Shown here: piece by piece, positions 1 to 47,048 of the stretch | Position numbering within the stretch: position 1 is the first letter of the stretch | Layout of the letters: each line of letters starts with the position of its first letter | DNA from: a virus | Taxonomy: Duplodnaviria; Heunggongvirae; Uroviricota; Caudoviricetes | DNA: 47,048 bases | Reading direction: 5' to 3' (one strand) | Virus record (IMG/VR): IMGVR_UViG_2563366978_000001 | Position numbers and translations under genes: made by a program | The notes under the pieces: model-generated | Told to the model about the DNA's origin: nothing | Seen by the model: the letters and a program-made list of their open reading frames with translations, nothing else | Databases searched by the model: none

Positions 1-24
1 AGGAACAAATTTTAACGTTCCGAT

Positions 25-114
25 ATTGTGTTTTTATTTATTATCCGTTATTGTGTTCTGTTAGTTTGTGGCTAAGTTAACGCGTTATTAGTTATCTTAT
101 TCTCAAATTGTGTT
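25..114. repeat. Left telomere-proximal repeat cluster (ATTGTGTT at 25-32 and 107-114, GTGTTCT at 53-59); also the telN upstream region
   Basis: Direct reading; GTGTTCT is the reverse complement of the AGAACAC repeats at the right end. Confidence 0.6.
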
Positions 115-148
115 ACGATAATCCGAGCGGATAATCAGGAGAGGAAAG

Positions 149-2050
149 ATGAGCAAAGTAAAAATCGGTGAATTAATAAACTCACTTGTTAGCGATGTTG
201 AGTCAATAGATAACTCTGACCGTCCTCAAGGGGAGAAAACAAAAAAAATAAAGGCTGTTGCATTAAAATTTAAAAATGCATTATTTAATGACAAGCGAAA
301 GTTTAGGGGGAAAGGATTAGAAAAAAGAATTACAGCCAACACATTCAATGCCTATATGAGCAGGGCCAGAAAACGGTTTGATGATAAACTTCATCATAGC
401 TTTGAAAAAAATATACATCGCCTATCTGAAAAGTATCCTTTATATAATGAGGAGCTATTGTCATGGCTTTCTCTACCTGCTGCCGATATTCGCCAGAGAA
501 TGTCAGCTTTACAGGCAAAATTAAAATTAATTCTCCCTCTATCAGAAGATTTATCTAATATCAGAATTGGCGATAACAAAAGTCATAATAAGTTATTGAA
601 ATTATCAAATAAATATAAAGAGTGGCAATTCGCCATTTCTGATTTAACTAGCGATAACTGGAAAGATAAGCGCGATTATTTATATAAATTACTACAGCAA
701 GGATCTGCCTTACTTGAGGAGTTGAATCAGCTAAAAGTTAACCATGAGATTCTCTATCATCTTCAACTAAGCCCTGCCGAACGTGCATCTATCCAGCAAC
801 GATGGGCGGACGTTCTGCACAATAAGAAACGTAACGTGGTGGTCATTGATTACCCTAAATATATGCAAGCTATTTACGATATTATAAATAGCCCTGCTAC
901 ATTAAATAATCTAAACACTCGTTCAGGTATGGCTCCTTTGGCATTTGCACTTGCTGCATTGTCAGGAAGACGAATGATTGAGATTATGTATCAAGGTACA
1001 TTTACTGTTTCTGGTAAGTATACCGTTGATTTTTTAGGCCAAGCTAAAAAAAGAACTTCTGATAATATAACCAGAAAAATATATACATTATGCGAAGCAA
1101 AAACATTTGTTTATTTAATAAATGTACTTCGCTCATGCCCAGCAGCATCTGATTTTGATGATGTCGTTAAAGGTTATGGAGATAACGACACACGCTCTGA
1201 AAACGGACGTATTAATGCCATATTAGCAAAGGCTTTTAACCCGTGGGTTAAATCATTTTTCAAAGATGACCGCCGTGTTTATAAAGATAGTCGTGCTATT
1301 TATGCCCGTATTGCGTATGAAATGTTTTTCCGCGTAGATCCTCGTTGGAAAAACGTAGATGAAGATGTTTTCTTTATGGAAATTTTAGGCCATGACGATG
1401 AAAACACTCAATTACACTATAAGCAATTCAAGCTGGCCAACTTCTCAAAGACATGGAGGCCAAATACTGGAAACGAAAATACCAGGCTGGAAGCATTGCA
1501 GCAGCTTGATGACGAAATGCCTGGATTCGCCAGAGGAGATGCCGGGGTTCGTCTGCATAACACAGTTAAGCAGCTGGTAGAGCAGGACCCCTCTATAAAA
1601 ATCACGAACAGCACTCTAAGAGCGTTCAAATTTAGCCCAACAATGATTAGTCGATACCTGGAATTTGCTGCTGATGCTCTGGGGCAATTTGTTGGCGAAA
1701 ACGGACAATGGCAACTGAAAATAGATACTCCAGAAATCGTTATGCCTGACGAAGAAGAACTGGAAGCAATACCTGAACTGGCGGATGAATTATCAGAGGA
1801 TGACGATCTGGATGACGACGAAATTGAGATAGAGGAAGAGGAAGAGGAAGAGGAAGATAGCGTAGAAGAACAGCAACCGCCTGCACCTTCTTCGCCTGTA
1901 TCTAAGCCGGTATTTAAGCCGGTGAGAAATATTGGTGATGGCTCATACGTTGTTGAGTTTCATTATAATGGCCAGAATTATGCGTGGTCCGGCAGTGCAA
2001 ACAGCCCCATGTCAGCAATGCAGTTAGCATGGCTGACATATTTCGGTTAA
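149..2050 (+). CDS. telN: Protelomerase (telomere resolvase), N15 TelN-like, 633 aa
   Basis: 633-aa ORF with RBS AGGAGAGG upstream; length, N-terminus and acidic C-terminal tract match my memory of N15 TelN; sits next to the telomere end as in N15. Confidence 0.9.
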   Translation: MSKVKIGELINSLVSDVESIDNSDRPQGEKTKKIKAVALKFKNALFNDKRKFRGKGLEKRITANTFNAYMSRARKRFDDKLHHSFEKNIHRLSEKYPLYNEELLSWLSLPAADIRQRMSALQAKLKLILPLSEDLSNIRIGDNKSHNKLLKLSNKYKEWQFAISDLTSDNWKDKRDYLYKLLQQGSALLEELNQLKVNHEILYHLQLSPAERASIQQRWADVLHNKKRNVVVIDYPKYMQAIYDIINSPATLNNLNTRSGMAPLAFALAALSGRRMIEIMYQGTFTVSGKYTVDFLGQAKKRTSDNITRKIYTLCEAKTFVYLINVLRSCPAASDFDDVVKGYGDNDTRSENGRINAILAKAFNPWVKSFFKDDRRVYKDSRAIYARIAYEMFFRVDPRWKNVDEDVFFMEILGHDDENTQLHYKQFKLANFSKTWRPNTGNENTRLEALQQLDDEMPGFARGDAGVRLHNTVKQLVEQDPSIKITNSTLRAFKFSPTMISRYLEFAADALGQFVGENGQWQLKIDTPEIVMPDEEELEAIPELADELSEDDDLDDDEIEIEEEEEEEEDSVEEQQPPAPSSPVSKPVFKPVRNIGDGSYVVEFHYNGQNYAWSGSANSPMSAMQLAWLTYFG

Positions 2051-2062
2051 AGCATACAGTAA

Positions 2063-2090
2063 AGGCACCGAATTAACGGTGCCTTGTTGT
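2063..2090 (+). terminator. Intrinsic terminator after telN (AGGCACCG-loop-CGGTGCCT then T-rich)
   Basis: 8-bp stem, 6-nt loop, T-rich tail 13 nt after the telN stop. Confidence 0.6.
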
Positions 2091-2221
2091 GTGACCTACC
2101 TCGCCTGCCCCCTGCAAAGGGCAGAAGTAACGGAGGAAACGCGGCTGCAACCACAGACATCACCGCCCCGACTGCGAGGCTTCCCTTCTCTAAGAAGGGC
2201 ATAAATTCGGGCTGGTCAACC

Positions 2222-3004
2222 CTATTTATTGGTGATTTCTGCTGGCTTTAGCTGCGCGGATAACTGCTCAAGTTTTTGAACTGCCAGTTCAAAATGCGCG
2301 GGTAACGCCTTTTCCAGATCAGAGTTAATATCGGTGATGGGTAAATCACCACACGACATACTCCGCCTACCCCCACGAACAACATCACGCAACAACTCTC
2401 GTTCATACGTGCGCATGTTCCCCAATGCCGACTCAGCAGCCGTCAAAATCCGGCGCAGTTCTGCCGTAATTGCTGGCAAATCATCAACCGTTATGGGGTT
2501 CGGGGATGGATTACGACACGCCCGACGCAAAGCTAACCATACACCGCTAATCCAGGCATTTCGGTACTGAAAACTTTGTGCTATATCGTTAATCAGCCCT
2601 CGCAGATACTCTTTCTGCCTCCAGTTCAACGGCTCCGCTGCTCGCATTGGCTCAGGCTCGATGTAAACGTACTCTCCATTTTTGCGAATAGAGGGCAAGA
2701 CTTCGTTCGTTACCCATTTGCGAAACCGCCAAGCTGTTGTGCCTTGCTTCACCGCGTCACGGCAGCGGAGGATCAGGGTGTATAGACCTGACTCTGAAAT
2801 AATATTTAGCTTTTGCTCTCCGCCAGGGGTGTAACTTAAAGTTACACCCTTTTCATCCTCATCCAGAGACATTAGCGCCTTCCGGGAATTAACGAGTCTT
2901 AAAGCATCACATACATCCTTAGCCACAAACCACGGCTCACCGTTAATCATCACTACACGAACCTGATGCTCTTCCTGAAAGGAAAAGACTGCTAACGCGC
3001 TCAT
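2222..3004 (-). CDS. Phage antirepressor-like protein (BRO-N type N-terminal domain), 260 aa
   Basis: N-terminus FSFQEEHQVRVVMINGEPWFVAKDVCDALRL resembles the BRO-N/antirepressor fold; last gene of a coupled operon. Confidence 0.7.
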   Translation of the reverse strand: MSALAVFSFQEEHQVRVVMINGEPWFVAKDVCDALRLVNSRKALMSLDEDEKGVTLSYTPGGEQKLNIISESGLYTLILRCRDAVKQGTTAWRFRKWVTNEVLPSIRKNGEYVYIEPEPMRAAEPLNWRQKEYLRGLINDIAQSFQYRNAWISGVWLALRRACRNPSPNPITVDDLPAITAELRRILTAAESALGNMRTYERELLRDVVRGGRRSMSCGDLPITDINSDLEKALPAHFELAVQKLEQLSAQLKPAEITNK

Positions 3005-3234
3005 TCAGCCTCCTTATCGCGCAGCAAGTGCGACGAGAGAGACGCAGAATATCCCTGTGCTTCATGCGTTAACTCACACGCAATCTGCAGAAGTTTTCCA
3101 GCCTCTGAGAGGTAAATCGACGCCTCACAACTGGAGACTGTCCGATGGGCTGATGATACGAGCGCATAGACCTGAGCCAGACGTTCATCCAACGATTCCA
3201 GCAGGCCAACAGTGTTCATTTTTACCTGATTCAT
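3001..3234 (-). CDS. Hypothetical 77-aa protein, translationally coupled (ATGA overlap) to the antirepressor gene
   Basis: ORF stop overlaps the downstream start by ATGA at 3001-3004. Confidence 0.55.
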   Translation of the reverse strand: MNQVKMNTVGLLESLDERLAQVYALVSSAHRTVSSCEASIYLSEAGKLLQIACELTHEAQGYSASLSSHLLRDKEAE

Positions 3235-3395
3235 GCAGCCACCTCGCGCACCGGAATACGGGCAGACAATACCAGGACAAACCGGCTGGCGAACTGGCGA
3301 CGAGCTTCCCGTTCAGATGACGCGATAGTGGAAAGATGATGAATGTGGGACTTTTTGTCTGTGCGAACGACTGCCGCAAATTTGAATTTGAACAT
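3231..3395 (-). CDS. Small 54-aa ORF (MFKFKFAAVVRTDKK...), first gene of the antirepressor operon; icd-like position
   Basis: Hand-translated; not in the ORF track (below 60 aa); GGAG RBS 9 nt upstream; ATGA overlap with the next gene at 3231-3234. Confidence 0.45.
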   Translation of the reverse strand: MFKFKFAAVVRTDKKSHIHHLSTIASSEREARRQFASRFVLVLSARIPVREVAA

Positions 3396-3404
3396 GGTAT
3401 GCAC

Positions 3405-3540
3405 TCCGTTTTATTGGTCGTGCTACCACCAGAGTTGCGAATCTCTTTATTGGTGGTAGCCCAGGCGGGGTTCGCAATACCGGTAAACGAAGAAACCGGC
3501 CCGACCGAAGTCAGCCCCACCTGAGCCACCATAATTCGGA
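3405..3540 (-). ncRNA. Candidate C4-type antisense regulatory RNA / structured leader upstream of the antirepressor operon
   Basis: GC-rich inverted repeats (GCTACCACC...GGTGGTAGC) immediately 5' of the first small ORF; by analogy with P1/N15 c4-icd-ant organisation; no homology check possible. Confidence 0.25.
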
Positions 3541-3694
3541 TATGCGCAGGTCTATACACACAAAAAAACACGCTGGCGCGTGTTGTGCGCTTCGTTTTGC
3601 CAGGATTGCGAAGTCCCGACTGCGGGATTTACCGCAGCGAGGTGACTTTACCTCCAAAACGACGCACACGTCAATAATTTGCAAAGACATTTTA

Positions 3695-3727
3695 CCCCGT
3701 GACCAGTCACGGGGACAGGTGTTTTTA
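3695..3727 (+). terminator. Hairpin CCCCGTGACCAGTCACGGGG followed by GTTTTTAT; intrinsic terminator, possibly bidirectional
   Basis: 8-9 bp GC-rich stem, T-tract on plus strand, A-rich on the other side; lies between the lipoprotein gene end and the antirepressor operon. Confidence 0.5.
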
Positions 3728-3775
3728 TAGTTTGCTTGAACAAACGATCAGAACATGAACAATGTTATTGTTCCG

Positions 3776-4588
3776 TTATAAGAAAGCCTCACGCGAACGG
3801 AACACCCACTCTAGCTGTACTGGATAAATTTCTCCCGTTTTAATATTTATTAGGCGCGCGGCTAATAACTCACCCATAAAAACCTGAGTTTTATGGCTCA
3901 TATCTGACGGGTTAAAAATAGTAGGTGATGTTATATCAATATGATTACTGCTTAACCCATTTATCTTTGCTAAATATTCAATTCTAAGGTCTTTTACATT
4001 AACATCTTTTGGTATTTGTCCTTTTATATCAATATCTGCCCATATTGTTTCAGGGTTCCCTTCATTTATTTGTGTACTACCAAAGATAATTTCGGCACCT
4101 AAAGTATTTAACACTTCTACATCAGCAGATATTCCAAAAGCATTAGCACCAACATAGCTTCCATGCTTTGTTATTTCAGAGGAATCGACATGAAAACCAT
4201 ACCATCCAGACATATCTCGAGATGTTATCACGCTATCACTACCGCTATTCTCAACAAAATCACGGTTAAGATATGTTCCTGAGTATGTGATACTTCTAGG
4301 GATAGACAAACCTTGAGATGTTAAAACGTTGTTGTATGGCGCGTATGTTAATGAGTGAACGACATATCCACGCCATGAACCATCATCTATCTTTGATGCA
4401 ATAATTCTATTAAATTCCTTACCTGTGAGTATTTTGCTGCTAAAATCACCAACAGAGTTGATAGGTACTCTTTTTTCTTTTTCGAATTTATACTCAACGT
4501 CCGTTGATGCCTTATTATCATATTGATAAGTGCATCCAGATAATAACAAGATAGAGAGTAATAAAGCTGTTGTTTTTTTGTTACGCAT
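3776..4588 (-). CDS. Lipoprotein, 270 aa (signal peptide with lipobox LLSGC)
   Basis: N-terminal MRNKKTTALLLSILLLSGC; AT-rich codon usage unlike the flanking backbone. Confidence 0.75.
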   Translation of the reverse strand: MRNKKTTALLLSILLLSGCTYQYDNKASTDVEYKFEKEKRVPINSVGDFSSKILTGKEFNRIIASKIDDGSWRGYVVHSLTYAPYNNVLTSQGLSIPRSITYSGTYLNRDFVENSGSDSVITSRDMSGWYGFHVDSSEITKHGSYVGANAFGISADVEVLNTLGAEIIFGSTQINEGNPETIWADIDIKGQIPKDVNVKDLRIEYLAKINGLSSNHIDITSPTIFNPSDMSHKTQVFMGELLAARLINIKTGEIYPVQLEWVFRSREAFL

Positions 4589-4677
4589 AATATTAACTTA
4601 ACCTATTTGATTAATAATATGTTATTCCATTAAATAAAATATGCCGAGAACGGTTTAACTTGAACAGTCATCACTAT

Positions 4678-5085
4678 TCAATCAACTTTTTTAGCATCAG
4701 CCATACGCTTCAACCAGTAATCAACAATCGGCTGCTCATCCACAGAATGTTTACCTGGTATAACTCGCCAGCTATCTTGCGAAAATCTGCCGTACTTACG
4801 CGGGAATAGGCCTTTCTTTATCTCCCGCCATGTACTAGGAAAACCATCCACAAAAGTACCAATTAACAGGAGAGGGACAAAAATCAGAGCTACAAACCAT
4901 CGTGCAAGAAAGTGTTCAACAACAACATTTTCACCGTTGTAGTAATACGCATACGCATCCAATATGCGAATTTTCCTTACCTTAAAAATAGCCTTATGCT
5001 GAGAACGACTTAACTTGATACGAATGTATCCCTTATCCAAAGGGGATTCGTATTTGTATGATTGAACAGCCATTTTTAACCCCAC
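4678..5085 (-). CDS. Hypothetical membrane protein, 135 aa (one central hydrophobic segment)
   Basis: ORF with hydrophobic stretch WFVALIFVPLLLIGTFV; AT-rich. Confidence 0.55.
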   Translation of the reverse strand: MGLKMAVQSYKYESPLDKGYIRIKLSRSQHKAIFKVRKIRILDAYAYYYNGENVVVEHFLARWFVALIFVPLLLIGTFVDGFPSTWREIKKGLFPRKYGRFSQDSWRVIPGKHSVDEQPIVDYWLKRMADAKKVD

Positions 5086-5402
5086 TCACCATCAGCAAAC
5101 AAAGCGTTATACTCTGACAATGGTAGACGGTTGCCCTCGATGTAGAGATTCAGTTCATACTTCGTCTCCGGGTTTTCCTTGTCGGCTCGTTCCCAACGCT
5201 CAGCAGCCTTACGCGCCAATAATTCCACTGCTTTCAGATAATCCTCCGTACGGAACCAGCCAAAGATAAGGCCACGATCTGTTACAGCCCAGGCGACCTT
5301 TTTTTCTTCCTCCTGGATAGCCCTAATGCGTCGTTCGCATTCATCCCGGCAGAACTGCAGCTGACGGTAATCAAGTTTGTCCAAAAATGCAGTAGTAGAC
5401 AT
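5076..5402 (-). CDS. Hypothetical protein, 108 aa
   Basis: ORF tightly packed with its neighbours in the same AT-rich operon. Confidence 0.55.
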   Translation of the reverse strand: MSTTAFLDKLDYRQLQFCRDECERRIRAIQEEEKKVAWAVTDRGLIFGWFRTEDYLKAVELLARKAAERWERADKENPETKYELNLYIEGNRLPLSEYNALFADGEWG

Positions 5403-5406
5403 ATTT

Positions 5407-5598
5407 TTACTCCCCGTTCACCGAAAATTCACGATAGAAACGTTTCCACATACGATAAGTCTGCGCAAATTGTTCACCACGAAACATCGCCTTCCTGGCC
5501 TTCATGTTTTCCTTGTGAGACTTTCGGTCTATGAACCAAAACCATTGATGGAACACACAAAGCAAGAGACACAAAGATAATATCCAATCATTACCCAT
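5407..5598 (-). CDS. Small hypothetical membrane protein, about 63 aa (MGNDWILSLCLLLCVF...)
   Basis: In-frame ATG at 5596-5598 just beyond the repA stop; the longer track ORF would overlap repA. Confidence 0.4.
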   Translation of the reverse strand: MGNDWILSLCLLLCVFHQWFWFIDRKSHKENMKARKAMFRGEQFAQTYRMWKRFYREFSVNGE

Positions 5599-8500
5599 AG
5601 AAAGCGCCCTGCTCTTCGTAGCTGCATGAGCTATTCCCCGTAATGTATTCACGTAACCGCCGCAGCTCATTGCTGGAAAGGTGATCCATGAACTCTGTGA
5701 GGTACAGGGATGCAAACGTCATAGCTATGCTGGCTGATGACCATGATGACATAGTGGCCAACTCCTCACTGGAAAGCGCACTCATCGCCCAGGACTCAGG
5801 TACAGCCACTGGCAACACGGCCAAAGCCTCAGAAATTACTGAATGAGGGGCGTTTTGAACCTGCTCGTTTGTGGATCGCGTTTTATCATCCATATATATA
5901 TTGAGATCCAAATCGCGATCCATTTCGATGGCTGTCTTCTCGGCTTTACGCGTTTTTAGGGTTAGGCCATCTTTCTGACGCTGAACAAGAATATCCAGCA
6001 TAAATGCCGCTGATTCAGGCTCAACAAAACGCAAGGTTGGACGCTTATCGCCGTCTCTGCCGCGACGTTTACCTGTTTTAAGGCCAAGAGAGTCGCAAAT
6101 GTTTTTAAACAACGCTTCCGGCACTTTAGGCTTCCCTTTTGGCGTCATAAAACCACCAATGTGCAGAACGTTATTCAACAGGTCACGGCGTTCGGCTGTC
6201 ATGAGGTTATCTCGAGCGAATTTGAGACGCTCCTGAGTCGCCTCGCCGGTCATAGTCTCAGGGTTGATACCGCAGTCGATAAAGTACTGCCGGAGAGTTG
6301 CTGATTTAAGCGCATAGAAACCGCGCGCCCCGACTTCAACAGTAGGAGTAGCTTTTACCTTGTGATCGATTATTCCAGGGAATTTAGTTTTAAAGACATC
6401 ATCAGCCTGCTCGCGAGTCATCGCGGTCACTACAAAATATTGCCACTGTCCCGCCTGACGGTATGTGTAGGTAAAATTGATGGCTGCTTCTTCCCGGTCG
6501 TAACGACGAGCTGTTACCTCATCTAAAAGCATTGTTTCATAGCGGCGAACTTTGTCTCGAGCACCATCGAAATAGAATTTCAGCGTGCCTTCTTCAACCG
6601 GTAGTTTCAGTTCGTTTTCAATATCCCAGCGGACAAGTTTTGCCTGTTCTTCAAGCGTCAGCGCGCGTTTTTTTAGCAGTTCTTCACGCTCTGATTCTTG
6701 TGGTGTTTCTGTATTGAGGTGCAGATCCAGTGTCTGTTCCCACACAATATCCCGCGCTTCTTTACGCAGATCTTTACCGATATCATTCGCAGCATAATCG
6801 GTGGCCAGCGGTGATACCTTATAACCGTCGCTGTGCATGATGCAGATCATGTTGCTGGCGTAGTCGTTACGCGCAGTCGCTTCAATTGCGGCTGCTTTAA
6901 TTTTCATCCTGGTAAAGTCGGTATTGGCCACCCCCATTGATATACGGTCGCCATCGAAAACGACATCCGTAAGTTCACCGTTCATACCTGCGGTAGCAAG
7001 CAATGCCTGGGCGAATGCTCGTTCTATTTTTTGCGGGTCAGTTTCACGTTTTGCACGAGCTTTATCAAAGCCGATAATAAATTCTTTTGCTGTACGGTCG
7101 CGGCGTAGCATTTGCACTGCATCACTGGGTACAACTTCACCACAGAACATGCCGAAATGACGGTCAAAATGTTTTTGCTCAATCGACACGCCGGATGAAA
7201 TAGACGGGCTATAAATCAGGCCGTCGTATTTTTTGACCATCTTTTTCGGTTGATTGGTAAATGCTTCAACTTCTGGCTCTGGTTTGTTTTTCTGGTTTAC
7301 ACACAGAAATTTCTTACCAGGAAAATGCATTCTCAGGGTGGCTGTCACATCTTCTGCAAAGGTGGAGCTGTCGGTGGCCAACATGATTTTTTCGCCATCC
7401 GATACAGCTTTCACCACCTCGGTCATGATGCGATCTTTTTCTGTATAAAAAACCCGGATTGGCTCACCTGTTTCGCGGTTGCGAACATCAACAGGTAATT
7501 CAATTACGTGGATCTGCAGCCATGCCGGTAAACCTAGTTCTTCACGGCGTTTCATAGCCAGTTCAGCCAGGTCAACCAGCAGATCGTTCGCATCAGCATC
7601 CACCATGATTGGGTGTTGTTCCGTTCTGGCCAGCGCGTCAATTAGCGTATTGAATACAGCCACCGGGTTTTCCATAGCCCGACCGGAAAGAACGGCACGT
7701 AGCCCTTGTGTGGCCTCGTCAAAGCCAAAATAGTCGTGCTGGCGCATCAACGGTTGCCAGCAGTTTTTAACAATCGAGTTTATGCAGATGGTCAGTTTAC
7801 TGGCGTATGGAGCCATTTCCTGATAGCCAGGGTCCTGATAGTGCAGGATATCGGTTTTTACACCTTTTCCTTCTGTCATCATTTCCCACAGGCCACCAAT
7901 AAGGGAAACACGGTGAGCAACAGAGATACCACGTTCTGAGCTATGCATTAAAGGTCGTAACAATCCAGTAGATTTGCCGGAACCCATACCAGCACGAACG
8001 ATGACTATCCCCTGTAGTGATTGCACATACTTCAGGACGTCATCGGTCATTACCGAAGTTTCAAGACGCTTATAGGTGATATGTTGAGGACGTTTATTGG
8101 GATCAGTTATGCGTTCGCTGAATGAGCGCGGAGCCTGGGCAATACGGCACTTTTTATTCAGGCGACGGGCAATGTGGTCTTTTACCGTAGCGCGATAGAT
8201 ATTTTCCAGCCCCATTTCACGCAGAACGATGCAGAACATGTTAAATAAGTCTGACGGACTGTTAGGAACCGGACAGGTTAGCATGCCAATATCCACCGCT
8301 CTCAGCAGCTCTTTGGCAAAAGTACGACGGTTATCCCGCTTAATTGTCTTCAGGCGGTTGAGCGTCAGAGATAGCAAATCAGTGCCGGTTTTCAGGCGGT
8401 TTGCAGTTGCAAACAGTTGACGTGCTGTTTCACGAAGTCCACGCAGTTTGTGCAGGTCGTTGAAGTCACTGCACTCCATTTGCGGATCGTCTTCAAAAGT

Positions 8501-9586
8501 TGGATAGACGCAGCGGACATCGTTGAATTTCGATAAGATTTCATAGCCAGTCCGCAGGCCGGTATTCCCTTTTCCTTCTGTGGCTGATTTCCGGTCATTA
8601 TCCAGTGCGCAGGTGATTTTTGCCGCCGGGTACATGTTTACCAGTTGTTCCACAACATGAACCATGTTATTAGCGGATACAGCGACAACCACAGCGTCAA
8701 AGCGTTTATCTTTTTTCGTGGCAAGCCAGATGGATGCACCAGTAGCAAAACCTTCTGTAACAGCGATGTTTTGCGCCCCTTTTAGCTCACCGATAACAAA
8801 GCAGGCACCGACGAAATCGCCGCTGGTTACGGCGCTGGTCTGGTATTTTCCACCTTGTTTGTCGATTCGCTGCCAACCCACAATACGACCATCGTAACGA
8901 CCGTCCAGGTGAGCCAGAGGGATAGCCATATACGTGGTTGGCCCCCTGCTCCATTTTGCGCTGTCGTGACTGGTCACGCGACGCACATCACACGAATTAA
9001 AAACGTCACGAATACCTTTTTTAATCGCATATGGCCATGAGCCGTCTTCTGCAGGAGCATGTTCCCACGCGCTGTGGAATGCCAGCCATCCCAGCAAACG
9101 TTCATGGTCCATTTGGTTGTTTTTCAGGTCATTAATTCGTTTTTGTTCTTCACGGCGACGACGTGCTTCGGCCTGACGTTCTATTCTTGCCCGTTCTTCT
9201 TCCGGTTGTGCGACCACGGTCGCATTATTCCGTTGTTGCTCACGGCGATATTCAGAAAACAGGAAGGAGAAACCGCTCCATGAGCCAGCATCGCTGCCTT
9301 TATGGACGAAGTTAATGAACGGGTAATCAATCCCTTTGCTGTGTTCCAGCCGGGAGTAAATTTCTACGCGTCCTTTGAGGCTCTTTTCGAGAGCTTCTGG
9401 AGATGTTTTATTGTATGAAGAGTAACGCTCAACACCCCCGCGAGGGTTGAGTTGGATGTTGTCGGAACAGGCAGACCAGTTGATACCAGCCATCTGTGCC
9501 AGCTCGGTTAGTTCATCCCGTGCTGCTTCAATTAGCGAGAACGGATCGCTGCCAAAGCGATCCGCATAGAAATCGTTTAATGTCAT
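5591..9586 (-). CDS. repA: Replication protein RepA (primase-helicase), 1331 aa
   Basis: Single ORF of N15 RepA size (about 1324 aa from memory) in the N15 position between immunity region and telN side. Confidence 0.9.
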   Translation of the reverse strand: MTLNDFYADRFGSDPFSLIEAARDELTELAQMAGINWSACSDNIQLNPRGGVERYSSYNKTSPEALEKSLKGRVEIYSRLEHSKGIDYPFINFVHKGSDAGSWSGFSFLFSEYRREQQRNNATVVAQPEEERARIERQAEARRRREEQKRINDLKNNQMDHERLLGWLAFHSAWEHAPAEDGSWPYAIKKGIRDVFNSCDVRRVTSHDSAKWSRGPTTYMAIPLAHLDGRYDGRIVGWQRIDKQGGKYQTSAVTSGDFVGACFVIGELKGAQNIAVTEGFATGASIWLATKKDKRFDAVVVAVSANNMVHVVEQLVNMYPAAKITCALDNDRKSATEGKGNTGLRTGYEILSKFNDVRCVYPTFEDDPQMECSDFNDLHKLRGLRETARQLFATANRLKTGTDLLSLTLNRLKTIKRDNRRTFAKELLRAVDIGMLTCPVPNSPSDLFNMFCIVLREMGLENIYRATVKDHIARRLNKKCRIAQAPRSFSERITDPNKRPQHITYKRLETSVMTDDVLKYVQSLQGIVIVRAGMGSGKSTGLLRPLMHSSERGISVAHRVSLIGGLWEMMTEGKGVKTDILHYQDPGYQEMAPYASKLTICINSIVKNCWQPLMRQHDYFGFDEATQGLRAVLSGRAMENPVAVFNTLIDALARTEQHPIMVDADANDLLVDLAELAMKRREELGLPAWLQIHVIELPVDVRNRETGEPIRVFYTEKDRIMTEVVKAVSDGEKIMLATDSSTFAEDVTATLRMHFPGKKFLCVNQKNKPEPEVEAFTNQPKKMVKKYDGLIYSPSISSGVSIEQKHFDRHFGMFCGEVVPSDAVQMLRRDRTAKEFIIGFDKARAKRETDPQKIERAFAQALLATAGMNGELTDVVFDGDRISMGVANTDFTRMKIKAAAIEATARNDYASNMICIMHSDGYKVSPLATDYAANDIGKDLRKEARDIVWEQTLDLHLNTETPQESEREELLKKRALTLEEQAKLVRWDIENELKLPVEEGTLKFYFDGARDKVRRYETMLLDEVTARRYDREEAAINFTYTYRQAGQWQYFVVTAMTREQADDVFKTKFPGIIDHKVKATPTVEVGARGFYALKSATLRQYFIDCGINPETMTGEATQERLKFARDNLMTAERRDLLNNVLHIGGFMTPKGKPKVPEALFKNICDSLGLKTGKRRGRDGDKRPTLRFVEPESAAFMLDILVQRQKDGLTLKTRKAEKTAIEMDRDLDLNIYMDDKTRSTNEQVQNAPHSVISEALAVLPVAVPESWAMSALSSEELATMSSWSSASIAMTFASLYLTEFMDHLSSNELRRLREYITGNSSCSYEEQGAFYG
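5873..5922. other. Candidate replication origin inside the 3' part of repA: 8-bp inverted repeat GGATCGCG/CGCGATCC around an AT-rich core with three GATC sites
   Basis: Direct reading; N15-type origins are reported within the 3' part of repA (from memory). Confidence 0.3.
9209..9224. repeat. sopC-like palindrome TGCGACCACGGTCGCA (inside repA); putative centromere site
   Basis: 16-bp core of the palindrome family repeated five times in the window. Confidence 0.55.
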
Positions 9587-9831
9587 TTTTTAGCCATTCC
9601 ATGCGAATTATGTTTTTTCGGGTTGAAAAAATCCGCAGGAGCAGCCACAATAAACGCATCTTGAATTGACGGAATCCGTCGCGTTACTGTGGCTGCTTCC
9701 TGAAAAGGACCCGAGTTTGCCGACTCGGGTTTTTTTTCGTCTTTTTTCTGCTGCTGTAACCTGAGTCAACCCACAGAACATATGCTCTGCATTAAACCAG
9801 ATTTACAGCAAACAATAAACCCCGTATTAAG

Positions 9832-10428
9832 TCATCTACCCTCAACCATGAATGATTTGATCGTTCCGACTATTTGGTGAACAAATTCAAGATCGCTTTT
9901 CCTGAAGATGGCGCGTTGTGAATTTGTTCCGTCCAGATAGTAATTTTCATCATCAAAACGGGCCAGGCGCTGGATGGTGATATTTCCTGCAGTATCACGA
10001 ACCAGAACATCCTCGCCGGGAACCAGTTCCAGCGCAGAATCGACCAGGAGAAAATCGCCTGGCTGATAGTTTCCCTGCGCCAGATTGCTGATAGTTAACG
10101 CATAAACAGTATTGCGCTGGCTGATGAATGGCAGGAATCGCTCAGTATTTGGAACCTGTCCTGGCTTCCACTCTTCATCAGGTCCACTTTCAGTTGTGCC
10201 AATAACAGGAATGCGATCAGGGTCATATTCTGTCCCATACAGCACCCAATGCACTGGCTTGCGTAAGCACTTAGCCAGGGCAATACCTATCTCCAGTGAC
10301 GGCATTACGTCGCCACGTTCTAAGTTTTGGACGCCTGCAATAGAGATATCGACAGCCTCAGCAACTTCTCGCAACGTCAGCTTCATCTCTAAACGGCGTG
10401 CTTTCAGTCGTTCGCCTCGTGTTTTCAT
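9832..10428 (-). CDS. cB: CI-like prophage repressor (N-terminal HTH, C-terminal domain), N15 CB-like
   Basis: HTH motif LTLREVAEAVDISIAGVQNLERG; divergent from a cro-like gene across palindromic operators. Confidence 0.85.
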   Translation of the reverse strand: MKTRGERLKARRLEMKLTLREVAEAVDISIAGVQNLERGDVMPSLEIGIALAKCLRKPVHWVLYGTEYDPDRIPVIGTTESGPDEEWKPGQVPNTERFLPFISQRNTVYALTISNLAQGNYQPGDFLLVDSALELVPGEDVLVRDTAGNITIQRLARFDDENYYLDGTNSQRAIFRKSDLEFVHQIVGTIKSFMVEGR

Positions 10429-10450
10429 AGCTTAATCATAAATGATCTTC

Positions 10451-10492
10451 TTATAGCTGGCTATAAAATTTATTTATTATAGCTGGCTTTAA
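10451..10492. promoter_or_regulatory. Two operator palindromes, TTATAGCTGGCTATAA (10451-10466) and TTATAGCTGGCTTTAA (10477-10492), between cB and cro
   Basis: 7-bp inverted arms with a 2-bp centre, repeated 26 bp apart in the divergent promoter region. Confidence 0.75.
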
Positions 10493-10741
10493 ATGAGATT
10501 TATTGCTTATAATAACCGCATGAAACCAGAAGAACTTATTCGCCACTTTGGCAGTGTAGAAAAAGCAGCGGCTGGGGTAGGTGTAACACCCGGTGCTGTT
10601 TACCAATGGTTAACCGCTGGAGAGATTCCTTCATTGCGGCAAAGTGATATTGAAGTTCGTACTGCTTACAAGCTGAAGAGTGACTTTACAACTCGGCGGG
10701 TAAAGCAGTCGATTAAGGAGAGCCGTAAGCGTGGAGCTTGA
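10493..10741 (+). CDS. cro: Cro-like small DNA-binding regulator (start may be the second ATG at 10520)
   Basis: Small basic ORF divergent from the repressor; HTH-like GVGVTPGAVYQWL. Confidence 0.75.
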   Translation: MRFIAYNNRMKPEELIRHFGSVEKAAAGVGVTPGAVYQWLTAGEIPSLRQSDIEVRTAYKLKSDFTTRRVKQSIKESRKRGA

Positions 10742-11441
10742 GTATATACGCAGCTGCGTCTCCACGGCATTGGCTGATATTCATTATCGCCAGCGTGGCA
10801 TCCTAGAGGTCCAGCTTGAGCAGATGCGTCTAGGCAGATCAGGACGCTTTAACAATAAACCAGTCCGGTCAATCAGTGTAGGTGATGATAACTCATACGA
10901 AGTGTCCGTTCCTGCTGAGCCGGTTAGATTCCACCAGGGGAAAACATTTAAACAATCATCAATGTTGCTCACTGATATTGATTTTCAGAGCGCCAGCTGG
11001 CGCAGGGCTATTGGTCAGTTGAATAACGAGGAATCAGCTTGGCTTTATTATTGCTACGGATGCAAGCCTGATTACAACAATGATGTGATTGTTTGTCAGT
11101 GGTTATGGCTTGATTTTCTGGTTGCTCATTCGGGGGGCGGCTTTAAAAAAATGAAGGCCTCCACGAAAAAAGCCATGCGGAAATTGATTTATTACGCGGC
11201 ACAGCAGGTTAAATCAGAACTTACGTGTGCTGAGGCAGTTGATGAGAGAGAACAGGACAGGCATCTGAGTTTTCTACTGAATATATCTATTGATAGCTGG
11301 AGACAAGATTATAAAGAACGCTGGCTTTTAATTAAGTCGCGATGTCTGAGCTTAAATCGAACTGCATTATTAAATGCGGCGGAGAAGCGCAGTGAAATCA
11401 TCAAACGCCATCGGGCAGGAAGTGCCATTCTGCCTTTGTAA
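10731..11441 (+). CDS. Hypothetical protein, 236 aa, in the position of the N15 Q-like late regulator
   Basis: ORF directly downstream of cro; function inferred from position only. Confidence 0.5.
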   Translation: MELEYIRSCVSTALADIHYRQRGILEVQLEQMRLGRSGRFNNKPVRSISVGDDNSYEVSVPAEPVRFHQGKTFKQSSMLLTDIDFQSASWRRAIGQLNNEESAWLYYCYGCKPDYNNDVIVCQWLWLDFLVAHSGGGFKKMKASTKKAMRKLIYYAAQQVKSELTCAEAVDEREQDRHLSFLLNISIDSWRQDYKERWLLIKSRCLSLNRTALLNAAEKRSEIIKRHRAGSAILPL

Positions 11442-11445
11442 ACAA

Positions 11446-11694
11446 GTTATGTTCAGGAAACCGTCGAAGCCAGAATTAAGGTATTCGGGGGTAAGAAATG
11501 AATATGTTATCTGGTGTCCAACTTGTGGTTACAGGACACGACCAGATAGTAATAAGCAGTCTGTAATTGCCGATTGGTATTTATCAAATCAGCCAGGTAA
11601 TAAGCATATAGAAAATCTTTGGATTAAGCGTTACTTGGAAATCAGAGAGGGTGCGACCGTGGTCGCACAAGAAAATGAAAATAACGCCATTTAA
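11446..11694 (+). CDS. Small Cys-containing protein (CPTCGY motif), about 82 aa
   Basis: In-frame ATG after the upstream stop; contains one centromere-like palindrome at its 3' end. Confidence 0.45.
   Translation, partial: VMFRKPSKPELRYSGVRNEYVIWCPTCGYRTRPDSNKQSVIADWYLSNQPGNKHIENLWIKRYLEIREGATVVAQENENNAI
11651..11668. repeat. sopC-like palindrome GTGCGACCGTGGTCGCAC; putative centromere site
   Basis: 18-bp palindrome, 8-bp arms with 2-bp centre. Confidence 0.65.
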
Positions 11695-11878
11695 GCAGGG
11701 GCCGATGACGCATGATGAAGCAGAGCGTCTTTCAGATACTTATCGGCGGCGTGGTAAGAAAGTTCTGGTTGTTCGTTCTGATTTTTTAGGTGATGGATAT
11801 TGCGTTTATGTTCATTTACCTGAATCAGAAAGAACGCCAAAACCATCCAGAACATATCAACAGAAAATTTGGGTATAG
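11675..11878 (+). CDS. Small hypothetical protein (start uncertain)
   Basis: ORF track entry 11651-11878; internal Met chosen to reduce overlap. Confidence 0.35.
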   Translation: MKITPFKQGPMTHDEAERLSDTYRRRGKKVLVVRSDFLGDGYCVYVHLPESERTPKPSRTYQQKIWV

Positions 11879-11901
11879 ATAAACGTTGAGGAGAATTATT
11901 C

Positions 11902-12501
11902 GTGACTAATCAGATTATTTACGACAGGAAACGGTCTGATGTAATGATTGACCTTGAAACAATGGGTACTAACACATGTGCTCCAATTGTTTCTATCGGG
12001 GCAGTGTTTTTTTCTCCAGAAAGTGAGGAATTAGGTCCTACTTTTTATGTACCAGTGAATCTCAGAAGCTCGATGTTGAATGGTGGTGTCGCCGATGGTG
12101 ATACCATTTTATGGTGGTTGAAACAGAGCAAGGAAGCCAGAGCCGCAATTTGTACTAATGATGCCCTTGATATTAAGGATGCACTTTTTGAATTATCACA
12201 CTTTATTACTTGCCATGCATGTAATTTAAAAAAATTGAAAGTATGGGGAAATGGAGCAACGTTCGATAATGTAATTTTACGCGGTGCTTATGAGCGCGTT
12301 GGCTTAGCCTGTCCGTGGGAATATTTTAATGATCAGGATGTTCGAACAATCGTTAACCTTGGTCAGTTTATTGGTTTTAATCCTAAAAAAGATATGCCAT
12401 TTGATGGCGAACGACACAATGCCCTGGCTGATGCTATTCATCAGGCTAAATATGTATCAGCAATTTTCTCCCGTCTTGTAAAAGGGCAAGGAGAATCGTA
12501 A
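11902..12501 (+). CDS. DEDDh-type 3'-5' exonuclease, 199 aa
   Basis: Motifs MIDLETMG and HNALADA typical of the DnaQ-like exonuclease fold; RBS GAGGAGAA. Confidence 0.7.
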   Translation: MTNQIIYDRKRSDVMIDLETMGTNTCAPIVSIGAVFFSPESEELGPTFYVPVNLRSSMLNGGVADGDTILWWLKQSKEARAAICTNDALDIKDALFELSHFITCHACNLKKLKVWGNGATFDNVILRGAYERVGLACPWEYFNDQDVRTIVNLGQFIGFNPKKDMPFDGERHNALADAIHQAKYVSAIFSRLVKGQGES

Positions 12502-12920
12502 TGGCAAAGGCTTTTACACCAGAACAGAGGGAAGAACTGAATAAACAAATTGTGGAACTCGTGCGCCTGAATGGACGAGGAACGGTTAGACAACTTGCGG
12601 ATGAAACTGGTATTAGCCGGTGTGCTGTTAGTCGTTTATCAAGAGAGCTTGCTGCCAGTGGTGATTTGTATATCTCTGGCTCCGGGATATTTCTGTCTGC
12701 ACAAGCACGCAAGGACTGGCAAAACGCCCGTAAAAAACTATCAAGAGTAAAGCCGAAGACATCGGTAGTGGTTGATCCAGACCTTATCTGGTCATTACCT
12801 GACGGAGAAATACGTCGTTACGACAGGCGCTTGAACATGATTTGTCACGATTGCCGGAAAAGTGAAGTTATGCAGCGTGTGCTGGCTTTTTATCAGGGAA
12901 ATTTTCAGGAGGTGGCGTAG
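12501..12920 (+). CDS. Putative HTH DNA-binding protein, 139 aa
   Basis: HTH-like GTVRQLADETGISRCAVSRLSREL. Confidence 0.55.
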   Translation: MAKAFTPEQREELNKQIVELVRLNGRGTVRQLADETGISRCAVSRLSRELAASGDLYISGSGIFLSAQARKDWQNARKKLSRVKPKTSVVVDPDLIWSLPDGEIRRYDRRLNMICHDCRKSEVMQRVLAFYQGNFQEVA

Positions 12921-13210
12921 TGAATATCGACACCACGATAACGATCGATACGGCCATAAATATCGGTCTGGCACTTCTCGGTTGGTTTTACATCATGTTC
13001 AGTGCGGGGAAGTGGGCGGCCTCTGTTTTTCTAAAGCAGTGGGGAAAGCACCGCAAACAGGAAAGACGCCAGAAAGTGTTAGAGGCGTTCTATGACGCAT
13101 TTGAACTTAGCCGCATTGAGCCAGGCACAACAGCCAAGATAGCGACAAAAGGCGACCTGATGATAGTGATGTTCCGACAGGAGAGAGCAGAGAAAGGGGA
13201 ATCAGCATGA
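12920..13210 (+). CDS. Small membrane protein, 96 aa
   Basis: Hydrophobic N-terminal segment; overlapping start/stop with neighbours. Confidence 0.5.
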   Translation: MNIDTTITIDTAINIGLALLGWFYIMFSAGKWAASVFLKQWGKHRKQERRQKVLEAFYDAFELSRIEPGTTAKIATKGDLMIVMFRQERAEKGESA

Positions 13211-13920
13211 AATTTTCCAAATTTTCTGAGTTGGTGAATCGTATTTTGTCCAACAACCACAGCCATCGTCGCGATATGGATGTAACAATCGTTATTCATT
13301 CGCCTGGCAGCATTGGTTCAACACCTTCAGTTGAGGTTCAGTCAATTCACGCTGGTTTTGATTGGGATTCCGGGAAAGTGCTTATTTTCCCATCACAGCC
13401 ACTGACCACGCTAACACCAGAACAGATTACTGATATCACTGATAGTGTGCGCAAAGGTCAGTCCTGGCACGCATATCAGGAATACAAGAAGCATAAAGAG
13501 CAGTTGGAAAAATTATCGATTGAACTTGATGCCGCAAAACAGCGCATTGCAGAGCTGGAGGGTAATTTCACGGTGCTGGCAGTGGAGAATGCCTCAATGA
13601 AGCTGTTTATCAGGGGTTGTTGCTACGTGTTTGATGGCCAGCAGGATGAAATATCTGATGCGTATATCTGCGCAACAGACGGAGGGATGCCGCAAATTCC
13701 AGCCACCGATGCTTTCCTGTCTGAAGTGCGGGCGCAGGGGGTGGATGCTGCTATAGAAGCTGCAAAAAATCTGGTGGCCCAAGAATATGAGTATAAGGAT
13801 TTCAAAGCGGCGCAGAGTGATTGCTGTATGCACCCTGGTTCAGACTTGGTAGGGAAGGTTGAAATGACTGAGTGGTTAGTTGACTTTGCTGCCCAGCTTC
13901 GCAAAGGAGGCAACCAGTGA
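13207..13920 (+). CDS. Hypothetical protein, 237 aa
   Basis: ORF coupled to neighbours. Confidence 0.5.
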   Translation: MKFSKFSELVNRILSNNHSHRRDMDVTIVIHSPGSIGSTPSVEVQSIHAGFDWDSGKVLIFPSQPLTTLTPEQITDITDSVRKGQSWHAYQEYKKHKEQLEKLSIELDAAKQRIAELEGNFTVLAVENASMKLFIRGCCYVFDGQQDEISDAYICATDGGMPQIPATDAFLSEVRAQGVDAAIEAAKNLVAQEYEYKDFKAAQSDCCMHPGSDLVGKVEMTEWLVDFAAQLRKGGNQ

Positions 13921-14378
13921 GCGAAATTAATTACCAGGCACTGCGTGAGGCGGCGGAACGTGCAATTCCAGCAATGGAACGCCTGTTAATGTTGCCAGCT
14001 GATGATGATTTGTTAAGTGAACAGGAACTTAAAGATTACGGTGTGGATATTGATGCGCTCAACGCCTTCAAATTTCTGGCCGGACCAGAAACCGTGCTGG
14101 CACTACTGGATGAAAGGGAAAGAAACCAGCAATACATCAAACGCCGTGACCAGGAGAACGAGGATATTGCGCTAACGGTAGGGAAGCTGCGCGTTGAGCT
14201 GGAATCCGCAGAGAAGCGCATAGCAGAACTGGAAGCGCGGGAAATACTGCTCCCGGAACGTAGCAGTATGCTTCATCGAACAGATTTTAACGAGGATTAC
14301 CAAACGGTAATGGCATACAAAGTTTCTGAAGTCATCGCTGCAATCCGCGTCGCTGGCATTCGCATCAAAGGAGAGTGA
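13917..14378 (+). CDS. Ead/Ea22-like early-region protein, 153 aa
   Basis: N-terminus MSEINYQALREAAE resembles the Ead/Ea22 family of enterobacterial prophages (from memory). Confidence 0.55.
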   Translation: MSEINYQALREAAERAIPAMERLLMLPADDDLLSEQELKDYGVDIDALNAFKFLAGPETVLALLDERERNQQYIKRRDQENEDIALTVGKLRVELESAEKRIAELEAREILLPERSSMLHRTDFNEDYQTVMAYKVSEVIAAIRVAGIRIKGE

Positions 14379-14379
14379 T

Positions 14380-14925
14380 ATGACCACTTTCACCGACAAA
14401 GAACTGATTAAAGAAATCAAAGAACGTATCAGCAGCCTGGACGTACGAGACGATATTGAGCGCCGTGCTTATGAAATTGCTCTGGCATCGCTGGAAGAGG
14501 ATCCGGTGGCATGGCTGCATTCAGACAATGGCTTAGGTATTCCGGCAATAACGAGGAGTAAACACATTGCTGACAGTTGGTTATCAAAGGGCTGGTATGT
14601 TCAGCCGCTATATATAGCCAAGCCAGTACCGGTGGTGCCAGATGTTCGTCCGTCTTTAAATAATGGCATAGTCGGTTTTGATGAAGGCTGGAACGCCTGC
14701 CGCGCCGCCATGCTTCAGAGTCAAGGTAATTGCATTAAGGATGGTTGGATAAGCTGTAGTGAGCAAATGCCAGATGATGGTCGTATTCAGTTTTCTGTTT
14801 CACTTCCAGCAGCATGTGGTGGAGATAAATATTTTATTGATGGTGTATTTCAACCTTTGAGATATGAGCGTGACTGTGAAAAAGCGGTTGTGGCCGCTGG
14901 CGGTGTAGTTAATTGGGTTAAGTAA
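14380..14925 (+). CDS. Hypothetical early-region protein, 181 aa (DUF551-like C-terminus)
   Basis: C-terminal WISCSEQMPD... pattern common in lambdoid early regions. Confidence 0.5.
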   Translation: MTTFTDKELIKEIKERISSLDVRDDIERRAYEIALASLEEDPVAWLHSDNGLGIPAITRSKHIADSWLSKGWYVQPLYIAKPVPVVPDVRPSLNNGIVGFDEGWNACRAAMLQSQGNCIKDGWISCSEQMPDDGRIQFSVSLPAACGGDKYFIDGVFQPLRYERDCEKAVVAAGGVVNWVK

Positions 14926-14940
14926 TTTTTAGGAGGATTT

Positions 14941-15267
14941 ATGGCGCTGACACCGGCAGAACGGCAAAGAAGACGCAGGGAACGGTTGAAGAAGGAAGGA
15001 ACATCAAGACGTGACTGGATTCTGGAACCTGACGAGTTACGTATGTTGGGGGAAATTTGTGTATTGCGTAGACCAGGGCGAGTTCCATATTCAGAGAACG
15101 AAGTCATCGGACTGCTGATCAGGAAAAACTATAAGGAGTTGCAGAAACAGCTATCTACTACTTGTCCGCGATGTGGTCAAAAAATGCCTGTTTCAGAATG
15201 CATTTTTGATGGTGAAGGCTCATGCCACCTTACAACCACGAGGCTGAAACTTGCGCTCAAAGTGTGA
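14941..15267 (+). CDS. Hypothetical protein, 108 aa, with a possible Cys4 zinc ribbon
   Basis: CPRCGQ...C..C pattern; RBS AGGAGG. Confidence 0.5.
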   Translation: MALTPAERQRRRRERLKKEGTSRRDWILEPDELRMLGEICVLRRPGRVPYSENEVIGLLIRKNYKELQKQLSTTCPRCGQKMPVSECIFDGEGSCHLTTTRLKLALKV

Positions 15268-15285
15268 CTGGTCACGGAGGGATAA

Positions 15286-15441
15286 ATGGACAAAAAGGCA
15301 TTGCTTTTTGAAATGATACGAAAACGGAGCGAAAAGAGCTTTTCTGATGGTGGTGATGGGCTTTTGAAAGTGGTTGGGCGAGGCGTAGGAAGGGAACATA
15401 AGTATCAGACTACAAAGATATTTAACCAGTTAATCCATTGA
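15286..15441 (+). CDS. Small ORF, 51 aa (MDKKALLFEMIRKR...)
   Basis: Hand-translated; strong RBS GGAGGG 5 nt upstream of the ATG. Confidence 0.35.
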   Translation: MDKKALLFEMIRKRSEKSFSDGGDGLLKVVGRGVGREHKYQTTKIFNQLIH

Positions 15442-15469
15442 AAGTTGGCTATAAAATTTGAGTTTTACC

Positions 15470-15485
15470 CTGTAATTTTATACAG
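15470..15485. promoter_or_regulatory. LexA (SOS) box CTGTAATTTTATACAG
   Basis: Perfect CTGT-N8-ACAG with AT-rich spacer, about 25 bp upstream of the 15510 ORF. Confidence 0.65.
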
Positions 15486-15509
15486 TATCAAATAACCTTT
15501 TTTAATTAA

Positions 15510-15728
15510 ATGGTATTAGATTCAATGACTGAAGCACCTGTATCAACTCTTGAAGAACTCGGATCAAACCTAAAAGACATCGACGCCGTTTTGGATCTGG
15601 TTAGCGTTGCTCTGGCTTCTCCAGAAGCCAGCTTGCATCTTGGCGAGATTTCACGACTTGTTAGTATGTCGCGGGAGATTGCTCAGAATTGCCAACAAGT
15701 TATTGCTGTTGAGTGTTTGCATCATTGA
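15510..15728 (+). CDS. Small acidic protein, 72 aa; candidate SOS-controlled antirepressor (AntC-like role)
   Basis: ORF immediately downstream of the LexA box; role inferred. Confidence 0.45.
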   Translation: MVLDSMTEAPVSTLEELGSNLKDIDAVLDLVSVALASPEASLHLGEISRLVSMSREIAQNCQQVIAVECLHH

Positions 15729-15771
15729 TACACACCCCGCCCTTCTGGACGGGGTAGCGAAAAGGGTCTAA

Positions 15772-16059
15772 TCAATAGACGGCATTAATATTAATCGTTG
15801 CACCGCATGCTTGGGCATATTTTGATAAAGTTTTCATGCTTGCCCCTAAAGGATTGCTTTCCAGGCGGCTGATAGCTGACGGGCGCAATCCCATTCGTTC
15901 AGCCAGAGCTGACTTCGTTAAACCTGCTCTTTCCCTCATTTCGTATAACATTTCGACCATCTCCAGCTCTTTATCGGCCTCTTCATATCCTTTGATGGCT
16001 TCTGGAGTGTTGAGAAGTTTTTCTTTTACTTCGTTAAACGGGATGCCTTTCGCTTTCAT
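15772..16059 (-). CDS. HTH (XRE-family) antitoxin, HigA-like, 95 aa
   Basis: C-terminal HTH; overlaps the upstream toxin gene at 16059. Confidence 0.7.
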   Translation of the reverse strand: MKAKGIPFNEVKEKLLNTPEAIKGYEEADKELEMVEMLYEMRERAGLTKSALAERMGLRPSAISRLESNPLGASMKTLSKYAQACGATININAVY

Positions 16060-16370
16060 CAGTTCATCTCCTTCAGGCGAGTTCTGGCGATTTCGATAGC
16101 CTTCACCGGTGTTTTCTGTGTCTTTTTTACAAATGCATGCAATAGATAAATTTCGTTACCAGTCGCGTAGGCGTACAGCGTTCTTGCGATGTTTTTATCC
16201 CCTACTCGTAGTTCAAAAAGCCCTCCACCTATTACACGGCTATGGGGCATCTTCAGTTTGTTGCCTTCCTTCTCCAGTCGCTCAATTAATCTGGTCATGC
16301 GACCTCGCAAATCATCTGGTAGTTCAAGCAGTTCATCCAGTGCTGCAGGGTGGGTTATCACGTTAAACAT
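16059..16370 (-). CDS. RelE/ParE-superfamily toxin, HigB-like, 103 aa
   Basis: Small basic protein upstream of the HTH antitoxin in toxin-first (HigBA) order. Confidence 0.65.
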   Translation of the reverse strand: MFNVITHPAALDELLELPDDLRGRMTRLIERLEKEGNKLKMPHSRVIGGGLFELRVGDKNIARTLYAYATGNEIYLLHAFVKKTQKTPVKAIEIARTRLKEMN

Positions 16371-16428
16371 ATTATAGCCTCCATAGCCATAAAATACACC
16401 AAAACAAGAAAAAAGCGCAAATTAAAAA

Positions 16429-16446
16429 TTTCACTAAAAAGTGAAA
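16429..16446. promoter_or_regulatory. Palindrome TTTCAC-TAAAAA-GTGAAA in the toxin-antitoxin promoter region; putative antitoxin operator
   Basis: Inverted repeat about 60 bp upstream of the toxin start codon. Confidence 0.45.
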
Positions 16447-16517
16447 AATAACACTGGATGTGTTCGTTTGGCAGAGTTACAGTTCGTGTCATTGAGGGGC
16501 AATAACCCACTAACTAT

Positions 16518-16757
16518 ATGAATTTGGAGGATATTATGAATTATCAAGGTAACGAAAAAATGCGCGACGACGTTGCGGAGATAGCTAACGAACTGTATGA
16601 GTTGTGGCAGAAGGTTGAACGTTTCGAAAAGGAATATGGTTTCAACAGTACCAACCTGGCAGACCGACTGGCTGGTCGCTTAGTTGGGACTATGGGGCCA
16701 AAACTGGCTGAGTTGAACCGCTTTATGGCTGATGTTGATTTCCAGTTTCAAGATTGA
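16518..16757 (+). CDS. Hypothetical protein, 79 aa
   Basis: ORF with RBS GGAGGA. Confidence 0.5.
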   Translation: MNLEDIMNYQGNEKMRDDVAEIANELYELWQKVERFEKEYGFNSTNLADRLAGRLVGTMGPKLAELNRFMADVDFQFQD

Positions 16758-16770
16758 TTAGAGAGGCGTT

Positions 16771-16998
16771 ATGAATATTAATGAAATTCGTGGAAATATG
16801 ACTGAAGCGGCCCTGAGTGTGGAATGTGTTATGCGTGGATACCCACGCATTTCCCTGAAAGAGTTAAGCGAAGCCTGTTTTTTGAGTCAAGCTGCCGTTG
16901 AATTTATCATCGAACAGATGATCTGTTTTGGGGTTGCAAAGCGTAGCGGGTCTGGTCGATATTCTTTGACCGATGAATATAAGCAGGCAACTTTCTAA
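16771..16998 (+). CDS. Hypothetical protein, 75 aa
   Basis: ORF with RBS GAGAGG. Confidence 0.5.
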   Translation: MNINEIRGNMTEAALSVECVMRGYPRISLKELSEACFLSQAAVEFIIEQMICFGVAKRSGSGRYSLTDEYKQATF

Positions 16999-17001
16999 AA
17001 A

Positions 17002-17023
17002 CTGTGCGACCACGGTCGCACAG
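17002..17023. repeat. sopC-like palindrome CTGTGCGACCACGGTCGCACAG; putative centromere site
   Basis: 22-bp palindrome just upstream of the candidate late promoter region. Confidence 0.65.
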
Positions 17024-17107
17024 CACAAAAACGAAAAAGCTTGGCAAAATTACGGTTTTTAGTTATTGTTTTGTTAAGTTGGGTTTTTTGTACCCAACAG
17101 CCAACAA

Positions 17108-17131
17108 GCCGCCTTTATGGCGGTTTTTTTG
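17108..17131 (+). terminator. Intrinsic terminator (GCCGCC-TTTAT-GGCGG then T7); candidate tR'-like terminator of a short leader transcript
   Basis: Stem-loop plus 7-T tract about 60 nt downstream of a putative promoter (TTGGCA-17-TATTGT). Confidence 0.45.
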
Positions 17132-17265
17132 TGCCTGAAAAGTGGGCGCAGGACAAGTTGCAGCTTGTCCTGCGGTCAACCCATGCCAGAGCTATAGGCT
17201 GAACCTAAAGCCCACCCGCGATGCGCATCGCCGGGTTAGCTTACCCAGGCAAAAAAATAATAGCT

Positions 17266-18342
17266 ATGTTCAAAACCACTAATATTCATGGCGCGCAACT
17301 CGTTTGCGCAGATTCTCTGCAATTTATCAAAACCATCCCTGATAACTCGGTCAATTTGATTGCAACAGACCCACCATACTTCGGCGTAAAGGCTAACGCA
17401 TGGGATAACCAGTGGGATAGCGATGCTGACTTTTTGGGGTGGATTGATGAATTTTTGGCAGAATTTTGGCGGATATTGGCCCCTAATGGCAGCCTGTATA
17501 TGTTTACCGGCTCTCGCCTTGCGTCAAAAATTGAATTATTAACTCGCGACCGTTTCAATGTTCTGAACCATATCATTTGGGCTAAACCCAGTGGTATGTG
17601 GCGCGGTTGTCATAAAGAAAGTTTAAGGGCTTATTTTCCTGCCACTGAAAGAATATTATTTGCAGAGCATTACGGCGCGTCAGGTTATGCTAAAGGTCAG
17701 TCAGGTTATGCTTCAAAATGTGCAGATTTAAGAAAAAATATTTTTTCTCCACTAATTGATGCTTTTTCGCTGGCTCGCCGTCAGTTAGATATATCAGCCG
17801 CAGACATTAATTCAGCAACAGGAAAGCAGATGTGTTCGCACTGGTTTTCTTATTCGCAGTGGCGGCTTCCATCATTAAGTGATTTTAATAAACTATGCGA
17901 ATTATTTCGCAGGAAGGCAGATTCACTCGGTGTCCCGTGTCCATATCCTTTTAATGTTGATTATTCAGAACATGAAAAGCGTTATAGCGATCTGAAATTG
18001 CGTTATGAGGAAGTAAAGAAGCAGTATGATGATTTGAAGGCTCAGTATGAAAATTTGCGCCGCCCATTTCATGTTACTGCTGATGTACCTTATACCGATG
18101 TATGGGAGTTTCCTCCTGTGCAATATTATCCTGGCAAGCACCCATGTGAAAAACCTGCAGCGATGATGGAACATATTATAAAAAGTAGTTCCCGCCCCGG
18201 AGATATCGTTGCCGATTTCTTTATGGGATCAGGCTCTACTATTAAAGCCGCGCTGAAGTTAGGTCGTCAGGCAATCGGTATTGAGATTGAGGGTGAACGT
18301 TATCTTCAGACAGTTGATGAAGTGAAAAAGTTATTTGAGTAA
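17266..18342 (+). CDS. DNA methyltransferase (DPPY motif; N6-adenine or N4-cytosine class), about 358 aa, no adjacent restriction enzyme
   Basis: Motif IV ATDPPYFG before motif I FFMGSGST; start taken at the internal ATG 17266, the track ORF starts at 17221. Confidence 0.75.
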   Translation: MFKTTNIHGAQLVCADSLQFIKTIPDNSVNLIATDPPYFGVKANAWDNQWDSDADFLGWIDEFLAEFWRILAPNGSLYMFTGSRLASKIELLTRDRFNVLNHIIWAKPSGMWRGCHKESLRAYFPATERILFAEHYGASGYAKGQSGYASKCADLRKNIFSPLIDAFSLARRQLDISAADINSATGKQMCSHWFSYSQWRLPSLSDFNKLCELFRRKADSLGVPCPYPFNVDYSEHEKRYSDLKLRYEEVKKQYDDLKAQYENLRRPFHVTADVPYTDVWEFPPVQYYPGKHPCEKPAAMMEHIIKSSSRPGDIVADFFMGSGSTIKAALKLGRQAIGIEIEGERYLQTVDEVKKLFE

Positions 18343-18437
18343 CTGAAGAATATATTCCCCTGCCGTTTTTGATGGGGTTATTTCTCGCCGTATAGTTTCC
18401 AAGCCGAAACCTCAGCAACTATTGCGAGGTAAGAGAT

Positions 18438-18710
18438 ATGAAGATGGATGAACGATACAGCAGCGCATCTTATGGTAGTGCTGGTCTTACTGCGTTCTTT
18501 GCCAGCCTGTCATTGCAGGATTGGGGCTTCATTATCGGTGTCGCGTTCAGCATTATCCTCGGTGTACTTACATACCGGCTCAATAAACGCGAGCAGATGA
18601 AGCGCACGAAGATATTGCAGGACATATTGGATAAAACTGATGCCAATAATATTTCCGCCACGGCGATGGTTATTGGTGAATTGGGAAAGAGAGCACCGAA
18701 GGAAATATGA
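18438..18710 (+). CDS. S: Holin (pinholin, S21-like) with dual-start MKM motif
   Basis: Small two-TM protein resembling phage 21 S (from memory); precedes a SAR endolysin. Confidence 0.75.
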
Positions 18711-19207
18711 TGCAGTCATCATTACGCAAAGCTGTCGCAACTGCTATTGGTGGCGGGGCTATTGCCATAGCATCTGTGCTCATCTCTGGTCCGAGCGGCA
18801 ACGATGGTCTGGAAGGTGTGAGACATAACCCCTACAAAGACATCGTTGGTGTATGGACTGTATGTTACGGGCATACAGGAAAAGACATTATGCTCGGTAA
18901 AACGTATACCGAAGCAGAATGCAAAGCTCTCCTGAATAAAGACCTTGCTACTGTCGCCAGACAAATTAACCCGTACATCAAAGTCGATATACCGGAAACA
19001 ACGCGTGGTGCTCTTTACTCGTTCGTTTACAACGTGGGTGCAGGCAATTTCAGAACATCGACACTTCTTCGCAAAATCAACCAGGGCGATATCAAAGGTG
19101 CATGTGATCAACTACGTCGCTGGACATATGCTGGCGGCAAGCAATGGAAAGGGCTGATGACTCGCCGTGAGATTGAGCGTGAAGTCTGTTTGTGGGGGCA
19201 GCAATGA
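18707..19207 (+). CDS. R: SAR endolysin (lysozyme, R21-like)
   Basis: N-terminal Gly/Ala-rich signal-anchor ([19 protein letters not shown]) and near-identity to my memory of phage 21 R. Confidence 0.85.
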
Positions 19208-19671
19208 GCAGAGTAACCGCAATTATCTCCGCACTGGTTATCTGCATCATCGTCTGCCTGTCGTGGGCTGTTAATCATTACCGTGATAACGCCATCGCCT
19301 ACAAAGAACAGCGTGATAAAAAAGTCAGTGAGCTGAAGCAGGCGACCGCCACCATCGCTGACATGCAGCAGCGTCAGCGTGATGTTGCTGCGCTCGATGC
19401 AAAATACACGAAGGAGTTGGCTGATGCGAAAGCTGAAAATGATGCTCTTCGGCGCAAGCTTGATAATGGTGGTCGGGTGCTCGTCAAAGGAAAATGCTCT
19501 GTGCCATCCTCAGCCGAAACCTCCAGCGCCTCCGGCATGGGCAATGATGCCACCGTCGAACTCTCTCCAGTTGCTGGACGAAACGTTCTCGGTATCCGGG
19601 ACGGAATCATCAGAGACCAGACAGCACTGAGAACGCTTCAGGAATACATCAAGACGCAATGCCCGAATTAA
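19204..19671 (+). CDS. Rz: Rz i-spanin
   Basis: N-terminal TM, coiled-coil, position after the endolysin; contains an embedded Rz1 frame. Confidence 0.75.
19424..19630 (+). CDS. Rz1: Rz1 o-spanin lipoprotein embedded in the +1 frame of Rz
   Basis: RBS AAGGAG then ATG; signal peptide with lipobox VVGC; Pro-rich mature part. Confidence 0.7.
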
Positions 19672-19712
19672 TCCCTCTGTATCAAAAACGAACTCAATTT
19701 GTTGGATAGTGA

Positions 19713-20024
19713 ATGAAAATTTATATTGCCGGGCCAATGACTGGATATGAGAACTTTAATCGTGACGCCTTTAATAAAGAGGCAGATCGTTTGTCACGAC
19801 ATGGTCACTCTGTCTTGAATCCAGCCACTTTGCCTAATGGTCTGACACAACGTGAATACATGGATATTTGCTTTGCAATGCTTCGTTGTGCTGATGCTAT
19901 TTTGATGCTTCCTGGCTGGAAAGCGTCTGCTGGAGCAACTGCTGAGTATCATTACGCATACAAGATGGAGATGCCGGTATTCACTACGCTGAATTACCCG
20001 CCAGCTTGTTCCTCTGTAGCATAA
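19713..20024 (+). CDS. Nucleoside 2-deoxyribosyltransferase-like (DUF4406-type) protein, 103 aa
   Basis: MKIYIAGPMTG N-terminus typical of this fold. Confidence 0.55.
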   Translation: MKIYIAGPMTGYENFNRDAFNKEADRLSRHGHSVLNPATLPNGLTQREYMDICFAMLRCADAILMLPGWKASAGATAEYHYAYKMEMPVFTTLNYPPACSSVA

Positions 20025-20042
20025 AAATCTCTTTGTTTCTCG

Positions 20043-20062
20043 TGTGCGACCGTGGTCGCACA
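20043..20062. repeat. sopC-like palindrome TGTGCGACCGTGGTCGCACA; putative centromere site
   Basis: 20-bp palindrome. Confidence 0.65.
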
Positions 20063-20262
20063 TTAAATACCGCGCTGCATCGTCGCCGTATTTCCGCATT
20101 AACCATGACCGTAGCCCGACGGGGAACTCCTCTGCGCGAGTGTGCGGAAATAATCAAAAACGATGCACACCGGGTTTTTACCGCGCTAATGATTCGCGGG
20201 TTTGTCCCTCATGCTCGCCAGTCCTGTGCGAGGGTGGAAGAAACAGGGCATGTATTCAGGAG

Positions 20263-20282
20263 CGTGCGACCGTGGTCGCACG
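20263..20282. repeat. sopC-like palindrome CGTGCGACCGTGGTCGCACG; putative centromere site
   Basis: 20-bp palindrome. Confidence 0.65.
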
Positions 20283-20304
20283 GTATCTTTGTCAGGAGGT
20301 TTTG

Positions 20305-20619
20305 ATGAAAGAGTTGCAAAAAATTAATTCAATAATGGAAAGGTTAAGTGCTCTTGAGCGTAAGCTGGACGATTGTGGAAAGCTGTGTGTTGAAAAGCAA
20401 AATGAGCTTTACCGGGAATTTTTTACAATCGTAAGTGAGCTGATGCCAATTGTTAATAACTGCCTGATGACATCCAGATTTTTTAATGTCGATGCTACTA
20501 CATCCAGAAAATTTTCTGTGAAAATTCAAGAAAGGGTTTCTGGTAGTGTGACAAGAGAGATGGCTGAACAGTTGGTGGCAATGAGCAATAAAACAAAAAG
20601 AAAAAAGCATTGCTTGTAA
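20305..20619 (+). CDS. Hypothetical protein, about 104 aa, AT-rich moron just upstream of cos
   Basis: RBS AGGAGG then ATG at 20305; the upstream part of the track ORF covers the centromere palindromes. Confidence 0.45.
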   Translation: MKELQKINSIMERLSALERKLDDCGKLCVEKQNELYREFFTIVSELMPIVNNCLMTSRFFNVDATTSRKFSVKIQERVSGSVTREMAEQLVAMSNKTKRKKHCL

Positions 20620-20720
20620 CAGCAAATCAGCTTTCAGGGCGCGTTGACTTTCAGGTGTTGCGGCATGCAGATGATAATTATTATCATTGCGGGTCCTTTC
20701 CAGTGATCCGACAGGTTACG

Positions 20721-20732
20721 GGGCGGAAGGCG
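20721..20732. other. cos: cosN cohesive-end site, predicted 12-nt overhang GGGCGGAAGGCG, flanked by lambda-like cosQ/cosB
   Basis: Flanking sequence matches my memory of lambda cos; the 12-mer differs from lambda GGGCGGCGACCT at 5 positions. Confidence 0.7.
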
Positions 20733-20909
20733 CGCGGGTTTTCGCTATTTATGAAAATTTTCCGGTTTAAGGCGTTTCCGTTCTTCTTCTCCGTAACTTA
20801 ATGTTTTTATTTAAAACACCCCCTGAAAAGAAAGGAAACGACAGGTGCTGAAAACAGGCCTTTTGGCCTCTGTCGTTTCCTTTCTCTGTTTTTATCCGTG
20901 GAATGAACA

Positions 20910-21429
20910 ATGGAAGTCAACAAAAAGCAGCTGGCTGAAATTTTCGGTGCGAGTATCCGTACCATTCAGAACTGGCAGGAGCAGGGAATGCCCGTTCTGC
21001 GAGGCGGTGGAAAGGGTAATGAGGTGCTTTATGACTCTGCCGCCGTCATAAAATGGTATGCCGAAAGGGATGCTGAAATTGAGAACGAAAAGCTGCGCCG
21101 GGAGGTTGAAGAATTACGGCTGGCCAGCGAGGCAGATCTTCACCCCGGAACACTTGAATTTGAGCGCCATCGCCTGACTCGTGCTCAGGCGACGGCGCAG
21201 GAACTGAAAAATGCCAGAGAATCGGCTGAAGTGGTGGAAACCGCATTCTGTACTTTCGTGCTGTCGCGTATAGCAAGGGAAATATCCAGTATTCTCGACG
21301 GTATTCCTCTGTCGGTGCAGCGACGTTTTCCTGAGCTGGATAACCGGCATATTGATTTCCTGAAACGGGATATCATCAAAGCCATGAACAAAGCAGCCGC
21401 GCTGGATGAACTGATACCGGGGTTGCTGA

Positions 21430-21455
<26 letters not shown>
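20910..21455 (+). CDS. Nu1: Terminase small subunit
   Basis: Near-identical to lambda Nu1 (MEVNKKQLA...IEQSG), 181 aa. Confidence 0.95.
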
Positions 21456-25136
<3,681 letters not shown>

Positions 25137-25156
<20 letters not shown>

Positions 25157-26456
25157 TCTCCCGCATATTGCCAGCATGGCCTTTAATGAGCCGCTGATGC
25201 TTGAACCCGCCTATGCGCGGGTTTTCTTTTGTGCACTTGCAGGCCAGCTTGGGATCAGCCGCCTGACGGATGCGGTGTCCGGCGACAGCCTGACTGCCGG
25301 AGAGGCACCCGCGACGCTGGCGTTATCCGGTGATGATGACGGACCACGACAGGCCCGCAGTTATCAGGTCATGAACGGCATCGCCGTGCTGCCGGTGTCC
25401 GGCACGCTGGTCAGCCGGACGCGGGCGCTGCAGCCGTATTCGGGGATGACCGGTTACAACGGCATTATCGCCCGTCTGCAACAGGCTGCCAGCGATCCGA
25501 TGGTGGACGGCATTCTGCTCGATATGGACACGCCAGGCGGAATGGTGGCGGGAGCATTTGACTGTGCTGACATCATCGCCCGTGTGCGAGACATAAAACC
25601 GGTATGGGCGCTGGCCAACGACATGAACTGCAGTGCAGGTCAGCTGCTTGCCAGTGCCGCCTCCCGGCGTCTGGTCACGCAGACCGCCCGGACAGGCTCC
25701 ATCGGCGTCATGATGGCTCACAGTAATTACGGTGCTGCGCTGGAGAAACAGGGCGTGGAAATCACGCTGATTTACAGCGGCAGCCATAAGGTGGATGGCA
25801 ACCCCTACAGCCATCTTCCGGATGACGTCCGGGAAACACTGCAGTCCCGGATGGATGCAACCCGCCAGATGTTTGCGCAGAAAGTGTCAGCATATACCGG
25901 CCTGTCCGTGCAGGCTGTGCTGGATACAGAGGCTGCAGTGTACAGCGGTCAGGAGGCCATTGATGCCGGACTGGCTGATGAACTTGTTAACAGCACCGAT
26001 GCGATCACCGTCATGCGTGATGCACTGGATGCACGTAAATCCCGTCTCTCAGGAGGGCGAATGACCAAAGAGACTCAATCAACAACTGTTTCAGCCACTG
26101 CTTCGCAGGCTGACGTTACTGACGTGGTGCCAGTGACGGAGGGCGAAAACGCCAGCGCGGCGCAGCCGGACGTGAACGCGCAGATCACCGCAGCGGTTGC
26201 GGCAGAAAACAGCCGCATTATGGGGATCCTCAACTGTGAGGAGGCTCACGGACGCGAAGAACAGGCACGCGTGCTGGCTGAAACCCCCGGAATGACCGTG
26301 GAAACGGCCCGCCGCATTCTGGCCGCAGCACCGCAGAGTGCACAGGCGCGCAGTGACACTGCGCTGGATCGTCTGATGCAGGGTGCACCGGCACCGCTGG
26401 CTGCAGGTAACCCGGCATCAGATGCCGTTAACGATTTGCTGAACACACCAGTGTAA
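25137..26456 (+). CDS. C: Capsid maturation protease C (with in-frame scaffold Nu3), GTG start
   Basis: Lambda gpC N-terminus TAELRNLPHIASMAF begins at GTG 25137; the track ORF extends upstream. Confidence 0.9.
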
Positions 26457-26465
26457 GGGATGTTT

Positions 26466-26798
26466 ATGACGAGCAAAGAAACCTTTACCCATTACCAGCC
26501 GCTGGGCAACAGTGACCCGGCTCATACCGCAACCGCGCCCGGCGGATTGAGTGCGAAAGCGCCTGCAATGACCCCGCTGATGCTGGACACCTCCACCCGT
26601 AAGCTGGTTGCGTGGGATGGCACCACCGACGGTGCTGCCGTTGGCATTCTTGCGGTTGCTGCTGACCAGACCAGCACCACGCTGACGTTCTACAAGTCCG
26701 GCACGTTCCGTTATGAGGATGTGCTCTGGCCGGAGGCTGCCAGCGACGAGACGAAAAAACGAACCGCGTTTGCCGGAACGGCAATCAGCATCGTTTAA
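26466..26798 (+). CDS. D: Capsid decoration protein D
   Basis: 110 aa, matches lambda gpD. Confidence 0.95.
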
Positions 26799-26818
26799 CC
26801 TGACCCTTCATCACTAAA

Positions 26819-26840
26819 GGCCGCCTGTGCGGCTTTTTTT
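26819..26840 (+). terminator. Intrinsic terminator between D and E (GGCCGC-CTGT-GCGGC then T7)
   Basis: Stem-loop plus T-tract. Confidence 0.6.
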
Positions 26841-26853
26841 ACGGGATTTTTTT

Positions 26854-27879
26854 ATGTCGATGTACACAACCGCCCAGCTGCTGGCGGCAAATGAGCAGAA
26901 ATTTAAGTTTGATCCGCTGTTTCTGCGTCTCTTTTTCCGTGAGAGCTATCCCTTCACCACGGAGAAAGTCTATCTCTCACAAATTCCGGGACTGGTAAAC
27001 ATGGCGCTGTACGTTTCGCCGATTGTTTCCGGTGAGGTTATCCGTTCCCGTGGCGGCTCCACCTCTGAATTTACGCCGGGATATGTCAAGCCCAAGCATG
27101 AGGTGAATCCGCAGATGACCCTGCGTCGCCTGCCGGATGAAGATCCACAGAATCTGGCGGACCCGGCTTACCGCCGCCGTCGCATCATCATGCAGAACAT
27201 GCGTGACGAAGAGCTGGCCATTGCTCAGGTCGAAGAGATGCAGGCCGTTTCTGCCGTGCTTAAGGGCAAATACACCATGACCGGTGAAGCCTTCGATCCG
27301 GTTGAAGTGGATATGGGCCGCAGTGCGGCGAATAACATCACGCAGTCCGGCGGCACGCAGTGGAGCCAGCGTGACAAGTCCACGTATGACCCGACCGACG
27401 ATATCGAAGCCTACGCGCTGAACGCCAGCGGTGTGGTGAATATCATCGTGTTTGATCCGAAAGGCTGGGCGCTGTTCCGTTCCTTCAAGGCCGTCAAGGA
27501 TAAGCTGGATACCCGTCGCGGCTCTCATTCCGAGCTGGAGACAGCGGTGAAAGACCTGGGCAAAGCGGTGTCTTATAAGGGAATGTATGGCGATGTGGCC
27601 ATCGTCGTTTATTCCGGACAGTACGTGGAAAACGGCGTCAAAAAGAACTTCCTGCCGGACAACACGATGGTGCTGGGGAACACTCAGGCACGCGGTCTGC
27701 GCACCTATGGCTGCATTCAGGATGCGGACGCACAGCGCGAAGGCATTAACGCCTCTGCCCGTTACCCGAAAAACTGGGTGACCACCGGCGATCCGGCGCG
27801 TGAGTTCACTATGATTCAGTCAGCACCGCTGATGCTGCTGGCTGACCCTGATGAATTCGTGTCTGTACAACTGGCGTAA
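26854..27879 (+). CDS. E: Major capsid protein E
   Basis: 341 aa from MSMYTTAQLL, lambda gpE-like. Confidence 0.95.
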   Translation: MSMYTTAQLLAANEQKFKFDPLFLRLFFRESYPFTTEKVYLSQIPGLVNMALYVSPIVSGEVIRSRGGSTSEFTPGYVKPKHEVNPQMTLRRLPDEDPQNLADPAYRRRRIIMQNMRDEELAIAQVEEMQAVSAVLKGKYTMTGEAFDPVEVDMGRSAANNITQSGGTQWSQRDKSTYDPTDDIEAYALNASGVVNIIVFDPKGWALFRSFKAVKDKLDTRRGSHSELETAVKDLGKAVSYKGMYGDVAIVVYSGQYVENGVKKNFLPDNTMVLGNTQARGLRTYGCIQDADAQREGINASARYPKNWVTTGDPAREFTMIQSAPLMLLADPDEFVSVQLA

Positions 27880-27920
27880 TCATGGCCCTTCGGGGCCATT
27901 TTCTCTCTGTGGAGGAGTCC

Positions 27921-28319
27921 ATGACGAAAGATGAACTGATTGCCCGTCTTCAGGTGCTGGGTGAGCAACTGAACCGTGATGTCAGCCTGACGGGGACGAA
28001 AGAAGAACTGGCACTCCGTGTGGCAGAGCTGGAAGAGGAGCTTGATGACACGGATGACGCTGCCGGTCAGGACACATCTCTCAGCCCGGAAAATGTGCTG
28101 ACCGGGCATGAAAATGAGGTGGTATCAGCGCAGCCGGATACCGTGATTCATGATACGGCTGAACTGGTCACGGTAGTGGCACTGGTGACGCTGCATACCG
28201 ATGCACTTCACGCCACGCGGGATGAACCTGTGGCATTTGTGCTGCCGGGAACGGCGTTCCGTGTCTCTGCCGGTGTGGCAGCCGAAATGACAGAACGTGG
28301 CCTGGCCAGAATGCAATAA
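27921..28319 (+). CDS. FI: DNA packaging protein FI
   Basis: 132 aa from MTKDELIARL, lambda FI-like. Confidence 0.9.
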   Translation: MTKDELIARLQVLGEQLNRDVSLTGTKEELALRVAELEEELDDTDDAAGQDTSLSPENVLTGHENEVVSAQPDTVIHDTAELVTVVALVTLHTDALHATRDEPVAFVLPGTAFRVSAGVAAEMTERGLARMQ

Positions 28320-28330
28320 CGGGAGGCGCT

Positions 28331-28684
28331 GTGGCTGATTTCGATAACCTGTTCGATGCTGCCATTGCCCGCGCCGATGAAACGATACGCGGGTACATGG
28401 GAACGTCAGCCACCATGACATCCGGTGAGCAGTCCGGTGCGGTGATACGTGGTGTTTTTGATGACCCTGAAAATATCAGCTATGCCGGACAGGGCGTGCG
28501 CGTTGAAGGCTCCAGCCCGTCCCTGTTTGTCCGGACTGATGATGTGCGGCAGCTGCGGCGCGGCGACACGCTGACCATCGGTGAGGAAAACTTCTGGATA
28601 GACCGGATTTCGCCGGATGATGGCGGAAGTTGTCATCTCTGGCTTGGGCGTGGTGTGCCGCCTGCCGTTAACCGTCGTCGCTGA
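28331..28684 (+). CDS. FII: Head-tail connector FII
   Basis: 117 aa, lambda FII-like. Confidence 0.95.
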   Translation: MADFDNLFDAAIARADETIRGYMGTSATMTSGEQSGAVIRGVFDDPENISYAGQGVRVEGSSPSLFVRTDDVRQLRRGDTLTIGEENFWIDRISPDDGGSCHLWLGRGVPPAVNRRR

Positions 28685-28695
28685 AAGGGGGATGT

Positions 28696-29274
28696 ATGGC
28701 CATAAAAGGTCTTGAGCAGGCCGTTGAAAACCTCAGCCGTATCAGCAAAACGGCGGTGCCTGGTGCCACCGCAATGGCCATTAACCGCGTTGCTTCATCC
28801 GCGATATCGCAGTCTGCGTCACAGGTTGCCCGTGAGACAAAGGTACGCCGGAAACTGGTAAAGGAAAGGGCCAGGCTGAAAAGGGCCACGGTCAAAAATC
28901 CGCAGGCCAGAATCAAAGTTAACCGGGGGGATTTGCCCGTAATCAAGCTGGGTAACGCGCGGGTTGTCCTGTCCCGACGCAGGCGTCGTAAAAAGGGGCA
29001 GCGTTCATCCCTGAAAGGTGGCGGCAGCGTGCTTGTGGTGGGAAACCGTCGTATTCCCGGCGCGTTTATTCAGCAACTGAAAAATGGCAGGTGGCATGTT
29101 ATGCAGCGTGTGGCCGGGAAAAACCGTTACCCCATTGATGTGGTGAAAATCCCGATGGCGGTGCCGCTGACCACGGCGTTTAAACAGAATATTGAACGGA
29201 TACGGCGTGAGCGTCTTCCGAAAGAGCTGGGCTATGCGCTGCAGCATCAACTGAGAATGGTAATAAAGCGATGA
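28696..29274 (+). CDS. Z: Tail completion protein Z
   Basis: 192 aa, lambda gpZ-like. Confidence 0.9.
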   Translation: MAIKGLEQAVENLSRISKTAVPGATAMAINRVASSAISQSASQVARETKVRRKLVKERARLKRATVKNPQARIKVNRGDLPVIKLGNARVVLSRRRRRKKGQRSSLKGGGSVLVVGNRRIPGAFIQQLKNGRWHVMQRVAGKNRYPIDVVKIPMAVPLTTAFKQNIERIRRERLPKELGYALQHQLRMVIKR

Positions 29275-29666
29275 AACATACTGAACTCCGTGCAGCCGTA
29301 CTGGATGCACTGGAGAAGCATGACACCGGGGCGACGCTTTTTGATGGTCGCCCCGCTGTTTTTGATGAGGAAGATTTTCCGGCAATTGCCGTTTATCTCA
29401 CCGGCGCTGAATACACGGGCGAAGAGCTGGACAGCGATACCTGGCAGGCGGAGCTGCATATTGAAGTTTTCCTGCCTGCTCAGGTGCCGGATTCAGAGCT
29501 GGATTCGTGGATGGAGTCCCGGATTTATCCGGTGATGAGCGATATCCCGGCACTGTCAGATTTGATCACCAGTATGGTGGCCAGTGGCTATGACTACCGG
29601 CGCGACGATGATGCGGGCCTGTGGAGTTCAGCCGATCTGACGTATGTCATTACCTATGAAATGTGA
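29271..29666 (+). CDS. U: Tail terminator U
   Basis: 131 aa, lambda gpU-like. Confidence 0.9.
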
Positions 29667-29673
29667 GGACGCT

Positions 29674-30414
29674 ATGCCTGTACCAAATCCTGTAATGCCG
29701 GTGAAAGGTGCCGGGACCACCCTGTGGGTTTATAAGGGGAGCGGTGACCCTTATGCGAATCCGCTTTCAGACGTTGACTGGTCGCGTCTGGCAAAAGTTA
29801 AAGACCTGACGCCCGGCGAACTGACCGCTGAGTCCTATGACGACAGCTATCTCGATGATGAGGATGCGGACTGGACTGCGACCGGGCAGGGGCAGAAATC
29901 TGCCGGAGATACCAGCTTCACGCTGGCGTGGATGCCCGGAGAGCAGGGGCAGCAGGCGCTGCTGGCGTGGTTTAATGAAGGTGATACCCGTGCCTATAAA
30001 ATCCGCTTTCCGAACGGCACGGTCGATGTGTTCCGTGGCTGGGTCAGCAGTATCGGTAAGGCGGTGACGGCGAAGGAAGTGATCACCCGCACGGTGAAGG
30101 TCACCAATGTGGGACGCCCGTCGATGGCTGAAGATCGCAGTACGGTGACGGCAGCAACCGGCATGACGGTAACGCCAGCCAGTGCTTCCGTAGTGAAAGG
30201 GCAGAGCACCACGCTGACCGTGGCATTCCAGCCGGAAGGTGTAACCGACAAGAGCTTCCGTGCGGTGTCTGCGGATAAAACAAAAGCCACCGTGTCGGTC
30301 AGTGGTATGACCATCACCGTGAACGGCGTTGCTGCAGGCAAGGTCAACATTCCGGTTGTATCCGGTAATGGTGAGTTTGCTGCGGTTGCAGAAATCACCG
30401 TCACCGCCAGCTAA
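29674..30414 (+). CDS. V: Major tail protein V
   Basis: 246 aa from [12 protein letters not shown], lambda gpV-like. Confidence 0.95.
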
Positions 30415-30429
30415 TCCGGAGAGTCAGCG

Positions 30430-30852
30430 ATGTTCCTGAAAACCGAATCATTTGAATATAACGGCGTGACCGTCACGCTTTCTGAACTGTCAGCCCTGCA
30501 GCGTATTGAGCATCTTGCCTGGTTGAAAGAGCAGGAAAAAAAGGCTGAATCCAGTGGCAACCTGCAGGTGTCTGTAGAGGATCTTATCAGAGGCGGGGCG
30601 TTTCTGGTGGCGATGTCTCTGTGGCATAACCATCCGCAGAAGACAAAGCTGCCGTCCATGAATGAAGCCATTACGCAGATTGAGCAGGAAGTGCTTACCA
30701 CCTGGCCCACGGAGGCAATTGCTCAGGCTGAAAACGTGGTGTTACGTCTGTCCGGAATGTCTGAGTTTGTGGTGAATAATTCCCCTGAACAGGCAGATGA
30801 CGCCGGGCCTGCAGAGCCTGTTTCTGCGGGAAAGTGTTCGACGGTGAGCTGA
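30430..30852 (+). CDS. G: Tail assembly chaperone G
   Basis: 140 aa, lambda gpG-like. Confidence 0.95.
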   Translation: MFLKTESFEYNGVTVTLSELSALQRIEHLAWLKEQEKKAESSGNLQVSVEDLIRGGAFLVAMSLWHNHPQKTKLPSMNEAITQIEQEVLTTWPTEAIAQAENVVLRLSGMSEFVVNNSPEQADDAGPAEPVSAGKCSTVS

Positions 30853-31268
30853 GTTTTGCCCTGAAACTGGCGCGTGAGATGGGGCGACCCGACTGGCGCG
30901 CCATGCTTGCCGGGATGTCATCCACGGAGTATGCCGACTGGCACCGTTTTTACAGTACCCATTATTTTCATGATGTTCTGCTGGATATGCACTTTTCCGG
31001 GCTGACGTACACCGTGCTCAGCCTGTTTTTCAGCGATCCGGAGATGCATCCGCTGGATTTCAGTCTGCTGAATCGGCGCGAGGCTGACGAAGAGCCTGAA
31101 GATGATGTGCTGATGCAGAAAGCGGCAGGGCTTGCCGGAGGCGTTCGTTTTGGCCCGGACGGGAATGAAGTTATCCCCGCTTCCCCGGATGTGGCGGACA
31201 TGACGGAGGATGACGTAATGCTGATGACAGTATCAGAAGGGATCGCAGGAGGAGTCCGGTATGGCTGA
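30430..31268 (+). CDS. T: G-T fusion by -1 programmed ribosomal frameshift at slippery heptamer GGGAAAG (30828-30834)
   Basis: Slippery site read directly; the -1 frame ORF 30834-31268 continues as in lambda G-T. Confidence 0.85.
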
Positions 31269-33822
31269 ACCGGTAGGCGATCTGGTCGTTGATTTAAGTC
31301 TGGATGCGGCCAGATTTGACGAGCAGATGGCCAGAGTCAGGCGTCATTTTTCCGGTACGGAAACTGATGCGAAAAAAACAGCGGCAGTCGTTGAACAGTC
31401 GCTGAGCCGACAGGCGCTGGCTGCACAGAAAGCGGGGATTTCCGTCGGGCAGTATAAAGCAGCCATGCGTATGCTGCCTGCACAGTTCACCGACGTGGCC
31501 ACGCAGCTTGCAGGCGGGCAAAGTCCGTGGCTGATCCTGCTGCAACAGGGTGGTCAGGTGAAGGACTCCTTCGGCGGGATGATCCCCATGTTCAGGGGGC
31601 TTGCCGGTGCGATCACCCTGCCGATGGTCGGGGCCACCTCGCTGGCGGTGGCTACAGGGGCGCTGGCGTATGCCTGGTATCAGGGCAACTCAACCCTGTC
31701 CGATTTCAACAAAACGCTGGTCCTTTCCGGTCATCAGTCAGGTCTGACGGCAGATCGTATGCTGGTCCTGTCCAGAGCCGGGCAGGCGGCAGGGCTGACG
31801 TTTAACCAGACCAGCGAGTCACTCAGCGCACTGGTTAAGGCGGGGGTAAGCGGTGAGGCTCAGATTGCGTCCATCAGTCAGAGTGTGGCGCGTTTCTCCT
31901 CTGCATCCGGTGTGGAGGTGGACAAGGTCGCTGAAGCCTTCGGGAAGCTGACCACAGACCCGACGTCGGGGTTGACGGCGATGGCACGCCAGTTCCATAA
32001 CGTGACGGCGGAACAGATTGCGTATGTTGCTCAGTTGCAGCGTTCCGGCGATGAAGCCGGGGCATTGCAGGCGGCGAACGAGGCCGCAACGAAAGGGTTT
32101 GATGACCAGACCCGACGCCTGAAAGAGAACATGGGCACGCTGGAAACCTGGGCAGACAGGACAGCACGGGCATTCAAATCCATGTGGGATGCGGTGCTGG
32201 ATATTGGTCGTCCTGATACCGCTCAGGAGATGCTGATTAAGGCAGAGGCTGCGTTTAAGAAAGCGGACGACATCTGGAATCTGCGCAAGGATGATTATTT
32301 TGTTAACGATGAAGCGCGGGCGCGTTACTGGGATGATCGTGAAAAGGCCCGTCTTGCGCTTGAAGCCGCCCGAAAGAAGGCTGAACAGCAGAGTCAACAG
32401 GACAAAAATGCGCAGCAGCAGAGCGATACCGAAGCGTCACGGCTGAAATATACCGAAGAGGCGCAGAAGGCTTACGAACGACTGCAGACGCCGCTGGAGA
32501 AATATACCGCCCGTCAGGAAGAACTGAATAAGGCACTGAAGGACGGGAAAATTCTGCAGGCAGATTACAACACACTGATGGCGGCGGCGAAAAAGGACTA
32601 TGAAGCGACGCTGAAAAAGCCGAAACAGTCCGGCGTGAAGGTGTCTGCGGGCGATCGTCAGGAAGACAGTGCTCATGCTGCCCTGCTGACGCTTCAGGCT
32701 GAACTCCGGACGCTGGAGAAGCATGCCGGAGCAAATGAGAAAATCAGCCAGCAGCGCCGGGATTTGTGGAAGGCGGAGAGTCAGTTCGCGGTACTGGAGG
32801 AGGCGGCGCAACGTCGCCAGCTGTCTGCACAGGAGAAATCCCTGCTGGCGCATAAAGATGAGACGCTGGAGTACAAACGCCAGCTGGCTGCACTTGGCGA
32901 CAAGGTTACGTATCAGGAGCGCCTGAACGCGCTGGCGCAGCAGGCGGATAAATTCGCACAGCAGCAACGGGCAAAACGGGCCGCCATTGATGCGAAAAGC
33001 CGGGGGCTGACTGACCGGCAGGCAGAACGGGAAGCCACAGAACAGCGCCTGAAGGAACAGTATGGCGATAATCCTCTGGCGCTGAATAACGTCATGTCAG
33101 AGCAGAAAAAGACCTGGGCGGCTGAAGACCTGCTTCGCGGGAACTGGATGGCTGGCCTCAAGTCCGGCTGGAGCGAGTGGAAAGAGAGTGCCACGGACAG
33201 TATGTCGCAGGTTAAAAGTGCAGCCACGCAGACCTTTGATGGTATTGCGCAGAATATGGCGGCGATGCTGACCGGCAGTGAGCAGAACTGGCGCAGCTTC
33301 ACCCGTTCCGTGCTGTCCATGATGACAGAAATTCTGCTTAAGCAGGCAATGGTGGGGATCGTCGGGAGTGTGGGCAGTGTCATTGGCGGTGCTGTCGGTG
33401 GTGACGCATCAGCGTCAGGCGGTACAGCCATTCAGGCCGCTGCGGCGAAATTCCATTTTGCGACCGGGGGATTTACGGGAACCGGCGGCAAATATGAGCC
33501 TGCGGGGATTGTTCACCGCGGTGAATTTGTCTTCACGAAGGAGGCAACCAGCCGGATTGGCGTGGGGAATCTCTACCGGCTGATGCGCGGCTATGCCACC
33601 GGTGGTTATGTCGGTGGCACCGGAAGTCCGGCGCAAATGCGGCGTTCAGAGGGTATCAGGTTTGAGCAGAACAACAACGTGGTGATTAACAACGACGGCA
33701 CGAACGGTCAGATAGGGCCACAGGCGCTGAAGGCTGTTTATGACGTAGCCCGTAAGGGGGCCAGTGATGTTATGCCGGCGCAGATGCGCGATGGTGGTCT
33801 GTTCTCCGGAGGTGGACGATGA
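31261..33822 (+). CDS. H: Tail tape measure protein H
   Basis: 853 aa, lambda gpH-like. Confidence 0.95.
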   Translation: MAEPVGDLVVDLSLDAARFDEQMARVRRHFSGTETDAKKTAAVVEQSLSRQALAAQKAGISVGQYKAAMRMLPAQFTDVATQLAGGQSPWLILLQQGGQVKDSFGGMIPMFRGLAGAITLPMVGATSLAVATGALAYAWYQGNSTLSDFNKTLVLSGHQSGLTADRMLVLSRAGQAAGLTFNQTSESLSALVKAGVSGEAQIASISQSVARFSSASGVEVDKVAEAFGKLTTDPTSGLTAMARQFHNVTAEQIAYVAQLQRSGDEAGALQAANEAATKGFDDQTRRLKENMGTLETWADRTARAFKSMWDAVLDIGRPDTAQEMLIKAEAAFKKADDIWNLRKDDYFVNDEARARYWDDREKARLALEAARKKAEQQSQQDKNAQQQSDTEASRLKYTEEAQKAYERLQTPLEKYTARQEELNKALKDGKILQADYNTLMAAAKKDYEATLKKPKQSGVKVSAGDRQEDSAHAALLTLQAELRTLEKHAGANEKISQQRRDLWKAESQFAVLEEAAQRRQLSAQEKSLLAHKDETLEYKRQLAALGDKVTYQERLNALAQQADKFAQQQRAKRAAIDAKSRGLTDRQAEREATEQRLKEQYGDNPLALNNVMSEQKKTWAAEDLLRGNWMAGLKSGWSEWKESATDSMSQVKSAATQTFDGIAQNMAAMLTGSEQNWRSFTRSVLSMMTEILLKQAMVGIVGSVGSVIGGAVGGDASASGGTAIQAAAAKFHFATGGFTGTGGKYEPAGIVHRGEFVFTKEATSRIGVGNLYRLMRGYATGGYVGGTGSPAQMRRSEGIRFEQNNNVVINNDGTNGQIGPQALKAVYDVARKGASDVMPAQMRDGGLFSGGGR

Positions 33823-34148
33823 AAACCTTCCGCTGGAAAGTGAAACCCGGTATGGATGTGGCTTCGGCCCCTTCCGTAAGAAAGGTGCGCTTTGGTGATG
33901 GCTATTCCCAGCGAGCGCCTGCCGGGCTGAACACTGACCTGAAAACGTACAGCGTGACGCTTTCTGTTCCCCGTTGGGAGGCCGCGGCGCTGGAGTCGTT
34001 TCTGGCTGAGCACGGGGGCTGGAAGGCCTTTCTGTGGACGCCGCCTTATGGCTACCGGCAGATAAAGGTGACCTGCGCAAAATGGTCGTCGCGGGTCAGT
34101 ATGTTGCGTGTTGAGTTCAGCGCAGAGTTTGAACAGGTGGTGAACTGA
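33819..34148 (+). CDS. M: Tail tip protein M
   Basis: 109 aa, lambda gpM-like. Confidence 0.9.
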   Translation: MKTFRWKVKPGMDVASAPSVRKVRFGDGYSQRAPAGLNTDLKTYSVTLSVPRWEAAALESFLAEHGGWKAFLWTPPYGYRQIKVTCAKWSSRVSMLRVEFSAEFEQVVN

Positions 34149-34846
34149 TGCAGGATATCCAACAGGAAACACTGAATGAATGCACCCGTGCGGAGCAGTC
34201 GGCCAGCGTGGTGCTCTGGGAAATCGATCTGACAGAGGTCGGTGGAGAGCGTTATTTTTTCTGTAATGAGCAGAACGAAAAAGGTGAGCCGGTCACCTGG
34301 CAGGGGCGACAGTATCAGCCGTATCCCATTCAGGGGAGTGGTTTTGAACTGAATGGCAAAGGCGCCAGTACGCGCCCCACGCTGACGGTTTCTAACCTGT
34401 ACGGTATGGTCACCGGGATGGTGGAAGATCTGCAGAGTCTGGTCGGCGGAACGGTGGTCAGGCGTAAGGTTTACGCCCGTTTTCTGGATGCGGTGAATTT
34501 CGTCAACGGAAACAGCGATGCCGATCCGGAGCAGGAGGTGATCAGCCGCTGGCGCGTCGAGCAGTGCAGCGAACTGAGCGCGGTCAGTGCCTCCTTTGTG
34601 TTGTCCACGCCGACGGAAACGGATGGTGCTGTTTTTCCGGGGCGCATCATGCTGGCCAACACCTGCACCTGGACCTATCGCGGTGATGAGTGCGGTTATA
34701 GCGGTCCGGCGGTCGCGGATGAATATGACCAGCCGACGTCCGATATCACGAAGGATAAATGCAGCAAATGCCTGAGCGGCTGTAAGTTTCGCAATAACGT
34801 CGGCAACTTTGGCGGCTTCCTTTCCATTAACAAACTTTCGCAGTAA
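34148..34846 (+). CDS. L: Tail tip protein L
   Basis: 232 aa, lambda gpL-like. Confidence 0.9.
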   Translation: MQDIQQETLNECTRAEQSASVVLWEIDLTEVGGERYFFCNEQNEKGEPVTWQGRQYQPYPIQGSGFELNGKGASTRPTLTVSNLYGMVTGMVEDLQSLVGGTVVRRKVYARFLDAVNFVNGNSDADPEQEVISRWRVEQCSELSAVSASFVLSTPTETDGAVFPGRIMLANTCTWTYRGDECGYSGPAVADEYDQPTSDITKDKCSKCLSGCKFRNNVGNFGGFLSINKLSQ

Positions 34847-34851
34847 ATCCC

Positions 34852-35595
34852 ATGACAGAGACAGAATCAGCGATTCTGGCGCATGCCCGGCGATGTGCGC
34901 CAGCGGAGTCGTGCGGCTTCGTGGTGAGAGCGCCGGAGGGGGAAAGATATTTTCCCTGCGTGAATATTTCCGGTGAGCCGGAGGATTATTTCCGGATGGC
35001 TCCGGAGGACTGGCTGCAGGCAGAGATGCAGGGTGAGATTGTGGCACTGGTCCACAGTCATCCCGGTGGTCTGCCCTGGCTGAGTGAGGCTGACCGGCGG
35101 CTGCAGGTGCAGAGTGATTTGCCGTGGTGGCTGGTCTGCCGGGGGGCGATTCACAAGTTCCGCTGTGTGCCACATCTTACCGGGCGTCGCTTTGAGCACG
35201 GGGTGACGGACTGTTACACGCTGTTCCGGGACGCTTACCATCTGGCGGGGATTGAGATGCCGGACTTTCATCGTGAGGATGACTGGTGGCGTAACGGCCA
35301 GAATCTCTATCTTGATAATCTGGAGGCCACAGGGCTGTATCAGGTGCCGTTGTCAGCGGCGCAGCCGGGCGATGTGCTGCTGTGCTGCTTTGGTTCATCG
35401 GTGCCGAATCATGCCGCTATTTACTGTGGTGACGGCGAGCTGCTGCACCATATTCCTGAACAACTGAGTAAACGAGAGAGGTATACCGACAAATGGCAGC
35501 GACGCACACACTCCCTCTGGCGTCACCGGGAATGGCACGCATCTGCCTTTACGGGGATTTGCAACGATTTGGCCGCCGCATCGACCTTCGTGTGA
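34852..35595 (+). CDS. K: Tail tip assembly protein K (JAMM/NlpC-P60 type); lambda-annotated start would be 34996
   Basis: HSHPGG motif; ORF packed directly after L. Confidence 0.85.
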   Translation: MTETESAILAHARRCAPAESCGFVVRAPEGERYFPCVNISGEPEDYFRMAPEDWLQAEMQGEIVALVHSHPGGLPWLSEADRRLQVQSDLPWWLVCRGAIHKFRCVPHLTGRRFEHGVTDCYTLFRDAYHLAGIEMPDFHREDDWWRNGQNLYLDNLEATGLYQVPLSAAQPGDVLLCCFGSSVPNHAAIYCGDGELLHHIPEQLSKRERYTDKWQRRTHSLWRHREWHASAFTGICNDLAAASTFV

Positions 35596-36164
35596 AAACG
35601 GGGGCTGAAGCCATCCGCGCACTGGCCACACAGCTCCCGGCGTTTCGTCAGAAACTGAGCGACGGCTGGTATCAGGTACGGATTGCCGGGCGGGACGTCA
35701 GCACGTCCGGATTAACGGCGCAGTTACATGAGACTCTGCCTGATGGCGCTGTGATTCATATTGTTCCCAGAGTCGCCGGGGCCAAGTCAGGTGGTGTATT
35801 CCAGATTGTCCTGGGAGCAGCCGCCATTGCCGGATCATTCTTTACCGCCGGAGCCACCCTTGCAGCATGGGGGGCAGCCATTGGTGCCGGTGGTATGACC
35901 GGCATTTTGTTTTCTCTCGGTGCCAGTATGGTGCTCGGTGGTGTGGCTCAGATGCTGGCACCGAAAGCCAGAACTCCCCGCACACAGACAACGGATAACG
36001 GTAAGCAGAACACCTATTTCTCCTCACTGGATAACATGGTTGCCCAGGGGAATGTTCTGCCCGTTCTGTACGGTGAAATGCGCGTGGGGTCACGCGTGAT
36101 TTCTCAGGAGATCAGCACGGCAGACGAAGGGGATGGTGGTCAGGTTGTGGTGATTGGTCGCTGA
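35493..36164 (+). CDS. I: Tail tip assembly protein I
   Basis: 223 aa, lambda gpI-like, overlaps K. Confidence 0.9.
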   Translation: MAATHTLPLASPGMARICLYGDLQRFGRRIDLRVKTGAEAIRALATQLPAFRQKLSDGWYQVRIAGRDVSTSGLTAQLHETLPDGAVIHIVPRVAGAKSGGVFQIVLGAAAIAGSFFTAGATLAAWGAAIGAGGMTGILFSLGASMVLGGVAQMLAPKARTPRTQTTDNGKQNTYFSSLDNMVAQGNVLPVLYGEMRVGSRVISQEISTADEGDGGQVVVIGR

Positions 36165-36224
36165 TGCAAAATGTTTTATGTGAAACCGCCTCCGGGCGGT
36201 TTTATCGTTTATGGATCATGACGA

Positions 36225-39200
36225 ATGGGTAAAGGCAGCAGTAAGGGGCATACCCCGCGCGAAGCGAAGGACAACCTGAAATCATCCCAGATGCTGAGCG
36301 TGATAGACGCCATCAGTGAAGGGCCGGTTGAAGGTCCGGTGGACGGATTAAAAAGTGTGCTGCTGAACAGTACGCCAGTGCTGGACAGTGAGGGGAATAC
36401 CAATATCTCCGGTGTCACGGTGGTGTTCCGGGCAGGTGAGCAGGAGCAGACACCGCCGGAGGGATTTGAATCCTCCGGCTCCGAGACGGTGCTGGGTACG
36501 GAAGTGAAGTACGACACGCCGATTACCCGGACCATCACGTCTGCAAACATCGACCGTCTGCGCTTTACCTTCGGTGTGCAGGCACTGGTGGAAACCACCT
36601 CAAAGGGGGACCGGAATCTGTCGGAAGTTCGCCTGCTGGTTCAGATACAGCGTAATGGTGGCTGGGTGACGGAAAAAGACATCACCATTAAGGGCAAAAC
36701 CACCTCACAGTATCTGGCCTCGGTGGTGGTGGATAACCTGCCGCCGCGCCCGTTTAATATCCGGATGCGCAGAATGACGCCGGACAGCACCACAGACCAG
36801 CTGCAGAACAAAACGCTCTGGTCGTCATACACCGAAATCATCGATGTGAAACAGTGCTACCCGAACACGGCACTGGTCGGCGTGCAGGTGGACTCGGAGC
36901 AGTTCGGCAGCCAGCAGGTGAGCCGTAATTATCATCTTCGCGGGCGCATTCTGCAGGTGCCGTCGAACTATAACCCGCAGACGCGGCAATACAGCGGTAT
37001 CTGGGACGGAACGTTTAAGCCAGCATACAGCAACAACATGGCCTGGTGTCTGTGGGATATGCTGACCCATCCGCGCTACGGCATGGGGAAACGTCTTGGT
37101 GCGGCAGATGTGGATAAATGGGCGCTGTATGTCATCGGCCAGTATTGCGACCAGTCGGTGCCGGATGGCTCTGGCGGCACGGAGCCGCGCATCACCTGTA
37201 ATGCGTACCTGGCCACACAGCGCAAGGCGTGGGATGTGCTCAGTGATTTCTGCTCGGCGATGCGCTGTATGCCGGTATGGAACGGGCAGACGCTGACATT
37301 CGTGCAGGACCGACCGTCGGATAAGGTGTGGACCTATAACCGCAGTAATGTGGTGATGCCGGATGATGGCGCGCCGTTCCGCTACAGCTTCAGCGCCCTG
37401 AAGGACCGCCATAATGCCGTTGAGGTGAACTGGATTGACCCGAACAACGGCTGGGAGACGGCGACAGAGCTTGTGGAGGACACGCAGGCCATTGCCCGTT
37501 ACGGTCGTAACGTCACGAAGATGGATGCCTTTGGCTGTACCAGCCGGGGGCAGGCACACCGCGCCGGGCTGTGGCTGATTAAAACGGAACTGCTGGAGAC
37601 GCAGACCGTGGATTTCAGCGTGGGTGCTGAAGGGCTTCGCCATGTACCGGGCGATGTCATTGAAATCTGCGATGATGACTATGCCGGTATCAGCACCGGT
37701 GGTCGCGTGCTGGCGGTGAACAGCCAGACCCGGACGCTGACGCTCGACCGTGAAATCACGCTGCCATCCTCCGGTACCACGCTGATAAGCCTGGTTGACG
37801 GAAGTGGTAATCCGGTCAGCGTGGAGGTTCAGTCCGTCACCGACGGACTTAAGGTGAAAGTGAATCGGGTTCCTGACGGCGTTGCAGAATACAGTGTGTG
37901 GGGGCTGAAGTTGCCGACGTTGCGTCAGCGCCTGTTCCGCTGTGTGAGTATCCGTGAGAACGATGACGGCACGTATGCCATCACTGCCGTGCAGCATGTA
38001 CCGGAAAAAGAAGCCATCGTGGATAACGGGGCGCACTTTGACGGCGACCAGAGCGGCACGGTGAATGGTGTCACGCCGCCAGCGGTGCAGCACCTGACCG
38101 CCGAAGTCACCGCAGACAGCGGGGAATACCAGGTGCTGGCGCGCTGGGATACGCCGAAGGTGGTGAAGGGCGTGAGCTTTATGCTTCGCCTGACCGTGGC
38201 AGCGGATGACGGCAGTGAGCGGCTGGTCAGCACGGCCCGGACGACGGAAACCACATACCGCTTCAGGCAGCTGGCTCTGGGAAATTACAGTCTGACAGTC
38301 CGGGCGGTAAATGCGTGGGGGCAGCAGGGCGATCCGGCGTCGGTATCGTTCCGGATTGCCGCACCGGCAGCACCATCGCGGATTGAGCTGACGCCGGGCT
38401 ATTTTCAGATAACCGCCACGCCGCATCTTGCGGTTTATGATCCGACTGTACAGTTTGAGTTCTGGTTCTCGGAAAATCGGATTGCGGATATCAGGCAGGT
38501 TGAAACCAGCGCGCGTTATCTTGGCACGGCGCTGTACTGGATAGCCGCCAGTATCAATATCAAACCGGGCCATGATTATTATTTTTACGTTCGCAGTGTG
38601 AACACCGTCGGCAAATCGACATTCGTGGAGGCTGTCGGCCGGGCGAGCGATGATGCGGAAGGTTACCTGGATTTTTTCAAAGGCCAGATAACCGAATCCC
38701 ATCTCGGCAAGGAGCTGCTGGAAAAAGTCGAGCTGACGGAGGATAACGCCAGCAAACTGGAGGAGTTCTCGAAAGAGTGGAAAGACGCCAACGATAAATG
38801 GAATGCCATGTGGGGTGTCAAAATTGAGCAGACCGAAGACGGCAAACATTATGTCGCGGGGCTTGGCCTCAGCATGGAGGATACAGAGGAAGGCAAACTG
38901 AGCCAGTTCCTGGTTGCCGCTAACCGTATCGCGTTTATTGACCCGGCAAACGGGAATGAAACGCCGATGTTTGTGGCGCAGGGCAACCAGATATTCATGA
39001 ACGAAGTGTTCCTGAAGTATCTGACGGCTCCCACCATTACCAGTGGCGGCAATCCTCCGGTATTTTCCCTGACACCGGACGGGCGGCTGACGGCGAAAAA
39101 TGCCGATATCAGCGGTAACGTGAATGCGAACTCCGGGACGCTCAATAATGTCACGATTAACGAGAACTGTCGGGTTCTGGGAAAACTGTCCGCGAACCAG

Positions 39201-39620
39201 ATTGAAGGCGATCTCGTTAAAACAGTGGGCAAAGCTTTCCCCCGGGACTCCCGTGCACCGGAGCGGTGGCCATCAGGGACTATTACCGTCAGGGTTTATG
39301 ACGATCAGTCGTTTGACCGGCAAATTGTTATTCCAGCGGTGGCTTTCTGCGGTGCCAGACATGAGCGGGAGAATAGCGATACTTATTCGTCATGCCGCCT
39401 GATAGTGAAGAAAAACGGGGCTGAAATTTATAACCGAACGGCTCTGGATAATACTCTGATTTACACGGGTGTTATTGATATGCCTGCAGGCAGTGGTGTA
39501 ATGACACTGGAGTTTTCTGTATCAGCATGGTGGGTAAATGGTTGGTATCCCACAGCAAGTATCAGCGATTTGCTGGTTGTTGTGATGAAGAAAGCCACTG
39601 CAGGCATCAGTATCAGCTGA
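36225..39620 (+). CDS. J: Central tail fibre / host specificity protein J
   Basis: 1131 aa, lambda gpJ-like. Confidence 0.95.
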
Positions 39621-39639
39621 ATTTTATAACCCCAATACG

Positions 39640-39663
39640 GGCGTCAGAAATGACGCCTTTTTT
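39640..39663 (+). terminator. Intrinsic terminator after J (GGCGTCA-GAAA-TGACGCC then T6)
   Basis: Stem-loop plus T-tract. Confidence 0.65.
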
Positions 39664-39687
39664 ATTGCAGAAAAGCGAGAGGTAATT

Positions 39688-40287
39688 ATGCGTAAATTAT
39701 GTGCTGTTATTCTGTCCGCAGTAGTCTGGCTGGTTGCCGCTGGTACGCCAGCGAGCGCAGCAGAGCATCAGTCCACACTAAGCGCCGGGTATCTTCAGAC
39801 CCATACTGATATGCCAGGCAGTGATGACCTGAAGGGCATTAACGTGAAATACCGTTATGAATTTACGGACACGCTGGGGCTGGTGACGTCATTCAGTTAT
39901 GCCAATGCCAAAGATGAGCAAAAAACGCATTACAGCGATACCCGCTGGCATGAAGATTCCGTGCGTAACCGCTGGTTCAGCATGATGGCGGGGCCATCTG
40001 TACGCGTGAATGAATGGTTCAGTGCTTATGCGATGGCGGGTATGGCTTACAGCCGTGTGTCGACCTTCTCCGGGGATTATCTCCGCGTAACTGACAACAA
40101 GGGGAAAACGCACGATGTGCTGACCGGAAGTGATGACGGTCGCCACAGCAACACGTCTCTGGCGTGGGGGGCTGGCGTGCAGTTTAACCCGACCGAATCC
40201 GTGGCCATTGACCTTGCTTATGAAGGTTCCGGCAGTGGTGACTGGCGCACTGACGGTTTCATCGTGGGTGTCGGTTATAAATTCTGA
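39688..40287 (+). CDS. lom: Outer membrane protein Lom (Ail/Lom family)
   Basis: Signal peptide; C-terminus AYEGSGSGDWRTDGFIVGVGYKF matches lambda Lom. Confidence 0.9.
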   Translation: MRKLCAVILSAVVWLVAAGTPASAAEHQSTLSAGYLQTHTDMPGSDDLKGINVKYRYEFTDTLGLVTSFSYANAKDEQKTHYSDTRWHEDSVRNRWFSMMAGPSVRVNEWFSAYAMAGMAYSRVSTFSGDYLRVTDNKGKTHDVLTGSDDGRHSNTSLAWGAGVQFNPTESVAIDLAYEGSGSGDWRTDGFIVGVGYKF

Positions 40288-40313
40288 TTAGCCAGGTAAC
40301 ACAGTGTTATGAC

Positions 40314-40341
40314 AGCCCGCCGGTTCAGGCGGGCTTTTTTG
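40314..40341 (+). terminator. Intrinsic terminator after lom (AGCCCGCC-GGTTCA-GGCGGGCT then T6)
   Basis: Stem-loop plus T-tract. Confidence 0.65.
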
Positions 40342-40351
40342 TGGAGTGGAT

Positions 40352-42727
40352 ATGGCAGCAGTAAAAATCTCAGGTGTGCTGAAAGATGGTGCGGGAAAAC
40401 CAATACAGAACTGCACTATTCAACTGAAGGCAAAGCGTAACAGCACCACGGTACTGGTGAACACGGTGGCCTCTGAAAATCCTGATGAAGCCGGGCGTTA
40501 CAGTATGGACGTTGAGTATGGTCAGTACAGCGTCATCCTGTGGATTGAGGGTTCTCAGCCATCACATGTTGGGACCATTACCGTCTATGAAGGTTCCTGT
40601 CCGGGGACGCTGAATGATTTTCTCGGTGCCATGACGGAAGATGATGTCATGCCGGAGGCATTGCGCCGTTTTCAGGAAATGGTGGAAGAAGCGGCACGCA
40701 ACGCCGAAGCCGCCTCTCAGAGCGCAGCGGCGGCAAAGAAATCCGAAACTGCAGCGGCATCATCGAAGAACGCGGCGAAAACCTCAGAAACGAATGCAGC
40801 TAACAGCGCACAGGCGGCAGCGACCTCACAGACTGCATCGGCAAACTCCGCGACAGCAGCCAAAAAATCAGAAACCAACGCGAAAAACAGCGAGACAGCC
40901 GCAAAGACGAGCGAAACCAACGCAAAGTCCAGCCAGACGGCAGCGAAAACCAGCGAAACGAATGCCAAAGCCAGTGAAACTGCGGCGAAAAGCAGTCAGG
41001 ATGCAGCAGCCGAAAGCGAGAGCGCGGCAGCTGGTTCTGCGACTTCAGCTGCTGGATCAGCAACTGCTGCGGCTAACAGTCAGAAAGCAGCGAAGACGAG
41101 TGAAACTAACGCAAAGTCCAGCCAGACGGCAGCGAAGACCAGCGAAACGAATGCCAAAGCCAGCGAAACTGCGGCGAAAAGCAGTCAGGATGCAGCAGCC
41201 GAAAGCGAGAGTGCTGCAGCTGGTTCTGCAAGCGCGGCTGCTGCTTCTGCCACTGCATCAGCTAACAGTCAAAAAGCAGCAAAAACCAGTGAAACCAACG
41301 CAAAGGTGAGCGAAACAGCGGCTGCGAACTCAGCGAAAGCATCGGCAGCAAGCCAGACGGCAGCTAAAGCAAGCGAAGATGCAGCCAGAGAGTACGCAAG
41401 CCAGGCTGCGGAGCCGTATAAATATGTCTTACAGCCGCTGCCTGATGTGTGGATACCATTTAACGATTCGCTGGATATGATTACGGGCTTTTCGCCGTCA
41501 TATAAAAAGATTGTTATTGGTGATGATGAAATAACGATGCCTGGCGACAAGGTTGTTAAGTTTAAACGCGCATCGAAAGCAACCTATATTAATAAATCTG
41601 GTGTGCTGACAGAGGCTGCCATTGACGAGCCACGGTTTGAACGTGATGGCCTGCTTATTGAGGGGCAAAGAACGAACTACATGCTCAATTCGGAAAGCCC
41701 TGCCAGTTGGGGGCGATCGTCAAATATGGATGTTCCCGAAACCGGGACGGATAGTTTTGGTTTTACCTATGGAAAGTTCGTCTGTAACGATTCTCTGATT
41801 GGGCAAACCTCAGCCATTAATATGGCATCAATTGCTGCAACAAAGTCAGTTGATGTCTCAGGCGATAATAAACACGTGACAACCTCATGTCGTTTTAAAA
41901 CAGAACTGCAGGTAAGGTTGCGTATCCGGTTTGATAAATATGACGGTAGCGCAACAACTTTTCTTGGTGATGCGTATATTGATACACAAACGCTTGAAAT
42001 TAATATGACAGGCGGTGCTGCCTCAAGGATTACAGCGAGAGTCAGAAAGGACGAAGCTACCGGATGGATTTTTGCAGAGGCAACAATTCAGGCAATTGAT
42101 GGGGAGTTAAAAATAGGCTCTCAGATACAGTATTCTCCTAAGCAGAGCGGGGCAACCGTATCTGGTGACTATATTTATCTGGCCACCCCACAAGTAGAAG
42201 ATGGGCCTTGTGTATCATCTTTTATTATATCAGGAGCGACGGCGGCGACCCGCGCAAGCGATATAGTTACAGTTCCAATTAAGAATAATCTTTATAAGAT
42301 TCCTTTTACGGTTCTTTGTGAGGTACATAAGAACTGGTATAAAACGCCAAATGCAGCGCCACGTGTTTTTGATACCGGCGGTCATCAAACCGGAGCGGCT
42401 ATTATTCTTGGCTTCGGTCGTTCAACAGATTACGACGGATTTCCTTATTGCGATATTGGAGGAGCTAACAGACGGGTAAACGAAAACGCATCGCTTGAAA
42501 AAATGGTTATGGGGATGCGTGTAAAGTCAGAGCAGTCTACGTGCTCAGTAAGTAACGGGCATATATCCAGCGAAACAAAAACCACATGGTCCTGTATTCA
42601 GAACACCGCAATTATCCGTATTGGAGGCCAGACTACAGCCGGGTTACGTCATTTATTTGGTCATGTCAGGAATTTCAGAATATGGCACAAGGCATTGACT
42701 GATGCTCAGGTGGGGGAGTCAATCTAA
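40352..42727 (+). CDS. stf: Side tail fibre: lambda Stf-like N-terminus, repetitive Ala/Ser/Thr-rich shaft, different C-terminal receptor-binding domain (LamG-like motif NFRIWHKALTDAQV)
   Basis: N-terminal about 120 aa match lambda Stf; internal 189-bp tandem repeat; C-terminus unlike lambda. Confidence 0.8.
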   Translation: MAAVKISGVLKDGAGKPIQNCTIQLKAKRNSTTVLVNTVASENPDEAGRYSMDVEYGQYSVILWIEGSQPSHVGTITVYEGSCPGTLNDFLGAMTEDDVMPEALRRFQEMVEEAARNAEAASQSAAAAKKSETAAASSKNAAKTSETNAANSAQAAATSQTASANSATAAKKSETNAKNSETAAKTSETNAKSSQTAAKTSETNAKASETAAKSSQDAAAESESAAAGSATSAAGSATAAANSQKAAKTSETNAKSSQTAAKTSETNAKASETAAKSSQDAAAESESAAAGSASAAAASATASANSQKAAKTSETNAKVSETAAANSAKASAASQTAAKASEDAAREYASQAAEPYKYVLQPLPDVWIPFNDSLDMITGFSPSYKKIVIGDDEITMPGDKVVKFKRASKATYINKSGVLTEAAIDEPRFERDGLLIEGQRTNYMLNSESPASWGRSSNMDVPETGTDSFGFTYGKFVCNDSLIGQTSAINMASIAATKSVDVSGDNKHVTTSCRFKTELQVRLRIRFDKYDGSATTFLGDAYIDTQTLEINMTGGAASRITARVRKDEATGWIFAEATIQAIDGELKIGSQIQYSPKQSGATVSGDYIYLATPQVEDGPCVSSFIISGATAATRASDIVTVPIKNNLYKIPFTVLCEVHKNWYKTPNAAPRVFDTGGHQTGAAIILGFGRSTDYDGFPYCDIGGANRRVNENASLEKMVMGMRVKSEQSTCSVSNGHISSETKTTWSCIQNTAIIRIGGQTTAGLRHLFGHVRNFRIWHKALTDAQVGESI

Positions 42728-43008
42728 TGAAAGATTTAACACTCAAATTTGCCGACAGGGCCGACTTTTCGGCCTTTATGGATAGCACTGGCTATTATGA
42801 TGACGAGTCGATGCAGGATGATATTCTTATTGACGTGATAGGTAACGTGTACAAAGAAACCGGAGAACTGACTGAAGATGGCGAACCGGTATGTGTTAAG
42901 GAAGACGGATATTTTGTAAACGTGCGCATCATTAATGATTCGCAAATATCGTCATTATTCGATGAATACGTGGTTGCTGTTGAGCATCAACTTCGTGGCT
43001 GGATGTGA
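42727..43008 (+). CDS. Hypothetical acidic protein, 93 aa, between the two fibre genes
   Basis: ORF coupled to the stf stop. Confidence 0.45.
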   Translation: MKDLTLKFADRADFSAFMDSTGYYDDESMQDDILIDVIGNVYKETGELTEDGEPVCVKEDGYFVNVRIINDSQISSLFDEYVVAVEHQLRGWM

Positions 43009-43017
43009 GGAAGAATA

Positions 43018-44058
43018 ATGGCTACATCGACAGTAATTCCTGATGACATCAAAACGCTAAAATCCGATGTTAGCAAATTAAAAAACGATCAAGGAAGCTA
43101 CGTAACAAAATCATATGTAGACAGCAAAAATGAAACCGTTAATGACTGGTCTGCTGCATGGTATCAGCAGGTACTGCCAACTAGCGGAGCTATATTTGGG
43201 CGAAAACTTCGCTCAACTCACAGGACGGCAGGTGTTGAGGATGCGTATTGCGAACTATACCTTAAAAAATGGATAGACAGCCCAGGGAACGCAATGGCGC
43301 GCCTTAACCTGAACGATAACGGTGAAAATATTTGCTGGGATTTTACCAACCTTTACGGCGGAACAATGATCTTCCCTGGTACTTCAGGCTATCTGAAAAT
43401 GGGGAACTGTCTCATGTCGTATAGTGTGCGGGGAAGTAACGCGCTTATTAAGTTTGATTACACCGACACATTACAGATCAAATATGCTAATCATGGGTCA
43501 ACCATGACATTAACCACACAGGGATCCGCTCACGCTGGCGTAACAACTAGACTATGGGGTAATTCTAGCCGTCCGGTTGTTTATGAAGTTGGCGTAGATG
43601 AGGCTCTGTATATGTTCTACGCACAGAAAACTACCAGCAATACCTACGAATTAACGGTTAACGGCGCGTGCAATGCAAGTGCATTTAATCAAGGCTCTGA
43701 CCGGGATCTGAAAGACAATATTCAGGTGATCGATAATGCAACCGACCGCATTCGTAAAATGAACGGCTATACATACACGCTTAAAGAAAACGGTATGCCT
43801 TACGCTGGTGTTATTGCACAAGAAACCCTGGAAGCCATCCCCGAAGCCGTAGGGTCTATGATGAAATATCCAGACGGCGGGAGTGGATTAGATGGAGAAG
43901 AAGGTGAACGGTATTACACTGTAGATTATTCTGGTGTTACTGGCTTGCTTGTTCAGGTAGCCAGAGAGTCAGACGACAGAATAACAGCACTGGAAGAAGA
44001 AAACGCAGAATTAAAACAAAGATTATCTGCAATTGAGGCGGCGCTTGCGTCTAAATAA
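43018..44058 (+). CDS. Tail fibre/spike-like protein with C-terminal intramolecular chaperone (S74-type) domain
   Basis: C-terminal ...SDRDLKDNIQVIDNATDRIRKMNGYTY... and terminal coiled coil typical of self-cleaving fibre chaperone domains. Confidence 0.6.
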   Translation: MATSTVIPDDIKTLKSDVSKLKNDQGSYVTKSYVDSKNETVNDWSAAWYQQVLPTSGAIFGRKLRSTHRTAGVEDAYCELYLKKWIDSPGNAMARLNLNDNGENICWDFTNLYGGTMIFPGTSGYLKMGNCLMSYSVRGSNALIKFDYTDTLQIKYANHGSTMTLTTQGSAHAGVTTRLWGNSSRPVVYEVGVDEALYMFYAQKTTSNTYELTVNGACNASAFNQGSDRDLKDNIQVIDNATDRIRKMNGYTYTLKENGMPYAGVIAQETLEAIPEAVGSMMKYPDGGSGLDGEEGERYYTVDYSGVTGLLVQVARESDDRITALEEENAELKQRLSAIEAALASK

Positions 44059-44085
44059 TATTAAGGGGCCGAGCGCCCCGTTTTA

Positions 44086-44388
44086 TTGGGTGGGATGAAA
44101 ATGGATATAACACCTTTCCTTCATGCACTTTGTGCTGTGGCTGCGCAGGTACTGGTTGGTCTTTTTACCGGAAACTGGGCTTACGGGGCGATAGCCGGTT
44201 GTACATTCTTCATTGCGCGGGAACACACCCAGGCAGAATATCGCTGGATTGAAATGTTCGGGCATGGCAAGCGTATGAATATGCCGTGGTGGGGCGGTTT
44301 TGATCTACGCGCGTGGGATGTAGCAAGCCTGATGGATTTTGCTGTGCCGGTGGTGGCGTGTTTACTTGTATTTATATTTTTTGAATAA
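44086..44388 (+). CDS. Small membrane protein, about 100 aa (possible superinfection-exclusion type cargo)
   Basis: Two hydrophobic segments; AT-rich; function is a guess. Confidence 0.4.
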   Translation: MGGMKMDITPFLHALCAVAAQVLVGLFTGNWAYGAIAGCTFFIAREHTQAEYRWIEMFGHGKRMNMPWWGGFDLRAWDVASLMDFAVPVVACLLVFIFFE

Positions 44389-44393
44389 AATTA

Positions 44394-44428
44394 AGACCCC
44401 ATCTATAACTGATGGGGTCTATTCTATT
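44394..44428. terminator. Hairpin AGACCCCATC-TATAACT-GATGGGGTCT between convergent genes; likely bidirectional terminator
   Basis: 10-bp stem flanked by A/T-rich sequence on both sides. Confidence 0.6.
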
Positions 44429-44436
44429 TTCTGCTA

Positions 44437-45426
44437 TTAGTTATTTTTTACATCGGAAGAATTTCCAAACGCCTCCTCAAGAATAGATTCAATTTTACTC
44501 ATTAGGTGCGATGGTATTTTTCTGTTATCTAATTTTAATGTTGTGAAATTTTTCCCATATTTCGCCACAACACCGTCTCCATATTTCTTTTCCCTTTTCT
44601 CTCCATGTGAATTGTTTTTCTCAACAATAATGAAATCATGAAGAGCCTGTATTATTCTTTGCGCATCTAAACTTTCACCTGATTTTTTCATCCTCAGCAA
44701 CTGAGATGCAGCATTTTTCATGGCTGCTTCCTGTCCCTGATATGCTTTAAAAAGAGCGTCTCCTGCTCTGGCTGATAACTCACCAGGATGGTTAAATATT
44801 GCCAATATATCTTTAGGTAAACCGGCTGTATTAATACATCGGCTGATAATATTTCTATCCACGCCTTCGGCTTCAGCTAAAGATTTTACGTTACCGTCAA
44901 ATTCATGGAGCCTTCGCAGGTATCTTTTCCCCCTTTCATAGGCGCTGATAGGTCTATAGTCGTTGCCTATCTGCGATAACCATTGCATTTGTTCATCATC
45001 TAAATCGCCAATAAGAACACGATAATCGCATCCAGTTATAATGGCTGCTTTACGTCTTCGAGAACCATCAGCTACTTCAACAATACCTGACACTTTTCTT
45101 GCGAAAGCCGGATTTTGTTGCCCAGAAGTTAGAAAAGATGGAATTAAATCAGCTAGAGAAGATTCATTTAATAAATCTTGATCACGCTCATTACCTAGCC
45201 ATACCATTGTTGCCATTTCTACTTTATCTGCGGGGATCGTTTCTAACTTAAAGTTAACATTACGTCCGCATACTGGCAAAGTTATGCTATTACCGGTTAA
45301 TGAACTCAGTTGACGTTTTAAATCACCAACCATAGGTGATACCGGCTGATGTTCAGGTGCATGATGATTATTACTCATAATGCGATTAATATCCGGAGCA
45401 TTTTTTAGAAGAGAGCGTTGTTTCAT
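44437..45426 (-). CDS. sopB: Partition protein SopB (ParB family)
   Basis: 329 aa; conserved block ITLPVCGR...SGNERDQ...DGSRRRKAA...GNDYRP as in F SopB. Confidence 0.95.
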   Translation of the reverse strand: MKQRSLLKNAPDINRIMSNNHHAPEHQPVSPMVGDLKRQLSSLTGNSITLPVCGRNVNFKLETIPADKVEMATMVWLGNERDQDLLNESSLADLIPSFLTSGQQNPAFARKVSGIVEVADGSRRRKAAIITGCDYRVLIGDLDDEQMQWLSQIGNDYRPISAYERGKRYLRRLHEFDGNVKSLAEAEGVDRNIISRCINTAGLPKDILAIFNHPGELSARAGDALFKAYQGQEAAMKNAASQLLRMKKSGESLDAQRIIQALHDFIIVEKNNSHGEKREKKYGDGVVAKYGKNFTTLKLDNRKIPSHLMSKIESILEEAFGNSSDVKNN

Positions 45427-46592
45427 TCTTCGTTCTCCCAGCGAGGTTTTATTAGATCATCAAAAATTTCTCGACAAACAGGGTCCCATATAGAGACGGC
45501 ATTTCTCCATGCATTAAGTGTTGAACGCTGGTTTGCCGCTTGTTCAAATACTGTTCGCATTTTTATCTGACCTTTACCTACTTCATCGGTAACGCGTACA
45601 ACCTGACGTAATACCATTGATCCCCATGTATTTCTTATTTGCTCTTCCATCCATCGTGATTGATTTCCTGTAGTGAGACTATATTTAGTCAGAAGCAAGC
45701 GAACGGTCGGCTCAAATCCGCCTAGGTCAACGCTTTCTAGGAGATCGAGAAGCATTGTGAAAAACTGTAGAACAGAGGCGTAATCAAATAATTCTGCAGG
45801 GGTAGCAACAACGATAACGTCAGCTGCGCAAACAACGTTAATGGTTCCTGTACCGAGGTTTGGAGCACTATCTATAACGATAACATCGTAGTTATCCCAA
45901 ACTGATTCTATAGCTGCGCGTAGCATCAGGTGAGGAGGGTGAGGCAATTTACCCTGAGCATGATATTGCATGAGATCTGTTTCTATACGGTGTAAAGCTA
46001 GGCAGCTAGGAATAATGTCCAGTCCAGGCCAGCATGTTGGTTTTATAGCATATTCAGCGTTATCGCGTTCGCCCAAGTAAAATGGCAGTAAAGTATCCTC
46101 GGCATGTATATGTAAATCAGGTACATAACCGTGATACATGGAGGCTGTTCCCTGAGGATCGTTACCTTCAACTAAAAGAACACGATGACCTTGTAATGCT
46201 AGCCATTGTGCCTGATGTACTGCAGACGATGTTTTATAAACGCCGCCTTTGTGTGACATAACAGCAAGCACAACTGGGTTTTTATCTTGTGGCCGTTGGT
46301 TTGGGTTGCCAAAAACAGCTCGCATACTATTGATTTGATCTATGGTATAACCGGCACGACGTTCAACTCTTCCTCTCATTTCAAAGTCAGGTGCAGGTAA
46401 ACGCCCGTTCTTCTCAGCATCTCTTATTGCTTGAGGAGTTACACCAATTAAATCTGCTACTTCAGTTATCCCCCATCTACGCGTGATACGCCGAGCTTCA
46501 GGACTATCATCACCGAATTGAGCTATAGCAATTGCTTGGGTCATTTCTTGACCGCGCGTAACACAATCTTGTAATAACTTTTTCAAAGACAT
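45423..46592 (-). CDS. sopA: Partition ATPase SopA (ParA family)
   Basis: 389 aa; Walker A KGGVYKTS and long blocks identical to F SopA. Confidence 0.95.
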   Translation of the reverse strand: MSLKKLLQDCVTRGQEMTQAIAIAQFGDDSPEARRITRRWGITEVADLIGVTPQAIRDAEKNGRLPAPDFEMRGRVERRAGYTIDQINSMRAVFGNPNQRPQDKNPVVLAVMSHKGGVYKTSSAVHQAQWLALQGHRVLLVEGNDPQGTASMYHGYVPDLHIHAEDTLLPFYLGERDNAEYAIKPTCWPGLDIIPSCLALHRIETDLMQYHAQGKLPHPPHLMLRAAIESVWDNYDVIVIDSAPNLGTGTINVVCAADVIVVATPAELFDYASVLQFFTMLLDLLESVDLGGFEPTVRLLLTKYSLTTGNQSRWMEEQIRNTWGSMVLRQVVRVTDEVGKGQIKMRTVFEQAANQRSTLNAWRNAVSIWDPVCREIFDDLIKPRWENEE

Positions 46593-46613
46593 ACTGTCAT
46601 CTCCAGCTTATAA

Positions 46614-46691
46614 CTTTGCTTAATAATTATTGCTTTGCATATTTCTAGCAAATTGACATAGAAAAAGCAAAGTAAAACAAAAAAGGCAAAG
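46614..46691. promoter_or_regulatory. sopAB promoter/operator: CTTTGC hexamers at 46614-46619 and 46633-46638, inverted GCAAAG at 46667-46672 and 46686-46691
   Basis: Direct reading; F SopA autoregulates through CTTTGC repeats (from memory). Confidence 0.5.
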
Positions 46692-46882
46692 ACGAAGATT
46701 TGAGCAAAATCATCTTTTGTTTTATCCCTTAAATGCAAAAAAAAACAACGACAGGCTCATAACAAATTGATAATAAAGGATTTTTTAAAAGAAAGGAAAT
46801 CGTATAAAACTAGTGAAACATGATGAAAATCATCAATGAGATACGTTTCCTCTATTTATTCTCCTAATCCTCACCAACAAAA

Positions 46883-47022
46883 GAACACAATCAAAGATCG
46901 TAAAACAACAATAATAATTCACACAAAATAAAGAACACAAATACAGAAAACAACAACACAATAAAAACAAGAGAACACAAGCTATAAATATTACACCAAT
47001 AGAGAACACTAATCAAGAACAT
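46883..47022. repeat. Right telomere-proximal repeat array: AGAACAC at 46883, 46933, 46973, 47003, and AGAACAT at 47016
   Basis: Direct reading; spacing shortens toward the end (50, 40, 30, 13 bp). Confidence 0.65.
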
Positions 47023-47048
47023 ATCAGCACATAATTCCCCATTATACG
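47022..47048. other. Half of the telomere resolution palindrome (telO/telRL-like): TATCAGCACATAATTCCCCATTATACG
   Basis: Matches the N15 telRL half-site TATCAGCACACAATTGCCCATTATACGC as I remember it with 2 mismatches; the window ends one base short of the predicted symmetry centre. Confidence 0.8.

Follow-up and report, generated by a model that had tools for sequence, protein, structure and literature searches.

The window analyzed here is the whole 47,048-nt stretch of DNA of IMG/VR virus record IMGVR_UViG_2563366978_000001, from an N15-like E. coli phage, and it carries a tandem repeat inside the side tail fibre gene, stf (Table 1). The ATG start codon of stf lies 7 nt downstream from a GGAG sequence and is also the start annotated in relatives. 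The full-length protein covered 793 of the 793 positions of the phrog_1419 "tail protein" profile (1479 bits), a profile corresponding to the two-unit form present in the window. The N-terminal region (aa 5–134) matched PF08400 (phage_tail_N, E=1.3e-63), and its collar matched the solved structure of lambda Stf residues 2–94 (PDB 9e7m, E=3.6e-46), with a beta-sandwich predicted by AF2 at aa 6–80. The gene is preceded by the gpJ domains (36225–39620) and Ail/Lom (39688–40287). These matches, together with the location after J and lom, confirm the initial annotation of the gene as a side tail fibre gene; lambda (Ur-lambda) gpStf has a nearly identical collar, and its gene occupies the same position after J and lom. 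However, gpStf of lambda has a T4 gp37-like OmpC-binding tip, whereas the distal domain in the window is of the GTA head-spike-fibre-like type. Profile searches with the distal part of Stf and the downstream ORF identified no T4 gp37-like tip with a downstream Tfa. The ORFs between stf and sopB encode a 93-aa product matching only phrog_1361 (function unknown) and not Tfa, a further fibre bearing an S74 chaperone, and a 100-aa product; the first two stand where lambda has Tfa. Since the distal region matches NF048003 and no Tfa match was obtained, we regard the protein, on these profile matches, as belonging to Stf in its attachment domain and its shaft but carrying a different distal module.

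Table 1. Coordinates of stf and of the features in and over its shaft (window numbering)
Feature	Position	Strand	Remarks
stf (side tail fibre gene)	40352–42727	+	791 aa from ATG; mechanical ORF from GTG 40346
Stf N-terminal collar (attachment) domain and linker	40358–40747	+	aa 5–134
Arg-rich 222-aa ORF	40641–41309	+ (+1 frame)	50 Arg; spans the entire shaft; judged spurious
Heptad shaft	40688–41401	+	aa 115–352; ~33 unbroken heptads, consensus A-A-K/A-x-S-E-T
Two antisense ORFs	40717–40968 and 40800–41063	-	judged spurious; substitution pattern follows stf
Repeat unit 1	40886–41074	+	63 aa, nine heptads; Tandem Repeats Finder, unit alignment
68-nt core of unit 1 (unit positions 34–101)	40919–40986	+	free of fixed differences to the core of unit 2, 41108–41175
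Unit-2 states within unit 1	40987–41001	+	diagnostic string 111111 2222 11111...; outer bounds 40919–41007
Repeat unit 2	41075–41263	+	63 aa; Tandem Repeats Finder, unit alignment
Partial third unit, 42 nt (NSQKAAKTSETNAK)	41264–41305	+	sequence diverges beyond; Tandem Repeats Finder copy number 2.2
Stf distal domain, GTA head-spike-fibre-like fold family	41654–42256	+	aa 437–637; NCBIfam NF048003, E=2.5e-13

The shaft consists of Ala, Ser, Thr, Lys and Glu, with Ala at position 2 in 30 of the 33 heptads and Ser at position 5 in 31 of the 33, and at the nucleotide level it is composed throughout of similar 21- and 42-nt sub-repeats. It aligned with lambda orf-401 (60% identity over 285 aa), and the same heptad composition and AAKTSETNA motifs were found in both proteins, whereas the near-identical 63-aa pair of the window had no counterpart in the lambda shaft, as judged from the alignment only. 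In lambda, residues 102–393 have been interpreted as the proximal trimeric coiled coil on the basis of cryo-ET and AlphaFold3 modelling rather than of an atomic map of the shaft (PMC12617516). The shaft in the window corresponds to this region of lambda Stf. AF2 predicted helices at aa 104–227 and 237–354, with a break at aa 228–236, in a monomer model whose confidence was modest (mean pLDDT 59; 60–74 in the shaft), and the shaft is alpha-helical, presumably with a trimeric coiled-coil fold. A core built from Ala and Ser is unusual in coiled coils and counts against this fold, as do the helix break and the modest confidence of the monomer model. The N-terminal shafts of Klebsiella-type depolymerases (PDB 7vyv, 7vz3 and 7lzj) share an AKTSE(D/T)NAKSSE motif over ~48 residues, but this match is weak (E ~3e-3) and does not extend beyond the heptads; the remainder of the protein is unrelated.

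Tandem Repeats Finder identified a period of 189 nt at 40886–41305 (87% matches, 0% indels, score 658), and a separate repeat search recovered a 189-nt pair with 85% identity. The two full units lie head-to-tail and in frame in stf and are identical at 166 of 189 positions (88%); the 128-nt cores given in the initial annotation (40916–41043 and 41105–41232) are identical at 121 of 128 positions (94.5%) and are spaced by exactly 189 nt. The longest perfect run between the units is 47 nt (40976–41022), only 19 of the 63 codons differ, and synonymous positions are common to both. An 18-mer repeated at 189-nt spacing occurred once in the window and in none of 100 dinucleotide-preserving shuffles. 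The in-frame tandem repeat and its repeated peptide, both reported in the initial annotation, were recovered: a stretch of 47 aa occurs twice, starting at aa 186 and at aa 249 in the mechanical ORF (nt 40901–41041 and 41090–41230), and the coordinates first given start 15 nt inside this peptide, a trivial offset. The repeat is real, yet it is an ordinary trait in a family of phage proteins that is already known.

The Arg-rich and antisense ORFs overlapping the shaft had been attributed to the repeat. They are spurious, because 91 of the 123 polymorphisms across the shaft fall on stf codon position 3, but the composition of the whole shaft, in which stf codon position 2 lacks T, rather than the duplication, is their cause. 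The frame of the Arg-rich ORF contains only one stop across the shaft, and this ORF had no PHROG match. The antisense ORF at 40717–40968 matched phrog_560 (function unknown) and resembles orf206b, which is annotated in antisense in the corresponding Stf region of lambda.

The Stf proteins of 2G7b, HannyBb, Tritos, PhiR63_1 and the prophage of E. coli 04-00955 have the same full-length architecture, with both units (96.7–98.7% nt identity). In a comparison with six two-unit relatives, unit 1 of the window shared 94–96% identity with theirs, and unit 2 was 95–96% identical to that of HannyBb, 2G7b, ev207 and PhiR46_1 (89% for the truncated unit 2 of PhiR47_1). Across phages, complete units showed identities of 94–98% for unit 1 with unit 1 and 95–97% for unit 2 with unit 2, against 83–88% between the two units of the same genome. 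The grouping of the units by position across phages in these alignments shows the in-frame duplication to be old. Twenty-four diagnostic sites separate unit 1 from unit 2, and none of them lies at unit positions 34–101; this 68-nt core, which includes invariant runs at unit positions 45–62 and 64–80, contains not one fixed difference between the units, synonymous sites included. In the window, a run of unit-2 states within unit 1 adjoins the core and represents a short gene-conversion tract. This patch distinguishes the window from E. coli prophage and lambdoid/N15-like Stf alleles, and it accounts for the slightly greater similarity of its units (0.88) with respect to the median u1–u2 identity (0.84) of 120 IMG/VR loci (81 distinct arrays), in which patches run in both directions. 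Conversion patches flank the core directly.

Copy number differs between relatives, as anticipated in the initial annotation, with one, two and three units observed among homologous loci. With identical anchors, 104 two-unit and two one-unit contigs were identified in IMG/VR, and the test for three units in the same collection yielded one contig against at least 120 with two units. Variants therefore account for ~2% or less of IMG/VR contigs, a frequency resting on exact-match anchors in a redundant collection composed mostly of E. coli isolates, and the flank anchors miss phage IdasGreatGrand and the three-unit contig owing to anchor polymorphisms. The shaft of IdasGreatGrand is exactly 63 aa shorter and has a single unit. 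In protein clusters, with shaft length taken between the ALRRF anchor and the first Pro, the shaft was shorter by exactly 63 aa in seven of 120, and another two clusters with a single unit had further deletions. The length variants sharing the shaft end of the window differed mostly by whole heptads (-7, -14, -28, -49 and -105 aa), with a few singleton clusters at -4, -12, -30 and -41 aa for which the end anchor is the first proline. Relatives have RRFEAM or RRFEEM where the window has RRFQEM.

The variant units are chimeric. The left halves of the single units had one or two mismatches to unit 1, and their right halves had 0–3 mismatches to unit 2, versus 14–17 to unit 1. Each of three single units was closest to a different two-unit allele, and the one-unit events therefore appear to be independent. 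The three-unit contig (IMGVR_UViG_2541047862_000009, hereafter L010), found by an IMG/VR search for a motif occurring three times at 189-nt spacing, has an intact ORF. The left half of its extra unit is nearest to unit 2 (one versus six mismatches) and the right half to unit 1 (four versus 18 mismatches), so that this unit is the reciprocal of the unit1-left/unit2-right arrangement of the one-unit alleles. The crossovers of L010, L131 and L132 all map within the 68-nt core interval, which is likely to be the crossover zone. Such reciprocal chimeras fit the signature of unequal crossover, although replication slippage would give the same sequence outcome. The variant alleles were obtained from draft assemblies, in which errors are possible in principle; yet the units are 12–16% apart and the chimeras are clean. 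About 970 E. coli genomes carry the array. A synthetic three-unit query could not single out three-unit loci among E. coli genomes, as two-unit loci cover 100% of it through overlapping pieces, and the best 25 E. coli rows all span 939–941 nt. With a synthetic junction of unit-2 end and unit-2 start, no single-piece match exceeded 93.8%; this result carries little weight, as the normal junctions would survive a simple unequal crossover.

Several other readings of the locus were considered. The sub-repeats of the shaft, with an identity of ~0.5 at in-register lags everywhere, could suggest resemblance at the level of low complexity or heptads with no true higher-order duplication. However, the identity of the 128-nt core at lag 189 is 0.945, against a mean of 0.49 and a maximum of 0.63 at the 28 other in-register lags (in steps of 21 nt between -210 and +399) and values of 0.43 or less out of register. 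This lag comparison, the self-comparison proposed with the initial annotation, rules out the low-complexity reading and establishes a true 189-nt repeat; the 47-nt perfect run, the small number of differing codons with synonymous positions in common, and the presence in relatives of both units, each orthologous to its counterpart at that position, leave that reading a negligible probability. Any duplication must begin from one unit, and the one-unit form might thus be ancestral, with the single-unit alleles as relics rather than contractions, at a locus that is not currently dynamic. The partial third unit begins in the same way as unit 2 (NSQKAAKTSETNAK), so that the left-hand unit-1 states of single-unit alleles are those that an ancestor would show as well. 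Nevertheless, the right halves of the single units lie within three mismatches of existing unit-2 haplotypes and far from any unit 1, and each single unit matches a different two-unit allele, whereas an ancestral unit would be expected to lie midway between the two. The reciprocal hybrid in the three-unit allele and the conversion patches in both directions, indicative of ongoing exchange, also argue against relics, and we consider this origin very unlikely.

Programmed variation is well known from tail fibre genes, as illustrated by Mu Gin, P1 Cin and the Bordetella phage DGR, and in one relative, HannyBb, the fibre genes are followed downstream by a DNA invertase. The array could in principle be a programmed high-frequency device (a contingency locus, or an invertase or DGR target) switching fibre length within the population. 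However, its units are 12% diverged and position-stable across many phages, and length variants are rare among the contigs; high-frequency length variation with near-identical units was not found. No invertase or reverse transcriptase domain was detected in the ORFs between stf and sopB, and the repeat search revealed no inverted repeats flanking the array. Such a device is extremely improbable. As for the identity of the core, selection acting on some overlapping element, whether an RNA structure or one of the ORFs, rather than gene conversion, would explain the lack of fixed unit differences even at synonymous sites, and one of the antisense ORFs does have a PHROG match. Nonetheless, the polymorphisms track the stf frame, the overlapping ORFs are low-complexity mirror translations, of which the one with a match belongs to a family without assigned function and resembles lambda orf206b, and mosaic patches adjoin the core in both directions, as conversion predicts. 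There is thus very little to be said for an overlapping element.

We therefore favour, with a probability of about 0.8, an old in-frame 189-nt tandem duplication in the Stf shaft, with a core kept by conversion and with a copy number varied by rare misaligned recombination. Recurrent short-tract gene conversion would hold the 68-nt core identical in both copies, and misaligned homologous recombination, or replication slippage, within this core would give rise to the rare one- and three-unit alleles. As the unit comprises a whole number of heptads (63 = 9 x 7), the coiled-coil register would be kept on gain or loss of a copy. Each such change would shift the proximal shaft length, by an estimated ~9 nm per unit (63 residues at ~0.15 nm each), leaving the N-terminal collar and the distal receptor-binding part undisturbed, and unit number may in turn influence adsorption. 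The suggestion that the repeat is an expansion and contraction hotspot holds in so far as the chimeras fit unequal crossover, but in a relative sense only, as the two-unit state is old and strongly predominant.

Coding tandem repeats of fibrous proteins, including tail fibre shafts, evolve in a minisatellite-like manner, by unequal crossover and gene conversion. The array shares with them head-to-tail in-frame units, reciprocal chimeras and the concerted evolution of a core, but it is not hypervariable; variation is rare here because there are only two units, 12–16% diverged outside the core. Sandmeier, in 1994, reportedly dealt with motif rearrangement in tail fibres, and the work of Haggard-Ljungquist et al., in 1992, reportedly bears on this evolution as well. 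Our literature search on Stf repeats or heptad duplications returned nothing specific to them. The change in copy number by unequal recombination does occur, but it is nothing unusual among phage tail fibres, and the protein family is already known; the practical value of the finding is small, and no new mechanism or system is revealed.

The locus nevertheless shows why gene callers give Arg-rich and antisense ORFs over Stf shafts, and repeats of this kind could contribute to assembly breaks inside stf. It also provides a register-preserving nine-heptad module with natural one-, two- and three-copy alleles in the same receptor-binding background, which might be a convenient handle on the relationship between side-fibre length and adsorption in engineered lambdoid/N15-like phages. 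We consider it doubtful, though conceivable, that the two-unit length is a molecular ruler under stabilising selection and that the rare alleles are adaptive adsorption or host-range variants rather than neutral accidents. If this were the case, the two-unit shaft would set the reach of the side fibre to match either the central gpJ fibre or the depth of the surface layer of the host, and the core kept by conversion would allow the phage occasional fibre steps of ~9 nm in either direction.

Tandem Repeats Finder detected a period of 189 nt over 40886–41305 (2.2 copies, 87% matches, no indels), and the 189-nt pair was also recovered by a second repeat search of the window. The initial annotation had reported a 189-bp in-frame tandem repeat in the side tail fibre gene (stf), and this repeat is confirmed at the location described: the near-identical cores (40916–41043 and 41105–41232) are offset by 189 nt, in frame, with 121 of 128 positions identical, and the 47-residue peptide quoted is encoded twice (nt 40901–41041 and 41090–41230). 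Self-comparison gave an identity of 0.945 at lag 189, versus at most 0.63 elsewhere (28 other in-register lags: mean 0.49, maximum 0.63; out-of-register lags: up to 0.43). An 18-mer recurring at 189-nt spacing was found in none of 100 shuffles, and this result and the lag comparison rule out mere low complexity. Taken as whole units with their natural boundaries, the two copies are identical at 166 of 189 positions and match without interruption for up to 47 nt.

Coordinates of the repeat units, stf, its neighbours and other genes in the window, with one related locus
Feature	Coordinates	Strand	Remark
unit 1	40886–41074	+	natural boundary
unit 2	41075–41263	+	natural boundary
partial third unit	42 nt, after unit 2	+	end of the tandem array
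stf ORF	40346/40352–42727	+	downstream of gpJ and lom
gpJ	36225–39620	+	upstream of lom and stf
lom	39688–40287		between gpJ and stf
93-aa ORF	42727–43008	+	unknown function (phrog_1361); start overlaps stf stop
second fibre, 346 aa	43018–44058	+	after the 93-aa ORF; C-terminal Peptidase_S74 intramolecular chaperone
protelomerase	149–2050	+	all four TelK domains
RepA-like protein	5591–9586	-	large primase/origin-binding
SopB and SopA/ParA partition genes	44437–45426, 45423–46592	-	
antisense ORF over the shaft in locus L009	648–1268	-	listed with the window antisense ORF for its likeness to phrog_560/orf206b

The units of the window were compared with those of six phages that have two units and of IdasGreatGrand, which has one. 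Unit 1 was 94–98% identical across phages and complete unit 2 was 95–97% identical (87–89% for PhiR47_1, in which unit 2 is truncated), whereas units 1 and 2 of a single genome shared only 83–88% identity; the duplication is therefore older than the compared phages rather than having arisen recently in the window genome. The two units are distinguished by 24 sites, none of which falls in unit positions 34–101; this 68-nt core contains runs of 18 and 17 nt that are invariant in all 13 units examined. In the window, four diagnostic sites in a row within unit 1 (40987–41001) have the unit-2 state, with unit-1 states on either side; this is a short conversion tract, and it explains the high identity noticed initially. 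Across 120 IMG/VR loci (81 distinct arrays), the identity between units had a median of 0.84 (range 0.70–0.89), and patches with the states of the other unit adjoined the core in both directions. This amounts to concerted evolution confined to the core.

One-, two- and three-unit alleles were found among relatives. The shaft of IdasGreatGrand is exactly 63 residues shorter, as it is in 7 of 120 protein clusters homologous to Stf; two further single-unit clusters have extra deletions, the remaining clusters have two units, and no three-unit shaft was found among the 120. With identical flank anchors, 104 IMG/VR contigs had two-unit spacing versus 2 with one-unit spacing, and a search of IMG/VR for the core motif at 189-nt spacing yielded three units in one contig (L010, IMGVR_UViG_2541047862_000009) versus at least 120 for two. 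Three single units each had a left half close to unit 1 (1–2 mismatches, versus 4–8 to unit 2) and a right half close to unit 2 (0–3, versus 14–17 to unit 1), and the closest two-unit allele differed among the three. The extra unit of L010, which lies within an intact ORF, has the reverse arrangement, with unit 2 nearest in the left half (1 versus 6 mismatches) and unit 1 nearest in the right half (4 versus 18). Both types are the reciprocal products that misaligned exchange within the core should generate, and the events, no fewer than three contractions and one expansion, were independent. The locus, described initially as an expansion/contraction hotspot, does therefore expand and contract, but the term overstates the case, since alleles with other unit numbers are rare and two units are the dominant state.

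Other length differences among alleles with the shaft end of the window were mostly whole heptads (-7, -14, -28, -49 and -105 aa); a few singleton clusters at -4, -12, -30 and -41 aa were obtained by the first-proline end anchor only. In locus L078, 49 aa are missing and NAKASETAA of unit 2 is joined to the unit-3 continuation, and in L005 (PhiR40_1) the loss is 105 aa, which leaves no 63-aa unit complete; both deletions run from one sub-repeat to another and, although the register differs, remove whole heptads. In several phages and prophages the match to stf breaks off abruptly, either at about 41242 (query position 897), close to where unit 2 ends (41263), or at about 41607–41691 (query ~1262–1346), which suggests a recombination joint at the end of the shaft, where different distal modules are exchanged.

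The Arg-rich and antisense ORFs, attributed by the initial annotation to the repeat, are spurious, as a comparison of the shaft with four relatives puts 91 of the 123 differences at stf codon position 3, with synonymous codon changes outnumbering non-synonymous ones by about 3:1, but their cause is the composition of the whole shaft. In its codons T is absent from position 2 and scarce at position 1, so the +1 frame contains a single stop in 700 nt and a 222-aa Arg-rich ORF extends over the whole shaft, beyond the duplication alone. The shaft antisense ORFs (83–93 aa) are best interpreted as artefacts that this composition creates in annotation. One of them (40717–40968, minus strand) resembles the annotated antisense orf206b of lambda and matches phrog_560, of unknown function, so a family in the databases seems to be made up of Stf shafts translated in mirror image. 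A 674-aa antisense ORF wholly inside gpJ (36825–38849, minus strand) is probably a further compositional artefact. The initial interpretation of the repeat was essentially right, with the hotspot claim and the cause given for the spurious ORFs overstated.

The window represents a telomere phage, or linear plasmid-prophage, of N15-like type, and Escherichia phages YDC107_1 and PhiR46_1 are the closest phage records. Its two-unit allele family is abundant: among 5,426 complete genomes of E. coli, 969 cover 80% or more of the array region. Most database homologues of Stf (P0001–P0120) are flagged "partial", their contigs ending inside stf, which is consistent with short-read assemblies breaking in a multi-copy, repeat-containing prophage gene.

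Attachment domain, gene position and shaft all place Stf in the lambda Stf family. Its N-terminus hits PF08400 (prophage tail fibre N-terminal domain) with E=1.3e-63 and matches PDB 9e7m, the solved collar domain of lambda Stf (E=3.6e-46); the match to phrog_1419 is full-length (793/793 positions). Translation probably starts at the ATG at 40352, which has GGAG 7 nt upstream and is the start annotated in relatives. A strong terminator-like hairpin between lom and stf (40314–40335, plus strand; 8 pairs, 7 G-C, then TTTTT) ends only ~6 nt before the ribosome-binding site, so stf expression would need read-through or antitermination. Lambda Stf has a T4 gp37-like tip, whereas the distal part in the window (41654–42256, plus strand) has no gp37-like match and instead hits the gene transfer agent family "phage head spike fiber domain" (NCBIfam NF048003). 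Unlike in lambda, where tfa follows stf, no recognisable tfa was found downstream; the 93-aa ORF and the second fibre are both kept in relatives.

Residues 115–352 of Stf form ~33 uninterrupted heptads (consensus A-A-K/A-x-S-E-T), with Ala at position 2 in 30 of 33 and Ser at position 5 in 31 of 33, and the 63-residue unit is exactly nine heptads, made of 7- and 14-residue sub-repeats (21- and 42-nt periods). In Ur-lambda, a cryo-EM/cryo-ET study divides gpStf into a collar domain (residues 1–91), a flexible linker, a proximal trimeric coiled coil (residues 102–393), a hinge and a distal domain (PMC12617516). Given this layout and the alignment of the shaft segment with lambda orf-401 (60% identity over 285 residues), the repeat can be placed in the proximal coiled-coil shaft, which we infer to be trimeric, with ~9 nm per unit (63 residues x ~0.15 nm, standard helix geometry). 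An AF2 monomer model (20-sequence alignment, mean pLDDT 59) predicted helix at aa 104–227 and 237–354. The sole break, aa 228–236 (41027–41053), coincides with the two Gly-containing heptads closing unit 1 (AAAGSAT SAAGSAT) and may mark a flexible point or be an artefact of the monomer folding back on itself; the unit 2 equivalent has one Gly and is helical in the model.

The same heptad motif, AKTSE(D/T)NAKSSE, is present near the N-termini (residues ~130–176) of the solved phage depolymerases PDB 7vyv, 7vz3 and 7lzj, and the shaft module is therefore shared more widely than among lambdoid side fibres. A search of the literature on Stf repeats and heptad duplications found no paper describing the 189-nt unit. 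Tandem motif duplication and recombination are established in tail fibre shafts, and a duplicated shaft unit is an ordinary feature for a phage tail fibre.

Follow-up and report, generated by a model that had tools for sequence, protein, structure and literature searches.

The AT-rich DNA between the sopA gene and the right end of IMG/VR record IMGVR_UViG_2563366978_000001, a Caudoviricetes sequence of 47,048 nucleotides that was analyzed over its whole length and is referred to here as the window, raises the question of whether SopA binds just upstream of its own gene to repress the partition operon. The first-pass annotation had described two direct and two inverted copies of the hexamer CTTTGC/GCAAAG within 100 bp of the sopA start, and an exact search indeed recovered all four copies inside positions 46611 to 46692. 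The answer depends on the replicon that carries them, on the SopA protein that would bind them, and on their arrangement and conservation.

Over its right 2.6 kb, the window shares 99.8% identity with the end of Escherichia phage PhiR46_1, a phage of E. coli ECOR13 whose record (PV340565) is annotated with the genes ParB and ParA and with its last 22 bp as a telR site. The right end of the window (47020 to 47048) finishes in TATCAGCACATAATTCCCCATTATACG, coinciding with this telR site, and we take this end, which resembles half of the N15 telRL palindrome, to be a telomere half-site. The window seems to stop exactly at the hairpin telomere of a linear prophage. A matching half-site was not found at the start of the left end (positions 1 to 148), ahead of a gene starting at 149 that is presumably the protelomerase gene telN, given the resemblance of its product to N15 TelN. 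The window contains five perfect 16-bp palindromes, TGCGACC(AC/GT)GGTCGCA, spread across about 11 kb at 9209 to 9224, 11652 to 11667, 17005 to 17020, 20045 to 20060, and 20265 to 20280. A sopC-type pattern has six matches in the window, one of them a weak match with three mismatches that lies outside the five palindromes, and none of 100 shuffles reached six. The five palindromes match the core of the N15 centromere repeats IR2 to IR4 (oligonucleotide table, PMC7205306); N15 itself has four dispersed centromere sites, compared to five here. Judging from its gene content and ends, the element is a linear phage-plasmid of the N15 type in prophage orientation. About 450 bp separate sopA from the hairpin telomere, and the predicted Sop system is complete, comprising sopA, sopB, and five N15-type centromere palindromes.

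Two further observations concern the ends of the replicon. The motif AGAACAC(A/T)A is present in four exact copies on the plus strand at 46882, 46932, 46972, and 47003 (to 47011), all within about 170 bp of the right telomere, and near the left end on the minus strand in one exact copy (51 to 59) and one copy with a mismatch (26 to 34). Although its count over the whole window is at chance level, exact copies occur only at the two ends, inverted with respect to each other, and the motif may flank the telomere-resolution site as a repeat. In addition, the sopA promoter and gene are present twice, in inverted orientation and about 0.8 kb apart or more, in some public contigs, i.e., L002/L037 (IMGVR_UViG_2724679539_000001), L025/L027 (IMGVR_UViG_2791355284_000001, 92,470 bp), and plasmid record NZ_CP019258.1. 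One of these two-copy contigs is about twice the phage length, and the duplications look like assembly read-through across a hairpin telomere, giving head-to-head copies.

The sopA ORF (45423 to 46592, minus strand) encodes a 389-residue type Ia partition ATPase with an N-terminal winged helix-turn-helix (wHTH) region, the presumed repressor. It is preceded by a ribosome-binding site, GGAG, read from the sequence at 46601 to 46604 (minus strand), 8 nt before the ATG, and its stop codon is overlapped by sopB (44437 to 45426, minus strand), which encodes a ParB-family centromere-binding protein and presumed co-repressor, as in F. SopA scored 734.2 bits against the NCBIfam SopA equivalog model NF010259 (cutoff, 725), and SopB scored 405.5 bits against NF010252 (cutoff, 274). 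The window SopA shares 74% identity with F SopA and 93% with the SopA encoded by phage N15 (a 46,375-bp contig, locus L031). The alignment with F is gapless over residues 1 to 100, so the protein has a cognate N-terminal wHTH domain of about 100 residues homologous to that of F SopA. Within the wHTH region as defined for F (residues 40 to 100), the window SopA matches F at 42 of 61 residues and N15 at 57 of 61, and the stretch QAIRDAEK (residues 54 to 61) is invariant in all five SopA sequences compared. The Walker A and A′ motifs are identical to those of F, and E60, R75, and K340 are kept. This pattern of conservation fits an unchanged DNA specificity.

Read on the sopA (minus) strand, the four perfect hexamers occur in the order direct, direct, inverted, inverted. 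The direct copies, GCAAAG on the plus strand, are site 1 (46686 to 46691, −99 to −94 relative to the sopA ATG) and site 2 (46667 to 46672, −80 to −75), 13 bp apart. The inverted copies, which read CTTTGC on the plus strand, are site 2′ (46633 to 46638, −46 to −41) and site 4 (46614 to 46619, −27 to −22). A fifth hexamer, site 3, was missing from the first-pass set: ATTTGC, with a single mismatch at position 1, lies at 46648 to 46653 (minus strand, −61 to −56), exactly 13 bp past the second direct copy. The locus therefore has four exact copies and one single-mismatch copy, spanning −99 to −22 immediately upstream of the sopA-sopB operon, with spacers of 13, 13, 9, and 13 bp between successive sites. 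Three direct copies at 13-bp intervals, the third being ATTTGC, are followed by inverted copies that form two overlapping pairs, site 2 with site 2′ and site 3 with site 4, each separated by exactly 28 bp, and the former is the perfect pair. A candidate sixth site, TTTTGC at −117, was rejected: its distance to site 1 is 18 bp instead of 19 bp, and the L005 subclass does not keep it. At 46673 to 46724 we also saw a perfect inverted repeat with 10-bp arms, TAAAACAAAA / TTTTGTTTTA, separated by 32 bp. This repeat is located just upstream of site 1 and overlaps it, encloses a second small inverted repeat (AAGAT...ATCTT), and is likewise not kept in the L005 subclass.

The hexamer had been taken to be the one bound by SopA in F, and the F sequence (NC_002483) bears this out, with CTTTGC at −100, −81, and −62 (motifs 1, 2, and 3) and GCAAAG at −28 (motif 4). 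On this promoter, F SopA (ParA_F) was placed on the CTTTGC motifs by DNase I footprints and binding assays (Boudsocq et al. 2021, PMC8465637), a study that cites earlier operator work by Mori et al. (1989) and Komai et al. (2011). ParA_F protects about 87 bp of a promoter region that is 73% AT, from motif 1 to motif 4, and by surface plasmon resonance three dimers of the apo or ADP form bind per promoter, i.e., six monomers per DNA (PMC8465637). The perfect inverted pair formed by motifs 3 and 4, with its 28-bp spacer, is the primary site and nucleates cooperative loading, a degenerate motif 2′ pairs with motif 2, and binding is lost when all 6 bp of motif 3 or motif 4 are mutated (PMC8465637). 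The window shares with F the hexamer, the 13-bp direct spacers, the 28-bp spacer to an inverted partner, and the AT-rich setting upstream of sopA-sopB, and the direct copies and site 4 agree in position within 1 bp of ATG offset (−99, −80, −61, −46, and −27 in the window against −100, −81, −62, −48, and −28 in F). The two differ in which copies are perfect: in F, motifs 3 and 4 are perfect and motif 2′ is degenerate (GCAAGA at −48, with a 27-bp spacer), whereas in the window sites 2′ and 4 are perfect and site 3 is ATTTGC. The offsets from site 3 to site 2′ and from site 2′ to site 4 are 15 and 19 bp in the window but 14 and 20 bp in F. The replicons differ as well, the window being a linear phage-plasmid with dispersed centromeres and F having a tandem sopC.

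A second close comparison is with N15, in which the sop operon likewise adjoins the hairpin telomere, the TGCGACCNNGGTCGCA centromeres are dispersed, and the five-position layout has identical 15- and 19-bp offsets. Similar operator sites in the N15 sop promoter were reportedly noted by Ravin and Lane in 1999. In N15 the three direct copies are perfect and both inverted ones are degenerate (GTAAAG at 28 bp from site 2, and ACAAAG), and the window shows the reverse emphasis. The array lies 6 bp nearer the ATG in the window than in N15, and the N15 spacer and flanking DNA could not be aligned to the window by BLAST, with 26 of 48 spacer columns identical. The sequence of the N15 sop promoter was compared in Fig. 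5C of PMC8465637, where N15, phiKO2, and pLVPK share the F motif spacing. That study analyzed 16 sequences, and its BLASTN search found no close relative of the N15 promoter; the lineage of the window is thus absent from its set. More distantly, in the parAB systems of P1 and P7 a ParA with an N-terminal wHTH region represses its own operon, as would be expected of the window SopA, and the operators are inverted hexamer pairs with 26- to 29-bp spacers that overlap the promoter (PMC8465637). The hexamers themselves differ, being TTATGC in P1 and ACGTGC in P7, and the P1/P7-type ParA structure 3EZ9 is a distant phmmer match to the window SopA (E = 5e-22).

Conservation could not be assessed by DNA search, since BLASTN of the promoter region against phages gave only PhiR46_1 as a match extending past the sopA coding start. 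Loci were retrieved by protein anchoring, and the sopA upstream regions of 40 viral loci, 60 genome loci, pO157, and plasmid F were aligned. Counting a promoter as having the five-site layout if it scored at least 25 of 30 on the hexamer positions, we found 67 distinct sopA promoters of this kind in N15-like phages and in F, pLVPK-like, and other enterobacterial plasmids. They separate into two spacing classes, with offsets of 15/19 bp (phage-plasmid type, 31 promoters) and 14/20 bp (F/pLVPK type, 36 promoters). Identity to the window is 25 to 30 of 30 hexamer columns (83 to 100%) and 22 to 35 of 48 spacer columns (46 to 73%), and the hexamers appear to be under purifying selection relative to the spacers. 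Site 1 reads CTTTGC in 65 of the 67 promoters. Across 335 sites, motif positions 3 and 4 show little or no variation; position 1, the one altered in site 3 of the window, is among the two least conserved (1.0 bit). Because of this weaker conservation, and because ATTTGC or GTTTGC is also present at site 2 in other lineages, ATTTGC at site 3 is a plausible, probably weaker site. All five sites are perfect in loci L019 and L023, in which both inverted pairs are therefore perfect, compared to sites 2 and 2′ in the window, sites 3 and 4 in F, and neither pair in N15.

Two groups of loci in the collection deserve separate mention. In L039/L056 (Enterobacteriaceae bacterium LSJC7, 47,902-bp contig), SopA is 71% identical and the operator layout is different: CTTTGC is found at −121 and −64 and GCAAAG at −29, with a 29-bp spacer from the −64 copy, along with an extra CTTTTC...GAAAAG pair, such that a pair of the site 3-site 4 type is kept while the upstream sites are rearranged. 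F-type sopA loci were also present in assemblies labeled Alicyclobacillus, Aeromicrobium, Chryseobacterium, Streptomyces, Mycolicibacter, Geobacteraceae, Oscillibacter, and others (L047, L060, L067, L068, L070, L074, L094, L096, L097, L101, and L102), some with promoters identical to that of F. The likeliest explanation for these is contamination by F-derived (BAC or fosmid) vector or enterobacterial plasmid DNA rather than true hosts.

The conserved five positions also bear on the description of the set as symmetric, which stands only as arithmetic. The four perfect copies are indeed mirrored about a center near −60.5, −99 to −94 matching −27 to −22 and −80 to −75 matching −46 to −41, with the inner pair 28 bp and the outer pair 66 bp apart. 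They could in principle form a truly symmetric nested palindrome bound by SopA as two symmetric units or four monomers, ATTTGC having no role, in keeping with the older Mori/Komai model of four independent monomers for F as PMC8465637 describes it. We consider this unlikely, given that the symmetry arises automatically from equal 19-bp periods and that the relatives keep five positions: L019 and L023 are perfect at the three direct and both inverted sites, F, N15, and L019 have CTTTGC at the third, and ATTTGC is kept at exactly that position throughout the window's lineage, in all 10 of its distinct promoters. Moreover, ParA_F is a dimer with a 6:1 monomer-to-DNA stoichiometry, and a 66-bp spacer exceeds the span of about 10 nm between the two wHTH regions of the dimer (PMC8465637). 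The layout is thus an interleaved five-site array of three direct and two inverted copies rather than a two-plus-two set.

A promoter for sopAB is predicted at 46623 to 46651 (minus strand), with TTGCTA (46646 to 46651) as the −35 element, a 17-bp spacer, and AATTAT (46623 to 46628) as the −10 element. It is the best-scoring sigma-70 candidate on the sopA strand in a custom weight-matrix scan, although a weak one, matching the consensus at four of six positions in each element, and it is identical in the diverged L005 subclass. A standard promoter and terminator scan of 46400 to 47048 returned none on the sopA strand, this candidate falling below its threshold. The predicted −35 overlaps site 3 and the predicted −10 lies between sites 2′ and 4, which would give a topology as in F, and both candidate elements are about 6 bp further downstream than the probable TTGCTT/TTTAAT of F. 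TTGACA at 46653 to 46658 (plus strand) was considered as part of a divergent promoter and rejected, as no acceptable −10 is found at 16 to 18 bp. An Rfam scan of 46300 to 47048 gave noise only (E values of 0.28 and 0.71, far below gathering scores).

The same DNA is spanned by a 51-residue ORF with a TTG start (46583 to 46738, minus strand), annotated in PhiR46_1 (PV340565) as the CDS of a hypothetical protein. In two close relatives the ORF is disrupted, by an internal stop codon in L005 and by a frameshift in L008, and it is therefore probably a false gene call. It is very unlikely that the hexamers simply belong to this ORF or that they are bound mainly by SopB, TelN, a host factor such as IHF, or a phage repressor, even though the array lies about 360 bp from the hairpin telomere. 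The same array is found on circular F-type plasmids without a telomere, the SopB-type sites of the window lie elsewhere, in the 16-bp palindromes, and ParB_F does not bind the F promoter specifically (PMC8465637). Least of all can the cluster be a functionless chance by-product of AT/T-rich intergenic DNA beside the telomere: the region is 71 to 74% AT (74% over 46611 to 46692) and the hexamer is not overrepresented in the window as a whole (38 copies against 39.1 expected), but any other 78-bp span of the window holds at most two copies, and of 400 first-order Markov simulations of the whole window only one reached four copies in 78 bp, while of 20,000 with local intergenic composition (29% GC) none did, so that their clustering is not due to chance, and a chance origin is effectively refuted by the recurrence of the same positions relative to the sopA ATG in 67 distinct promoters, in which the hexamers are conserved and the spacers diverged.

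In its position, hexamers, spacing, conservation, and cognate SopA, the feature has the sequence-level properties of an F/N15-type SopA operator. By analogy with F, the sopAB partition operon of this N15-like linear phage-plasmid very probably has its operator at 46614 to 46691, where SopA would bind and repress. The suggestion in the first-pass annotation that sopA autoregulation is conserved is likewise well supported by homology, through the site layout shared with F and N15, the 67 promoters, the SopA equivalog score, and the invariant QAIRDAEK. The promoter position is predicted from the consensus match, and binding, stoichiometry, loading order, and repression are those that we infer from F; the three-dimer model was derived from in vitro work and modeling of F only. 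Following that model, a SopA dimer, apo or ADP-bound, would contact an inverted pair with its two wHTH regions, along one face of bent AT-rich DNA. The first dimer would probably land on the perfect pair formed by sites 2 and 2′, and two further dimers would load cooperatively, one on sites 3 and 4, with their single mismatch, and one on site 1 with one wing. The three dimers would cover about 85 bp, including the promoter, and so repress sopAB. SopB, helped by the centromere sites, would act as co-repressor; in F, ParB_F raises the affinity of ParA_F (PMC8465637). Because site 3 is imperfect here and binding in F needs motifs 3 and 4 intact, the relative binding strengths and the loading order given above are tentative for this lineage.

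An operator of this type is already well studied, and its presence here is an ordinary, expected feature, the only local twist being which inverted pair is perfect. Beyond annotation it has little consequence: it marks the unannotated sopAB operator and likely promoter of a PhiR46_1-like telomere phage. The 67 promoters add natural variants to the 16 sequences of the 2021 F-plasmid study, and the lineages with a perfect site 2′ mildly strengthen the model of three overlapping SopA dimers. More tentatively, with the odds slightly against it, the nucleating perfect 28-bp pair may have moved in the window's lineage (10 distinct promoters) from sites 3 and 4, as in F, to sites 2 and 2′, with the core promoter shifted by a few base pairs. 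If so, this move would amount to a natural "swap" experiment, with site 2′, which is degenerate and inferred in F, shown to be genuinely recognized by SopA, and the overlapping three-dimer model would gain independent support. The repression set-point of this low-copy linear prophage might also differ as a result.

Follow-up and report, generated by a model that had tools for sequence, protein, structure and literature searches.

The way in which linear plasmid prophages acquire hairpin telomeres has been established for the phages N15 and phiKO2, and it is the mechanism that would apply to the phage described here (PMC10612081, PMC10686437, PMC3540006, PMC12624138). For N15, a 56-bp telRL site has been reported to be sufficient (PMC3540006), and extra repeats flanking telRL are mentioned in the literature (PMC12624138). 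In the N15 reference genome (Ravinvirus N15, NC_001901), telRL is annotated as a 56-bp inverted repeat at 24775–24830, 'cut at 24802/3', with TATCAGCACACAATTGCCCATTATACGC as the left arm (24775–24802) and GCGTATAATGGACTATTGTGTGCTGATA on the other side of the cut. The chemistry of ResT from Borrelia and TelA from Agrobacterium is of the same kind, with cuts placed 6 bp apart, a 3′-phosphotyrosyl intermediate and hairpin products (PMC10686437); however, these enzymes serve bacterial chromosomal or plasmid replicons instead of phages, act on unrelated targets and lack the muzzle and stirrup architecture of TelK.

We analysed a 47,048-nucleotide stretch of tailed-phage DNA (IMG/VR record IMGVR_UViG_2563366978_000001; hereafter, the window), which we interpret, with a probability of about 93%, as the linear plasmid-prophage form of an N15-like (Ravinvirus-like) Escherichia coli telomere phage, both ends of which are incomplete in the assembly. 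It shows well-known N15 biology, overlaid by an artefact of assembly. Near-identical telL and telR sites are already annotated in GenBank, in the record of PhiR46_1, and the finding implies no new biology. What we observed directly comprises the tel site, the protelomerase gene, the layout of the genes, where the axis falls in relatives and a 43-nt offset at the left end. As far as sequence can address them, the defining features of an N15-type telomere phage are all present except for the second palindrome arm, which is absent from the window. Comparison was made with about 19 RefSeq records and with seven contigs from IMG/VR.

In the proposed mechanism, the genome would circularise through cos after infection, and a TelN dimer would bind a palindrome of roughly 54 bp, present as telRL in the cos-circularised genome and as telLL and telRR after replication. 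TelN would then cut both strands 6 bp apart around the dyad axis through 3′-phosphotyrosyl intermediates (formed by Y424), and the 6-nt self-complementary overhangs would fold back and be resealed to give covalently closed telL and telR hairpins. The telLL and telRR junctions that arise by replication of the plasmid would be resolved likewise. A physical hairpin in this molecule, and activity of its TelN on the site, are predicted on this basis; closed ends gain indirect support from close relatives, whose assemblies contain zero-spacer fold-backs centred on the axis.

The window terminates in ...GAACATATCAGCACATAATTCCCCATTATACG, and its last 27 nt (47022–47048) read TATCAGCACATAATTCCCCATTATACG. 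We searched it with the N15 left arm minus the final base (27 nt), allowing up to three mismatches, and repeated the search in 100 dinucleotide-preserving shuffles of the window. The terminal 27 nt matched the N15 arm at 25 of 27 positions and were the sole match in the window at this threshold; no match was obtained in the shuffles (0/100). The initial annotation had identified these nucleotides as one arm of the N15 telRL site, and the search bears this out. Given the annotated N15 cut at 24802/3, the match indicates that the window ends one base short of the dyad axis, which is predicted to lie one base (a C) past 47048; the expectation that the sequence would stop at a hairpin tip, or one base before it, is thereby narrowed to exactly 1 nt. 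The right end contains 10 of the 11 bases of the telO half-site, with only the last C absent. Placement of the axis is supported both by the N15 annotation and by zero-spacer fold-backs in related assemblies. When reconstructed, the telR end folds into a perfect 30-bp hairpin (−31.6 kcal/mol, z = −13), as it must by construction. The features of both ends and of the genes that accompany them are listed in Table 1.

Table 1 Coordinates of telomere-associated, maintenance and packaging features in the window
Feature	Position	Strand	Basis or remark
Inner telL flank and telN upstream region	1..148	+	Preceding 43 nt absent
TTGTGTT copies, left flank	26-32, 51-57, 108-114	+	Inverted relative to the right flank
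telN, protelomerase, 633 aa	149..2050	+	Pfam, identity to N15 TelN, match to TelK structure
repA-like replication protein, 1331 aa	5591..9586	-	Weak Pfam matches to Toprim_3 and origin-binding helicase
cos-like 12-mer GGGCGGAAGGCG	20721..20732	+	Sequence reading; marks virion ends
sopB/parB centromere-binding protein	44437..45426	-	Pfam SoPB_HTH; annotated ParB in PhiR46_1
sopA/parA partition ATPase, last gene before telR	45423..46592	-	Pfam AAA_31 and CbiA; relatives annotate ParA/SopA there
GAACA(C/T) array (five copies) flanking telR	46883, 46933, 46973, 47004, 47017 (46883..47021)	+	tos-type flanking repeats
AACACAA beside the GAACA(C/T) array	46955	+	tos-type flanking repeats
telR half-site	47022..47048	+	N15-arm match, N15 annotation, zero-spacer fold-backs in relatives
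Outer 14-bp repeat TATCAGCACATAAT	47022-47035	+	One C-to-T change relative to N15
3-bp spacer TCC	47036-47038	+	N15 has TGC
telO half CCATTATACG	47039-47048	+	Identical to N15, minus the final C

A protelomerase of the TelN/TelK family, complete with its catalytic tyrosine, adjoins the tel site. The product of telN matches all four of the Pfam families TelK_N, TelK_muzzle, ResT-TelK_cat and TelK_stirrup, shares 77% identity with N15 TelN along the entire protein and matches the structure of phiKO2 TelK (2V6E) with E=1.8e-295. In this match, Y424 (within TQLHYKQF) is placed opposite Y425 of TelK, the nucleophile.

The wider locus resembles that of N15 in its identical 22-bp telO core, in an outer repeat that agrees at 13 of 14 positions, in the 11+3+14 layout of the half-site, in GAACA-type flanking repeats, and in the position of telN about 190 nt from the axis with sopAB on the other side, in addition to the TelN identity given above. 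It differs from N15 in two substitutions in the arm of the window (G to C in the spacer and C to T in the outer repeat) and in its structural genes, which are lambda-like. Moreover, N15 has a 56-bp site with two asymmetric positions, whereas the site in the group to which the window belongs is a perfect 54-bp palindrome. The telRL site of the Klebsiella phage phiKO2 has the same telO core, and its protelomerase TelK is closely similar over residues 1–536, with the tyrosine aligned; the outer repeat and spacer are different (AACAGCACACAACAG on one arm), as is the phage backbone. The Tel/pal system of the Yersinia phage PY54 is of the same kind, but only the central 10 bp (TACGCGCGTA) are in common with the telO core that is identical among N15, phiKO2 and the group of the window; the remaining arms are unrelated (CACCTATTTCAGCATAC) and the palindrome is 42 bp long.

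The order of genes, as read from the sequence, is that of an N15-type plasmid prophage: telN is followed by an anti-repressor region with a C4-type antisense RNA, a repA-type gene, a cI/cB-like repressor and lysis genes, and then by cos in the middle of the window, lambda-like terminase, head and tail genes, sopB, sopA and the right end. Genes for plasmid maintenance are present in the form of the repA-type gene, labelled 'plasmid replication protein, CyRepA1 family' in RefSeq relatives, and of sopAB, which adjoins telR. The lambda cos 12-mer itself (GGGCGGCGACCT) was searched for and is absent from the window, although we take the flanks of 20721–20732 to resemble lambda cos. Lambda-like phage records that share the structural genes (for example, 2G7b) start at the base equivalent to window 20721. 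From the internal cos and these record starts it follows that the window is the circularly permuted plasmid form, with ends at the site of telRL resolution; relative to virion DNA it is permuted, with cos internal. Across 20700–20860 the cos region has lambda-like flanks around a 12-base cohesive end that reads GGGCGGAAGGCG, compared with GGGCGGCGACCT in lambda. Rfam matches above the gathering score were obtained for C4 antisense RNA (3449–3536, minus strand; 82 bits) and isrK (3563–3638, minus strand; 53 bits) in the anti-repressor region downstream of telN, where they are expected for a secondary immunity locus of the N15/P1 type.

Several relatives allow the axis to be fixed at both ends. 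In the record of PhiR46_1 (PV340565.1), telL and telR are annotated and telO is complete, with all 22 bp, at either end; position 1 of the window corresponds to its base 55 and position 47048 to base 46278 of 46290. Measured against this record, the window is 1 nt short on the right and 43 nt short on the left. YDC107_1 (CP025712.1, L003) contains a perfect inverted repeat with no spacer, centred between ...CCCATTATACGC and GCGTATAATGGG..., which is the telL hairpin read through by the assembly; here, position 1 of the window lies 43 nt beyond the axis. Zero-spacer perfect inverted repeats centred between ...TATACGC and GCGTATA... were found in YDC107_1, in pEC21Z151-14K, in the record deposited as the YDC107 'chromosome' and in IMG/VR contigs, and those in pEC21Z151-14K and the 'chromosome' record are telR fold-backs. 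An intact telRL junction was also available. In L014, the right flank is identical to the last 86 nt of the window and continues into CGCGTATAATGGGGAATTATGTGCTGATTTTCAGAACAAAGTCA and then AGGAACAAATTTTAA, the sequence at window position 1, and the predicted symmetric arm connects it to a left flank that shares 97.6% identity with the first 2.1 kb of the window. The telRL junction of p19KM1803_4 is likewise intact.

These relatives are close ones. PhiR46_1, YDC107_1, p19KM1803_4, pZ1323HEC0355-3 and pEC21Z151-46K share 99% identity with the window over the terminal 650–700 bp at each end, and the palindrome, the spacing from telN to the axis and the flanking repeats of this E. coli group are as in the window. 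Searches of the phage, plasmid, E. coli complete-genome and IMG/VR collections returned close relatives but nothing identical to the window, and in the half that carries the structural genes identity to the records searched reaches only about 95–96%. The window telR has C in place of T at position 13 from the axis; the C variant is also found in pZ1323HEC0355-3, in the telR of strain YDC107 and in the seven contigs recovered by scanning IMG/VR with the exact arm of the window.

At the left end, the reverse-complement arm that would complete the palindrome could not be found. A search for the arm matched the right end alone and detected it neither in bases 1–30, as had been stated in the initial annotation, nor in the rest of the window. 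All relatives that extend to the left telomere nevertheless carry the complementary arm, and we therefore ascribe its absence here to missing sequence and not to a molecule that lacks it. In every such relative, the axis lies 43 nt to the left of the base that corresponds to window position 1; this offset was found in L001, L003, L005 and L010–L016. The closest of these cases is L015, which is 99.8% identical to window 1–3214 and carries the same 43 nt up to the axis of a telL fold-back. Because all left-telomere relatives have the 43 extra bases, including one that is 99.8% identical over 3.2 kb, we take 43 nt to be missing from the window. The spacing between the axis and the telN start codon agrees with this offset, at 192 nt in N15 and 191 nt in YDC107_1 compared with the 148 nt that the window holds. 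The earlier proposal that the left telomere is incomplete therefore stands, and its estimate of about 30 bp or more is sharpened by the relatives to 43 nt.

The missing stretch would consist of the 27-nt palindrome arm and 16 nt of flank, and the left end is predicted to read GCGTATAATGGG[G/A]AATTATGTGCTGATTTTCAGAACAAAGTCA, in which one base is ambiguous. The ambiguity arises at position 13 from the axis, which falls in the 3-bp spacer, where the two arms of N15 itself are asymmetric. In strain YDC107 the telL arm has T at this position (TTTCCC) and the telR arm has C (TTCCCC), so the missing arm could carry either GGGGAATT or GGGAAATT. In this phage group, perfect symmetry extends over 54 bp, at the lower end of the 54–56 bp originally predicted, and the palindrome is flanked by a T on either side. 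It follows that, of the arm predicted earlier (CGTATAATGGGGAATTATGTGCTGATA), all but the last base agrees with near-identical relatives; the final A is wrong and should be T. The palindrome proposed for the protelomerase encoded at 149–2050 is ATCAGCACATAATTCCCCATTATACGCGCGTATAATGGGGAATTATGTGCTGAT. An imperfect palindrome, GGAACAAATTTTAACGTTCC (GGAAC-N10-GTTCC), was also noted at window 2–21, just inside the missing telL sequence.

The truncation is likely to have arisen during assembly or trimming, as judged from the state of other assemblies in the group. Left ends start 31 nt from the axis in pEC21Z151-46K, 43 nt in pEC21Z144-46K and 51 nt in pCAVP367-48; the corresponding right ends stop 46 nt, 108 nt and about 50 nt from the axis. 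Short-read contigs (L010, L012 and L013) overshoot the axis by 21–51 nt, and YDC107_1 contains a fold-back duplication of kilobase size; records of 61–75 kb with several separate matches to the window are probably additional duplications of this type. A 14,498-bp 'circular plasmid', pEC21Z151-14K (NZ_CP101203.1, L008), appears to consist only of a fold-back of the telR end of the phage-plasmid carried by the same strain, with the axis of its zero-spacer perfect inverted repeat at base 7249, the exact midpoint, and p19KM1803_4 and pZ1323HEC0355-3 are labelled circular with telRL intact. In pPEC1013-3 (NZ_CP165740.1, L007), 50 bp of the 54-bp palindrome are deleted at about 23.5 kb, such that ATC is joined straight to TTTTCAG; this loss could be a collapse during assembly or polishing, or a real deletion. 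The difficulty that hairpin ends pose for assembly is described in the Autocycler paper. Together with that account, the group assemblies that are truncated by 31–108 nt, overshoot the axis or lack the palindrome point to an assembly effect. Hairpin-ended replicons are thus often wrong in public assemblies, being truncated, duplicated by fold-back or labelled circular, with one palindrome lost and one fold-back located within a chromosome record. In that record (NZ_CP025707.1, L009, from strain YDC107), a telR fold-back with duplicated sopA/parB occupies 13.6–18.8 kb and is probably a misassembly. We also noted that base 1 of pEC21Z144-46K (NZ_CP101226.1), an independent assembly, is the base equivalent to window position 1; the common start could have arisen by chance or through use of the same pipeline.

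Three other accounts of the ends were weighed. The first, which we regard as possible but doubtful, is that a person or a trimming tool cut the ends from a fold-back or wrongly circularised contig, at or close to the palindrome on the right and less precisely on the left. The ends would then record curation and not the points at which the assembler stopped, which would leave the biology unchanged. The right end, at 1 nt from the axis, is unusually exact, given that untrimmed short-read contigs overshoot by 21–51 nt and other long-read records stop 46–108 nt short; tools that trim hairpin overlaps exist (Autocycler paper), and relatives have been deposited as 'circular' with telRL intact. However, trimming that had located the right axis should also have located the left one, if a left fold-back was present. 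It is very unlikely, by comparison with the reading of a plasmid form truncated in assembly, that the terminal match is a coincidence in which the contig of a circular or integrated element broke inside an intact internal telRL. Some relatives are indeed deposited as circular with telRL internal, but the odds of a random break within 1 nt of the axis are roughly 2 in 47,048. In addition, the cos site is located in the middle of the window, and the left end is placed 43 nt away on the opposite side of that axis, so that the two ends are exactly the two products of telRL resolution.

We give almost no credence to a left end that is truly different (a telL deletion or a non-hairpin terminus, with nothing missing): it would fit a window that starts 43 nt from the expected axis and the start of pEC21Z144-46K at the same base, but the 43 nt are there in all relatives whose sequence extends to the left telomere, and pEC21Z144-46K is also 108 nt short on the right, which marks it as simply a poor assembly. 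From what is established for N15, RecBCD would degrade a linear replicon whose end was open, and such a replicon could not be resolved once it had replicated; this also counts against such a left end. The related idea that the 43-nt shortfall is real and reflects a different or open left terminus, with the shared first base of an independent assembly pointing to a discrete physical end or to a processing site next to the GGAAC-N10-GTTCC palindrome (2–21), is extremely improbable too. On the preferred reading, that of an N15-type plasmid prophage with ends lost in assembly, the single base lacking on the right and the 43 nt lacking on the left should be restored before the sequence is annotated, used as a linear vector or used as a TelN substrate.

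The regions next to the telomeres contain repeat arrays (GAACACAA) at 46883–47021 and 26–114. TTGTGTT occurs nine times in the 47 kb, with three plus-strand copies at 26–114, four minus-strand copies at 46884–46980 and one at 46560. The repeats are inverted about the telomere and lie at unequal distances from it. These counts, together with those of GAACA(C/T), confirm the earlier description of inverted flanking repeats, and a GAACA-type motif is found in the same place on both sides of N15 telRL. Comparison of the two window ends revealed no in-register complementarity beyond the 27-nt arms; the flanking repeats are short inverted motifs and not extended arms. Promoter and terminator scans at both ends returned no more than chance and are therefore uninformative about the regulation of telN and sopA or the role of the flanking repeats.

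The outer part of the palindrome varies within the wider set. In the telRL sites of L006, L011 and L016, the outer repeat of telR reads AACGGAAC or AACGAAAC while the telL arm keeps ATCAGCAC, such that the arms are symmetric over the inner ~19–20 nt only. These three sites suggest that the enzyme may tolerate divergence of the outer repeat.
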